Assembly: GCF_964213995.1 (NCBI RefSeq) | Contig: NC_135808.1 | Location: 23,312,001-23,376,000 of the forward strand | Direction of reading: 5' to 3' | DNA length: 64,000 bases | Source: Mustelus asterias | Taxonomy: Eukaryota | Shown here: positions 1 through 64,000 of the stretch, in pieces | How the letters are laid out: every line of letters begins with the position of its first letter | Numbering within the stretch: position 1 is the stretch's first letter | Notes under the pieces: generated by a model | The model's input: only the letters and a program-made list of their open reading frames with translations | Database searches by the model: none | What the model was told of the DNA's origin: nothing | Position numbers and translations under genes: made by a program

Positions 1-3000
1 TGGCTAATTCCCCGAACCAATACATCTTGGGTCACTGAGGGGCAATTTAGCCTGGCCAATCCTAACCAGTGGGAGGAAACTGGATCACCCAGACGAAACC
101 CACACGGACATGGGGAGGACGTGCAAACTCCACACAGGCAGTCACCCGAGGCTAGAATTGAACCCTGGTCCCTGGCACTGTGGGGGACAGCAATGCAGGT
201 GCCAAAGTGCCCACCCTTCAATATGCAATCAGGAAAGCAAATGGTACCTTGATGTTGCAAAGGGATTGGAGAACAGAAAAAAGAATTCTTGTCACAAATG
301 TAAAGACTTTTGCTAACACCACACCTGCAATTCTGTGCAGATGTTTTCCAGGCAGATGTACAGAGTACGTTTCCTTCTCCGAATCTTGGAGCAATCGGGA
401 TTTTCAAATGAGGAAAAGTTGAGCAGGTTGGGATTTATTCATTGGAGTTTAGAAAAATGAGAGGTAATCTCACTGAAACATTAGATTCTGATAGGGATTG
501 ATAAGGTAGATACTGAAAGATTCTTTCTGTTCGTGAGCAATAAAACATGAGGGCACAGCCTCAGGATAAGAGGTGAATCATTTAAGATGAGGAAAATTTT
601 CTTCACTGAAAGGATTGTGAATCTTTGGGATTCTCTACCCCAGGGAATTGTGGATGCATCATTACTGAATATATTGAAGACAGACAGATTTGTGGTGTCT
701 CAGCGAATGGAGGTGCACAGAGAGTAGGAGTGAAAATGGAGATGAGGTAGAAAATCAGCTCTGATTGTGTTGAATGATGGAACAGGCGCAAGAGGATGAA
801 GGGATTATTCCTTCTGTTATCTCTCATGTTCTTTCCTGACTGAGGATTAATATCTCACCCTGGCACTTCCAACTCACAACTCATCACCCACAGAAATCAC
901 TGCACACAGAGGGACCAGCACTATCAGCACCTCTGTGATGTTGTCCCTCATTGTGTGAGCTGTGTCCTGTATTGATACTGTCTCTCAGTCTGTGAGCTGT
1001 GTCCTGTATTAATACTGTACCTCTCAGTGTGTGAGCTGTGTCCTGTACTGATCCTGTCCCTCTCAGTGTGTGAGCTGTGTCCTGTACTGATCCTGTCCCT
1101 CTCAGTGTGTGAGCTCTGTGCTGTACTTGATTTGAAAAAGGTAATAGGTGATAAGGCAGAGTGAAATTGAAAGGTAAAATGGTGCACAAAGAAACAGTAT
1201 TTGGAGATTTGATGCTTGGATCAGAGTAGGGAAATTTGAATGTTTGGGAGAAAGTCGAAAGGAAGAAACAAATAGTGCGAGATCACGGAGATGTGAGACC
1301 AAAGATTAGATGATTGAATCAGGATGAAGAAATGGATCTCGCTGCTTTTCAGAAATGGGCCGTTGATGTCTGGTTGGTGGAATATCAGAAGCAGGTTAGA
1401 AAAAAGAAATTGAACACTGTCGCTGCAAGAGTGGGTCAGAGGTTGGGAATTTGGTGGAGAGTAACTCAGCTCCTCGGCAAAATGCTATTTAGGAAGTCGG
1501 TGCAGACTCGATGGGCCGAATGGCCTCCTTCTGCACGACAAGGATTCTATGGTTGAGTTTATTCAGACAACAACTGAAGAGAGGGAGAGGGGAGGGGGAG
1601 ATTGTTGATGTTCTGTGAATTCCGTGTTGAAGTTGGAAGATTCTGGGTGAACTGAGGCAGTTTGATGCTGTTGTCCGGATTGTAACCGCGGGGAGACAGA
1701 CCTGGGGCAATGCCATTGAGATGATGGAAAATGAGCTGCGGGATTGACTGTTGTCGGAAAGAGAGAAAGTTAAAATAAGTTTCAAATCGAAACAGTGACT
1801 GAAGCGGATCCTCGGCTTCCGGGTGGGAGAAATTAAACAGGAAAATTCCAGTGAAATAGAAATTAGAGTGAGTGAAAGGAAATTCAGCTTGTGTCCCCAG
1901 AATTGAGAAAATAAAACAAGTTACACTTTTTAGGTTGAGAAAGTTTGTAGAAGTTTTGGAATTGAAACACACTCTGTTGGAAACTCCGCCCTCTGTCGTT
2001 TCAATGTAACAATCTTCAATGTTTCCTTTTCTGTTATTTGTGAAACGCGGTTTTCCCTTAATTTCAACAACAGACATTCGTGAAGTGAGAAGATGTGATG
2101 GAATTTATTTTATCCCCTTTTAAAAGGCACGTGCTACATTTGTCAGGTTGAAAAGATCCAGAGTGAAACTTGAAGTGATGTGAGAAAGAATTGTGTGTAC
2201 AGATGTGTGTGTGTAAACTCCCTGTTAGTGAATGAGGAAAGGCTGTGTGAATGCTCTGTGTTGCTGTTCCTTCAGACCGGCTCCAACTCTGATGTGTTTT
2301 CCTGAAAGTGGTTAGGTCTAAAGGGGAAATAACAGTTAAAAGTTTTGAAACTGGAAACTTGTTGCCGCTCCAATGAAACTCTATTGAAGCTGGTGAAGCA
2401 TGTGGGATTTCTAATCCAGATACAAATTCACATCTGTCAGAGTGGAGTCGTTTCTTAAATTTTGGCGGTGTAATTTCGAATTGAGGAGCGGAATTTAAGG
2501 CGATTGTTGGTGGATTATCCTTGTGTTTAAAATCTCCATAAAACTCACCCTGGGGAACAATCGGGACTGTATCTTCTGATCTATTTTGCTCCAAGGTTTT
2601 TATTCGGAAATATCCAGTTTGAAATGGTGAATCCACAAGACTTGAAGAAATATCTTTGTTCTGCTGAAACCGCCATTACTCTGAGAACATTGTAACCCAG
2701 TCTCTTTTTGAAATCGCGGTGATAATGATTCCTTCACCGAACGTGTTCTAATTTAGAATTAACCCATTCAGCTCCGAGCAGGATGAGCCTTTTCTGTTTT
2801 ATAAACACACACACATCCGCACAGGTAACAATTGTGTCCAATAATTCAAAGTGTAACAATATTTCCAACAGTGACAAGAATTGGAAACTTAGCTGCAGAT
2901 ACCAATTTGTACAAAGACTTTGATATTTCAAAGATATTTGTGATTTGCCAAGACAGAGTGCTTGGGAATGGGAGATCTTGACTTGAGCACACTATCCAAT

Positions 3001-4017
3001 GGAGTTTTTATTTAAGTATTTTATCAGTGTCACAAGTCGGCTTACATTAACACTGCAATTAAGTTACTGTGAAAATCCCCGAGTCGCTACACTCAGGCAC
3101 CTGTTGAGGGAGAATTTAGCATGGTCAATGCACCTCACCAGCACATCTTTTGGACTGTGGGAGGAAACCCACACAGACACGGACAGAACGTGTCTCAACC
3201 TCTTATATACCTCTATTAGGTGTCCTCTCATCCTAAATCTCCTCTCCACCCACACAGGCAGTGACCCAAGCCGGGAATCGAACCTGGGTCCTTGGTGCTG
3301 CCCCATTGCACTCACTTAAAGAAACATGAAAAAGGGGCAGAAGAAATTGGAATTCACAAATTCATCACATGTGAATTAATATTTTAAAATGCTTGAGGAG
3401 AAATTTGCTGGGATTTAAAATACACTTTTGCTCCTTTCTATGAATGTTCAGAAGTAAACTATACATGGGGCTTTCTCAATTTGAGATTATTTGAAAAATG
3501 TATCATTTAATCTTCTGCTGAAGTAATGAGATGTCACCGAAGATAAGGAGCAAACATGTTAGTGCCAGAAATCAAATTCAAAGTCAAAAAATTATATTTG
3601 ACTGTCAACATTATCCAGGGCTCCCTGTTGAGGTAGGATGGAAAATAATGGGATGTTTGTCCAAGGAGAGTGATTGAGAGAGAGATGTAGTGTTAGGAAA
3701 CATACACATTGCACACATATTAGCATCATCATGGGTGTAATCTGGTATTGAGATATATTTCACAGAAAGGAAAATAGTTTAGACTGGTAATTTGCTGACT
3801 TACTCTTGGTGATGTTTGTGCCCTTGTATAGAGGAAGGTTTCTAACCAGCTCATAAGATTTTTAGACAGAATGCGTTCTCTCAAAAGACAGAACACAAGT
3901 AAAGAGTTAAATGATTCTTACAACAAGCTAACAAAAATCGTTTACACATATGTAAATGCAGAATCAGAATCAAACAAGTAGTTATGATTTCAAAACATAT
4001 ATATTGATATTTTAGTC

Positions 4018-5778
4018 ATATAGAAACATAGAAACACAGAAAATCTACAGCACAAAACAGGCCCTTCGGCCCCACAAGTTGTGCTGAACATATCCCTACC
4101 TTTTAGGCCTACCTATAACCCTCCATCCTATTAAGTCCCATGTACTCATCCAGGAGTCTCTTAAAAGACCCTATTGAGTTTGCCTCCACCAACACTGACG
4201 GCAGCTGATTCCACTCGCCCACCACCCTGTGTGAAAAGCTTCCCCCTAACATTTCCCCTGTACCTACCCCCCAGCACCTTAAACCTGTGTCCTCTCATAG
4301 CAGCCATTTCCACCCTGGGAAAAAGCCTCTGAGAGTCCACCCGATCTATGCCTCTCAACCTCTTATATACCTCTATTAGGTCTCCTCTCATCCTACGTCT
4401 CTCCAAGAAGAAAAGACCGAGCTCCCTCAGCCTATCCTCATAAGGCATGCCACTCAATCCAGACAACATCCTTGTAAATCTCCTCTCCACCCTTTCAATC
4501 TTTTCCACATCCTTCCTGTAATGAGGTGACCAGAACTGAGCACAGTACTCCAAGTGGGGTCTGACGAGGGTCTTATATAGCTGCATCATTATCACCGGAC
4601 TCCTCAACTCAATCCATCAATTGATAAAGGCCAGCACACCATATGCCTTCTTGACCACCTCCTCCACCTGCGGGGCCAATTTTAGAGTCCTATGGACCCG
4701 GACCCCAACGTCCTTCTGATCCTCTACCGTACTAAGTCTTTCCCTTCATATTGTACTCCTTCATCCCATTCGACCTGCCAAAATGGACCACTACGCATTT
4801 ATCTGGGTTGAAGTCCATCTGCCACTTCTCCACCCAGTCTTGCATCCTATCTATGTCCCTCTGTAACTTCTGACATCCCTCCAGACTATTCACAACCCCA
4901 CCAACCTTCGTGTCATCGGCAAACTTACCAACCCATCCCTCCACTTCCTCATCCAGGTCATTTATGAAAATGACAAACGGCAAGGGTCCCAGAACAGATC
5001 CCTGGGGCACACCACTGGTGACCGACCTCCAATTAGAAAAAGACCCATCTATACCCACTCTCTGCCTCCTTTGGGCAAGCCAGTTCTGGATCCACAGGGC
5101 AGCAGCCCCTTGAATCCCATGCCCTCTCACTTTTTCGAGAAGCCTTGCATGGGGGACCTTATCGAACGCCTTGCTAAAATCCATATAAACCACATCTACC
5201 GCTTTCCCTTCGTCAATGTGTTTAGTCACATTTTCAAAGAACTCCACCAGGCTCGGAAGAAACGATCTGCCTTTGACAAAGGCATCTGAGTATTCTTGAG
5301 CATACTAAACCTCTCTAAATGCTCATAAATCCTGTCCCTCAGGATCTTCTCCATCAGCTTACCAACCACTGAGGTTAGACTCACCGGTCGATAATTTCCT
5401 GGACTATCTCTATTCCCCTTCTTGAAAATAGGAACCACATCCACAATCCTCCGGCACCGCTCCCATCTCCATCGACGACGCAAAGATCATCGCCAGAGGC
5501 TCTGCAATCTCTTCCCTCGCCTCCCACAGTAACCTGGGGTACATCCCATCCAGACCCGGCGACTTATCTATCTTGATGCCATTCAAAGATTTCAGCATAA
5601 CCTCTTTGTTGAAGTCCACAAACTCAATCTTTTCAGTCCACCGCAGGCCCACAGTACATCCACCCATGTCCTTCTCCTCTGAGAAAACCGAGGCAAAATA
5701 CTCATTAAGCACCTCTGCCATTTCTACTGGTTCCGTACTGATTTTCCCGCCTTCACCTTTGATAGGCCCTATTCCGAT
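4018..5778 (-). mobile_element. CR1 LINE, 5'-truncated, copy A only
   Basis: RT motifs KSPGLDG, GVPQGSVLGP, FADDTK; microsatellite tail at ~4018-4045; empty site at ~37765. Confidence 0.93.
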
Positions 5779-8700
5779 ATCTTAAATGTATTATTCACAT
5801 CAGCCAAAGCGAGCTCCCGCAAGTTATGATGGTAAAGGCGAATATTTTAAAACCAAAGGCCTGGGAACCTAATAATTAGAAAAATTCACATCAGAAAGTT
5901 TCATAACTCAAACAATATTATGAATAAGGTTCAGTCACTGTCCACACAGAATAGATATGTTCCTGGACATGGGATCACATGTCTAGCCATCTTGGCAGTG
6001 AGTTGGTGGGAACATCCACTTTCACCTCTGCAGTAGTGTCTATCGTAACCTGGCAACAGTGAAGTAGCTTCAGCCAAGAAGAGAGTTAGCGTCCGGATTT
6101 AATGGATGAATGAGATACCATTATTCTGGAAGGCACAATGCAGTTGGCTGAGGTACTTGACAGAGATTTATATTTATGTGCATACACAATTTAATTGATT
6201 TTAATGTCAGGTGGGAATGATTGATAAGAAAAAAACTATAATTGATCTGTTTTTGATTGTATATGCCAGATCTATTGAAGAGGTTTTGTCACTCTGCAAC
6301 AGAGCTACTTAATCCTTTGGTGGTCTCCAGGCAGCTGCTTGTTTTTCTTTTAAATAAATGTTATGTCTTTATACAGAGATATCTGCCTCGTGAGTTTTGT
6401 ATTGTCTATAGTTTAAGATTGCACCGGTCATCTTGAAATACCCCACAACACCTTGTCCATGATAGTTTAGAATAAAATAACAATTGACAGGCTGGTCACT
6501 ATGAAAGGCCATGGGACCATGCAGTGGGGTGTAAGCAAAGACCCCACAACAGGACCCCTGTCTCCCCTTCCCTGCCACTCCCCCCCTCCCCATTGCCCAG
6601 AAATAATGTTAGGATCTGAATGCGAGTGTGATTGGATGAGTGTCATTCTGTTACGTGTGAAGGAGGAACTATACGATCAGTGAGGAGAAGCTTCAGTCTG
6701 AGTGAGACAGAGAGCAAAGGAGTAAATTTGGGAATGTGGTTCCAAGTGGAAATTTAACTCGGAAATCTTTTGCACGTTCAGTTTTCGAGTAAAGGCCAAA
6801 TTCTGACCTAAAACCAGCAGCCTTCAAGTAAGTTAAATAGCCCAGCTGCCCCGGGCTGTCTGTCGGTGTGTATCTTCTGTGAAAACTATTGTTGGAAGGT
6901 GAAAACAGAAGTAAAAGTCAGCAAGCACACCCACAGTACCCCTGCAATGGCCATTTTACAGGTATATCTCAAATCTCTCTCTCTCCCTGACTGTGGAATT
7001 CAGGCAAGTCAGCAAGGAATGCACCTGAAAAGAAAACTGGGAAGCTTCACCACCAAACTACAGAACACTGGATTCACAAAACCGACTCTTCACCTGCTGA
7101 AGCCAACTCCACTGGGAGCTTGAATCGCAACGGCTGCACCGCTCAATCAGACTCAACTCACAGCTTTTGCTTCTCAGACCACACCGCTACTCTGAACAGG
7201 CGGCACAGGGACACATCCACAGGCCGCATTGGACACAGCATCTTATTTGGCCAAATCTAGAGAGATCTACCCAGCAGACACCCCATCTCCTGGGTCTGGG
7301 CAGCACAGTGGTTAGCACTGCTGCCACACAGCGCCAGGGACCTGGGTTCAATTCCGGCTTGAGCAACTGTCTGTGCCGAGTCTGCACGTTCTCCCCGTGT
7401 CTGCGTGGGTTTTCTCCGGGTGCTCTGGTTTCCTCCCACATTCCAAAAGTTGTGCTGTTTAGGTGCACTGGAAATGCTAAATTCTCCCTCAGTGTAACTG
7501 AACAGGCGCCAGAGGATTTTCACAGTAAACCTCATTGCAACGTTAACGTAAGTCTACTTGTGACACTAATAAATAAACTGGAAACTTTAACTTTTGTTCA
7601 GCACCCTCTATCCCGCTTCCCCGCCCCCCCCCCCCCCCCGCCCCACCTCCCGCCCCCTCACCCCAACCATTTGCAAACCCCAAGGCAGCTCTGTCGAAGA
7701 GGATGCAGCAGTGGGGCAAGGCTACAGTGATACAGATGAAATGGGTACATGAACATTGCACAGTCTTCACCTCGATCCTGCTGGGTCATTTCCAAAGGCA
7801 TTTAAGAGACAACCACATTGCTGTGGGTCTGGAGTCACATGTAGGGCAGACCAGGTAAGGACAGCAGATTTCCATCCTTCAAGGACATTAGTGAACAAGA
7901 TGGGTTTTTACAACAGTCGGCAATGGCTTCGTGATCATCATTAGACTTTATTTTTGATTGAGTTCAATTTCCATCCTCTACCATAATGGGATTCAACCCA
8001 GATTCCCAGAGCTTTATCCTGTGTCTCTGGATTCCTATCCAGTGACAATACCTCGACACTGTCAGCAGCCCAAACTCCATGTGGAAGTACCGGGCATGTA
8101 TCACACAGCTTGATGTGTGGTGGGTTATCAAAATCAGGAATTACTGCTTGGGGAGGTGGAACTGGATAGGAACACAAAGGTCACCTTCCTGCATCTTCCA
8201 GATTTTAATCTGGAATGAGAGGCTGGAATGGCAAAAGATCATTGTGATCCAGCTAAAGAGATGTGCAAAGAACTGATTTAATCTTCACTAATAATACTAT
8301 GAGGTGATTTTTTTTCTAAAGTCCATGCACACATATTCACTAAATGTTCCCATCACCGTCTGTTACCACCGCTTGATGTGCATTCCTGACCTTGCAAAGG
8401 TCCCTCTGCTGTGAGAGCAGAGAGGACTGTCACTCAGCCTCTGCTGTTCTCAGCCAGCCTCTCTGGCCCAAACACAGCACCCCGTCCCCAGCTACTGTCG
8501 GGACCAGTGGCCTATTGTGACCCTCTCGCCTGCTTGGACCGATCTACTCTAGCAATTCCCCCCTCCCCCCCAACCTCCTCGGACAGATCGACCTCGTGAT
8601 GCCTCTTCCCACCACAATAGCCAGCCCAAACCACCCCCTGCCCTCCCCCCACCATGGCCAGCCCGGTGCATGCCACTCCCTCCCCCACTGATCGCTGTGA

Positions 8701-9529
8701 CACAGTAGCTCCTCCCCTCCCCCCACCCCTCCAACCCACCCCACCAGCATCATCATTTGGACGCTTGGTCTGGCCCTATCCACAATAAGCCCTGCCCCCT
8801 CAGGCCCCACCTTCTGATGCCCAGTTGGCAGTGCCAGGGTGCCAGACTGGCACTGCCCAAGGGGCACCCTCCCTGCCAGCTACTGCTGGCGGGGAGCCAC
8901 AAGGCCTCTATTTCTACCAGTGAGGCCATTACATCTGGTCCCCATTGGTGGGGGCCAGCTGTGATTCTCGCTGGAGAGAATCTCTCCCGGTGAGGCCACA
9001 GAGGAAAGTGAACCCAGACGATAACGTCCCAGGCTCATGAATTCAATGCAAAAGATATGTAAATTTTATTTAAATGATTTATTCAGCCTTGCCCCGGAAA
9101 TGGATGCGAGGCTGACCTCGCCGGATGTCTGGTGTGGGTAAGATCGCAACAGGGGAGAAATCGGGCGTGAACCTGATTTCTCGACTTGCTCACGATATTA
9201 CCGACTCACCCCGACCATCAGCCAGTGGGGCACAAAGGGAAGATCACCTCCCTCGACAGGATCAACAGAGTGAAAGTGTTAATGATCATACAGAAGCTGC
9301 TATGAGGGAAACCACTGGCCTCTATTAAAGCTTCCCAGATAAGCGTCAAGGCCAAGACACAAGGAAGGAAAGCCTAGAATAGAGGTTCATTTATTAACAA
9401 AGGCTATTAGACTGAAAGAGTTCATTCAATTAGACATCTGGACATGGGAGAGGTATTTGATATCTACAAACCCAGACTCAAGCTAGGATGTTACAGATAA
9501 CTTGTAACAACATGAATTCATAGAATCAT

Positions 9530-9845
9530 AGAATCCTTACAGTGCAGAAGGAGGCCATTTGGCCCATCGAGTCTGCACCGACCACAATCCCACCAGGCCC
9601 TATTCCTGTCACACCACATATTTATCCTGCTAATCCCCCTGACATTAGGGTCAATTTATCATGGTCAATCAACCTAACCCGCACATCTTTGGACTGTGGG
9701 CGGAAACCGGAGCACCCGGAGGAAACCCACACAGGCACAGGGAGAATGTGCAAACTCCACACAGACAGTGACCCGAGGCCGGAATTGAACCCTGGCTCGG
9801 GTGTAGTGAGGCAGCAGTGCTAACCACTGTGCCACCGTGCTGCCC
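9530..9845 (-). mobile_element. HE1-like SINE (paralog ~41175-41490)
   Basis: Reverse complement of the same SINE consensus. Confidence 0.85.
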
Positions 9846-9910
9846 CACTGTGCCACCTCTATTAGGTCAGCTAACATGATTAAATCTTCATGCTAATTGG
9901 ATATTATAAT

Positions 9911-10787
9911 TGTTATAATCCAGGTCAGAAACTCCAAGGTATTTTATGAAGTCAGCCTGAACCATAAGTTTTACACTTTGAATTTGGCTGGGGGAAGCAT
10001 GAGATGTTTCACTTCAGCTATGATTTAAATGACCCACTAGGGAGCTTTAATCAAACAAAGTTTCTTTAAGAATACAGTTAACAAATAGAATGAAAATGTG
10101 CAATAACCTTTACTATTACAAACAAGAAAAAACATAACCATGATATTGTATAAACCTTAACAACGAAATACACTGTTCCAATACAACAAACATCCTTATA
10201 AACATACACCTGCCTCAGGTTTAGCACAGAAAATAAGAATACTCACGCGGTTTTGCAGCTCAGCAATGCCTGCTGTGAATTAGTCCTTTGGATAGAATTG
10301 AAACTCTGGCGTCTCAGCCTTGTAACTTCCAGCAGACGTTGAGGTAGAGATAAAGCCACTGCTGGCCTCTAGCTATTAACCAGCAAACCACTGACAGCAA
10401 GGTTTTCACTCCAGGAAGGCAAGAAAAACTGCTTCCAACAAAGCAGAATTTCTAATAACAGGGAGAGAGGCACGGAAATACCGCCTTTCAGTCTGAAGTC
10501 CAAACACCTTCCAACTAAAAAAGCAGCCAGCAGCCCAAACCACTTGTCACCTGACCTATCAATCATTCTTCCCTCTAACAATTGAAAAGGGTTGCAAACT
10601 CGTAAAGCTCCAGGACATCACAGTAGGCCCAGATTAAGAATAAACAAAACCCCATTTAAACCATTTAGGCAGCAATAAAAGGACACCTAAGCACAAAAGT
10701 TGGCAACAATGAAAAAAAACAGCTGCCGACAAACTGCAGAAAACATGATTTAAATAATACATTTCTGAAAGGCACAGTAGTGTCACA
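9911..10787 (-). mobile_element. Solo LTR, same family as 52489-53336
   Basis: TG...CA ends, degenerate TAAT TSD; reverse complement resembles 53150-53336. Confidence 0.78.
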
Positions 10788-11272
10788 TAGTTAAACAGGC
10801 ATGCAACGGTGGTGATTGGTGTTTAACATTTGTATCATATGCATGTTGTAACCTGAATCAATAATTGTGAGTGGATAGAGATAGCTCCCATACCTTGATT
10901 GGTATGTTAGTTACTTGTAATCGTGTCTGCAAGTATAACTGCTTGTGCAATTCTGAATTCTGTACTCTGGCTGCATTTCTGGGATCCTTGCTATATAGCT
11001 CGCATATCGAACAGATGTCTGATTTGGTTTGGCTACATCAAGGGAAAAAAGTTGTAACAACTTGAAAAGGCTGATCACCAAAAAGCCCCACAACACAGGG
11101 CAGATCAGAGTAGCTTAAACAATGTAACTCCAGATAGAGCAATGCCTGAGAGCCCATCACCTCTAGAATCTGCACAGGGTAAACAAGGCAGATCAGAATA
11201 GCTTAAACAGTGCAGCTCCTGATAGAGCAATGCCTGACAACCCATAACCTCTAGAATCAGTGCAGGGTAAAC

Positions 11273-11365
11273 AATGAATCGCCTGAAGAAGGAGCAGCGA
11301 TACAAAAGCTCGTGATCCCAAATAAACCTCTTGGACTTTAACTTGGTGTTGTGAGACTTCTTACT
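11273..11365 (+). mobile_element. Short Penelope terminal-repeat fragment with degenerate hammerhead (paralog at ~42926-43018)
   Basis: CTGAAGAAGGAGC..AAAAGCTCGTGAT..CCAAATAAACC..TTGGACTTTAAC..GAGACTTCTTACT matches 24023-24112; flanked by repeated AGAATC.GTGCAGGGTAAACA. Confidence 0.7.
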
Positions 11366-12087
11366 CCAGAATCTGTGCAGGGTAAACAGGTCAGGTCAGA
11401 ACAGCTTCAAAAGTGCAGCTCCAGATAGAGCAATTCCTGACAAACTATTGCCACAGTTCCGTTCACAGAGAGTCACATATGCAGTGTTTAAATCAGTCAG
11501 TCGCTGTCATTTCAATTAAATCTTCCCAGATTCTCTCATCCTCTCTGCCGCTGATCTCGGGGCTGGTGTCCCTGGATTACAAACCGGACACTGAGGATGA
11601 GAAAGAAATACATTGCTATAGAGTGAGGCAATCCCAGCAGAAGTGGAACACCCCCAACAAAACCCCTCAGATCCACCCAACTCCCACATATACCAGAAGC
11701 AAAATCCATCAGACCCCTAACACCTAATACTGCAGAAACCTGGAATCGTACAGAGAGTGTAGGGGTGAAATTAAAAGAGAAACCAGGAAAGTAAAGTGAG
11801 AGCATGAAAAATGCTGCCAAGAAAATATCAAGAAACCTCCAAGGATGTTCTCTAAGTACATGAAGAGAAAAGGAGAAGGAAAGGGTAGAGTCTGTTGGAG
11901 ACCAATAAGATTGTCCATGTGAGAGGGTGGAGAATGTGGTGAGATTGTGAAGGCAACAGTGGCGTAGTGGTGATATTGCTGGGTTAGTATTCCTGAGGCC
12001 TGGAATAATGTTATTGGAGGACATGGGTTCAAATCCCAGAACGGCAGCTGGTGGGATGTGAATTCAATTAATAAAATCTGAAATTAT

Positions 12088-12435
12088 GGGTGGCACGGTA
12101 GCACAGTGGTTAGCACTGCAGCTTCACAGCTCCAGGGACCTGGGTTCGATTCCGGGCTTGGGTCACTGTCTGTGTGGAGTTTGCACATTCTCCTCGTGTC
12201 TGCGTGGGTTTCCTCTGGGTGCTCCGGTTTCCTCCCACAGTCCAAAGATGTGCGGGTTAGGTCGATTGGCCATGCTAAAATTGCCCCTTAGTGTCCAGAG
12301 ATGTGTAGGTTAGAGGGATTAGCGGGTAAATATGTAGGGATATGGGGGTAGGGCCTTTGGTGGGATTGTAGTCGGTGCAGACTCGATGGGCCCAATGGCC
12401 CCTTTCTGCACTGTAGGGTTTCTATGGTTTCTATG
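12088..12435 (+). mobile_element. tRNA-derived SINE (HE1-like), copy A only
   Basis: GGCACGGTAGCACAGTGGTTAGC A box, GGTTCGATTCC B box, CR1-like TTCTATG tail. Confidence 0.88.
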
Positions 12436-12439
12436 AAAT

Positions 12440-13990
12440 ACATTGCCGCTGTCTTTGGGAAACAGTGAGCAATGCTGCCATTGCACTTAAAGAAGAAGAG
12501 TGTGAATTACTGCATCAGAAAAACATTGTACCAGAGGATGGATTAACAGATTTTAGAGTTTTGAAAGTCGATAAATCTCCTGGTTAAAAGAAGCAAGGGA
12601 GGACATTCAAGAGGCTCTGATCATCAGAATCATCCCTCCCGGGCTACAGGAGTGTGGAAGGAGATTAAAGGACTGCCAACATTACACCATGGATTGAAAA
12701 GGGAATAAAAGGTAACCTGAGTAATTATACACCAGTTAGTGTAACTTCGGTGTTGGAAAAATTATTGGAATCAATTTTGAGGAACGGTGCACACCTTCAT
12801 TTAGACTAAACTGAACTAAAATTTGGAAGAGGTAAGAAGGAGGGTTGATGAGGGCAGTGGGGTGGACGTGGTCAGAGAGATTTTAATAATGCTTTAGACA
12901 AGGTCCCACATGGCGAGCTGGTCAGAAATGTAAAAATCATTGAGATCCAACACACATTGGCAAATCAGACCTCAAATAGCTCAGTGGCAGGAAGCAAAGG
13001 GTTAAGGGGTTTTAGTGACTGCAAGGCTGTGGGAGTTTCAAAGGACCCAGAACTCACGCCTTTGCTTTTTGTAGTTTATATTAACGAATTAGGTTCAAAT
13101 GTAGGGGGAATGATAACGAAGTTTGGAGATGTACAAATATTGCCGATGTGGGTGACAATGAGGAGGAAAACTTCAGACCGCAGGAAGATAGAGATGGTCT
13201 GGGCAGTTGGGAAGAACAGTGGAAAATGGAATTCAATCCGGAGCACTGAGAGGTGATGGATTTTGGGAGGATTAACAAGGCAAAGGGAATCCCCAATAAA
13301 TGGGAGGATAATGAGTAATGTGGAGGAACAGAGGGATCCAGGAGTGTATGTCCACAGACAGGGACAGGTATCAGGTCAGGACAGGTTAATAACATGTTTA
13401 GGAAGGTATATAACATACTCTCCTTTATTAGCAAAGGCACAGAACAGAGTGGTTTTGCTCGAACTGCAAACAACACCAGACAGACGACAGCTGAAGCATT
13501 GCAGACAGTCTGGTCGGCACATTACACAAAAGATGTGATTGTATTGGAGAGAATGTAGAGGAGATTGTTTCATGTGGACAGGACTGGAGAATGTTCACTG
13601 TGAGGAAAGAGCGGATAGGCTGGAATAGGATTCTGTAGAATAGAGGAGGCCGAGGGGAGATTTAATTGGGGTGGATATAATTATGAGGAGCCATGGTAAA
13701 TAGAGATGACACGTTTACCTTAGCAGAGGATCAAAAAACCAGGGGCACAGATTTAAAGTAATGTTAGAAAGATCAGGGGGGAAATGAGGAAAGAGTTTTT
13801 CACCCAGAGGGTGGTAGAGACCTGGGACCCACTGTCTGAAAGGATGGTAGAGGCAGAAACTCTCACCACATTGAATCAATTCTTGGATGTCGAGTTGAAG
13901 AGCTGTGATCAACAGAGCTACAGACCGAGTACAGGAAGGTGAGATTAGGCTGGAGAGCTCTTCATTACGATGGGCTGAATGGCCTCACTG
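12440..13990 (+). mobile_element. Old degenerate CR1 shared by all units (also ~43610-45190, ~61750-63190)
   Basis: Decayed motifs NYTPVSVTS, DKVPHG, FFTQRV. Confidence 0.7.
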
Positions 13991-14029
13991 TCGATCATAA
14001 ATTTTCGACCATTCAACATTCTACCCACA

Positions 14030-14578
14030 CAACACCAGCTAAATCCATCAGAGCCCCAAACACCAGCGAAACCCATCAGACCCCAAACACCAGCTAAACC
14101 CATCAGACCCCAAACACCAGCTAAAAACATCAGACCCCAAACACCAGCTAAAAACATCAGACCCCAAACACCAGCTAAACCCATCAAAGTCCCAAACACC
14201 AGAAAAACCCATCAGAGCCCCGAACACCAGCAAAACCCATCAGAGCCCAAAACACCAGCAAAGCCCATCAAATCCACAAACACCAGCAAAACCCATCAGA
14301 GCCCCAAACACCAGCAAAACCCATCAATTCCACAAACACCAGCAAAACCCATCAGACCCTAAACATCAGCAAAACCCACCAGACCCCCAAACACCAGCTA
14401 AACCCATCAGAGCCCCAAACACCAGCAAAACTCATCAGACCCCAAACACCAGCAAAACCCATCAATTCCACAAACACCAGCAAAACCCATCAGACCCCCA
14501 AACACCAGCTAAACCCATCAGATCCCCAATCACCAGCTAAACCCATCAGAGCCCCAAACACCAACAAAATGCATCAGT
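14030..14578. repeat. 27-28-bp minisatellite (continues 16165-16315; paralogs 45225-45842, 63215-63297)
   Basis: Unit AAACCCATCAGACCCC(C)AAACACCAGCT. Confidence 0.95.
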
Positions 14579-14579
14579 C

Positions 14580-16155
14580 TGTTCAGCCTCTCAGTTGCAG
14601 TCCAGTAATAAAAGATGATGCAAGTCCCACTTCTTCACAAACTCACTTTATTCTCTTTTACAACTCCACATACATCCCCAACACCCAGTGCCACCTGTAA
14701 CCCCTTTATATATCCCGGCAAGTCTATTAAACAATTAACATACAAATCTGGTCTAAAGTAGAAGGTTGCAGTTAGCCTTTCCGAACACAGTCCCCTTCCT
14801 CGACAGAAAACACAAAGAACATTGTATTACCACATCCCCATTTTTTAAATTTATACAAAGATATGACCTTCTTTGACAATGTCCAAAGGTTTCTTTGAAC
14901 TTGCCCCTCTTTTTCTAAAGCAATCGGAGAATTGATAACTACTATCAACCTTTTTATCTTTTGATATTTCATCATTGTCCAACATTTGCCTTAAGCTATG
15001 TCTATTCGTAACTTTTTCTCATTTACACTCTTTGTGGAGTGCAAACTTCCCCAAAGTGCTTATTGTCAATGTGACACTCAAATGGGTATTTTACCTAAAT
15101 CCTCTAACCCCAAAATCTCTGTCAGTATCTGGGATATGAAAGAAGCCATATCCACTGCCTCTACACGGCGCAATGTCTCAGCGGCCAATGTGCTCTTTAC
15201 CACTCTCCTTATTTTCTTTGTTTCCCATACAAGAAGGCAACATTTACCATTTTCCCCCAAGAAAGATTGTAAAACCTCCTGCACTTGAAAACCCATCACG
15301 CAAATTGGCGTAGGATGCATTATTATAAACTGTGAGTTTCAGGTGCCTAAGATCACCCAAAAAAGGGAACCTCAAAACACACTCCTACATTTTTAGTTTG
15401 ACCAACATTTTGTTTGCTCTCATTATGTCTTCCACCCGAGGACATCAAAATTACCGTCCAGTCTGGTCTGCCGAGCCAATTCAGTTCACCAATCAAACTT
15501 TGCTGTCCCTCCTTTTCCATTTTAAAAACCACTGCGTCCTTTTGTGAAGCCCGAACGTGAATAATTGCTCCTGGGCTGAGACTCTCCAAATAAGATTGCT
15601 GACGTAAAGTGACACCTGACTCATCTGTCCAATTTCCAGCCCAATATATTTGAAAGCCCCTGAAGCCGGACTTCCAATCCTGAATTCCTTCCTCAGCCCA
15701 GAAATCACAATGATTTCAAAATCACTGCTACCACTCCACAAAAAATCATCGGTGTGCATCACAAAGAGACCAGAATGTTTTCCTTCATGGTGCCAGGATC
15801 TGGTTTCAACTGGCAACAGCCTAACTTTAACAAAACTCCGACCTTACCAAAAAGTACCAAACTCTAGATGCATCATTTAGTCCATATCCACATTTATTTA
15901 ACTTCCAGGATACCCATTCTGTGTTAGCTGCCTCTTTAGGATGGAGAAAAATGCCTCTGAAGCTGATGCCCCTGCAAAAAGGTAGCTTTAATATCGATAG
16001 ATTTGCATTCCCAGGCCTTTGTAGCTAACAGCCAAGATGATCTTTAAAATACCCTTTCCTGCCATGGGTGAATACACCCTGACATCCTGGTCTCCTAAAT
16101 TTTCTTCAGATCCCCTTGCCACAAGCCTGGCCTTTGCCTTGTAGGTTCCATCAAG
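14580..16155 (-). mobile_element. Ty1/Copia-type LTR retrotransposon fragment (degenerate RT-RNase H, PPT, 3' LTR 14580-14834)
   Basis: Minus-strand peptides LFVMHTDDFLWSG and WETKKIRRVVKSTLAAETL; purine tract AAAAAATGGGGA then TGTGG...TGAACA with TATA and AATAAA; absent from copy B. Confidence 0.8.
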
Positions 16156-16740
16156 AAGCATCATCACCAGCTAAATCCATCAGACCTCCAAACACCAGCA
16201 AAACCCATCAGACCCCAAACACCAGCAAAACCCATCAGACCCCCAAACACCAGCAAGTCCCTCAGAGCCCCAAACACCAGCTAAACCCATCAGACCCCCA
16301 AACACCAGCAAAGCTTATAAGTTCTACTCCACACCCCAAACATTCAGAAAATGATCAGACTCATCACAAAACACGACTGATGTTAAATCCTGTGGGAATG
16401 ACAGACCCCAGTGGCCAACTTCAGGGAAAACTCTGGGAATTCTGACTTCCTTAAGGAAATTGAGCAGCTTAGCGGAGGCTGTCCAGGGTGAGATGTTTCC
16501 GGATGTCTCGACACCTCAACACCCACAATGTCTCCACCCTCAGACTGTACAGGAGCAGCCGTCTCCAGAAGGCCAGTCTCAAAACTCAGTGTTGGATTGG
16601 ATGAGCTGCTCTTTAGTGACGATACAGCGAGAGACAGACACTGAGCTCACATCCCACCCACCAGATTGTACAGTTAAATCCAGCAGGAATATCCCAGTTA
16701 GAAGGATCAGCTCCCAATATTTATCAACACAGTTCATACC

Positions 16741-16787
16741 TCAGGAACGCGATGAGGAGCTGGATGAGGAATCCCCACCATCAGAAG
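16741..16787 (-). CDS. Gene A exon 7, cytoplasmic TSDGGDSSSSSSSRS-stop
   Basis: ctttaacag| acceptor; Ser-rich tail; TGA at 16741-16743 followed by G|gtatga (probable 3' UTR intron). Confidence 0.82.
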
Positions 16788-19700
16788 CTGTTAAAGGAAG
16801 GAGAGGTTTTTTAAAAATGTTCATTTCCACAGAGACAGAGACTGTGGATTTGAGAATGAGAGAGACAAAGAGAGACACAGAGAAAGAAAGAGGTTCTCAC
16901 ACACATACTGACGGTGACACACAGAAATACACACACACACACACACACACACACACGGTGTTTGATGATCAGCTTACTATTTGTAGGATTGTAGTCGTTC
17001 TTCCCTCTCCCTGTAAAACATGGAATGTTCAGTGAGTGACGAGACTGAGAGAAAATCAGAGACAGAGGCTGGAACTCTCGCTCGCACTGAGCCCCGACAA
17101 CACAATTCTGAAATCCTCACTCTCAGCCTGACCGGGACCCTCACTCCCACCCTGACCCTGGACCCTCACTCTGACCTGAGCCCCTCACAGATATCCTGAA
17201 CTCCATCCGCAATCTGAGACCCTTCCCACAATTCTCAGACACTCTCCCTTTATCTTGAGCCCCTTATCCTCCCTATCCCAACCCTGGGGCTCTTCCACCC
17301 ACTCTGTGACCCCCCCCACACCAACCTGAGACCCACAGCCTGAGCCACCCCCACCCTGGAATACTCTCCCACAATCCCTCCCCCCAGTGAGGAGCTGCTA
17401 TTTTCCCTCCAATTCCTACCTTTCTTGTTGTAGATGACAACAGCCACAATGATGAGAGCGATGAGCACGAGGACCCCGACCACAATCCCGACAGTAAGAG
17501 CAACCTGGGAGCGAGACTTTGGTTCTGTTAGAGAGAGAGAGAATCAGAGAGACTGAGTGAATCAGGGAGAGGGAAAAGTGAGAATCAGAGTGAGAGAATG
17601 GGAGAGAGTGGGAGAGAATGAGAGAGAGAGAGAGAGGGCTAGCATCTAAGAGTGAATGAGGGAGTGAATGAGAGATAGAAAAAGGTCAGAGAGTGAGAAT
17701 GAGAGAGTGAATCAGGGAGAAAGAAAGAGAAATGTAAGAGTGAGAATGAGAGAGGAAGAAAGAGAAATGAGAGAGTGAATCAGAGGGAGAGAGTGAATCA
17801 GGAAACACAGGATATACGACACAGAAACCGGCCATTCGGCCCATCCAGTTGATAGTGGTGTTAATGTTCTACTTGAGCCTCCTCCCATCTTTTTTTCTCA
17901 TCTAATTCGACCATTTCAACTCTATTCCCCTCTCCCTCATTTGCTTGTCTATCCTCCCCTTAAACTATACTGTTCAGTTCAGCCACTCCCTGTGGCAGCG
18001 AGCTCCACATTCTCATCACTCTTTGGGTGAAGAAGTTTCTCATGAATTCCCCATTGGGTTTCTTGTATTGATGGCCACTGGATATGCTCTTCCCACAAGA
18101 GGAACACTCTCGATGTGTCCGCTCGATAAAAAACCTTTCATAATTTTAAACTCCTCGATTCAATCAACCCTCAGCCTTCTGTTTTCCCGAGAGCAGAGAC
18201 CCAGCCAGTCAATCCTTTCCTGAGATGTCCACCTACTTATTTCTGGAATCATCTCTGTAAATCTTCTCTCCACTCTCTCCCCTGACTCTATATCCTTTGT
18301 ATGAAATGGTGACCGGAACTGCACACGGTCTTTAAATGTGGTCTAACCAAGGTTTGGCAATAACGTCCCTGCTTTACAATTCTATTCCTCGAGAAATCAA
18401 ACCTGGTTTTCGATTGTATTTTGTTTATTGTCTAACCTGTAACTCTATGTTTACTGATTGGTGTATTTGTCCATCAAGATCCCTTTGTTCCTCAACCCTC
18501 CCTATTCATCGTTAACTGAAAAATACCTCACGTTTATCTGTGCTGAACTTTATTCACCAACTATTTGCTGAAGTTTATTCATGTCCTATTAATTTATTCC
18601 AGTTCTCCTCAAAATCAAATAATTCCCCCAATTTGGTGTTATCTGCAAATTAAGAAATTGTATTTTTGATTCCAATATCCAAGTTATGGAGTGTAAGTTG
18701 TGAATAGCAGTGATCTCAACACTGATCCTTGTGGAATGATGGAGGAACCCAGCACATCAGTGCAAAAGATAAAGCCGAAGTATTCACAGCAATCTTCAGC
18801 CTGAAGTGCCGAGTGGATGATCCATCTCGGCCTCCTCCAGTGGTCCCCAGCATCTCAGATACCAGTCTCCAGATCATTCGATTCACTTCACGTGATATCA
18901 AGAAACGGTTGGAGGCACTGGATACTGCAAAGGCAATGGGCCCTGATAACATTCCACCAATAGCATTGAAGACTTGTGCTCCACAACTTGCCGACCCCCA
19001 AGCCAAGCTCTTCCAGTACAGTTACAACACTGGCATCTACCCAACAATGTGGAAAATTGCCCAGGTTATGCCCTGTACACAAAAAGCAGGACAAATCCAA
19101 CCCGGCCAATTACCGCCCAATCAGTCTACTATCGATCACCAGTAAAGTGATGGAAGGGGTCATCGACAGTGCTATCATACAGCACCTGCTCAGCGACGCC
19201 CAGTTTAGGTTTTGCCAGGGTCACTCAGCTCCTGACCTCATTGCAGCCTTGGTTCAAACATGGACAAAAGAGCTGAATTCCAGAGGTGAGGTGAGAGTGA
19301 CAGCCCTTGACATCCAGGCCAAATTTGACCGAGTGTGGATCAAGGAGCCCTAGCAAAACTGGAATCAGTGGGTATCAAGGGGCAAACTCTCCGCTGGTTG
19401 GAGTCAGACCTGGTACATAGGAAGATGGTTGTGGTTGTGGAGGGTCAGTCACCTCAGCTCCACGACATCTCTGCAGGAGTCCCTCAGGTAGTGTCCTCGG
19501 CCCAATAATCTTCAGCTGCTTCATCAATGACCTTCCCTCCATCAATAGGTCGGAAGTGGGGATGTTCGCCGATGATTGCACAATGTTCAGCACCATTCAC
19601 GACTCCTCAGATACTGAAGCAGTCCATGTTCAAATGCAGCAAGATCTGGACAATATCCAGGCTTGGGCTGACAAGTGGCAAATAACATTCGTGATGGAAT

Positions 19701-22700
19701 ACTCCCCTCTTGCCTGGATGGGTGCAGCTCCAACAACACTCAAGAAGCTCGAAACCATCCAGGACAAAGCAGCCCGCTTGATTGGCACCACATCTATAAA
19801 TATTCAATCTGTCTCCCACCGACGCTCAGTAGCAGCAGTGTGTACTATCTACAAGATGCACTGCAGCAATTCACTGATGATCCTGAGACAGCACCTTCCA
19901 AACACACAATCACTTCCATCTAGAAGGACAAGGACAGCAGATAAATGGGAAGATCACCACCTGCAAGTTCCCCTCCAAGCCACTCACCATCCTGACTTGC
20001 AAATATATCACCGTTCCTTCGAGGTCACTGGGTCAAAATACTAGAATTCCCTCCCTAACAGCATTGTCACCACCACCTTCTCAAGGGCAACGAGGCATCG
20101 GCAATAAATGCTGGTCACCCAGCGACACCCATGTCCCACGAATGAATTTAAAAAAACACATTTTCCACTTTCTGTCACTCCGAATAACTCCCTTTACTCA
20201 CACTCTCTGCTTTCTGTCCAAAAGTCAGTGAGTGATCCATTCTGTCACTCATCCCCTAACTCCACATGCTTTGACCTTGTCAATCAGTCCATCACGAACA
20301 CCCTTTTCTATTACATTTGAAAAATTATATGATATTATATCTATTACATTACCATTGTCTATTCCCTCTGTTACATCCTCAATTGTGTGCAGTTCTGGTC
20401 ACCTGGATGTGGAAGCGCTGGAAAGAGTGCAGAGGAGATTTACCAGGATGCTGCCTGGTTTGGAGGGTAGATCTTATGAGGAAAGGTTGAGGGAGCTAGG
20501 GCTGTTCTCTCTGGAGCGGAGGAGGCTGAGGGGAGACTTAATAGAGGTTTATAAAATGATGAAGGGGATAGATAGAGTGAACGTTCAAATACTATTTCCT
20601 TGGGTGGATGGAGCTATTACAAGGGGGCATAACTATAGGGTTCATGGTGGGAGATATAGGAAGGATATCAGAGGTAGGTTCTTCACGCAGAGAGTGGTTG
20701 GGGTGTGGAATGGACTGCCTGCAGTGATAATGGAGTCAGACACTTTAGGAACATTTAAGCGGTTATTGGATAGGCACATGGAGCACACCAGAATGATAGG
20801 GAGTGGGATAGCTTGATCTTGGTTTCAGATAAAGCTCGGCACAACATCGTGGGCCGAAGGGCCTGTTCTGTGCTGTACTGTTCTATGTTCTAAAAATCCA
20901 CTTAGTGGAGGAAAACAAGATTTTCCATTTCAAAATCTGTGCTGAATATTCATTGTTATAGGATTTGATTCTAGATTTTCATGAATTGTCTCCAATAGAA
21001 GGAATTCCATTATTTTTCTGAATATTGATCTTAATCTGACTGACATAAACTTCCAGGATGCACTGGGTCCTGTCCTACTGTAATATTTGATTTATTGTCA
21101 CATGTATTGGTATACAGTGAAAAGTATTGTTTCTTGGAGATACTGGGCCCTGTCTATCCTCTATCCAAGTGGAGAGGATCTCCAAGAAGATCACGCATAT
21201 CGACACAGACATCAAGTTTCTACAAACATGCAAGAAAGCAGACAAGATACCGAAAGGACTACGGATCACGAACCCACTCAGGTCAACCTTTAACACGGAC
21301 TACGCTGAGAGACTGTGCCGTCGCACCTCTCTCACCCTCCTCAAACACCTCATACACCAACTCTCCAGCAAACGCCGCAGCCTGGAAACCAAGATCAAAT
21401 CCATAGTCTCAGCTTGCGCTCAGGACGCAGACCAGCTGCGAAACTCTGCCAAGCAGATGAGACAAAGGAACTACACCATCTACATGCACACCAAGAACAG
21501 GAAACTTGAGAAACTCGGCATCACCACCAGCAGCAACCAAGCCTCCCCCGGTACCACAGTAGAAAACAGTGCCACTGCAGGAAAGTCCATTGTCAACCTA
21601 TCGGACTACACACTTCAGCCAGATGAAATCGAAGTTCTCAGCCAAGGGCTCAACTTTTGCCCCACTACCAAAATAGACCCCATCAGTCTCGCAGCAGACA
21701 CAGAGGAATTCATCAGGCGACTGAGGCTGCGGGAGTTCTTCCACAAACCCCAAGAGGCCAACAGCGAACATAATGAGACAGCTAATGAACCGGAACAGCA
21801 GACAGAGAGACCCGCAGTGCAACTGAAGAGGAAAGAGTCGAATTGGACTCCTCCGGAAGGCCGCTGCCCTCGACTTGACATGTATGCCCAAGCCATCAGG
21901 AGGTGCGTCAACACCAAATTCATCAGCCGCACTCACAGGACAGCACCGAACATCACCCAAGCACAACGCAACGCCATCCACGCTCTCACGACCAACCGCA
22001 ACATTGTCATCAAACCAGCAGACAAAGGAGGGGCCATCGTCATACTGAACAGAACGGATTACTGCAAAGAAGTGTACCGACAACTGAACAACGAGGAACA
22101 CTACAGACAGTTACCCACAGATCCGACCAAAGAACACACCCGTCAACTCAACACTCTGATCAAAACCTTTGATCCAGACCTTCAGAGCACCCTCCGTGCT
22201 CTCATCCCACGTACTCCACGCGTTGGAGATCTCTACTGCCTCCCAAAAATACACAAGGCAAACACACCCGGCCATCCCATCGTTTCAGGAAACGGAACCC
22301 TGTGCGAGAACCTCTCCGGCTATGTCGAGGGCATCTTGAAACCCATTGTACAAAGAACCCCCAGCTTTTGTCGCGACACTACGGACTTCCTACAGAAACT
22401 CAACACACATGGAGCAGTTGAACCAGGAGCACTCCTCGTCACAATGGATGTCTCGGCACTCTACACCAGCATCCCCCACGATGGTGGCATTGCTGCAACG
22501 GCCTCAGTACTCAATGCCGTCAACTGCCAGTTTCCAGATGCAATTTTACAACTCATCCGTTTCATCCTGGATCACAATATCTTCACCTTCAACAACCAGT
22601 TCTTCATCCAGACACACGGAACAGCCATGGGACAAAATTCGCACCTCAATATGCCAACATCTTCATGCACAGGTTCGAACAAGACTTCTTCACCGCACAG

Positions 22701-25700
22701 GACATTCAACCGATGCTATACACTAGATACATTGATGACATTTTCTTCCTTTGGAGTCATGGTGAGCAATCACTGAAACAACTATATGATGACATCAACA
22801 AGTTCCATCCCACCATCAGACTCACCATGGACTACTCTCCGGAATCGGTTGCATTCTTGGACACACGCATCTCCATTAAGGACGGTCACCTCAGCACCTC
22901 ACTGTACCGCAAGCCCACGGATAACCTCATGATGCTCCACTTCTCCAGCTTCCACCCTAAACACGTAAAAGAAGCCATCCCCTACGGACAAGCCCTCCGA
23001 ATACACAGGATCTGCTCGGACAAGGAGGATTACAACAGACACCTCCAGACGCTGAAAGATGCCCTCATAAGAACAGGATATGGCGCTCGACTCATCGATC
23101 AACAGTTCCAACGCGCCACAGCGAAAAACCGCACCGACCTCCTCAGAAGACAAACACGGGACACGGTGGACAGAGTACCCTTCGTCGTCCAGTACTTCCC
23201 TGGAGCGGAGAAGCTACGGCATCTCCTCCGGAACCTTCAACATGTCATTGATGAAGACGAACATCTCGCCAAGGCCATCCCCACACCCCCACTTCTTGCC
23301 TTCAAACAACCACGCAACCTCAAACAGACCGTTGTCTGCAGTAAACTACCCAGCCTTCAGGAGAACAGTGACCACGACACCACACAACCCTGCCACAGCA
23401 ACCTCTGCAAGACGTGCCGGATCATCAACACGGATGCCATCATCTCACGTGAGAACACCATCTACCAGGTACACGGTACCTACTCTTGCAACTCAGCCAA
23501 CGTTGTCTACCTGATACGCTGCAAGAAAGGATGTCCCGAGGCATGGTACATTGGGGAAACCATGCAGACGCTACGACAACGGATGAATGAACATCGCTCG
23601 ACAATCACCAGGCAAGACTGTTCTCTTCCTGTGGGGGAGCACTTCAGCAGTCACGGGCATTCAGCCTTGGGTCTTCAGGTAAGCGTTCTCCAAGGCGGCC
23701 TTCACGACACACGACAGCGCAGAGTCGCTGAGCAGAAACTGATAGCCAAGTTCCGCACACATGAGGACGGCCTAAACCAGGATGTTGGATTTATGTCACA
23801 TTATCAGTAACCCCCACAGCTTGCCTCCTGGACTTGCAGAATTTCACAAGCTGTTCTGTCTGGAGACAATACACATCTCTTTAACCTGTGTTGAATGCTC
23901 CCTCCACCCACATTGTCTGTACATTTAAGACCTGGCTGGCTGTAGAGATTTGCATTCTAATCAGTATTATGTAATTTGATTTCTGTGTCTGTGCTCTGTT
24001 TGAGAACAGATATCCACTCCATCTGACGAAGGAGCTCTGCTCCGAAAGCTTATGGTATTTGCTACCAAATAAACCTGTTGGACTTTAACCTGGTGTTGTG
24101 AGACTTCTTACTGTGCTTATCCTCTAATATCCCAGGCACATCATGCCCTTCCTCCTGTAACATCCCAGGATACACCAGGCCCTGTCTACCCTCTAATATC
24201 CCTGGCACACTGGGCCCTACCTCCTGTAATATCCTATGTTACCCTGGGTCATCGCATACAGTAATATCCCAGGATACACCAGGCCCTGTAAGGCTGCAAT
24301 ATCTCAGGATACACTAGGATTTGTCCTTTTATAATATCCCAGGATACACTGCATTCTGTATTACTGCAGTATCCCAGGATACACTCGGTCCTGTCAGGCT
24401 GCAATATCCCACATACACTGGGCCCCACCATACTGTAATATCCCAGAACACCCCACGTCCAGATTACTCTAATGTCCAATGATGCACCAGGCCCTGTGCG
24501 ACTGTAATATCCCATGGTACACTATATCATGTTGTACTGTAATATCCCAGGATACACCAGGCCCTGTTATACTGTCCTATCCCAGGATACTCTGGGCTCT
24601 GTCATACTGTAATCCCAGGATACACTGCTTCCCGTGCGACAATAATATCCCAAAATGCACTGGGTCTTGTCGTACAATAATATCCCTGGACACACTGGGC
24701 TCTGTCATACTCTAATATCCCAATTAAACCAGGCCCTTGTGTATAGTAACATCCGAGGATACACTTGGCCTTGTCCCTACTGTAATATCGCAGGATACAC
24801 TGGGCCCTGACCAATTAAAGGATCTCATGATACACAGCACCCTGTCCCACTGTAATGTCCAATAACGCAATGGGTCCTGTACTCCCAGTTATTTCCCAGG
24901 ATGCACCAGGCCTTGTCATGCTGTAATATCCCAAGGTACACCTGGCCTTATCCATCCTGTAATATCCCACAAGACACTGGATCCAGTTGCACTATAATAC
25001 GGCAGGATACAGTGGGGTATGTTTCATGTCAAATCCATGGACACACAATTATTTCCCTCTAAAGGTGGTGCCATGATATATAACACATTGAAGGTTAATA
25101 TTTATTTTCCTCTCTGTATCCCGGGCCTCAGGCTGTCCTGGGCTGACAGCTCAGCACTGACCCTCCCTCCTATGATCCTGGTCTGAGGCTGGGTCCTCTC
25201 TAACAGTGAGAAACAGTCTTACCGTAAATCACCACCAGTGTCTCCTTCATCCCGCTGTGTTCCACCCGACAGGAATACTCGGCCTGGTCCTCTGGATCAA
25301 ACTCTACCCATTTCCGGATCTGGTAGGTGCTGTCGGGATTGGGTAAGATCCCAGTGGACAGAGTCTCATCAATCACCACTCCGTCTCTCCACAGATTCAC
25401 CTCTATGGCTTGAGGGTAAAACCCGGTGACGGCACAGGACAGCCGGTTAGAATCACCCAGACGGGTAAAGGACACGACGGGGGCAACTGAGAGAGAAAGA
25501 AAGAGGAGTCAGTACAGGAACCTCGAGATAGAGAGTCCCGGCATCACCCCCTTCACCGACTCTCACTCCCCCCTCACTCACCGACTCTCACTCCCCCCTC
25601 ACTCACCGACTCTCACTCACCCCTCACTCACCGACTCTCACTCCCCGACTCTCACTCCCCCCTCACTCACCGACTCTCACTCCCCCCTCACTCACCGACT

Positions 25701-28642
25701 CTCACTCCCCTCTCACTCACCGACTCTCACTCCCCCCTCACTCACCGACTCTCACTCCCCCCTCACTCACCGACTCTCACTCACTAACTCTCACTCCCCC
25801 CTCACTCACCGACTCTCACTCCCCCCTCACTCACCGACTCTCACCGACTCTCACTCCCCCCTCACTCACCGACTCTCACTCCCCCCTCACTCCCCGACCC
25901 TCACTACCCCCCTCACTCACCGACTCTCAATTCTCTCTGTCCGTACTCCAGGTATTTTCTCAGCCACTCGATACACTCCACCTCCAGGTAATGTTTCAAT
26001 CGCTGAATGTGTCCAGTCTGCCGGTCGCACCTGTTTTTGATGCTCTCCCCCCAGGGCACTGGGGTCACCCACACCATGTGCTCATTGTCCAAACTGAGAA
26101 CATCATGTCCGTCCCACCCATACTGGCTGAATCCACTCGTGGTCCCATCATCCCGCAGGTCACAGCCAGTCATCATCTGGCAGACATGGACCCCTGTGGA
26201 TCAGAAACACAAACAGCCAATCAGAGACAGTCCCAATGGGCGATCCCACCTGTACAGCCAATCAGAACGTGTCTCACTGGGCGATCTCATCCCACCAGCC
26301 AATCAACATCAACTACAGGATTTATGATCATCTAGAGAAGTTTAGTATGATCAAAAGTAGTCAGCACGGCTTTGTCAAGGGCAGGTCGTGCCTTACGAGC
26401 CTGGTTGAGTTCTTTGAAAATGTGACCAAACACATTGACGAAGGAAGAGCGGTGGATGTGGTCTATATGGACTTCAGCAAGGCGTTCGATAAGGTCCCCC
26501 ATGCAAGACTTCTTGAGAAAGTGAGAGGGCATGGGATCCAAGGGGCTGTTGCCTTGTGGATCCAGAACTGGCTTGCCTGCAGAAGGCAGAGGAGTGGCTG
26601 TGGAGGGGTCTTTCTCTGCATGGAGGTCAGTGACCAGTGGAGTGCCCCAGGGATCTGTTCTGGGACCCTTGCTGTTTGTCATTTTCATAAATGACCTGGA
26701 TGAGGAAGTGGAGGGATGGGTTGGTAAGTTTGCTGACGACACCAAGGTAGGTGGTGTTGTGGATAGTTTGGAGAGATGTCAGAAGTTGCAGCGAGACATA
26801 GATAGAATGCAAGACTGGGCGGAGAAGTGGCAGATGGACTTCAACCCGGATAAGTGTGTGGTGATCCATTTTGGCAGATCCAATGGGATGAAGCAGCAGT
26901 ATAATATGAAGGGTACCATTCTTAGCAGTGTAGAGGATCAGAAGGACCTTGGGGTCCGGGTCCATAGGACTCTTAAATCGGCCTCGCAGGTGGAGGATGC
27001 GGTCAAGAAGGCGTACGGCGTACTGGCCTTCATTAATCGAGGGATTGAGTTTAGGAGTCGGGAGATAATGCTGCAGCTTTATAGGACCCTGGTTAGACCC
27101 CACTTGGAGTACTGCGCGCAGTTCTGGTCACCTCATTACAGGAAAGATGTTGAAGCCATTGAAAGGGTGCAGAGGAGATTTACAAGGATGTTGCCTGGAT
27201 TGGGGGGCATGCCTTATGAGGATAGGTTGAGGGAGCTTGGTCTCTTCTCCCTGGAGAGACGAAGGATGAGAGGTGACCTGATAGAGGTTTACAAGATGTT
27301 GAGAGGTCTGGATAGGGTAGACTCTCAGAGGCTATTTCCAAGGGCTGAAATGGTTGCTACGAGAGGACACAGGTTTAAGGTGCTGGGGGGTTGGTACAGA
27401 GGAGATGTCAGGGGTAAGTTTTTCACTCAGAGGGTGGTGGGTGAGTGGAATCGGCTGACGTCGGTGGTGGTGGAGGCAAACTCGTTGGGGTCTTTTAAGA
27501 GACTTCTGGATGAGTACATGGGATTTAATGGGATTGAGGGCTATAGATGTGCCTAGAGGTGGGGATGTGATCGGCGCAACTTGTGGGCCGAAGGGCCTGT
27601 TTGTGCTGTGGCTTTCTATGTTCTATGTTCTACACCCCCCCCCCCCCTCCCCCCCACTCCGCTCACACACAGCCAATCAGAGCCAGCTCCCTGGACACAA
27701 TCCCTCCACATATTCACAGCCAATCACATTTCCTGTCACATCTCCAATCGTAGCCAATCAACCTCTGGCTCCCAGTCCCTAATCCACTCTGGGTTTCTCC
27801 TCATTCCCACCTGGATCCCCGGGTGCTGGGAGAGTGAGCACTCACCTCCTGTCTGGTTGGTGTGGGACATGTAGAGCGGAATATCAGCTTTCAAATACAT
27901 CTCCTGCTCCTCTGTGAAGATCTTCTTCCGCTCCCAGGCTGCCGGACCCTCGCTCTCCACCATCCACTGCTCCCGGGGGATCAGCTCCCTCCGATCGCTG
28001 TCGTACATCACAAACTGGACACCGTCCACATAAACAACAGCCACAAACTCCGGGAAATCCGGGATCAAAGTCATTCCCGTGAAGAAATACCGCAGAGAGT
28101 GAGAGCCTGAAATACAGAGAGAGAGAATTCAGGATAGACACCCTAAAAACACCAACACTCTCACACACACACACACACACACACAGAGATCAGGGCATGA
28201 ACCCCAAAACACTGATTCCAAACCGAGAGCAAGGCCTCCACCCAGCCTGGCATTGCCCCTCTCACACCCCATCACTCACTGACCAGGGTTAATGCCCCAG
28301 TACCCAGCCTGGCATTGCCCCTCTCACACCCCATCAGTCAATGACCCAGGGTTAATGCCCCAGTACCCAGCCTGGCATTGCCCCTCTCACACCCCATCAC
28401 TCACTGACCCAGGGTTAATGCCCCAGTACCCAGCCTGGCATTGCCCCTCTCACACCCCATCACTCACTGACCCAGTGTTAATGCCCCAGTACCCAGCCTG
28501 GCATTGCTCCTCTCACACCCCATCACTCACTGACCCAGGGTTAATACCCCAGTACCCAGCCTGGCATTGCCCCTCTCACACCCCATCACTCACCTGCAGA
28601 CACCTCTCCACACAGAAGGACCAGCTCTATCAGTCCAATCAT
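16741..28642 (-). CDS. MHC class I heavy chain (gene A), intact, probably non-classical; join(28594-28642, 27846-28106, 25921-26193, 25223-25486, 17420-17524, 16978-17010, 16741-16787), 343 aa
   Basis: Seven exons with GT/AG boundaries, all phase 1, totalling 1032 nt with no internal stop. Class I motifs: GSHSLRYF, NQT glycosylation site, alpha2 C..C, Ig C1 FYP/C..C, TM and Tyr-containing tail. Confidence 0.95.
16978..17010 (-). CDS. Gene A exon 6, cytoplasmic GRGKNDYNPTN
   Basis: ttttacag| acceptor, |gtaagc donor, 33 nt, Tyr at the usual class I tail position. Confidence 0.85.
17420..17524 (-). CDS. Gene A exon 5, connecting peptide and transmembrane
   Basis: taacag|AA CCA ... EPKSRSQVALTVGIVVGVLVLIALIIVAVVIYNKK G|gtagg; 105 nt. 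Confidence 0.92.
18725..20155 (+). mobile_element. Non-LTR retrotransposon RT fragment (CR1/L2 group, different subfamily)
   Basis: KAMGPDNI, NYRPISLLS, FADDCT in disrupted frames. Confidence 0.85.
20383..20892 (+). mobile_element. CR1 LINE 3' end
   Basis: LERVQRRFTRML...FFTQRVV; TTCTATG tail. Confidence 0.9.
21164..24117 (+). mobile_element. Penelope-like retroelement, near full length (RT plus GIY-YIG endonuclease), one frameshift near 22630
   Basis: ORFs 21127-22776 and 22665-23810: IKPADKGG, LPKIHK, DVSALYTSI, GTAMG, YIDD, VVYLIRC...WYIGET; flanked by 9-bp direct repeat TATCCTCTA (21155-21163, 24118-24126). Confidence 0.95.
24019..24055 (+). ncRNA. Minimal type I hammerhead ribozyme in the Penelope 3' repeat
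   Basis: CCAT-CTGACGA-A-GGAGC-TCT-GCTCC-GAAA-GC-TT-ATGG: full core, stem II, palindromic short stem III, stem I CCAU/AUGG. Confidence 0.85.
24120..25020. repeat. Degenerate ~37-40-bp minisatellite in gene A intron 4
   Basis: Repeated CTGTAATATCCCAGGATACACTGGGCCCTGTC; first units at ~21050-21163 before the Penelope insertion. Confidence 0.85.
25223..25486 (-). CDS. Gene A exon 4, alpha3 Ig C1 domain
   Basis: LSCAVTGFYPQAIEVNLWRDG...LPNPDSTYQ...YSCRVEHSG; ctcag| acceptor, |gtaag donor; 264 nt. Confidence 0.96.
25550..25930 (-). repeat. 25-bp minisatellite in gene A intron 3 (shorter copy 46110-46228 in gene B)
   Basis: Unit CTCACTCACCGACTCTCACTCCCCC, about 15 copies, overlapping the exon 3 end. 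Confidence 0.95.
25921..26193 (-). CDS. Gene A exon 3, alpha2 domain
   Basis: ccacag|GG GTC CAT ... GCDLRDDG...YGWDG...YLEVECIEWLRKYLEYG...RV G|gtgagt; 273 nt. Confidence 0.96.
26313..27631 (+). mobile_element. CR1 LINE, 5'-truncated, in intron 2 of gene A
   Basis: QHGFVKGRSCLT, GVPQGSVLGP, FADDTK, (TTCTATG)n tail; same subfamily as 4018-5778. Confidence 0.94.
27846..28106 (-). CDS. Gene A exon 2, alpha1 domain
   Basis: tttcag|GC TCT CAC ... GSHSLRYFFTGMTLIPDFPEFVAVVYVDG...HTNQTG G|gtgag; 261 nt. Confidence 0.96.
28241..28593 (-). repeat. 63-bp minisatellite in gene A intron 1 (~5.6 copies)
   Basis: Unit CCCAGCCTGGCATTGCCCCTCTCACACCCCATCACTCACTGACCCAGGGTTAATGCCCCAGTA. Confidence 0.95.
28594..28642 (-). 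CDS. Gene A exon 1, leader MIGLIELVLLCGEVSA
   Basis: ATG at 28642, 49 nt, ends GCAG|gtgagt; identical exon in gene B. Confidence 0.88.
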
Positions 28643-28752
28643 TGCTGCTTCCCTCATGTTGGGGGAATCATTTGGAGGAAACTCTTATTCAAAGAATGGC
28701 CATTTCCTCAACTCACTCCTTCTGTCTTTTCCTGTTCACACTGAGCCTCAAT

Positions 28753-28820
28753 CTGATTGGACACAAAATAGGATTGAACCAATCAGGATAAAGAGATTCA
28801 GTGAGTCATCAGTTTCCAGC
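28753..28820 (-). promoter_or_regulatory. Gene A proximal X1-X2-Y module plus downstream CCAAT box
   Basis: Minus strand GCTGGAAACTGATG-ACTCA-15 nt-CTGATTGG (Y 28779-28786), then CCAATCAG 28753-28760; architecture of MHC promoters. Confidence 0.75.
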
Positions 28821-28868
28821 AGAATAGACACAAACAGGATGAGGAACTTCCTCAATGTTGAGAATTGT

Positions 28869-29201
28869 CCAATCAGCTAAATAAAGTTGGTTGTCTCACG
28901 GTGGCACAGTGGTTAGCACTGCTGCCTCACAGTGCCAGGGACCCGGGTTCAATTCCAGCCTTGGGTCACTCTCTGGGTGCCCCAGTTTCCTCCCACACTC
29001 CCAAAATGGGTGGGTTAGGTGAATAGGCCATACCAAATTGCCCTTTAGTGTCCAAGATGTGTGCATCAGGGGATTAGCCATGGTAAATACGTAGAGCTAC
29101 AGTGGTAGGGCCAGGGTGAAGGTGCTTTGTGTTAAAGTTGGTGCTGACTCCATGGGCTGAATGGGCTCCTTCTATGATGCTGACTTCATCAGCGATCCGA
29201 G
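28869..29201 (-). promoter_or_regulatory. Gene A distal X-Y module interrupted by a SINE
   Basis: Y box 28869-28876 and X2-like TGAAGTCA 29181-29188 are separated by a ~290-bp SINE absent from the gene B paralog. Confidence 0.65.
28888..29177 (+). mobile_element. HE1-like SINE in the gene A promoter
   Basis: A/B boxes GTGGCACAGTGGTTAGC, GGTTCAATTCC; absent from gene B promoter. Confidence 0.85.
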
Positions 29202-29327
29202 TGAATGAGCTGAAAGGAGTTTGATAGAGGGACAGAGGGAAGGACATTTGAGCTAACCATTCAATTAGATCACCGCTGATCTGAACTCCAGTTTCTGATA
29301 ATATCCCATATCCTTAGATATCATTAT

Positions 29328-29895
29328 CAATGCTGCAACTGTACAGGACCTTGGTGAGACCACATTTGGAATATTGTGTGCAGTTCTGGTCACCTCACTA
29401 TAAGAAGGATGTGGAGACACTGGAAAGAGTGCAAAGGAGATTTACCAGGATGCTGCCTGGTTTGGAGGGTAGGTCTTATGAGGAAAGGTTGAGGGAACTT
29501 GGGCTTTTCTCTTTGGAGCGGAGGACGTTGAGAGGAGACTTGACAGAGGTTTATAAGATGATGAGGGGGATAGATAGAGTGAACATTCAAAGACTATTTC
29601 CTTGGGTGAATGGAGTGGTAACTAGGGGGCATAACTATAGGGTTCATAGTGGGAGATATAGGAAGGATGTCCGAGGTAGGTTTTTTACTCAGCGAGTGGT
29701 TGGGGTGTGGAATGGACTGCCTGCAGGGATAGTGGAGTCAGAAACTTTAGGAACATTTAAGAAGCTATTGGATAGGCACATGGAGTACTTCGGGATGATA
29801 GGGAGGAAATAGCTTGATTTGGGTTTCAGACAAAGCTCGGCACAACATCATGGGCCGAAGGGCCTGTTCTGTGCTGTACTGTTCTATGTTCTATG
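29328..29895 (+). mobile_element. CR1 LINE 3' end upstream of gene A
   Basis: LVRPHLEYCVQFW...; absent at the paralogous site 49660. Confidence 0.92.
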
Positions 29896-30189
29896 ACCCA
29901 ATAAAAATCTCTCACTCTTACATTTTAAAGCTCCAATTGTTCACAATTTTTGATGGAGAGACTGGATGTGGATTCCAGACGACTGAATCATTTTAACATT
30001 ATAAAAAGATCTCCCCTCAAAATTCTAAACTCTCTGGAATAAGAAACAAGTTTATACAACCCTTCAAACTTTATCCTTTAGTTTAAAAGCCCGATCCTCT
30101 AAAGTGCATCTCTACACAGAGATCCTTTATTGTCCATTGTCAGTGTTGTGGAGTTGGGGGTAATATTTTTGCATGAATAGAGAATTGGT

Positions 30190-30890
30190 TAATAAGAACA
30201 TAAGAACAAGGAGCAGGAATAGGCCATCTGGTCCCTCGAGCCTGCTCCGCAATTCAATAAGATCATGGCTGCTCTTTTTGTGGACTCGGCTCCAGTTACC
30301 CACCTGCTACCGTAACTCTTTGACAAAGGGCTTTGACAAAGGGTCATCTGGACTCGAAACATCAACTCTCTTTTCTCTCCTTACAGGTGCTGCCAGACCT
30401 ACTGAGATTTTCCAGTGTTTTCTCTTTTGGCACTATAACCCTGAATTCCTTTACTGTTCAAAAATGTATCTATCCTTGCCTTAAAAACATTCAATGAGGT
30501 ATCCTCAACTGCTTCATTGCGCAGGGAATTCCACAGATTCACAACCATTTGGGTGAAGAAGTTCCGCCTCAACTCAGTCCTAAATCTGCTCCATCCTATT
30601 TTGAGGCCATTCACCCCCACTCTTTGTTTTCTGTTAGTTTACCAATCCTCTATCCATGATAATACATTATCCATTACACCGTGCACCTTTATCTTATGCA
30701 GCAGCATTTGGTGCGGCACCCTGTCAAATGCCTTCTGGAAATCAAGATCCACCACATCCACAGGTTCCCCATTGTCCACTGCGCATGTACTGTCCTCAAA
30801 GAATTCCACCAAATTAGTTAAACATGACCTGCCCTTCATGAACTCATGCTGCATCTACCCAATGGGGTAATTTACATCCAGATGTCAAAT
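30190..30890 (-). mobile_element. CR1 LINE fragments
   Basis: GRSCLTNLVEFFE, DFQKAFDRV, RRNFFTQ on the minus strand. Confidence 0.8.
30318..30430 (+). mobile_element. Short insertion with degenerate hammerhead-like motif (second PLE-derived family)
   Basis: TTGACAA-AGGGTC-ATCTG-GACTC-GAAAC interrupts a CR1 3' UTR; core is mutated. Confidence 0.45.
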
Positions 30891-31974
30891 AGACAAGAAA
30901 CACTGATTTGGCATAAATGGGCCATTTTCAAGTTGGCCGGCTCTGGCCAGTGGAGTGTCACTAGGATCAGTGCTCGGACAATCAGCCATTTACAATCTAC
31001 ATTCATGACTCAGACCAAGAAGACGGGTGTAGTGTATCTAAACTTGCAGCAGCTGCAAAGCTAACTGGAAATGAGGAAGGATTAAGTTGGTTAGGATTGT
31101 ATTCATTGGAGTCTAGAAGAATGAGGAGGATTGCACAGAAACCTATAAAATTCAAAGAGGCCTCTACAAGGTAGATCCAGGAAGGATGTTCCCAATGATG
31201 GGGGAGTCCAAAACCAGGGTTTGTTGTCTGAGGATACAAGGTAAACCATTGAGGACTGAGATGAGGAGAACTTTCTTCACCCAGAGAGTGGTAAGCCTAT
31301 GGAATTCACTATTGCAGGAAGCAGTTGGAGACAAAACATTGTATATTTACTAGAAGCAGTTAGATATAGCATTTGGGGCGAAGGGGATCAAAGGATATGT
31401 GGGAAGGCTGGATTGAGTTGGAAAATCAGCCATGATCATAATGAATGGCAGAGCAGGTTTGATGGGCTGAATGGCCTATTCCTGTTCCTATTTTCTGAGT
31501 TTCTATGAAATGCAAACTGTGTGGAGGAATAGAGAGCTGCAAAGAGATTTGGACAAGTTAAGCGAATGGGCTGCAAGGTGGCAGATCAAGTGTAACGTGG
31601 GTCAGTGTGAGGTTACACTGTGTCTCCTGCCAGCACAATATGGCCTTCTGCGCATTCACACTGGTCCATACAGACATCACTCTAATTAACCCAGCCTGCC
31701 AGAAGGCCTTTAAATTGAAGTATGTCCATCCTTCAGTAACAGCATCCCACTTTGTTATACTGTACAAGGGAGTAATAAAGAGAGGGCAGAGTGAGAGACA
31801 GAGTCAGAGTAAGTTGTGGCTGTGAGACACAGGTTGTAAAATAAAATATTGGTTCCAGGAAACCTTGCAAAGTCTGTTTTTTACTTTAAAATGTTCTATC
31901 AAAGAGACAGAAGATGCAATCGCATCTCTTGGTGATATTGGAGACAAGCACAGTATTAATCTAAAGTAAAGTTA

Positions 31975-32270
31975 AAGTTTATTTATTAGTCACAAGTAGG
32001 CTTACATTCACACTGCAATGAAGATACTGCGAAAGTCCCCCAGTCGCCACACTCCGGCACCTGTTCGGGTACACTGAGAGAGAATTCAGCATGGCCAATG
32101 CACCTGACCAGCATGTCTTTTGGACTGTAGGAGGAAACCAGAGCACCCGGAGGAAACCCTCGCAGACACGGGGAGAATGTGCAAACTTCACACAGACAGT
32201 GACCCAATCCGGGAATCAAACCCAGGTCCCTGGCACTGTGAGGCAGCAGTGCGAGCCACTGTGCCTCATT
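31975..32270 (-). mobile_element. tRNA SINE; related copies at ~1-190, 3005-3300, 7300-7580, 32810-33110, 36810-37060, 39095-39380, 54230-54535
   Basis: Shared core GGAAACCGGAGCACCCGGAGGAAACCCAC...AAACTCCACACAGACAG. Confidence 0.82.
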
Positions 32271-33736
32271 CCACCCTAATTTCACACTCAACCTCTCTGA
32301 CCTATTGTAATCTCTGCAGGTTTCAGACAGAAATGCTTTTTGAAATGAATGATTTTGTGTTAGGGTATTTCTGAGACCAGGGCACATTTATTTACTTATT
32401 AATTCAGGTGTAATGAAGTGAGACAGTTTTATCTGTGGGCCCAGTGAGTGCACATTGCACAACACTTCTGTGTTTGAGGTGAAATGTTGCTTCCTACTTC
32501 ACATGGTTAGAAATCACGAGAACTGCTCATGTGTGGCAGAGAACAGAGTTGCTGGATGGGGGGTGGGGGAGGAGCTATTCAACTTTGCTAGCACAGATCG
32601 AAAAGTAGAACACTTATTAAAAATTAGAGACCTGTGTGTACTCCACAAGGAACAGACAAATTCTTCCAGGTCGAATCATAGAATCTCTCATGGATGAGAG
32701 GGGTGTGGAGGGATATGGTCCAAGTGCAGGTCAGTGGGACGAGGCAAAAAATGGTTTGGCACAGACAAGAAAGGCCAAAAGGCCTGTTTCTGAGCTGTAA
32801 TTTTCTATGGTCCTCTGCAGTGCAGAAAGAGGTCATTCAGCCCATCGATTCTCCAACAGAGCATCTTACCCAGTCCCTATATCCGTAACCCCACATATTT
32901 ACAGGGCTAATTCCCCGAACCAATACATCTTGGGACACTGAGGGGCAATTTAGCCTGGCCAATCCTAACCAGTGGGAGGAAACTGGATCACCCAGACGAA
33001 ACCCACACAGACATGGGGAGAACGTGCAAACTCCACACAGACAGTCACCCTCGGCTAGAATTGAACCCTGGTCCCTGGCACTGTGGGGGGCAGCAATGCT
33101 AACCACTGGTGGTTACCATTACTAACACCACACCTGTAATTCTGTGTAGATGTTTTCCAGGCAGATGGACAAAGTACGTTTCCTTCTCCGACTCTTGGAG
33201 CGATCGGGATTTTCTAATGAGGAAAAGTTGAGCAGGTTGGGATTTATTCATTGGAGTTTAGAAAAATGAGAGGTAATCTCACTGAAACGTTAGATTCTGA
33301 TAGGGATTGATAGGGTAGATAGTGAACGATTCTTTCTGTTAGTGAGCAATAAAACATGAGGGCACAGCCTCAAGATAAGAAGTGAATCATTTAAGATGAG
33401 GAAAAATTTCTTCACTGAAAGGATTGTGAATCATTGGGATTCCCTACCCCAGGGAATTGTGGATGCATCATTACTGAAGATATTTAAAACAGACAGATTT
33501 GTGGTGTCTCAGGGAACAGAGGTGTACAGAGAGTAGGAGTGAAAATGGAGATGAGGTAGAAAATGATGGGACAGGCGCAAGCGGATGAAGAGATTATTCC
33601 TTCTGTTATCTCTCATGTTCTTTACTGACTGAGGATTAATATCTAACCCTGGCACTTCCAACTCACAACTCATCACCCACAGAAATCACTGCACACAGAG
33701 GGACCAGCACGATCAGCACCTCTGTGATGTTGTCCC

Positions 33737-34075
33737 TCAGTGTGTGAGCTGTGTCCTGTATTAATACTGTCCCTCTCAGTGTGTGAGCTGTGTCCTGTAC
33801 TGATACTGTCCCTCTCAGTGTGTGAGCTGTGTCCTGTACTGATACTGTCCCTCTCAGTCTGTGAGCTGTGTCCTGTACTGATACTGTCCCTCTCAGTGTG
33901 TGAGCTGTGTCCTGTACTGATACTGTCCCCCTCAGTGTGTGAGCTGTGTCCTGTACTGATACTGTCCCTCTCAGTGTGTGAGCTGTGTCCTGTACTGATA
34001 CTGTCCCTCTCAGTGTGTGAGCTGTGTCCTGTACTGATACTGTCCCTCTCAGTGTGTGAGCTGTGTCCTGTACTT
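33737..34075. repeat. 39-bp minisatellite (~8.5 copies; paralogs 950-1125 and 55735-56003)
   Basis: Unit CTCAGTGTGTGAGCTGTGTCCTGTACTGATACTGTCCCT. Confidence 0.95.
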
Positions 34076-35902
34076 GATTTGAAAAAGTGAATAGCTGATC
34101 AGGCAGAGTTAAATTGAAAGGAAAAATGGTGCACAAAGAAACAGTATTTAGAGATTTGATGCTTGGATCAGCGTAGGGAAATTGGAATGTTTGGGAGAAA
34201 GTCGAAAGGAAGAAACAAATAGTGAGAGATCACGGAGATGAGAGACCAAAGATTAGATGATTGAATCAGGATGAAGAAATGGATCTCGCTGCTTTTCAGA
34301 AATGGGCCGTTGATGTCTGGTTGGTGGAATATCAGAAGCAGGTTAGAAAAAAGAAATTAAACACTGTCGCTGCAAGAGTGGGTCAGAGGTTGGGAATTTG
34401 GTGGAGAGTAACTCAGCTCCTCGGCAAAAGTGCTATTTAGGAAGTCGGTGCAGACTCGATGGGCCGAATGGCCTCCTTCTGCACTACAAGGATTCTGTGG
34501 TTGAGTTTATTCAGACAACAACTGAAGAGAGGGAGGGCCGGGGGGGGGGGGGGGGGGGGGGGCGGGGGGAAGATTGTTGATGTTCTGTGAATTCCGTGTT
34601 GAAGTTGGAAGATTCTAGGTGAACTGAGACAGTTTGATGCTGTTGTCCGGATTGTAACCGCGGGGAGACAGACCTGGGGCAATGCCATTGAGATGATGGA
34701 AAATGAGCTGCGGGATTGACTGTTGTCGGAAAGAGAGAAAATTAAAATAAGTTTCAAATCAAAACCGTGACTGAAGCGGATCCTCGGCTTCCGGGTGGGA
34801 GAAATTAAACAGGAAAATTCCAGTGAAATAGAAATTAGAGTGAGTGAAAGGAAATTCAGATTGTGTCCCCAGAATCGAGAAAATAAAACAAGTTGCACTT
34901 TTTAGGTTGAGAAAGTTTGTAGAAGTTTTGGAATTGAAACACACTCTGTTGGAAACTCCGCCCTCTGTTGTTTCAATGTAACAATCTTCAATGTTTCCTT
35001 TTCTGTTATTTGTGAAACGCGGTTTTCCCTTAATTTCAACAACAGACATTCGTGAAGAAAGAAGATGTGATGGAATTTATTTTATCCCCTTTTAAAAGGC
35101 ACGTGCTACGTTTGTCAGGTTGAAAAGATCCAGAGTGAAACTTGAAGTGCTGTGAGAAAGAATTGTGTGTACAGATGTGTGTGTGTAAACTTCCTGTTAG
35201 TGAATGAGGAAAGGCTGTGTGAATGCTCTGCATTGCTGTTCCTTCAGACCGGCTCCAACTTTGATGTGTTTTCCTGAAAATGGTTCGGTCTTAAAGAGGA
35301 TAACAGTTTAAAAGTTTTGAAATTGGAAGCTTGTTACCGGCTACAATGGAACTCTGTTGAAACTGGTGAAGCATGTGGATTTCTAATCCAGAGACAAATT
35401 CACATCTGTCAGAGTGGAGTCGTTTTTTAAGCTTTGACGGTGTAATTTCGAATTGAGGAGCTGAATTTAAGGTGATTGTTGATGGATTATTCTTGTGTTT
35501 AAAATAGCCATAAAAATCACCCTGGGGAACAATTGGGACTTTATCTTCTGATCTATTTTGCTCCAAGGTTTTTATTCGGAAATATCCAGTTTGAAATGGT
35601 GAATCCACAAGACTTGAAGAAATATCTTTGTTCTGCTGAAACCGCCATTACTCTGAGAACATTGTAACCCAGTCTCTTTTTGAAATCACAGTGACAGTGA
35701 ATTCCTTCACCAAACGTGTTCTAATTTAGAATTAACCCATTCAGCTCCGAGCAGGATGAGCCTTTTCTGTTTTATAAACACACACACATCCGCACAGGTA
35801 ACAATTGTGTCCAATAATTCAAAGTGTAACAATATTTCCAACAGTGACAAGAATTGGAAACTTAGCTGCAGATACCAATTTGTACAAAGACTTTGATATT
35901 TC

Positions 35903-36731
35903 TGAAGGAGGAAATTTTCCAGAAAACCATATTTGTATCATCAAACATATTTACATATTGGACTAATTGGCACCACTCATAACGGGCCAACAATGCAGAG
36001 GGGCACCCCCGGATGGATATTCGATCGGGTCCCCCCCTGCACAGCTGAGAGACTCACGAATTTCAGAAACCACGGAAGATCCCTAATCTGCCTAGCAACA
36101 GCGCGCAGCTGCATTTTAAACTGGCCAAGGACGATCAAGATCCCTATGAAACGAGACATAGAGTGGGTTATCAAAACCAAGCTATCACTGAAATATTACC
36201 AATTCGGCCAAGGCAGACATAAAAATCTGATAAATTAAGAGATAAGGATAAAAGGTTAAGAATGAAATACTCCAGACACCCAACAGGACAGGATGACATT
36301 AACACTCAATCTCACAAGCAGGAAACACAGACACGGAACAATAGGATCAATTCAAATAAGAGGACACATAGAGATGATAATGGGAAACGCATTTAGACAC
36401 CGGGGCAGGACCAAGTAATCCCATTAACACGAACACACACCATACAAATGCTAATCGATGAAACTTCCTAGGGACGTTTGAAACTGACAGACCACTTTAT
36501 ACATTGTGTAAAAAAAAGCATAATCAAATGTTCCCGCGCGAATTTTGGATCCCTATAAAGATCCAGAGCTGATGTGATTTAAGGGAGATCAACGTGGCCA
36601 AGCCACTGTTTCTGAGCTGGCAACGGGGGTCTCCCTAGGATCCTAGTAATTGTACAATAAAGACACGCTTTGAACCTTGATTTGCGACTCAACTTCTATT
36701 CTGCACTGGTAAGGGATATTTCCCTACAACA
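35903..36731 (+). mobile_element. Solo LTR (829 bp), ERV- or Gypsy-type
   Basis: TGAAGG...ACAACA, 4-bp TSD TTTC, TATAAA ~36554, AATAAA ~36656; empty site at 2921-2935. Confidence 0.88.
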
Positions 36732-39700
36732 TTTCAAAGATATTTGTGATTTGCCAAGACAGAGCGCTTGGGAATGGGAGATCTTGACTTGAGCACACTA
36801 TCCAATGGAGTTTTTGTTTAAGTATTTTATCAGTGTCACAAGTTGGCTTACATTAACACTGCAATTAAGTTCGTGTGAAAATCCCCTAGTCGCCACACTC
36901 AGGCACCTGTTGCTGGGGGAGAATTTAGCATGGTCAATGCACCTCACCAGCACATCTTTTGGTCTGTGGGAGGAAACCCACACAGATACGGGCAGAACGT
37001 GCAGACTCCACACAGGCAGTGACCCAAGCCGGGAATGGAACCTGGGTCTTTGGTGCTGCCCCATTGCACTCACTTAAAGAAACATGAAAAAAGGGCAGAA
37101 GAAATTAGAATTCACAAATTCATCATGTGAATTAATATTTTAAAATGCTTCAGGAGAAATTTGCTGGGATTTAAAATACACTTTCGCTCCTTTCTATGAA
37201 TGTTCAGAAGTAAACTATACATGGGGCTTTCTCAATTTGAGATGATTTGAAAAATGTATCATTTAATCTTCTGCTGAAGTAATGAGATGTCACCGAAGAT
37301 AAGGAGCAAACATGTTAGTGCCAGAAATCAAATTCAATGTCAAAAAATTATATTTGACTGTCAACATTATCCAGGGCTCCCAGTTGAGATAGGATGAAAA
37401 ATAATGGGATGTTTGTCCGAGGAGAGTGATTGAGAGAGAGATGTAGTGTTAGGAAACATACACACTGCACACATATTAGCATCATCATGGGTGTAATCTG
37501 GTATTGAGATATATTTCACAGAAAGGAAAATAGTTTAGACTGGTAATTTGCTGACTTACTCTTGGTGATGTTTGTGCCCTTGTAGAGAGGAAGGTTTCTA
37601 ACAGCTAATAAGATTTTTAGACAGAATGCGTTCTCTCAAAAGACAGAACACTAGTAAGGAGTTAAATGATTCTTACAACAAGCTGACAAGAATCGTTCAC
37701 ACATATGTGAATGCAGGAACAGAATCAAACAAGTAGTTATGATTTTAAAACATATATATTGATATTTTCGACGTATCTTAAATGTATTATTCACATCAGC
37801 CAAAGCGAGCTCCCGCAAGGTATGATGGCAAAGGCAAATATTTTAAAACTAAAGGCCTGGGAACCTAATAATTAGAAAAATTCATATCAGAAAGTTTCAT
37901 AACTCAAACAATATTATGAATAAGGTTCAGTCACTGTCCACAGAATAGATATGTTCCTAGACATGGGATCACATGTCTAGCCATCTTGGCAGTGAGCTGG
38001 TGGGAACATCCACTTTGACCTCTCCAGTAGTGTCTACCATAACCTGGCAACAGTGAAGTAGCTTCAGCCAAGAAGAGAGTTAGCGTCCGGTTTTAATGGA
38101 CAAATGGGATACCATTATTCTGGAAGGCACAATGCAGTTGGCTGAGGTACTTGACAGAGATTTATATTGATGTGTATATACTAAATGTAATTGATTTTAA
38201 TGTCAGGTGGGAATGATTGATAAGAAAAAACTATAATTGATCTGTTTTTGATTGTATATGCCAGATCTATTGAAGAGGTTTTGTCACTCTGCAACAGAGC
38301 TACTGAATCCTTTGGTGGTCTCCAGGCAGCTGCTTGTTTTTCTTTTAAATAAATGTTATGTCTTTATACAGAGATATCTGCCTCGTGAGTTTTGCATTGT
38401 CGATAGTTTAAGATTGCACCGGTCATCTTGAAATACCCCACAACACCTTGTCCATGATAGTTTGGTATAAAATGACAATTGATAGGCTGGTCATTATGAA
38501 AGGCCATGGGACCATGCAGTGGGGTGTAAGCAAAGACCCCACAACAGGACCCCTGTCTCCCCTTCCCTGCCACTCCCCCCCTCCCCATTGTCCAGAAATA
38601 ATGTTGGGATCCGAATGCGAGAGTGACTGGATGAGTGTCATTCTGTTACGTGTGAAGTAGGAACTATACGATCAGTGAGGAGAAGCTTCAGTCTGAGTGA
38701 GACAGAGACCAAAGGAGTAAATTTGGGAATGTGGTTCCAAGTGGAAATTTAACTCGGAAATCTTTTGCACGTTCAGTTTTCGAGTAAAGGCCAAATTCTG
38801 AACTAAAACCAGCAGCCTTCAAGTAAGTTAAATAGCCTAGCTGCCCCGGGCTGTCTGTCGGTGTGTATCTTCTGTGAAAACCATTGTTGGAAGGTGAAAA
38901 CAGAAGTAGAAGTCAGCAAGTACACCCACAGTACCCCTGCAATGGCCAGTTTACAGACTCAACTCACAGCCTTACAGGCCACACCACTACTCTTCGAACA
39001 GGCGGCACAGGGACACATCCACAGGCTGCACTGCACATTTGGCCAAATCTAGAGAGATCTACCCAGCAGACACCCCATCTCCTGGGTCTGGGCAGCACGA
39101 TGGCGCAGTGGTTAGCACTGCTGCCCCACAGCGCCAGGGACCTGGATTCAATCCCCGGCTTGGGCAACTGTCTGTGCCGAGTCTGCACGTTCTCCCCGTG
39201 TCTGCGTGGGTTTTCTCCGGGTGCTCTGGTTTCTTCCCACATTCCAAAAGTTGTGCTGTTTAGGTGCATTAGAAATGCTAAATTCTCCCTCAGTGTAACT
39301 GAACAGGCGCTGGAGGATTTTCACAGTAAACTTCATTGCAACATTAACGTAAGTCTACTTGTGACACGAATAAATAAACTGGAAACTTTAACTTTTGTTC
39401 AGCACCCTCTCCCCCCCGCACCGCCGCCCCCCCCTCACCCCAACCATGTGCAAACCCCAAGGCAGCTCTGTCGAAGAGGATGCAGCAGTGGGACAAGGCT
39501 ACAGTGATACAGATAAAATGGGTACATGAACATTGCACAGTCTTCACCTCGATCCTGCTGGGTCATTTCCAAAGGCATTTAAGAGACAACCACATTGCTG
39601 TGGGTCTGGAGTCACATGTAGGGCAGACCAGGTAAGGACAGCAGATTTCCTTCCTTCAAGGACATTAGTGAACAAGATGGGTTTTTACAACAGTCGGCAA

Positions 39701-41557
39701 TGGCTTCGTGATCATCATTAGACTTTATTTTTGATTGAGTTCAATTTCCATCCTCTACCATAATGGGATTCAACCCAGATTCCCAGAGCTTTATCCTGTG
39801 TCTCTGGATTCCTATCCAGTGACAATACCTCGACACTGCCAGCAGCCCAAACTCCATGTGGAAGTACCGGGCATGTATCACACAGCTTGATGTGTGGTGG
39901 GATTATCAAAATCAGGAATCATTGTGATCCAGCTATAGAGATGTGCAAAGAACAGATTTAATCTTCACTAATAATCCTGTGTGGTAATTCTTTTCGAAAG
40001 TCCATATACAGATATCCACCAAATGTTCCCATCACCGTCTGTTACCATCGCTTGATGTGCATTTCTGACCTTGCAAAGGTCCTTCTGCTGTGAGAGCAGA
40101 GAGGACTGTCACTCAGCCTCTGCTGTTCTCAGCCAGCCTCTCTGGCCCAAACACAGCACCCCGTCCCCAGCTACTGTGGGGACCAGTGGCCAACCGTGAC
40201 CCTCTTGCCTGCTTGCGCCGATCTACTCTCGCAACTTGCCCCACCTGCTCAGACAGATCGACTTCGCGACACCCCCTCCCACCACAATAGCCAGCCCGAA
40301 CCCCCCCTCCCCTGCCATGGCCACTCTGGAGCATGCCCCTCCCTCCCCCACTGATCACTGTGGCACAGTGCACAGAGGTTCCCCCCAGCCCACTAGCACC
40401 AATCGGCTGCCCTGGCCTGGCCCCTCCCCAATAGGCCTGCCCCCTCAGGCCCCACATTCGTGGCATAGCCTGATACCCAGTTGGCAATGCCAGGGTGCTA
40501 GACTGGCACTGCCCAAGGGGCACCCTCCCTGCCAGCTACCCCTGGCGGAGAGCCACAAGGCCTCTATTTCTACCAGCGAGGCCATTACATCTGGTCCCCA
40601 TTGGTGGGGGCCAGCTGTGATTCTCCCTGGAGAGAATCTCTCCCGGTGAGGCCACAGAGGAAAGTGAACACAGACGATAACGTCCCAGGCTCGTGAATTC
40701 AATGCAAAAGATATGTAAATTTTATTTAAATGATTTATTCAGCCTTGCCCCGGAAATGGATGCGAGGCTGACCTTGCCGGATGTCTGGTGTGGGTAAGAT
40801 CGCAACAGGGGAGAAGTCGGGCGTGAACCTGATTTCTCGACTTGCTCACGATATTACCGACTCACCCCGACCATCAGCCAGTGGGGCACAAAGGGAAGAT
40901 CACCTCCCTCGACAGGATAAACAGAGTGAAAGTGTTAATGATCATACAGAAGCTGCTATGAGGGAAACCACTGGCCTCTATTAAAGCTTCCCAGATAAGC
41001 ATCAAGGCCGAGACACAAGGAAGGAAAGCCTAGAATAGAGGTTCATTTATTAACAAAGGCTATTAGACTGAAAGAGTTCATTAAATTAGACATCTGGACA
41101 TGGGAGAGGTATTTGATATCTACAAACCCAGACTCAAGCTAGGATGTTACAGATAACTTGTAACAACATGAATTCATAGAATCCCTACAGTGCAGAATGA
41201 GGCCATTTGGCCCATCGAGTCTGCACCAACCACAATCCCACCAGGCCCTATTCCTGTAACCCCACATATTTATCCTGCTAATCCCCCTGACACTAGGGTC
41301 AATTTATCATGGCCAATCAACCTAACCCGCATCTTTGGACTGTGGGCGGAAACCGGAGCACCCGGAGGAAACCCATACAGGAACAGGGAGAATGTGCAAA
41401 CTCCACACAGACAGTGACCCGAGGCCGGAATTGAACCCTGGTCCTTGGTGCTGTGAGGCAGCAGTGCTAACCACTGTGCCACCGTGCTGCCCCACTGTGC
41501 CACCTCTATTAGGTCAGCTAACATGATTAAATCTTTATGCTAATTGGATATTACAAT

Positions 41558-42440
41558 TGTTATAATCCAGGTCAGAAACTCCAAGGTATTTTATGAAGTC
41601 AGCCTGAACCATAAGTTTTACACTTTGAATTTGGCTGGGGGAAGCATGAGATGTTTCACTTCAGCTATAATTTAAATGACCCACGAGGGAGCTTTTATCA
41701 AACAAAGTTTCTTTAAGAATACAGTTAACAAATAGAATGAAAATGTGCAATAACCTTTACTATTACAAACAAGAAAAAACATAACCATGATATTGTATAA
41801 ACCTTAACAACGAAATACACTGTTCCAATACAACAAACATCCTTATAAACATACACCTGCCTCAGGTTTAGCACAGAAAATAAGAATACTCACGCGGTTT
41901 TGCAGCTCAGCAACGCCTGCTGTGAATTAGTCCTTTGGATAGAATTGAAACTCTGGCGTCTCAGGCTTGTAACTTCCAGCAGACATTGAGGTAGAGATAA
42001 AGCCACTGCTGGCCTCTAACTATTAACCAGCAAACCACTGACAGCAAGGTTTTCACTCCAGGAAGGCAAGAAAAACTGCTTCCAACAGAGCAGAATTTCT
42101 AATAACAGGGAGAGAGGCACGGAAATACCGCCTTTCAGTCTGAAGTCCAAACACCTTCCAACTAAAAAAGCAGCCAGCAGCCCAAACCACAAGTGAAATA
42201 ACTCTTGTCACCTGACCTATCAATCATTCTTCCCTCTAACAATTGAAAAGGGTTGTAAACTCATAAAGGTCCAGGACATCACAGTAGGCCCAGATTAAAA
42301 ATAAACAAAACCCCATTTAAGCAGCAATAAAAGGACACCTAAGCACACAAGTTGGCAACAATGAAAAAAACACAGCTGCCTACAAACTGCAGAAAACATG
42401 ATTTAAATAATACATTTCTTAAAGGCACAGTAGTGTCACA
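41558..42440 (-). mobile_element. Solo LTR, duplicated paralog of 9911-10787
   Basis: Same position in the duplicated block; TG...CA ends. Confidence 0.78.
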
Positions 42441-45400
42441 TAATTAAACAGGCATGCAACGGTGGTGATTGGTGTTTAACATTTGTATCATATGCATGTT
42501 GTAACCTGAATCAATAATTGTGAGTGGATAGAGATAGCTCCCATACCTTGATTGGTATGTTGGTTACTCGTAATCATATCTGAAAGTATAACTGCTTGTG
42601 CAATTCTGAATTCTGTACTCTGGCTGCCTTTCTGGGATCCTTGCGATATAGCTCGCATATCAAACAGATGTGTGACTTGGTTTGGCTACATCAAGGGAAA
42701 AAAGTTGTAACAACTTGAGAAGGCTGATCACCAAAAAGCCCCACAACACAGGGCAGATCAGAGTAGCTTAAACAATGTAACTCCAGATAGAGCAATGCCT
42801 GAGAGCCCATCACCTCTAGAATCTGCACAGGGTAAACTAGGCAGATCAGAATAGCTTAAACAGTGCAGCTCCTGATAGAGCAATGCCTGACAACCCATAA
42901 CCTCTAGAATCAGTGCAGGGTAAACAATGAATCGCCTGATGAAGGAGCAGCGATACAAAAGCTCGTGATCCCAAATAAACCTCTTGGACTTTAACTTGGT
43001 GTTGTGAGACTTCTTACTCCAGAATCTGTGCAGGGTAAACAGGTCAGATCAGAACAGCTTCAAAAGTGCAGCTCCAGATAGAGCAATTCCTGACAAACTA
43101 TTGCCACAGTTCCGTTCACAGAGAGTCACATATGCAGTGTTTAAATCAGTCAGTCGCTGTCATTTCAATTAAATCTTCCCAGATTTTCTCATCCACTCTG
43201 CCGCTGATCTCGGGACTGGTGTCCCTGGATTACAAACCGGACACTGAGGATGAGAAAGAAATACATTGCTATAGAGTGAGGCAATCCCAGCAGAAGTGGA
43301 ACACCCCCAACAAAACCCCTCAGATCCACCCAACTCCCACATATACCAGAAGCAAAATCCATCAGACCCCTAACACCTAATACTGCAGAAACCTGAAATC
43401 GTACAGAGAGTGTAGGGGTGAAATTAAAAGGGAAACCAGGAAAGTAAAGTGAGGGCATGAAAAATGCTGCCAAGAAAATATCAAGAAACCTCCAAGGATG
43501 TTCTCTAAGTACATGAAGAGAAAAGGAGAAGGAAAGGGTAGAGTCTGTTGGAGACCAATAAGATTGTCCGTGTGAGAGGGTGGAGAATGTGGTGAGATTG
43601 TGAATAAATACATTGCCACTGTCTTTGGGAAACAGTGAGCAATGCTGCCATTGCACTTAAAGAAGAAGAGTGTGAACTACTGCATCAGATAAACATTGTA
43701 ACAGAGGATGGATTAACAGATTTTAGAGTTTTGAAAGTCGATAAATCTCCTGGTTAAAATAAGCAAGGGAGGACATTCAAGAGGCTCTGATCATCAGAAT
43801 CATCCCTCCCGGGCTACAGGAGTGTGGAAGGAGATTAAAGGACTGCCAACCTTATACCATGGATTGAAAAGGGAAGAAAAGGTAACCTGAGTAATTATAC
43901 ACCAGTTAGTGTAACTTCGGTGGTGGGAAAATTATTGGAATCAATTTTGAGGAACGGTGCACACCTTCATTTAGACTAAACTGATTTAAAATTTGGAAGA
44001 GGTAAGAAGGAGGGTTGATGAGGGCAGTGGGGTGGACGTGGTCAAGAGAGATTTTAATAATGCTTTAGACAAGGTCCCACACGGCGGGCTGGTCAGAAAT
44101 GTAAAAATCATTGAGATCCAACACACATTGGCAAATCAGACCCCAAATAGCTCAGTGGCAGGAAGCAAAGGGTTAAGGGGTTTTAGTGACTGCAAGGCTG
44201 TTACCAGTGGGGGTTTCAAAGGACCCAGCTCTCACGCCTTTGCTTTTTGTAGTTTATATTAATTAATTAGATTCAAATGTAGGGGGAATGATAAAGAAGT
44301 TTAGAGATGTACAAATATTGTCCGTGTGGGTGACAGTGAGGAGGAAAACTTCAGACTGCAGGAAGATAGAGATGGTCTGGGCAGTTGGGAAGAACAGTGG
44401 AAAATGGAATTCAATCCGGAGCACTGAGAGGTGATGGATTTTGGGAGGATTAACAAGGCAACGGGATTCCCCGATAAATGGGAGGATAATGAGTAATGTG
44501 GAGGAACAGAAGGACCCAGGAGTGTATGTCCCCAGATTGGGAAAGGTATCAGGTCAGGACAGGTTAATAACATGTTTAGGAAGATATATAACATGTTCTC
44601 CTTTATTAGCCAAGACACAGAACAGAGAGGTTTTGCGAGAACTGTAAACAACATCAGACAGACGAGAGCTGAAGCATTGCAAACAGTCTGGTCAGCACAT
44701 TACACAAAAGATGTGATTGTATTGGAGAGAATGCAGAGGAGATTGTTTAATGTGGGCAGGACTGGAGAATGTTCACTGTGAGGAAAGAGCGGATAGGCTG
44801 GAATAGGATTCTGTCGAACAGAGGAGGCCGAGGGGAGATTTAATTGAGGTGGATATAATTATGAGGAGCCATGGTAAATCGAGATAACACATTTACCCAA
44901 GCACAAGGGTCAAAAACCAAGGGGCACAGGTTTAAAGTAATTGGTAGAAAGATCAGGGTGGAAATGAGGAAAGAGTTTTTCACCCAGAGGGTGCGAGGGA
45001 CCCGGGACTCACTGTCTGAAAGGATGGTAGAGGCAGAAACTCTCACCACATTGAGTCAATTCTTGGATGTCGAGTTGAAGAGCTGTGATCTACAGAGCTG
45101 CAGACCGAGTACAGGAAGGTGAGATTAGGCTGGAGAGCTCTTCATTAACAGGAAGGGATATGATGGGCTGAATGGCCTCACTCTCGATCATAAATTTTCT
45201 GCCATTCAACATTCCATCCACACAACACCAGTTAAACCCATCAGAGCCCCAAACACAGCTAAACCCATCAGACCCCCAAACACCAGCTAAACCCATCAGA
45301 CCCCCAAACACCACCAAAAGCCATCAGAGCCCCAAACACCAGCTAAACCCATCAGCGCTCCAAACACCAGCTAAACTCATCAGACCCCCAAACACCAGCA

Positions 45401-46596
45401 AAACCCATCAGACCCCCAAACACAAGCTAAACCCATCAGACCCCCAAACACCAGCTAAACCCATCAGGCCCCCAAACACCAGCTAAACCCATCAGCGCTC
45501 CAAACACCAGCTAAAGTCATCAGACCCCCAAACACCAGCAAAACCGATCAGACCCCCAAACACTAGCGAAACCCATCAGACCCCCAAACAGCAGCAAAAC
45601 CCATCAGGCCCGCAAACACCAGCTAAACCCATCAGCGTTCCAAACACCAGCTAAACCCATCAGTCCCCCAAACACCAGCTAAACCCATCAGACCCCCAAA
45701 CACCAGCAAAACCCATCAGACCCCCAAACACCAGCTAAACCCATCAGAGCCCCAAACACCAGCTAAACCCATCAGACCCCCAAACACCAGCTAAACCCTA
45801 AACACCAGCTAAACCCATCAGAGCCCCAAACACCAGCTAAACCGCGAAGATCCACTCTGTCCCCCAAACATTCAGCGAAAGATCAGAACCATCACAAAAC
45901 ACGATTGATGTTAAATCCTGTGGGAATGACAGACCCCAATGGCCAAATTCAGGGAAAACTCTGGGAATTCTGTCTTCCTTAAGGAAATTGAGCCCTCCCC
46001 CCCGCACCCTCTCCCCTCCCCCCCAGCACCCTCCCCCCCGCACCCTCCCACCTCACCCCCACCCCCCGCACCCTCCCCCCCTCACCCTCCCCCCCAGCAC
46101 CCTCTCCCCCTCACTCACCGACTCTCACATCCCCCCTCATTCACCGACTCTCACTCCCCCCTCACTCACCGACTCTCACTCCCCCCTCACTCACTGACTC
46201 TCACTCCCCCCTCGCTCACCGACTCTCAGTAATTTTTGTCCGTACTCCAGATATTTCCTCAGCCACTCGATACACTCCACCTCCAGGTAACGTTTCCATC
46301 GCTGGTTAATGACCGTGCTGCCCTCCCACTTTTGTTTGATGATCTCTCCCCAAGGGACGGGGGTCACCCACACCAGAAGATCCTTATCAAAACTGATGAA
46401 ATCTAGTCCGTCCCACCCGTACTGGTTGAATCCAGTCGTATTCCCATCATCACTCAGGTCACAGCCGGTCATCAGCTGGTGTATGTGGATCCCGGTGGAT
46501 TAGAAAGATAACCTGCCAATCAGGGCCAGTCCCAATAAAAGCCGCACTCACCATGAACCCATCCAAACAGATCCGTTCCCACTGGAGGTCCAGCCA

Positions 46597-46640
<44 letters not shown>

Positions 46641-46847
46641 CCAATCTGGCCCAATCCAACTGGAGGCAAAGCCACCAAACACACACAATCAGATTCAGTC
46701 GACCAACAGACCTTACAGAGCTCATGCACAACCTCAGTTAATCAGCCCCCAGTCCCAGATCCTGATCCGCTCCCAGTTTCTCCCACTCTGACCCAGACGC
46801 CCCGCATCCTGAGAGAGAGGCTGAGTGCTGGGAGAGTGAAGACTCAC

Positions 46848-48463
46848 AAAGAACAAAGAACAATACAGCACAGGAACAGGCCCTTCGACCCGCCAAGCCC
46901 GTGCCGTTCCCTGGTCCAAACTAGACCATTCTTTTGTATCCCTCCATTCCCACTCCGTTCATATGGCTGTCTAGATAAGTCTTAAACGTTCCCCAGTGTG
47001 TCCGCCTCCACCACCTTGCCTGGCAGCGCATTCCAGGCCCCCGCCACCCTCTGTGTAAAATATGTCCTTCTGATATCTGTGTTAAACCTCCCCCCCCGCC
47101 TTCACCTTGAACCTATGACCCCTCGTGAACGTCACCACCGACCTGGGGAAAACCTTCCCACCGTTCACCCTATCTATGCCTTTCATAATTTTATACACCT
47201 CTATTAAGTCTCCCCTCATCCTCCATCTTTCCAGGGAGAACAACCCCAGTTTACCCAATCTCTCCTCATAACTAAGCCCCTCCATACCAGGCAACATCCT
47301 GGTAAACCTCCTCTGTACTCTCTCCAAAGCCCCCACGTCCTTCTGGTAGTGTGGCGACCAGAACTGGACGCAGTATTCCAAATGCGGCCGAACCAACGTT
47401 CTATACATCTGCAACATCAGACCCCAACTTTTATACTCTATGCCCCATCCTATAAAGGCAAGCATGCCATATGCCTTCTTCACCACCTTCTTCACCTGTG
47501 ACGTCACCTTCAAGGATCTGTGGACTTGCACACCCAGGTCCCTCTGCGTATCTACACCCTTTATGGTTCTGCCATTTATTGTATAGCTCCTCCCTACATT
47601 ATTTCTACCAAAATGCATCTCTTCGCATTTATCAGGATTGAACTCCATCTGCCATCTCTTTGCCCAAATTTCCAGCCTATCTATATCCTTCTGTAGCTTC
47701 TGACAATGCTCCTCACTATCTGCAAGTCCTGCCAATTTTGTGTCGTCCACAAACTTACTGATCACCCCAGTTACACCTTCTTCCAGATCGTTTATATGAA
47801 TCACAAACAGCAGAGGTCCCCATACAGAGCCCTGCGGAACACCACTAGTCACAGCCGGAAAAAGACCCTTCCACTACCACCCTCTGTCTTCTGTGACCAA
47901 GCCAGTTCTCCACCCATCTAGCCACCGCCCCCTTTATCCCATGAGATCCCACCTTTTTCACCCGCCTACCATGAGGGACTTTGTCAAACGCTTTACCTAA
48001 GTCCATATAGACCACATCCACGGCCCTTCCCTCGTCAACCATTCTGGTCACTTCTTCCAAAAACTCCACCAGGTTAGTGAGGCATGACCTCCCTCTCACA
48101 AAACCATGCTGACTATCGTTAATGAGTTTATTCCTTTCTAAATGCGCATACATCCTATCTCTAAGAATCTTCTCCAACAACTTCCCCACCACGGACGTCA
48201 AGCTCACCGGCCTATAATTATCCGGGTTATCCTTCCTACCCTTCTTAAATAATGGGACCACATTAGCTATCCTCCAATCCTCTGGGACCTCACCTGCGTC
48301 CAGTGACGAGACAAAGATTTGCGTCAGAGGCCCAGCGATTTCATCTCTTGTCTCCCTGAGCAGCCTTGGATAGATTCCATCAGGCCCTGGGGATTTGTCA
48401 GTCTTTATATTCTCTAACAAACCTAACACTTTCTCCCTTGTAATGGAGATTTTCTCCAACGGT
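46848..48463 (-). mobile_element. CR1 LINE inserted in the intron 2 donor of gene B
   Basis: RT ORFs 47082-47852 and 47845-48460; GTGA duplicated at 48464-48467 and 46844-46847. Confidence 0.93.
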
Positions 48464-48784
48464 TCACCTCCTGACTGGTTGGTTGGTTCGATACATGAGG
48501 GTCTGAATATTATCTTTGAGACATCGTGCCCCCTCCTGTGTGAGCTTCTTCTTCTGTTCCCAGGACTCAAGCCCCTCACTCTCCACCATCCACTGCTCCC
48601 GGGGGATCAGCTCCCTCCGATCGCTGTCGTACACAACAAACGGGACACCGTCCACATAACCGACAGCCACAAACTCCGGGAAACCTGGAATTGGAGTCAT
48701 TCCCGTGAGGAAACACCGGAGAGAGTGAGACCCTGAAATATAGAGAGAGAGAATTCAGGATAGACACCCGAAAAACACCAACAC

Positions 48785-48787
<3 letters not shown>

Positions 48788-48841
<54 letters not shown>
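48788..48841. repeat. (CA)n microsatellite (others 16929-16956, 28162-28185, 46597-46639)
   Basis: Direct reading. Confidence 0.95.
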
Positions 48842-48844
<3 letters not shown>

Positions 48845-48899
48845 ATCAGGGCATGAACCCCAAAACACTGATTCCAAACTGAGAGCAAGACCTCCACCC

Positions 48900-49201
48900 A
48901 TGCCCCTGTACCCAGCCTGGCATTGCCCCTCTCACACCCCATCACTCACTGACCCAAGGTTAATGCCCCAGTGCCCAGCCTGGCACTGCCCCTCTCACAC
49001 CCCATCACTCACTGACCCAGGGTTAATGCCCCAGTACCCAGCCTGGCATTGCCCCTCTCACACCCCATCACTCACTGACCCAGGGTTAATGCCCCAGTAC
49101 CCAGCCTGGCATTGCCCCTCTCACACCCCATCACTCACTGACCCAGGGTTAATGCCCCAGTACCCAGCCTGGCATTGCCCCTCTCACACCCCATCACTCA
49201 C
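48900..49201 (-). repeat. 63-bp minisatellite in gene B intron 1 (~4.7 copies)
   Basis: Same unit as 28241-28593. Confidence 0.95.
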
Positions 49202-49360
49202 CTGCAGACACCTCTCCACACAGAAGGACCAGCTCTATCAGTCCAATCATTGCTGCTTCCCTCATGTTGAGAGAAACATTTGGAGGAAACTCTTTTTCAA
49301 AGAAAGGCCATTTTCTCAACTCACTCCTTCTGTCTTTTCCTGTTGACACTGAGCCTCAAT

Positions 49361-49518
49361 CTGATTGGACCCGAAATAGGACTGGACCAATCAGAATAAA
49401 GAGATTCAGTGAGTCATCAGTCTCCGGCAGAATAGACACAAACAGGTTGAGAAACTGCCTCAATGTTGAGAACTGTCCAATCAGATAAATACAGCTGCTG
49501 ACATCATCAGTTGCCGGG
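49361..49518 (-). promoter_or_regulatory. Gene B promoter, two tandem X1-X2-Y modules plus CCAAT
   Basis: Distal CCCGGCAACTGATG-ATGTCA-14 nt-CTGATTGG (49477-49518); proximal GCCGGAGACTGATG-ACTCA-15 nt-CTGATTGG (49387-49428); CCAATCAG 49361-49368. Confidence 0.78.
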
Positions 49519-49776
49519 TAGAATCAGCTGAAAGGAGTTTGATCCAGTGACAGAGGGAAGGACATTAAGAACAGGAGCAGGTCTGAGCGAACCATTCAGT
49601 GAGATCACTGCTGATCTGGACCCCAGTTTCTGACTATAAACCATATCCTCAGATATCATTACCCAATAAAAATCTGTCACTCTGAGATTGAAAAGCTCCA
49701 ATTGTTAACTTTTTATTGTGGAGAGACTGGATGTGGATTCCACACTGCTGAATTATTTTAACATTATAAACAGATC

Positions 49777-50959
49777 GATCAAAGGCCTTTGACAAGGTGC
49801 CTCACGGGAGACTGCTGAGTAAAATAAGGGCCCATGGTATTCGAGGCAAGGTACTAACATGGATTGACGATTGGCTGTCAGACAGAAGGCAGAGAGTTGG
49901 GATAAAAGGTTCTTTCTCAGAATGGCAACCGGTGACAAGTGGTGTCCCGCAGGGTTCGGTGTTGGGGCCGCAGCTGTTCTCTTTATATATTAACGATCTA
50001 GATGACGGGACTGGGAGCATTCTGGCCAAGTTTGCCGATGATACAAAGATAGGTGGAGGGGCAGGTAGTATTGAGGAGGTGGGGAGGCTGCAGAAAGATT
50101 TGGACAGTTTAGGAGAGTGGTCCAAGAAGTGGCTGATGAAATTCAACGTGGGCAAGTGCGAGGTCGTACACTTTGGAAAAAAGAATAGAGGCATGGACTA
50201 TTTTCTAAACGGTGACAAAATTCATAATGCTAAAGTGCAAAGGGACTTGGGAGTCCTAGTCCAGGATTCTCTAAAGGTAAACTTGCAGGTTGAGTCCGTA
50301 ATTAAGAAAGCAAATGTAATGTTGTCATTTATCTCAAGAGGCTTGGAATACAAAAGCAGGGATGTACTTCTGAGGCTTTATAAAGCACTGGTTAGGCCCC
50401 ATTTGGAGTACTGTGAGCAATTTTGGGCCCCACACCTCAGGAAGGACATACTGGCACTGGAGCGGGTCCAGCGGAGATTCACACGGATGATCCCAGGAAT
50501 GGTAGGCCTGACATACGATGAACGTCTGAGGATCGTGGGATTATATTCATTGGAGTTTAGGAGGTTGAGGGGAGATCTGATAGAAACTTACAAGATAATG
50601 AACGGCTTAGATAGGATGGACGTAGGGAAGTTGTTTCCATTAACAGGGGAGACTAGGACGCGGGGGCACAGCCTTAGAATAAAAGGGAGTCACTTTAGAA
50701 CAGAGATGAGGAGAAATTTCTTCAGCCAGAGAGTGGTGGGTCTGTGGAATTCATTGCCACAGAGGGCTGTGGAGGCCGAGACGTTGAGCGTCTTCAAGAC
50801 AGAAATTGATAAATTCTTGATTTCTCGAGGAATTAAGGGCTATGGGGAGAGAGCGGGTAAATGGAGTTGAAATCAACCATGATTGAATGGTGGAGTGGAC
50901 TCGATGGGCCGAATGGCCTTACTTCCGCTCCTATGTCTTATGGTCTTATGGTCTTATGA
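49777..50959 (+). mobile_element. CR1 LINE 3' fragment (357-aa open RT C-terminus)
   Basis: GVPQGSVLGP, FADDTK, (TCTTATGG)n tail; empty site at ~30005. Confidence 0.94.
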
Positions 50960-52488
50960 TCAGATCACCCATCAACATTCTAAAAGCTGGGGAATAAAAA
51001 ACCCTTTTATTTAACCTCCTTTTATTATTCTGGTGATCAGAACTGCACCCCCTCCAAGACCAATCTCTCCTTCCTGAGGTGTGGTGTCCAGAACTGAACA
51101 CAGTGACTCCGAAAGTGTCTGACCAAGACTCTGTTAAACTGAAGCTTCACTTCCATCACTTTATATACCAGCCCCCTCCAGATAAAGTTCAATGTGCCCT
51201 TAGAGAGAATGGTGAAATGGGCAGATACAAATACAATGCAGAGAAGCGTTTTAAGTGATGCAGTTTGAAGGGAAGAAGATAAACAGGTAATCTAAACTGA
51301 ATGGGACGGCGATAAAGGGATTGTGGGAACAGAGAGACCTGAGTGAGTATGAGGCTGGCAGGAAGGTGTGATGAGGCTGTGAAAGAAGCATTTGGACCCC
51401 ATTGCTTTATAAATAGAAGCACAGATTACAAAAGCAAGGAGGTCACGCTGAACATTGATAAAATATTGATTCGATCTCAGCTGGAGAATTGTATCCGTTT
51501 CTGGTCACAATGTTTCAGGAAGGATGTCGAGGCCTTGGAGAGGGTGCAGAGGAAATTTGCTGAATTATTGGAGATGAGAAACTTCTGACTGACAGTAGGA
51601 CTAATCCAATGTGTTGGGACAATCATACCTTCCAAATATCTTGGAAAGACATTGCATTATCTGGTAATGGATGATGACCTCGCAATTTTTTTTAAGAAGG
51701 CCATAAGTTCTCCTTGGACAGGGAGCCAGCCTGTCTTCACCTGAGCTGTGTGGGACTTGAGGAAGAGATGTTTGTTTGTTCTGAACTGGAATCACTTTAA
51801 TTGATGGGGAATAAAACTGAAAAGTAAAGGCTAGTGATGTTCTGGAAATCACATGGCAGGGACAGAGTTTAAGTTTTGAACCTGTTGGTTTTGAAATCAG
51901 TCTCCTTGGGGAATAAGTTGAGAAATGGAGACGGCCCGACCTGATTCTCTCTCTACCTTGCCTCAAGTTGTGTCTGGTTCACTACTACCTGCCAGAGAAT
52001 CCTCATCTGAGTGTAACCTGTCTGCATTTTGGACCTGCAAAGCTGAAACAGGAAGAATTGGTCCAGATCCATATTCTCCTCCGCGCCAAAGCTCTGTTGG
52101 TGTGAAACGCCAGACATCCACTGGTCTTCACATGAGGGAACACCAGCACGACAGCATTGAACCCTTTCAATCTTTATCCTTTATTTTAAAAAGCCTATCC
52201 TCTGCATAGAGACCCAATGTCCTTGTTCTTTACTTGTACAGGAGTTGAGGGCAATGTATTTGCATGAATAGAGGATTAGCTAATGGACAGGAAACATTGA
52301 TTTGGCATAAATGGGGCATTTACAAGTTGGCCGACTGTGATTAGTGGAGTGTCACTAGGATCAGTGCTGGGACAATCAGTCATTGACAATCTTTATGTGT
52401 GACTCAGATGCAGAGACAGAATGTGATGGATCTAAATTTGGAGCAGCTACAAAGATAGGAAATGAGGAGAGATTGAGTCGGTTGGGAT

Positions 52489-53336
52489 TGTGACGTTAGT
52501 GTACTTTTGAGAAAGTTTTTTAAAAATCATGATCTCTGCAACTCTCACAGCTTCAATATTTTCTCAGCTCACAGCCTCAGGTAATGTCATTTGCTGCTGG
52601 TTTGATTGGAGATGTCCTTTTATTGCTACTTCAATTGTTTAAATGGGGTCTGTCTATTTTAACTCTGGGTTGTTTTGTGACCCTGCATTGCTAGGAGGAT
52701 GGACATGTGTTTTTGGACAGTTTTTTTTTCAGTGAGTTTAAGGTTTCATTTTCTGTTTGGCTGCAGGTAGAGTTGAGTTTCAGAAGGGGCAGCAAGCTGA
52801 AAGTCTCTCTCTCTCTCTCTCCCTGGTTTTGGAAATTCTGCTCGTAAACTGAAAGCCTTTCTGAAGGGGAGAAATCTGCTGTTGGTGGCTTGCCGAGAGT
52901 CCCTGGTGTTTGTGGAAGCTGTTCTGACTCCAAACTGTTCCGAGTCTATCCAGGGAACTGCAGACTTCATCCAAAGGACTCAAGTCCAGTATCACATGAG
53001 CATTAGACTGTGCTGTGTTAACCCTGTGAACAGGGTATTTTGTCTATGGGATTGGTTTGATTGGAACACATTAGATATATTTGTTGAGGATTATACATTA
53101 TAGTGATTGTTTTGTTTCTTGTTTGTAATTCATAAGAGTTCTTGCTCATTTTCTGACTGTACAGATTAACTATATTCTTAAATAAACTTTGTTTGATAAA
53201 AGCTCCCGAGTGGATCAATTGAATCATATCTGAAGGGAAGCCTATCATGTTATTCCGAGCCAAATTGATGATGCAAAACTTATGATCCAGGCGAGCTCCA
53301 TAAAACCCTTTCTAGTTTCTGACCTCAACCATAACA
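52489..53336 (+). mobile_element. Solo LTR (848 bp)
   Basis: TGTGAC...ATAACA, TSD GGAT; empty site at ~31094. Confidence 0.85.
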
Positions 53337-56004
53337 GGATTGTATTTGCTGGAGTTTAGAAGAATGAGGGGCATCTCATAGAAACCTATAAAATTGTAAC
53401 AGGAAGAGACAGAGCAAGTGCAGGAAGGATGGTGGGGGAGTCCAGAACCATGGGTTGTCCTCTAAAGATAAAGGGTAAACCATTGAGGACTGAGATGAAG
53501 AGAAATAACTTCACCCAGATAGTGGAAAGCCTGTGGAATTCATTACCACAACAAGCCATTGAGGCTAAAACATTGTTTATTTTCAAGAAGGAGGGGTGAA
53601 GGGGATCAATGGTGGAGACTGGATCAGGCTATTAAGTTGGAAGATCAGCCATGATGATAATGAATGGCAGAGCAGGATTGAAGGGCCGAATGGCCTACTC
53701 CTGTTCCTCTTTTCTATGTTTCTATGAAACGCAAACTGTATGGAGGACATGGAGAGAGCTGCAAAGTGATGTGGAGAAGTTAATCAAATGGGCTGCAAGG
53801 TGGTAGATGGAGTGTAATGTGGGTGGATGTGGGGGTTAGACTGTGTCTCCTGCCAACACAATATGGCCTTCTGCGAATTCGTACTGGTCCGTACGGATGT
53901 CACTCTGCGAAACCAGCCTGCTAGTAGCCCTTTACATTGAAGCAAGTCCAGCCTTCACTAAGAGCGTCCTACTTTGCTACACTGTGCAAAGAGAGGGCAG
54001 AGTGAGAGACAGAGTCAGAGTGAGCCTTCGTTGTGTGGCACAGATGATCAAACAAAGTATTGGTTCCAGGAAACCTTGTAAAGTCTGTCTCTTACCTAAA
54101 AAAGTTCTGTCGAAGAGGCAGTCTCATCTCTTTGTGATATTGTTTCGGAGACAAGCACAGTATTAATCTCACACTCAGCCTCTCTGACCTATTGAAATAT
54201 CTGCAGATTTGAAATGTTTTTTAAAGTTTATTTTAAAGTTATTTATTAGTCACAAGTATGCTTACATTAACACTGCAATGAAGTTGCTGTGAAAATCTCC
54301 TAGTTGCCACACTGCGGTGCATGTTCGGATACACTGAGGGAGAATTTAGCATGGCCAATGCACCTAAGCAGCACATTTTTCAGACTGTGGGAGGAAACCG
54401 GAGCACCCGGAGGAAACCCACGCAGACACGGGGAGAATGTGCAAACTCCGCACAGACAATGACCCAAAGCCGGAATTGAATCCGGGACCGTTGCGCAATG
54501 AGGCAGCAGTGCTAACCACTTGCCATCGTGCTGCCCATAACTGATTCTGTGTAAGGATATTTCTGAGACCAGAGCACATTGATTGACTTATTAATTCAGG
54601 TGAAATGAAGTCAAACAGTTTTGGCTGTGGGTTCAGTGAATACACATGTCATAATGACTGTGTCTTTGAGTTGAAATGTTCCTTCCTGTTTCACACAGTT
54701 GGAAAGCACTCAAACTGCCTGTATGTGGCAGAGGACACAGCTGTGGGGGCTATTCAACTTTGCGAGCAAGGATGGAAAAGTAGAACACTTCTTTTAAAAT
54801 GAGTCACTTGTATGCAGTCTACAAGGAACACAGAAACTCCTCCAGGTAGAATCATAGAGGGAGAATGTGCAAACTCCACATAGAGTCATGCAAACTCGGA
54901 TTGGACCCGGGTCCCTGGTGCTGTGAGCCAGCAATGTGCCACCGTGCCACGCCTTTAAAGCACAACCAGAAAAGCAAATGGTACTTTGGTCTTTATTGTA
55001 AAGGGATTACAGAACAGAATAAATCAGCCTTGTGACAAATGTACACACCATTGTTAACACCACACCTGTAATTTGTGTCAGTGTTTTTCTGGCAGATGTA
55101 CAGAGAATGTTTATTTGGAATGATTGGGATTTGTTTTATGAGAGTAAGTTGAGCAGGTTGGGGATTTATTCATTGGAGTTCAGAACAATGAGAGGTAATC
55201 TCACTGGAAAAGGTTAGACTCTGACAGGGCTTGATAGGGTCGATAGTGAAAGATTCTTTCTGTTGATGAGCAATAAAACATGAGGGCAAAGCCTCAGGGT
55301 AAGAGGTGAATCATTTAAGATGAGGAGAAATTTCTTCACTCAAAGGGTTGTGAACCTTTGATTCTCTATCCCAGAGAATTGTGGATGCTTCATTCCTGAA
55401 GATATTGAAGAGAGACAGATTTGTGGTGTCTCAGGGAATGGAGGTGTCCAGAGAGTAGGACTGAAATTGAGATGAGGCAGAAGATTAGCCATGATTGTGT
55501 TGAATGATGGGACAGTCTCATGAGGATGAACAGTCTATTCCTGCTGTTATCCCTCATGTTCTCTACTGACTGAGGTTAATATCTAACCCCGGCACTCCCT
55601 GCTCACACCCCATCATCGATCGAAATCACTGCACACAGAGGGACCAGCACATTCCGTTCAAAAATTGTTGCTTCCTTCACCAGGTTGGGACGGGAAATCT
55701 ATGGAAAAACTTTTCCGAGTGTCTCCCAGCTGCACCCTGTACTGATTCTGTCACTCTCAGTCTGAGCTGTGTCCTGTACTGATACTGTCCCTCTCAGTCT
55801 GAGCTGTGTCCTGTACTGATTCTGTCCCTCTCAGTCTGAGCTGTGTCCTGTACTGCTACTGTCCCTCTCAGTCTGAGCTGTGTCCTGTACTGATACTGTC
55901 CCTCTCAGTCTGTGAGCTGTGTCCTGTACTGCTACTGTCCCTCTCATTCTGAGCTGTGTCCTGTACTGATACTGTCCCTCTCAGTCTGAGCTGTGTCGTG
56001 TCCT

Positions 56005-57160
56005 GATAAGGTTTGATAAGGTTCACCATGGTAGGCTTCTGCAGAAAATGCAGATGTATGGGATTGGGGGTGATCTAGGAAATTGGATCAGGAATTGGCT
56101 AGCGGATAGGAAACAGAGGGTGGTGGTTGATAGTAAATATTCATCATGGAGTGCGGTTACAAGTGGTGTACCTCAGGGATCTGTTTTGGGGCCACTGCTG
56201 TTTGTAATATTTATTAATGATCTGGATGAGGGTATAGTTGGGTGGATTAGCAAATTTGCTGATGACACCAAAGTCGGTGGTGTGGTAGACAGTGAGGAAG
56301 GGTGTCGTAGTTTGCAGGAAGACTTAGACAGGTTGCAAAGTTGGGCCGAGAGGTGGCGGATGGAGTTTAATGCGGAGAAGTGTGAGGTAATTCACTTTGG
56401 TAGGAATAACAGATGTGTTGAGTATAGGGCTAACGGGAGGACTTTGAATAGTGTGGAGGAGCAGAGGGATCTAGGTGTATGTGTGCATAGATCCCTGAAA
56501 GTTGGGAATCAAGTAGATAAGGTTGTTAAGAAGGCATATGGTGTCTTGGCGTTTATTGGTAGGGGGATTGAATTTAGGAGTCGTAGCGTTATGTTGCAAC
56601 TGTACACAACTCTGGTGCGGCCGCACTTGGAGTACTGTGTGCAGTTCTGGTCCCCACATTACAGGAAGGATGTGGAGGCTTTGGAGAGGGTGCAGAGGAG
56701 GTTTACCAGGATGTTGCCTGGTATGGAGGGGAGATCCTATGAGGAGAGGCTGAGGGATTTGGGATTGTTTTCGCTGGAAAGGCGGCGGCTAAGAGGGGAT
56801 CTTATTGAAACATATAAGATGATTAGAGGTTTAGATAGGGTGGATAGTGATAGCCTTTTTCCTCTGATGGAGAAATCCAGCACGAGGGGGCATGGCTTTA
56901 AATTGAGGGGGGGTAGTTATAGAACCGATGTCAGGGGTAGGTTCTTTACCCAGAGGGTGGTGAGGGATTGGAATGCCCTGCCAGCATCAGTAGTAAATGC
57001 GCCTAGTTTGGGGGCGTTTAAGAGATCCGTAGATAGGTTCATGGACGAAAAGAAATTGGTTTAGGTTGGAGGGTCACAGTTTTTTTTTTAACTGGTCGGT
57101 GCAACATCGTGGGCCGAAGGGCCTGTTCTGCGCTGTAATGTTCTATGTTCTATGTTCTAT
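56005..57160 (+). mobile_element. CR1 LINE 3' fragment (338-aa open RT C-terminus)
   Basis: RT motifs and (TTCTATG)n tail. Confidence 0.94.
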
Positions 57161-57366
57161 GATATCAAACCCTGTTCCTGTTTAATTATGTAAATAGTAA
57201 CTGGACACCAAATACCATTGAAGAATTCAGGGCCGCAATTCTCCCAAAAAAGTTCTAAGTTTGGACTTTGCGGGAAAACTGGTGCAAATCACTCCAGTTT
57301 TTTCAGTGCAACTTCACACTTGACTCTCCCACACTCTGTGCAATGCAGAGGTCTCAATCGGGAATG

Positions 57367-57855
57367 GGGCGGCACGGTAGCACAGTGGTTAGCACTGCTG
57401 CTTCACAGCAAGAAGTTTAACAACACCAGGTTAAAGTCCAACAGGTTTATTTGGTAGCAAAAGCCACCAAATAAACCTGTTGGACTTTAACCTGGTGTTG
57501 TTAAACTTCTTACTGTGTTTACCCCAGTCCAACGCCGGCATCTCCACATCATGACTACCATAGGCTTCACAGCTCCAGGGTCTCGGGTTCGATTCCCAGC
57601 TTGGGTCACTGTCTGTGTGGAGTTTGCACATTCTCCTCGTGTCTGCGTGGGTTTCCTCCGGGTGCTCCGGTTTCCTCCCACAGTCCAAAGATGTGCGGGT
57701 TAGGTTGATTGGCCAGGTTAAAAATTGCCCCTTGGGATGCGTAGGTTAGAGGGATTAGTGGGTAAATATGTGGGGGTAGGGCCTGGGTGGGATTGTGGTC
57801 GGTGCAGACTCGATGGGCCGAATGGCCTCCTTCTGCACTGTAGGGTTTCTATATC
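57367..57855 (+). mobile_element. HE1-like SINE interrupted by Penelope fragment
   Basis: SINE consensus resumes after the TSD at 57564. Confidence 0.85.
57410..57563. mobile_element. Penelope terminal-repeat fold-back insertion inside a SINE
   Basis: 46-bp perfect inverted repeat 57410-57455/57466-57511 homologous to 24064-24110; TSD GCTTCACAGC 57400-57409/57564-57573. Confidence 0.8.
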
Positions 57856-60800
57856 ATGAAAAGCTCGGGGGGGCGGGGCACAGTCACAGACAATTCCGGA
57901 ACTCTACACATGCGCAGTGGCCCCTATCTGTCATTCTCCCAATCACTGGCTATCCCGGGACCCTGGCAGTGCTGCCCCTCCAGCTGATGTTCCCCTCCAG
58001 CAGTGATGATAACCCCACCCCAGCAGACCTCCTCCCCAGCACACCCCCCAGGCTGATCCCTCAGGCCACCCTGATCGCAAACCTCCCTCTGGTCTCCCTC
58101 ACGGCTCAGATGGTGCTGCATATCTGACGCGAGGAGATGTGCGCACGGCGGAACGCATGCGCAAATCCCGTGAGTCGAACGACACGCAATTCTCTCAACC
58201 TGCTGTGCTAAACATTAGTGTGGCGGGATGGGAGAATCACTCCCCCCGGGATACACACAGGACACAGCTTGTCGAGTCCTGTTTGAAAAGTTACTGTGTT
58301 TGTTCAGGAAGGAATTGATTTGAAAAAGTGAAGAGTTGATCGGGCAGAGTTAAATTGAAAGGTAAAATGGTGCACAAAGAAACAGTATTTGGAGATTTGA
58401 TGCTTGGATCAGAGTCGGGAGATTGGAATGTTTGGGAGAAAGTCGACAGGAAGAAACAAATAGTGAGAGATCACGGAGATGTGAGACCAAAGATTAGATT
58501 ATTGAATCAGGATGAAGAAATGGATCTCGCTGCTTTTCAGAAATGGGCTGTTGATGTCTGGTTGGTGGAATATCAGAAGGTTAGAAAAATGAAATTGAAG
58601 AAACTCACAATAAAGTTTAAAATACTGTGTGAACAACCGGGTTGTTTATGTTCAGAGATATCCTGATTTGTAAACAAACTGTTCCTTTTACTAAATGAAT
58701 ATTCCTCCATTCTGTGCACAGATCTAAAGGATGTGAAGCAACCTGTGTCCATGTGGGTGACACGGTGGCACAGTAGTTGGCGCTGCTGCCTCACTATACC
58801 AGGGATCAAGGTTCAATTCTGGCTATGGCCAACTGTCAATTTGGATAAGATGCTCTTTTGGAGAATCAGCATGGAGGTGATGAGCTAAATGGCCTCCTTC
58901 TGCACTGTAGGAATTCTGTGGATTCTATGTGATGCAAGAGGTGAACAAAATTCAGGCTTACGCTGATAAGTGGACGATTACATTCACACCCACAAGTGCC
59001 AGGCAATGGCCATCTCTAACATTAGTGAAGCTAACTATCTCTCCTTGACATTTGGAGTTACAGAATTGTTCTGGTGTTGACAGGCTATTTGGCCCATTGT
59101 CCTATAATTTTCAAGTTGAAGAAGTTTGTAGAAGTTTTGGAATTGAAACATACTCTGTTGGAAACTCCGCCCTCTGTAGTTGCAATGTAACAATCTTCAA
59201 TGTTTCCTTTTCTGTTATTTGTGAAACGAGGTTTTCCCTTAGTTTCAACAACAGACATTAGTGAAGAAAGAAGATGTGATGGAATTTATTTTATCCCCTT
59301 TTAAAAGACACGTTTTTAATGTTGAAAAGATCCAGAGTGAAACTTGAAGTGATGTGAGAAAGAATTGTGTGTACAGATGTGTGTGTGTAAACTCCCTGTT
59401 AGTGAATGAGGAAAGGCTGTGTGAATGCTCTGCATTGCTGTTCCTTTAGGCCAGCTCCAACTCTGATGTTTTTTCCTGAAAATGGTTAGGTCTAAAGGGG
59501 GAGAACAGTTTAAAAGTTTTTAAACTGGGAGCTTGTTGCCGCTACAATGAAACTCTGTTGAAACGGGTGAAACATGCGAGATTTCTAATCCAGATACAAA
59601 TTCACATCTGTCAGAGTGGGGTCGTTTTTTTAAAGCTTTGATGGTGTAACTTCGAATTCAGGAGCTGAATTTAAGGTGATTGCTCATGGATTATTCTTGT
59701 GTTTAAAATCTTCATAAAAATGACCCTGGGGAACATTTGGCACGTTATCTTCTAATCCATTTTTCTCCAAGGTTTTTATTCGGAAGTATCCAGTTTGAAA
59801 TGGTGAATCCACAAGACATGAAGAAATATCTTTGTTCTGCTGAAACCGCCATTACTCTGAGAACATTGTAACCCAGTCACTTTTTAAAATCGCGGTGACA
59901 GTGAATTCCTTCACCGAACGTGTTCTAATTTAGAATTAACCCATTCAGCTCCAAGCAGAATAAACCTTTTCTGTTGTTTTAATAAAACACACACACACAC
60001 GTAACAATTGTGTCCAATACTGCAAAGTGTAACAATATTTCCAACAGTGACAAGAATTGGAAACTTATCTGCAGCTCCAAATGTCAGATCGCGGTGACAG
60101 TTTGATACAAAGGCTCTGATATTTCAATAATGTTTGTTATTTCCCCAGACAGAGTGCTTGGGAAGGGGGGATGTGACATAAACACACTCACTAATGAATA
60201 ACAGACATTAAAAGAAAAAATCAGGAAAGGGCAGAAGATATTGGAATTCATGAGTTCAATACAGATGAGATTCGCTCCCGATTTCTCACACATTGCGGCG
60301 CGAGGCTGAATAAAATACTTGACTACATTCAAAACCTGTTATGAACAAAATGAGCGAGCCCGCGGCGCAATCATCTGGGCTCTCGTCTCTGTGGCCTCAC
60401 GGGAGAGGTTCACTCCAGCGAGAATCACAACAGGGACCAGACCCGATGCCTCGCTAGTGGATCCAGAAGCCATTGAAGCCACCCCGAGAAGTTGGGGGGA
60501 GTGCCTTGCGGACAGTGCCAGCCTGGTATCTTGGAAGTGCCCACCAGGCAGTGGGAGTGGGAAGGGTGTGGAGCCTGATGATTTGGAGGGGGGCTCTACT
60601 GGGGTGGGACCAACCTGTGGTGATGGGGGCCGGGGGGGGGGGGGGGGCGGTGCGCTGCACGCTATGCATTTGCAATTTGGGGTGTGAGCGGGCTACTGCC
60701 ACTAAGTATTTGCCATCAGTGAGGGAAGTAGTGGGGGCTACTGCATTGCGATCGGTGGTGGGATGGACAGGGAAAGTGGGTCCGAATTGGGGGGAGGGGG

Positions 60801-62401
60801 GTCACGGGGTTCAATCTGTCCCAGAGGCGCGGTTTGGTCTGTCCGGGCATGTAGGGGGTCACGGGGTCAATTGGTCCGACCATCAGGGTTCCATTAGGCA
60901 GCTGGGGAGTCCGTGTTTAGGCCATGGAGGTCTGGTGAAAGCAGCAGAGGCTGACTGACAGGTCTCTCTGTCGCTCAGAGCAGAGGGATCTGCACATGCG
61001 CAATGGTGTCCTCTGATGCTTTCAGGCAGCATTCTGGTTATTTAAGATCTGCCCCCTCCCCCGACAAGGGTGAGAAACAAGTGCATAAGATTGTAGATTT
61101 GGAGTTGCCAAAAGGCGGATCAGAAACTCTCCCATTTTCATGCTCTTTCTGGACAGAGAATTTTTTTCATAAGATCGTCCTCCAGTGACTGTGCAGAATA
61201 AACAGCTCAGATCAGAATAGCTTAGAAAGTGCAGCTCCAGAAAAAGCAATTACTTCCTAACCATCATCACAGTTCCATTTAAACAGAATCACAAATGTGG
61301 AGCTTGAATCAGTCGGTCGCTGTCACCTTGATGAAATCACATCTTCCCTCATTCTCTCATCCTCTCCTGCTGCTGTTCTTGGGAACTGGTGTTCCTGGAT
61401 TACAAACCCTGGAATGCACTGGAGGGCACTGGGGATGAGAAAGAAAAACTGAGGCAAAGCCAGCAGAGCTGGAACACACCCAACAAAACCCATCAGACCT
61501 CCACAAAAAACAGCAGCAAAATCCATCAGACCCCTCACGCCTAATAATGCAGAAACCTGGAAGAGATACAGAGAGAGGAATACTGGGAAAGGAGAGGGGG
61601 CACGACAAAATACTGGCAAGAAAAATCAAGGAACCTCCAAGGATGTTCTTTAAGTACCTGAAGAGAAAAGGATAAGGAAAGAGTAAGGCCTGGTGGAGAC
61701 CAATAAGATAGTCTGTGAGAGAGGAGGGAGAATGTGTTGAGGTTGTGAATAAATACATTGCCACTGTCTTTGGGAAACAGGGAGCAATGCTGATATTGCA
61801 CTTAAAGAAGAAGTGTGTGAATTACTGCATCAGATAAACATTGTAAGAGATGATGTATTCAGGGATTTTATAACTTTGAAAGATGGTAAATCACCGGGTT
61901 AAAAGAAGCAAAGGAGGGAATTGCAGAGGCTCTGATCATCAGAATCATTCCTCCCGGGTTACAGGAGTGTGGAAGAAGATTAAATGACTGCCAACATTAC
62001 ACCATGGATTGAAAAGAGAAGGGGCAATCTGAGTAATTATACACCAGTTAGTGTAACTTCGGCAGTGGGAACATTGTTGGAACCAATTATGGGGAACGGT
62101 ACAAACCTTCATCGAGAAAGGCACAGATTAGTCGAGGAAAGTTAGCGTGGATTTAAGGGGAGCTCATCTCAAGCTTTCTGACTGAAAATTTGGAAGAGGT
62201 GAGAAGGAGGGTTGATGAGGGCAGTGAGGTGGACATGGTCAACATGCATTTTAATCATGCTTTGGACAAGGTCCCACATGGCAGGCTGGTCAGAAATGTA
62301 AAACTCATCGAGATCCAAGAGACATTGACAAATCAGACCCCAAATTAGCTCAGTGGCAGGAAGCAAAGGGTTAAGGGGTTGATTGCGACTAGAATGATGT
62401 C

Positions 62402-62515
62402 CATGATGTGGAGATGCCGGCGTTGGACTGACCATCACTCATCTGACGAAGGAGCAGTTCTCCGAAAGCTCGTGATTCCGAGTTGGATTTTACCCTGATG
62501 TTGAGAGACTTCTCA
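62402..62515 (+). mobile_element. Short Penelope terminal-repeat fragment with hammerhead core (62443-62476)
   Basis: CTGACGA-AGGAG-CAGTT-CTCC-GAAA-GCTC-GTGAT, followed by sequence similar to 24076-24110. Confidence 0.75.
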
Positions 62516-63297
62516 GACCTAAACAAGACTTCTTGTTACCAGTGGGGGTTCCACAGGACCCAGCACTCACGCCTCACTTTTTGTAGTTCATGTGAATCAT
62601 TTAGATTCAAATGCAGCAGGAATGATAAAGAAGTTGACAGAGGTACAAATATTATCTGTGTTGGTTTTTAGTGAAGAGGAAAGCTTCAGACTGTAGGAAG
62701 ACAGAGATGGTCTGGGCAGTTGGGAAGAACATTGGAAAATGGAATTCAGTCCGGAGCAGTGAGAGGTGATGGATTTCGGGAGGATGAACAAGGCAAAGGG
62801 AATCCCCAATAACTGGGAGGATAATGAGTAATGTGGAGGAACAGAGGGATCCAGGAGTGCGTGTCCACAGATTGGGAAAGTTTTCAGGACAGATTAATTA
62901 CATGGTAAAGAAGGTACATAACATGCTTTTCTTTCATCAGTTGAGACAGACAGCAGAATGGTTTTGCTAGAATTGTAACAACACCAGACAGATGACAGCT
63001 GAAGCACTGTCTGAAAGGATGGTAGACGCAGAAACTCTCACCACATTGAATCAATTCTTGGACGTCGAGTTGAAGAGCTGTGATCGACAGAGCTACAGAT
63101 CAAGTACATGAGGTGAGATTAAGCAGGAGAGTTCTTCATGAACAGGAAGGGATATGATGGGCTGAATGGCCTCGCTCTCAATCATAAATATTCTATCCTT
63201 CAACATTCCAACCACACACCAGCAGCAAATCCCATCAGACCTCCAAACACCAGCTAAACCCAGCAGACCCCTAACACGAGCAAAACCCATCAGACCA

Positions 63298-64000
63298 AGA
63301 TTGGTGGCATGGTGGACAGTGAGGAAGGTTATCTCCAATTGCAGCGGGATCTTGATCAATTGGGCCAGTGGGCTGACGAATGGCAGATGGAGTTTAATTT
63401 AGACAACTGCGAGGTGATGCATTTTGGTAGATTGAACCAGGGTAGCAGTTACTCAGTTAATGGTCGGGCATTGGGGAGAGTTACAGAACAAAGAGATCTA
63501 GGGGTACATGTTCATAGCTCCTTGAAAGTGGAGTCACAGGTGGACAGAGTGGTGAAGAAGGCATTCGGCATGCTTGGTTTCATCGGTCAGAACATTGAAT
63601 ACAGGAGTTGGGACGTCTTGTTGAAGTTGTACAAGGAATTGGTAAGGCCACACTTGGAATGCTGTATGCAATTCTGGTGACCCTATTATAGAAAGGATAT
63701 TATTAAACTAGAAAGAGTGCCGAAAAGATTTACTAGGATGGTACCGGGACTTGATGGATTGAGTTATGAGGAGGGGCTGAATAGACTGGGACTTTTTTCT
63801 CTGGAGTGTAGGAGGCTAAGGGGTGACCTTATAGAGGTCTATAAAATAATGAGGGGCATAGACAAGGTAGAGAGGCAATATCTTTTCCCAAAGGTCGGGG
63901 AGTCTAAAACTAGAGGGCATAGGTTTAAGGTGAGAGGGGAGAGATATAAAAGTGTCCAGGAGGTGCAATTTTTTCACACAGAGGATAGTGAGTGTCTGGA
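63298..64000 (+). mobile_element. CR1 LINE fragment running off the window
   Basis: LQRDLDQLGQWADEWQMEFN...LVRPHLE. Confidence 0.9.

Follow-up and report, generated by a model that had tools for sequence, protein, structure and literature searches.

The window, by which we mean the whole stretch of 64,000 nucleotides that was analysed (C8:23312001-23376000), carries on its minus strand (28657-16741) an intact MHC class I gene of a shark. The gene has seven coding exons, and its spliced frame has 348 codons and a single terminal stop. The alpha2 exon has its best match among class I structures in 6lup_A (E 2e-28) and is also matched by shark class I proteins, and the NCBI model P0034 (XP_078073667.1) is identical to the gene from alpha1 through to the end. 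The features discussed below are the following, with the basis of each in brackets and a slash in motifs marking the exon-intron boundary:

46106..46228, minus strand: 25-bp array of about 5 units behind alpha2 of an upstream paralogue (TRF, sequence).
28594..28657, minus strand: exon 1, coding part of the leader (sequence, spliced frame).
28240..28593, minus strand: 63-bp minisatellite running from the leader donor, with four weaker donor-like copies, TCA/GTGAGT (TRF, sequence).
27846..28106, minus strand: exon 2, alpha1 domain (sequence; spliced joint to alpha2 in RNA-like contigs).
25921..26193, minus strand: exon 3, MHC class I alpha2 domain (sequence, structure and protein matches).
25553..25929, minus strand: 25-bp minisatellite, its first unit lying across the boundary of the alpha2 exon and intron 3 (TRF, sequence, shuffles).
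25913..25915, minus strand: in-frame TGA reached on read-through of the true donor, GGT GAG TGA (sequence).
25869, 25834, 25809, 25770, 25745, 25720, 25695, 25670, 25631, 25606 and 25581, minus strand: first intron base of each of 11 exact donor copies (exact match).
25487..25920, minus strand: intron 3, 434 nt, GT..AG, phase 1 (joint 25921-25486 in four of four probable RNA runs).
25223..25486, minus strand: exon 4, alpha3 domain (sequence, NCBI models).
17420..17524, minus strand: exon 5, connecting peptide and transmembrane segment (spliced frame).
16978..17010, minus strand: exon 6, cytoplasmic (spliced frame).
16741..16787, minus strand: exon 7, cytoplasmic end and stop (spliced frame).

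Introns 2 and 4 contain LINE-like insertions (window 26300-27600 and about 22000-24100, respectively), the element of intron 2 being abundant in RNA-like runs, and intron 4 also holds a degenerate 35-bp minisatellite of 24 copies (window 24125-24969). The upstream paralogue (49260-46100, minus strand) has a CG in place of the AG of its alpha2 acceptor, an apparent 4-base duplication near the end of alpha1 and a LINE right behind the alpha1 donor. Its sequence breaks off after about 5 units of the array, within which TGAGAGTCG/GTGAGT occurs twice (46113-46178), and no alpha3 exon belonging to it was found within the window; this paralogue looks broken. In the model P0034 the alpha2 exon of this truncated paralogue (46490-46221) is joined to the alpha1 exon of the focal gene (28106), the leader being skipped, and models P0001, P0035 and P0036 at sister loci are of the same alpha2-alpha1-alpha2-alpha3 read-through type. 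Such models, of 411 residues, were considered as products of repeat donors and rejected, being joins of two neighbouring genes. Two other paralogue models, P0044 and P0049, have a short tail after alpha3 and no transmembrane segment, and ends of this type might yield a soluble form with no part played by the donor array.

Copies of the donor in intron 3

The period-25 array is reported by TRF with scores of 233-383, as about 12 full units and partial units of 10-14 bp. It covers the boundary 25921/25920, the first of its tandem units lying across the exon-intron junction. An earlier note on this DNA had described an intronic minisatellite of donor copies at about 25550..25930 within a 434-bp intron, and both statements agree with the coordinates found here; the exon part copied in the unit is, instead of the last 8 exonic bases given there, 9 nt long. 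The 15-mer TGAGAGTCG/GTGAGT occurs 12 times at the focal locus, as the true donor and its 11 exact copies, and its count in shuffled versions of the window (n=100) is 0. Two more GTGAGT sites, at 25784 and 25620, have different bases at -3 to -1.

The claim that the copies reproduce the exon end and the donor was borne out. They are also as strong as the true site by predicted pairing with the end of U1, which is -10.2 kcal/mol for the true donor and for each of the 11 exact copies. That a dozen identical donors follow the real one is correct as regards the 11 exact copies, but in the copy adjoining the true donor the site is broken, its GT having become GG, and the first intact copy is thus met 51 nt inside the intron, at 25869. 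In the same way the array does hold the reported G6 runs (11 runs of six or more G, with a G4Hunter mean of 1.30), but the suggested quadruplexes reduce to a single canonical G3N1-7 motif, within the first 40 nt of the intron. A junction made from a copy donor would join a G-run and AGTGAGAGTCG to the start of alpha3, and would be unlike the junction of the unique exon end only beyond 9 nt. In the 63-bp minisatellite at the leader donor, which is present in the upstream paralogue as well (window 48900-49201), predicted U1 pairing is -6.5 for TCA/GTGAGT versus -13.0 for the leader donor itself.

As the earlier note had stated, the use of any downstream donor would add an in-frame stop after alpha2, since all copies lie behind the TGA at 25915-25913. 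The read-through product has 201 residues, made up of the leader, alpha1, alpha2 and the dipeptide GE. Three more exon junctions follow this TGA, and by the usual exon-junction rule the message is therefore predicted to be a target of nonsense-mediated decay (NMD). The stop arises because the GTGAGTGA or GTAAGTGA donor sits in phase 1; GE-stop or GK-stop read-through is also found in the array-free genes L026, L030, L044, L045 and L047, and a stop is met on read-through at the leader donor of the focal gene too. The donor consensus in phase 1 thus brings the in-frame stop with it, and the stop is nothing special to the array.

The array across the class I cluster

A search with the alpha2 exon gave 77 matches on C8, with about 55 loci at 21.6-24.8 Mb. 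We examined 46 loci of this cluster and five distant class I loci; with the exclusion of L042 and L043, in which there is no alpha2 end, 44 cluster loci were compared. The array is present with 3-75 units in 38 of the 44, some of these counts being lower bounds where the locus ended first. One locus (L022) has 2 units, beyond an insertion, and five (L024-26, L030, L031) have no array and an intron 3 of 75-83 nt. None of the five distant class I loci carries it. Typing of unit number across paralogues, which had been proposed as a check, thus gives wide variation, from 0 to 75 units among the paralogues of one assembly. Those paralogues that come nearest to the focal gene, at 98-99% identity in alpha2, carry 26-27 units versus its 12, and L032 and L033, whose alpha2 exons are identical, differ by 18 units (44 versus 26). 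No alpha2 match falls within a further locus, L056 (C8:21812313-21815371), which has an alpha3 exon along with a long array.

A 59-nt stretch of the array has 189 exact matches in the genome, and the 100 of these that were listed all lie at C8:21.7-23.8 Mb. A donor-spanning array was found at none of 58 proteasome and DEAD-family exon ends, whose donors were placed roughly by motif. The idea that such arrays are common at donors genome-wide was therefore dropped; the array is an uncommon feature overall, but within the class I cluster it is general, as a trait of that gene family. The array-free paralogues may have lost the array secondarily or may keep an ancestral state. They form one clade (100/100) within the cluster, and monophyly of the array-bearing rows was not rejected by the AU test (p 0.072; 49 rows, L042 and L043 left out).

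Several paralogues have exons ending in GACAGCCG or GACAGCTG, yet their units read GAGAGTCG, so that unit and exon end do not change in step. At nine loci the first donor, TCT/GTGAGT, is weak (-6.3) and is followed by 9-36 stronger exact copies; the annotated models of these loci, with a V-F junction, still imply the first donor.

L008-L011, L013, L016, L017, L019, L020: the nine loci with the weak first donor TCT/GTGAGT, which are the most suitable cases for a test of donor choice.

Conservation of the copied donor was scanned by Hamming distance in 421 units from 25 non-redundant loci, changes being counted per locus. At the two bases of the donor GT (+1/+2) the locus-level changes number 4 and 6, and ten flanking positions outside the CpG average 6. 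For the CpG at -2/-1 the numbers are 12 and 14, mostly C>T and G>A, a pattern as in decaying methylated DNA, while changes are few at +3/+4 (2 and 1) and 0 at -6. The GT of the copies shows no clear sign of either protection or purging, and selection on an alternative donor was not detected in these units, in which the copy GT changes about as often as the flanks; five paralogues carry no array.

Splice junctions and the role of the array

The RNA data are assembled contigs from five runs (X1-X5), which were guessed to be RNA and are labelled as other, related organisms; rare forms are lost from contigs, and the product proposed would be reduced by NMD. The first contig set (X1, X2, X3 and X5; 15 of 36 joints shown) contains the joint 25921-25486 and the joint across intron 2 in three runs. 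Run X2 was set aside as uninformative, since it covered only the LINE in intron 2. The second set covers 671 bases with 3 joints in all. The joint 25921-25486 is present in four of four runs (X1, X3, X5, X4), at depths of 566, 416, 198 and 225 and with shorter sides of 21-71 nt, and none of the 3 joints in the contigs of these runs leads from the array to the acceptor. The count of junctions from repeat units to 25486, by which the earlier note wished to be judged, thus returned the 25921 joint only, in four of four contig runs without NMD block.

The junction type of the array-free paralogues, with the exon end GAGAGTTG, is present in X1 at a depth of 613. The same run has one loose end of 8 letters, which is compatible with either the true or a copy donor. 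Low-depth array-like contigs of X1 were considered as intron retention and rejected, as they have mismatches and one of them continues into unrelated sequence. Run X5 contains one rearrangement within the array (depth 2) and an exact 55-nt piece of the array (depth 4, versus 198 for the junction), from which it follows that the organism of X5 carries the array; the array itself is evident only in X5, and perhaps in X1. The 30 NCBI models checked under the species label all run straight on from alpha2 to alpha3 or alpha1 and so use the first donor, and an alpha1-alpha2-only model is absent among the 30. This is weak evidence, because transcripts subject to NMD get no protein model, and the models may rest on homology.

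We read the array as a near-neutral, donor-spanning minisatellite whose copies are silent since the first donor wins, and give this reading a probability of roughly 0.7. It may have been seeded by a short duplication across the donor in the ancestor of the class I cluster, in an intron 3 otherwise probably of about 75 nt; it would have grown and shrunk since by unequal exchange or slippage, and gene duplication would have spread it. Mammalian work suggests how the copies could stay silent: the most upstream donor would be chosen first, as in F7 minigenes, donors behind an in-frame stop may be suppressed, G-runs between donors would tilt the choice, if at all, towards the first, and rare slips to copy donors would be removed by NMD. 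On this view splicing probably settles on the first donor and the copies remain silent latent sites, for which reason the array is likely to be near-neutral. Some observations run counter to this reading, namely that the array persists in 38 of 44 loci and in deep branches of the cluster, that +3/+4 are little varied, that none of the 58 non-MHC ends has an array, and that two extra donors are used in human IFI6 and CBS (PMC1557585).

The earlier note had proposed a switch, in which unit number sets the share of copy donors and with it the output of NMD-targeted mRNA or secreted alpha1-alpha2, tuning surface class I. The equal predicted pairing of copies and true donor, the stop ahead of every copy, the range of 0-75 units among paralogues and the nine paralogues whose first donor (-6.3) is weaker than the copies are all in its favour, but the copy-donor junction is found in 0 of 4 runs, the alpha1-alpha2-only product has no counterpart among the 30 models, the nearest copy in the focal gene is broken, and the GT of the copies has no excess conservation. 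Intact paralogues are spliced without any array and meet the stop all the same, and the human cases use only proximal copies though up to 25 follow (PMC1557585). We hold the switch to be very improbable, and an ordinary repeat is likely instead. If true, it would let class I expression be set by a dial that mutates fast, of which our literature search found no description. An extension of the same idea, which we regard as a long shot, is that stress or infection activates the copies according to array length and weakness of the first donor, so that each of about 40 class Ib paralogues would be turned down or would shed the 201-residue alpha1-alpha2 form; the most sensitive would then be the nine paralogues in which 9-36 stronger copies follow a weak first donor.

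An unlikely but milder alternative is that the first one or two intact copies leak as low-level noise, more so under heat or other stress, and are cleared by NMD independently of total unit number. Two proximal pseudo-sites are used in IFI6 and CBS (PMC1557585), heat shock and hypoxia activate stop-preceded latent donors in human cells (PMC3510495), and such leakage is partly compatible with the near-neutral reading; however, none was seen in the contigs, although X5 kept pieces of depth 2-4 beside a junction of depth 198. It is quite improbable, in our judgement, that the array has another role, either through G-runs that enhance the first donor from within the intron or by promoting exchange between paralogues at the border of the groove exons and alpha3. 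The 11 G6 runs with their G4Hunter mean of 1.30 point that way, as do human reporters, where intronic elements or silencers that lie between two rival donors mostly shift the choice to the upstream site (PMC1877881); for exchange speak the upstream paralogue, whose sequence ends inside its own array, and the near-identity of alpha3 among models whose alpha2 differs by 30%. Array-free paralogues are nevertheless spliced and have the same alpha3. G-rich repeats are error-prone in assemblies, but an assembly artefact has a negligible probability given that sister paralogues L008-L011 share a pattern of variant units, that an independent run contains the exact 55-nt piece and that the 59-nt stretch recurs in 189 exact matches.

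Comparison with known systems

Proteasome-family matches and divergent class I genes lie together at C8:41.3-42.4 Mb, away from the cluster of about 55 loci. The motif ITKNKWD of the nurse-shark-type structure 6lup_A is SIKNRCD in the focal gene, i.e. peptide-anchor residues (presumably T143, K146 and W147) are changed. The elasmobranch UBA genes are described as a multicopy non-classical class I cluster, located away from class Ia, derived from UAA and with changed anchors (PMC10751288, PMC12562908). The focal cluster resembles UBA in being multicopy, in its position away from the class Ia region and in its changed classical anchors, and by these cluster and anchor features the host gene is consistent with the multicopy cluster of class Ib genes called UBA. 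The available parts of those two papers do not mention intron repeats of UBA, nor does the available part of PMC10078293 mention donor arrays. Our search, mostly outside subscription journals and confined to main papers, turned up no report of such an array in an intron of a shark class I gene.

The nearest parallel is the 37-bp VNTR in intron 7 of human F7, where splicing takes only the most upstream of 5-9 competing, identical donors (Borensztajn et al. 2006, PMC1557585). In both F7 and the shark gene the first unit spans the exon-intron boundary and identical donors follow, so that the shark array has both structural features of an F7-type donor-spanning minisatellite; as to splicing, F7 uses the most upstream donor alone, and in the shark gene the first donor alone was seen in contigs of related organisms. 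The shark array differs from the F7 repeat in its unit of 25 bp, of which 9 bases are exonic, in its 11 copies, its G6 runs and the in-frame stop ahead of every copy, and in being common to about 40 paralogues, its variation being known among paralogues of one assembly. Other human donor arrays (IFI6, CBS, LMNB2, PDGF) have 10-25 reiterated donors after the authentic one (PMC1557585). The LMNB2 minisatellite and that of PDGF intron 4 are like the shark gene in that only the authentic donor is seen in use, whereas IFI6 (6-16) intron 2 and CBS intron 13 also use two proximal copies out of 15-25 (PMC1557585), and no such use was seen in the shark contigs of related organisms. Latent 5' splice sites behind in-frame stops, normally unused and activated by stress (Nevo et al. 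2012, PMC3510495), share with the shark copies a consensus donor preceded by an in-frame stop; they are described as scattered single sites of human genes, whereas the shark copies form a tandem array.

Donor-spanning minisatellites are thus known from several human genes, and the shark class I array is a further example of the kind. With about 40 near-identical genes, 0-75 copy donors and strong or weak first donors, the cluster is a natural test series, in which upstream-first donor choice could be tested outside mammals.

What the first reader, a model, noticed from the sequence alone, without database searches (positions are those of the whole stretch)
49361..49518. Tandemly doubled X1-X2-Y enhanceosome module with HLA-like spacing in a shark class I promoter
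Seen: two modules ~90 bp apart, CCCGGCAACTGATG-ATGTCA-N14-CTGATTGG and GCCGGAGACTGATG-ACTCA-N15-CTGATTGG, then a forward CCAATCAG. Established: the HLA-DRA module is CCTAGCAACAGATG-CGTCA-N15-CTGATTGG and binds RFX, CREB/AP-1 and NF-Y for CIITA/NLRC5. The 25-nt distance from the X1 half-site to Y is the same in both shark modules. The distal X2 is CRE-like and the proximal is AP-1 (TGACTCA). Inference: a double enhanceosome promoter, unlike the single proximal module of mammalian MHC genes.
Basis: partly seen in the sequence, partly recalled or inferred. Interest (0 to 1): 0.72.

Follow-up and report, generated by a model that had tools for sequence, protein, structure and literature searches.

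The report
Doubled switch on shark MHC genes
Shark MHC class I genes, including the classical antigen-presenting gene, carry two tandem copies of the promoter switch that mammalian class I genes have once; the doubling is likely ancient and the second copy likely an optional booster, but the flagged copy sits in front of a broken gene.

Summary
The two X1-X2-Y modules are real, on the minus strand, 90 bp apart. A scan built only from mouse H2-K/H2-Eb motifs finds just these two and one paralogue in 64 kb (0.15 expected). The better comparator is class I, not HLA-DRA: the proximal module has an H2-K-like S box, X box and spacing. The flagged gene is a broken member of the nonclassical UBA cluster (frameshift, lost splice acceptor, no alpha3 exon). 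The doubling is not local: the classical UAA-type promoters 18-20 Mb away have both modules, the distal one with an S box identical to mouse H2-K, and distal matches distal across lineages, so the duplication predates the UAA/UBA split. Class II alpha promoters are single. In the UBA cluster the pair is dispensable: 4 of 32 open-frame genes keep it adjacent, 27 keep the proximal X-Y. Best reading: an old tandem S-X-Y duplication with the proximal module as the working promoter and the distal one as an accessory, kept in UAA and decaying in UBA. No binding, start-site or expression data. Not found in the searched literature or in earlier scan notes by sequence; earlier notes had already called the cluster UBA.

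The parts
49534..49541 (-). Distal S-box position, decayed (CAAACTCC; 4/8 to the H2-K S box), 15 nt before distal X1
   Evidence: the same position in UAA-type promoters is CTAACCTG, 8/8 to H2-K
49505..49518 (-). Distal X1 box (predicted RFX site; canonical GGCAAC half-site, closer to mouse class II H2-Eb)
   Evidence: (X 20-mer 14/20 to H2-Eb, 12/20 to H2-K)
49499..49506 (-). Distal X2 box, CRE-like TGATGTCA
49477..49484 (-). Distal Y box (inverted CCAAT, predicted NF-Y site)
   Evidence: identical in UAA-type promoters
49443..49450 (-). Proximal S box, class I type (TCAACCTG; 6/8 to H2-K), 14 nt before proximal X1
49415..49428 (-). Proximal X1 box (class I type, closer to mouse H2-K/H2-D)
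   Evidence: (X 20-mer 15/20 to H2-K, 11/20 to H2-Eb)
49410..49416 (-). Proximal X2 box, AP-1-like TGACTCA
49387..49394 (-). Proximal Y box
49361..49368 (-). Forward CCAAT box; forms an inverted repeat with the proximal Y box around an 18-nt spacer
   Evidence: also in UAA-type promoters
49202..49265 (-). Exon 1 (leader peptide) of a UBA-type class I gene
48468..48732 (-). Exon 2 (alpha1), 265 nt instead of 261: a 4-nt duplication shifts the frame; a repeat copy follows the donor
46220..46492 (-). Exon 3 (alpha2) with a mutated acceptor (CCG for CAG); no alpha3 exon follows in the window
28753..29201 (-). Paralogous promoter of an open-frame neighbour gene: proximal module kept, distal X split from distal Y by an insertion of about 300 nt

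Best explanation
The stretch is a tandem duplicate of the MHC class I S-X-Y promoter module that is shared by shark UBA and classical UAA-type genes and so likely arose before they split; the proximal copy is likely the working RFX/CREB-AP1/NF-Y platform for NLRC5 and the distal copy likely an optional booster that is kept in UAA and decaying in the UBA cluster, and the flagged copy lies in front of a broken gene. Shown: the sequence layout, the orthology of distal with distal and proximal with proximal, the repeated break-up of the pair in UBA, the broken gene. Inferred from mouse work: RFX on X1, CREB/ATF or AP-1 on X2, NF-Y on Y and the CCAAT box, NLRC5 recruited through the class I-type S box. 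Inferred here: an ancestral ISRE-S-X-Y-CCAAT promoter duplicated its S-X-Y core once, leaving the ISRE-like element before the distal copy and the CCAAT box after the proximal one; two platforms would raise or stabilise output of the classical gene, which low or tissue-restricted nonclassical genes would not need.
For: Class I type of the proximal module: X 15/20 to H2-K, S 6/8, X1-to-ATTGG 37 nt as in H2-K. Doubling outside the cluster: two UAA-type promoters (41.60 and 43.33 Mb; modules 105 and 103 bp apart), a gene at 27.98 Mb and one at 21.61 Mb. The 41.60-Mb gene is 86% identical to a Triakis scyllium class I antigen, has the classical anchor residues and lies among proteasome-subunit exons. 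Over 43 nt, UBA-distal/UAA-distal identity is 0.72 and proximal/proximal 0.79-0.81, against 0.56-0.60 between the two modules of one gene. The UAA distal S box equals the H2-K S box (8/8) with the same 15-nt gap. Three other organisms hold both UAA modules in one contig (3 of 4 runs); in one the distal X is 18/20 identical to the flagged UBA distal X, while fourfold sites between the lineages are only 50-70% identical (binomial p about 0.01 at 0.64). Invariant positions across three lineages: 15 of 23 in distal motifs, 7 of 24 in spacer and flank (p 0.02). Dispensable in UBA: 13 of 55 promoters keep both modules adjacent, 9 of those 13 genes are broken; of 32 open-frame genes 4 keep the adjacent pair, 7 an intact distal X-Y at any distance, 27 an intact proximal X-Y. 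Both class II alpha promoters have one module. An RFXAP-family match is in the genome; NLRC5 and CIITA orthologues are reported in whale shark (PMC8455134).
Against: No binding, reporter, start-site or expression data. The footprint on the distal module is modest: against this genome's own UAA copy it is 18/23 without the ATTGG anchor (p 0.11 at 0.64; 0.27 at 0.70), the 18/20 figure is the best of the versions seen, and the distal half is not significantly better conserved than the 5' leader region in that organism (8/110 vs 17/140, p 0.29). The proximal module is also damaged in UBA: deleted in 10 of 55, cut off from its S box by insertions in 7, Y mutated in 3, and 3 checked genes with neither module intact have open frames. 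The 55 copies are segmental duplicates of about ten subfamilies, so counts are not independent. The UAA region looks imperfectly assembled: a 2-nt frameshift in the 41.60-Mb alpha1 exon, an exon 1 with no alpha1 within 60 kb at 43.33 Mb. A UAA-2-type gene at 35.07 Mb shows no module in 800 nt.
Confidence: 0.55

Rival explanations
1. The distal module is a functionless relic everywhere, still recognisable only because shark DNA changes slowly.
For: Fourfold sites of UBA and UAA are still 50-70% identical and the start of intron 1 still aligns; distal motif identity without the anchor is not significant against this genome's UAA (p 0.11); the distal X-Y is broken or absent in 37 of 55 UBA promoters and its S box has decayed.
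Against: X-to-Y spacing is exactly 37 nt in the distal modules of UBA, UAA and the 21.61-Mb gene, while the distance between modules varies from about 81 to 105 bp and the sequence between them does not align above shuffles; the UAA distal S box is 8/8 to H2-K with the 15-nt gap; motifs are more invariant than spacer and flank (p 0.02).
Confidence: 0.2
2. Division of labour: the distal module, with a class II-like X box, would recruit CIITA (interferon-gamma, antigen-presenting cells) and the proximal one NLRC5, giving one class I gene two transactivator inputs.
For: In every doubled promoter with both X boxes readable, the distal X is closer to H2-Eb (13-15/20 vs 10-12 for H2-K) and the proximal X closer to H2-K (13-16 vs 11-13).
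Against: In mouse hybrids the X boxes were interchangeable for NLRC5 and the S box set specificity (PMC4374748); the UAA distal S box is of the H2-K type (8/8), not the H2-Eb type (5/8).
Confidence: 0.15
3. An obligatory double enhanceosome that these class I genes need in order to be expressed.
For: Both modules keep full X and Y boxes and equal spacing in the flagged promoter and in both UAA-type promoters.
Against: 28 of 32 open-frame UBA genes lack the adjacent pair; 9 of the 10 promoters with the flagged 90-bp layout belong to broken genes; module distance is not fixed.
Confidence: 0.1

Closest known systems
Mouse H2-K/H2-D class I SXY module bound by the NLRC5 enhanceosome (PMC4374748)
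   Same: Order S-X1-X2-Y, S box ending AACCTG, 14-15-nt S-X gap, 37 nt from X1 to ATTGG, X 20-mer 15-16/20 identical for the proximal module; an ISRE-like AGTTTC element precedes the distal S box in the UAA-type promoters as it does in H2-K.
   Different: One module is described in mouse; the shark promoters have two, 82-105 bp apart. Binding is shown in mouse, untested in shark.
   Same: The distal X shares 14-15/20 with H2-Eb, the Y box is CTGATTGG, and extra copies of the module exist in mammals too.
   Different: Mammalian extras are described as distal enhancers in the class II region, not a tandem pair in a class I proximal promoter; the shark S boxes are not of the H2-Eb type; shark class II alpha promoters are single.
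Salmonid UBA class I promoter (PMC1971071)
   Same: ISRE, W/S box, site alpha/X2 and enhancer B are reported, so the module was already known in fish.
   Different: No doubling is mentioned in the passages read.
Elasmobranch UBA nonclassical class I cluster (PMC10751288, PMC12562908)
   Same: The flagged gene groups with the nurse shark protein labelled UBA in the supplement in a multicopy cluster.
   Different: The word promoter does not occur in the main text of PMC10751288; this copy is broken.

Membership tests
MHC class I SXY module (NLRC5 type) | X1-X2 box resembling known MHC X boxes | tested here: met
   Proximal 15/20 to H2-K; distal 14/20 to H2-Eb
MHC class I SXY module (NLRC5 type) | Y box at the constrained distance from X | tested here: met
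   37 nt from X1 start to ATTGG in both modules, as in H2-K; 36 in H2-Eb
MHC class I SXY module (NLRC5 type) | Class I-type S box about 15 nt before X: proximal module | tested here: met
   TCAACCTG, 6/8 to H2-K, gap 14
MHC class I SXY module (NLRC5 type) | Class I-type S box about 15 nt before X: distal module of the flagged promoter | tested here: not met
   CAAACTCC, 4/8; met 8/8 in the orthologous distal module of the UAA-type promoters
MHC class I SXY module (NLRC5 type) | Lies upstream of the transcription start of a class I gene | tested here: inconclusive
   Proximal Y is about 120 nt before the first ATG of a class I exon 1; no start site could be mapped
MHC class I SXY module (NLRC5 type) | Bound by RFX, CREB/ATF, NF-Y; transactivated by NLRC5 or CIITA | not testable with these tools
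   Only the presence of factors was checked: RFXAP-family match; NLRC5 and CIITA in whale shark
Elasmobranch UBA class Ib genes | Groups with nurse shark UBA, outside UAA | tested here: met
   Tree of 46 alpha2-alpha3 rows, clade support 89/88; label in supplement
Elasmobranch UBA class Ib genes | Multicopy cluster apart from the class Ia region | tested here: met
   53 exon-1 copies at 21.72-24.67 Mb; proteasome-subunit exons at 41.3-41.7 Mb
Functional class I gene | Open frame through leader, alpha1, alpha2, alpha3 | tested here: not met
   Alpha1 +4 nt, alpha2 acceptor CCG, no alpha3 exon in the window
Classical UAA class Ia (for the 41.60-Mb comparison gene) | Close to Triakis class I antigens, classical anchor residues, linked to proteasome genes | tested here: met
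   86%, 80%, 79% identity to three Triakis scyllium proteins; residues; linkage. That these Triakis entries are UAA alleles is recalled; alpha1 has a 2-nt frameshift in this assembly

The most novel reading that the evidence does not exclude
The ancestral elasmobranch class I promoter is a two-platform enhanceosome, ISRE-[S-X-Y]x2-CCAAT, with both platforms active in the classical gene and possibly tuned to different transactivators (class II-like distal X, class I-like proximal X); nonclassical UBA genes diversify their expression by breaking one or the other platform with insertions and deletions.
Probability: 0.25. Interest if true: 0.7.

Novelty: new variant of a known kind. Interest (0 to 1): 0.45.

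Why it matters
It extends the NLRC5-type S-X-Y code, including the S box and its spacing, to the oldest jawed-vertebrate group with MHC, and shows a tandem layout not found in the papers searched. The UBA cluster is a ready series of natural mutants (distal deleted, X split from Y, S split from X, proximal deleted) with which RNA data could test what each box contributes. The flagged copy itself matters little: its gene is broken; the UAA-type promoter is the one to study.

Tried and rejected
Chance match: rejected. Recent local duplication of one promoter: rejected, the two modules are only 0.56 alike and each has an older orthologue in UAA. HLA-DRA/class II as best comparator: rejected for the proximal module. 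A tree of the 77-nt modules was too weakly supported to use; identities were used instead. First pattern search had a spacer one base short and found nothing relevant. Class II beta family search rang nowhere, so class II beta promoters were not examined; B2M, TAP, PSMB and CD74 promoters were not examined. Promoters of the distant class Ib lineages at 31-33.6, 40.1 and 3.66 Mb were only scanned over 10 kb upstream of alpha1 without locating exon 1 with confidence: no conclusion. Sequencing-run search with the UAA-type promoter: no RNA holder listed, so no start site or expression. Laying other organisms' contigs on the flagged promoter mixed many paralogues and tables were cut: used only to see that contigs spanning both modules (in 3 of 4 runs) and the same break points occur there. 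The coded organisms could not be placed on a tree, so their distance is known only as sequence identity. Two J Immunol papers on shark class Ib lineages (Almeida 2020, 2021) could not be read; any promoter analysis in them or in older subscription papers is unseen.

Full report
Observation. The quoted motifs are exact and lie on the minus strand, 90 bp apart, about 120-270 nt before the first ATG of a class I leader exon. The downstream exon's best solved-structure match is an MHC class I protein, 6LUP. To test chance without using the shark sequence, X-box 20-mers were read from the H2-K and H2-Eb reporter primers of PMC4374748 and required to have ATTGG 36-38 nt away: 3 hits in the window at 12/20 or better, all at 14-15/20 and all in class I promoters, against 0.78 (12/20) and 0.15 (13/20) per 64 kb in 40 Markov controls. 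A tight pattern matches 52 times in the 3.7-Gb genome, 51 in this cluster (36 proximal-type, 15 distal-type), reversed control 1.

What the gene is. The window lies in a cluster of 53 exon-1 copies over about 3 Mb. The nearest named proteins are labelled Mustelus asterias (98-100%). In a tree of 46 alpha2-alpha3 rows the flagged exon groups with horn, nurse, bamboo, white, basking and cat shark proteins (support 89/88, moderate), including the nurse shark protein whose sequence is labelled UBA in the supplement of PMC10751288. The flagged gene is broken: alpha1 is 265 nt instead of 261, the alpha2 acceptor reads CCG, and the only alpha3 exon in the window belongs to the neighbour. Two near-identical copies share these lesions, so a sequencing error is unlikely.

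Which module type. The proximal module has TCAACCTG 14 nt before X1 (H2-K: CTAACCTG, 15 nt), an X 15/20 like H2-K, and H2-K's 37-nt X-to-Y distance. The distal module has an X closer to class II H2-Eb (14/20) and a decayed S position (4/8). In mouse the S box decides NLRC5 response and X boxes are interchangeable (PMC4374748), so the flagged distal module would be predicted to be a poor NLRC5 platform.

Age of the doubling. Other class I genes on the same chromosome were found with a UAA-like alpha1 query. The gene at 41.60 Mb, among proteasome-subunit exons and 79-86% identical to three Triakis scyllium class I antigens, has two modules 105 bp apart; a second such promoter at 43.33 Mb has them 103 bp apart; genes at 27.98 and 21.61 Mb have decayed pairs. 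Distal resembles distal (0.72) and proximal proximal (0.79-0.81) across UBA and UAA more than the two modules of one gene resemble each other (0.56-0.60), so the duplication came before the lineages split; the supplement lists a ray UBA, which would put it before the shark-ray split (some 250-300 million years, recalled). The UAA distal S box is identical to H2-K's with the same gap, and an ISRE-like AGTTTC element precedes it. Both class II alpha promoters have one X-Y module in 500 nt; one UAA-2-type gene has none in 800 nt and a gene at 43.40 Mb has one, with a repeat inserted just before X.

Is the distal module under selection? Fourfold sites between UBA and UAA are 50-70% identical (6 comparisons, 21-49 sites each), so old neutral DNA is still partly alike. 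Distal motifs are 23/28 identical, 18/23 without the ATTGG anchor (p 0.11 at 0.64), the proximal 20/23 (p 0.014). Three of four other organisms laid on the 43.33-Mb promoter hold both modules in one contig (14 substitution rows and 11 indel rows were not shown). In one, the distal X is 18/20 identical to the flagged UBA distal X (p about 0.01, best case), the two-module region has 10 listed changes in 207 nt against 17 in the next 140 nt (p 0.015), but the distal half alone is not significant (p 0.29). Three-lineage invariance is 15/23 in motifs against 7/24 in spacer and flank (p 0.02). Spacing inside the module is fixed while the distance between modules is not. Together: moderate, not decisive, evidence of past or present function.

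Natural mutants in the cluster. Of 55 promoters (53 with exon 1, 2 without): 10 have the flagged layout, 3 a similar 82-bp pair with a changed distal X1, 7 an insertion between proximal S and X, 8 an insertion between or in distal X and Y, 12 a deletion of distal S-X, 5 no distal module, and 10 a deleted proximal X-Y plus a split distal module. Nine of the 10 with the flagged layout are broken genes. Of 32 genes with open leader-to-alpha3 frames (7 of the last class were not fully checked and are left out), 4 keep an adjacent pair, 7 an intact distal X-Y anywhere, 27 an intact proximal X-Y. Copies fall into about ten subfamilies, so these are a handful of events, some seen in other organisms' contigs too. 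The pair is therefore dispensable for keeping a UBA gene intact, and even the proximal module is lost in some.

Mechanism. Most likely an ISRE-S-X-Y-CCAAT promoter duplicated its core once; RFX, CREB/ATF or AP-1 and NF-Y would assemble on each copy and recruit NLRC5 through the S box (established in mouse, inferred here); the proximal copy beside the CCAAT box would carry most activity and the distal copy add to it in the classical gene. An RFXAP-family match is present and whale shark has NLRC5 and CIITA. Nothing here shows binding or transcription.

Literature. Seen as passages: PMC4374748 (abstract, results and methods passages, primers), PMC10751288 (passages and supplement passages), PMC12562908, PMC1971071, PMC7281430, PMC1351924, PMC8455134 (one passage), PMC4243378. 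Searches for shark class I promoters or doubled modules (listings only) returned no such description; the library lacks most subscription papers and figures are not held. Earlier scan notes had nothing by sequence and, by place, UBA assignments and extra SXY copies near class II genes.

Verdict. Observation confirmed, interpretation partly supported. A new variant of a known element: real, old and apparently undescribed, but accessory in the flagged family and attached here to a broken gene. Interest 0.45.

Noticed in passing
L114:200-280 (+) and G000:C8 about 43,373,600 (-): Two near-identical single S-X1-X2-Y modules with a class I-type S box, not beside any exon 1 found; the first follows a CTCF-like motif (recalled consensus). 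Possible distal enhancers or promoters of unlocated genes.
   Followed up: partly
window 49369-49386; L050 and L074 promoters: The 18-nt spacer between the inverted CCAAT boxes is flipped in orientation in L050 and L074, and one arm is lost in L039, L044, L055: a micro-inversion at the inverted repeat.
   Followed up: partly
L032, L034, L041, L046, L056, L074, L083, L092: Related short repeats have inserted, apparently more than once, at nearly the same spot between proximal S and X, also in a gene outside the cluster.
   Followed up: partly
L091, L090, L126 (G000:C8 41.59-43.39 Mb): Class Ia region looks misassembled or rearranged: 2-nt frameshift in one alpha1, an exon 1 with no alpha1 in 60 kb, an alpha1-3 block with no exon 1 found in 80 kb, each near a 200-N gap; the 42.40-Mb gene has a very different alpha1 on a UAA-type alpha2-alpha3.
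   Followed up: partly
P0002; window 46220-46492 and 27846-28106: An annotated isoform joins the alpha2 exon of the truncated gene type to alpha1 of the next gene; ray proteins with repeated alpha1-alpha2 units also appear. Read-through or annotation artefact, not tested.
   Followed up: no
L084 (G000:C8 35.06 Mb): Class I gene resembling nurse shark UAA-2, near class II alpha genes, with no recognisable S-X-Y module in 800 nt upstream.
   Followed up: no
window 49477 vs 49387; L125, L126: Module distance is about 10 helical turns in UAA-type promoters (103-105 bp) but 8.6 in the flagged UBA layout (90 bp), which could put the two platforms out of phase in UBA.
   Followed up: no
L063/L039, L068/L044, L078/L055: Single-module genes sit head to head, about 3 kb apart, with the 82-bp double-module genes.
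   Followed up: no
window 48900-49200 and 28240-28593: Intron 1 starts with a 63-nt tandem repeat whose unit begins with the exon 1 splice-donor sequence.
   Followed up: no
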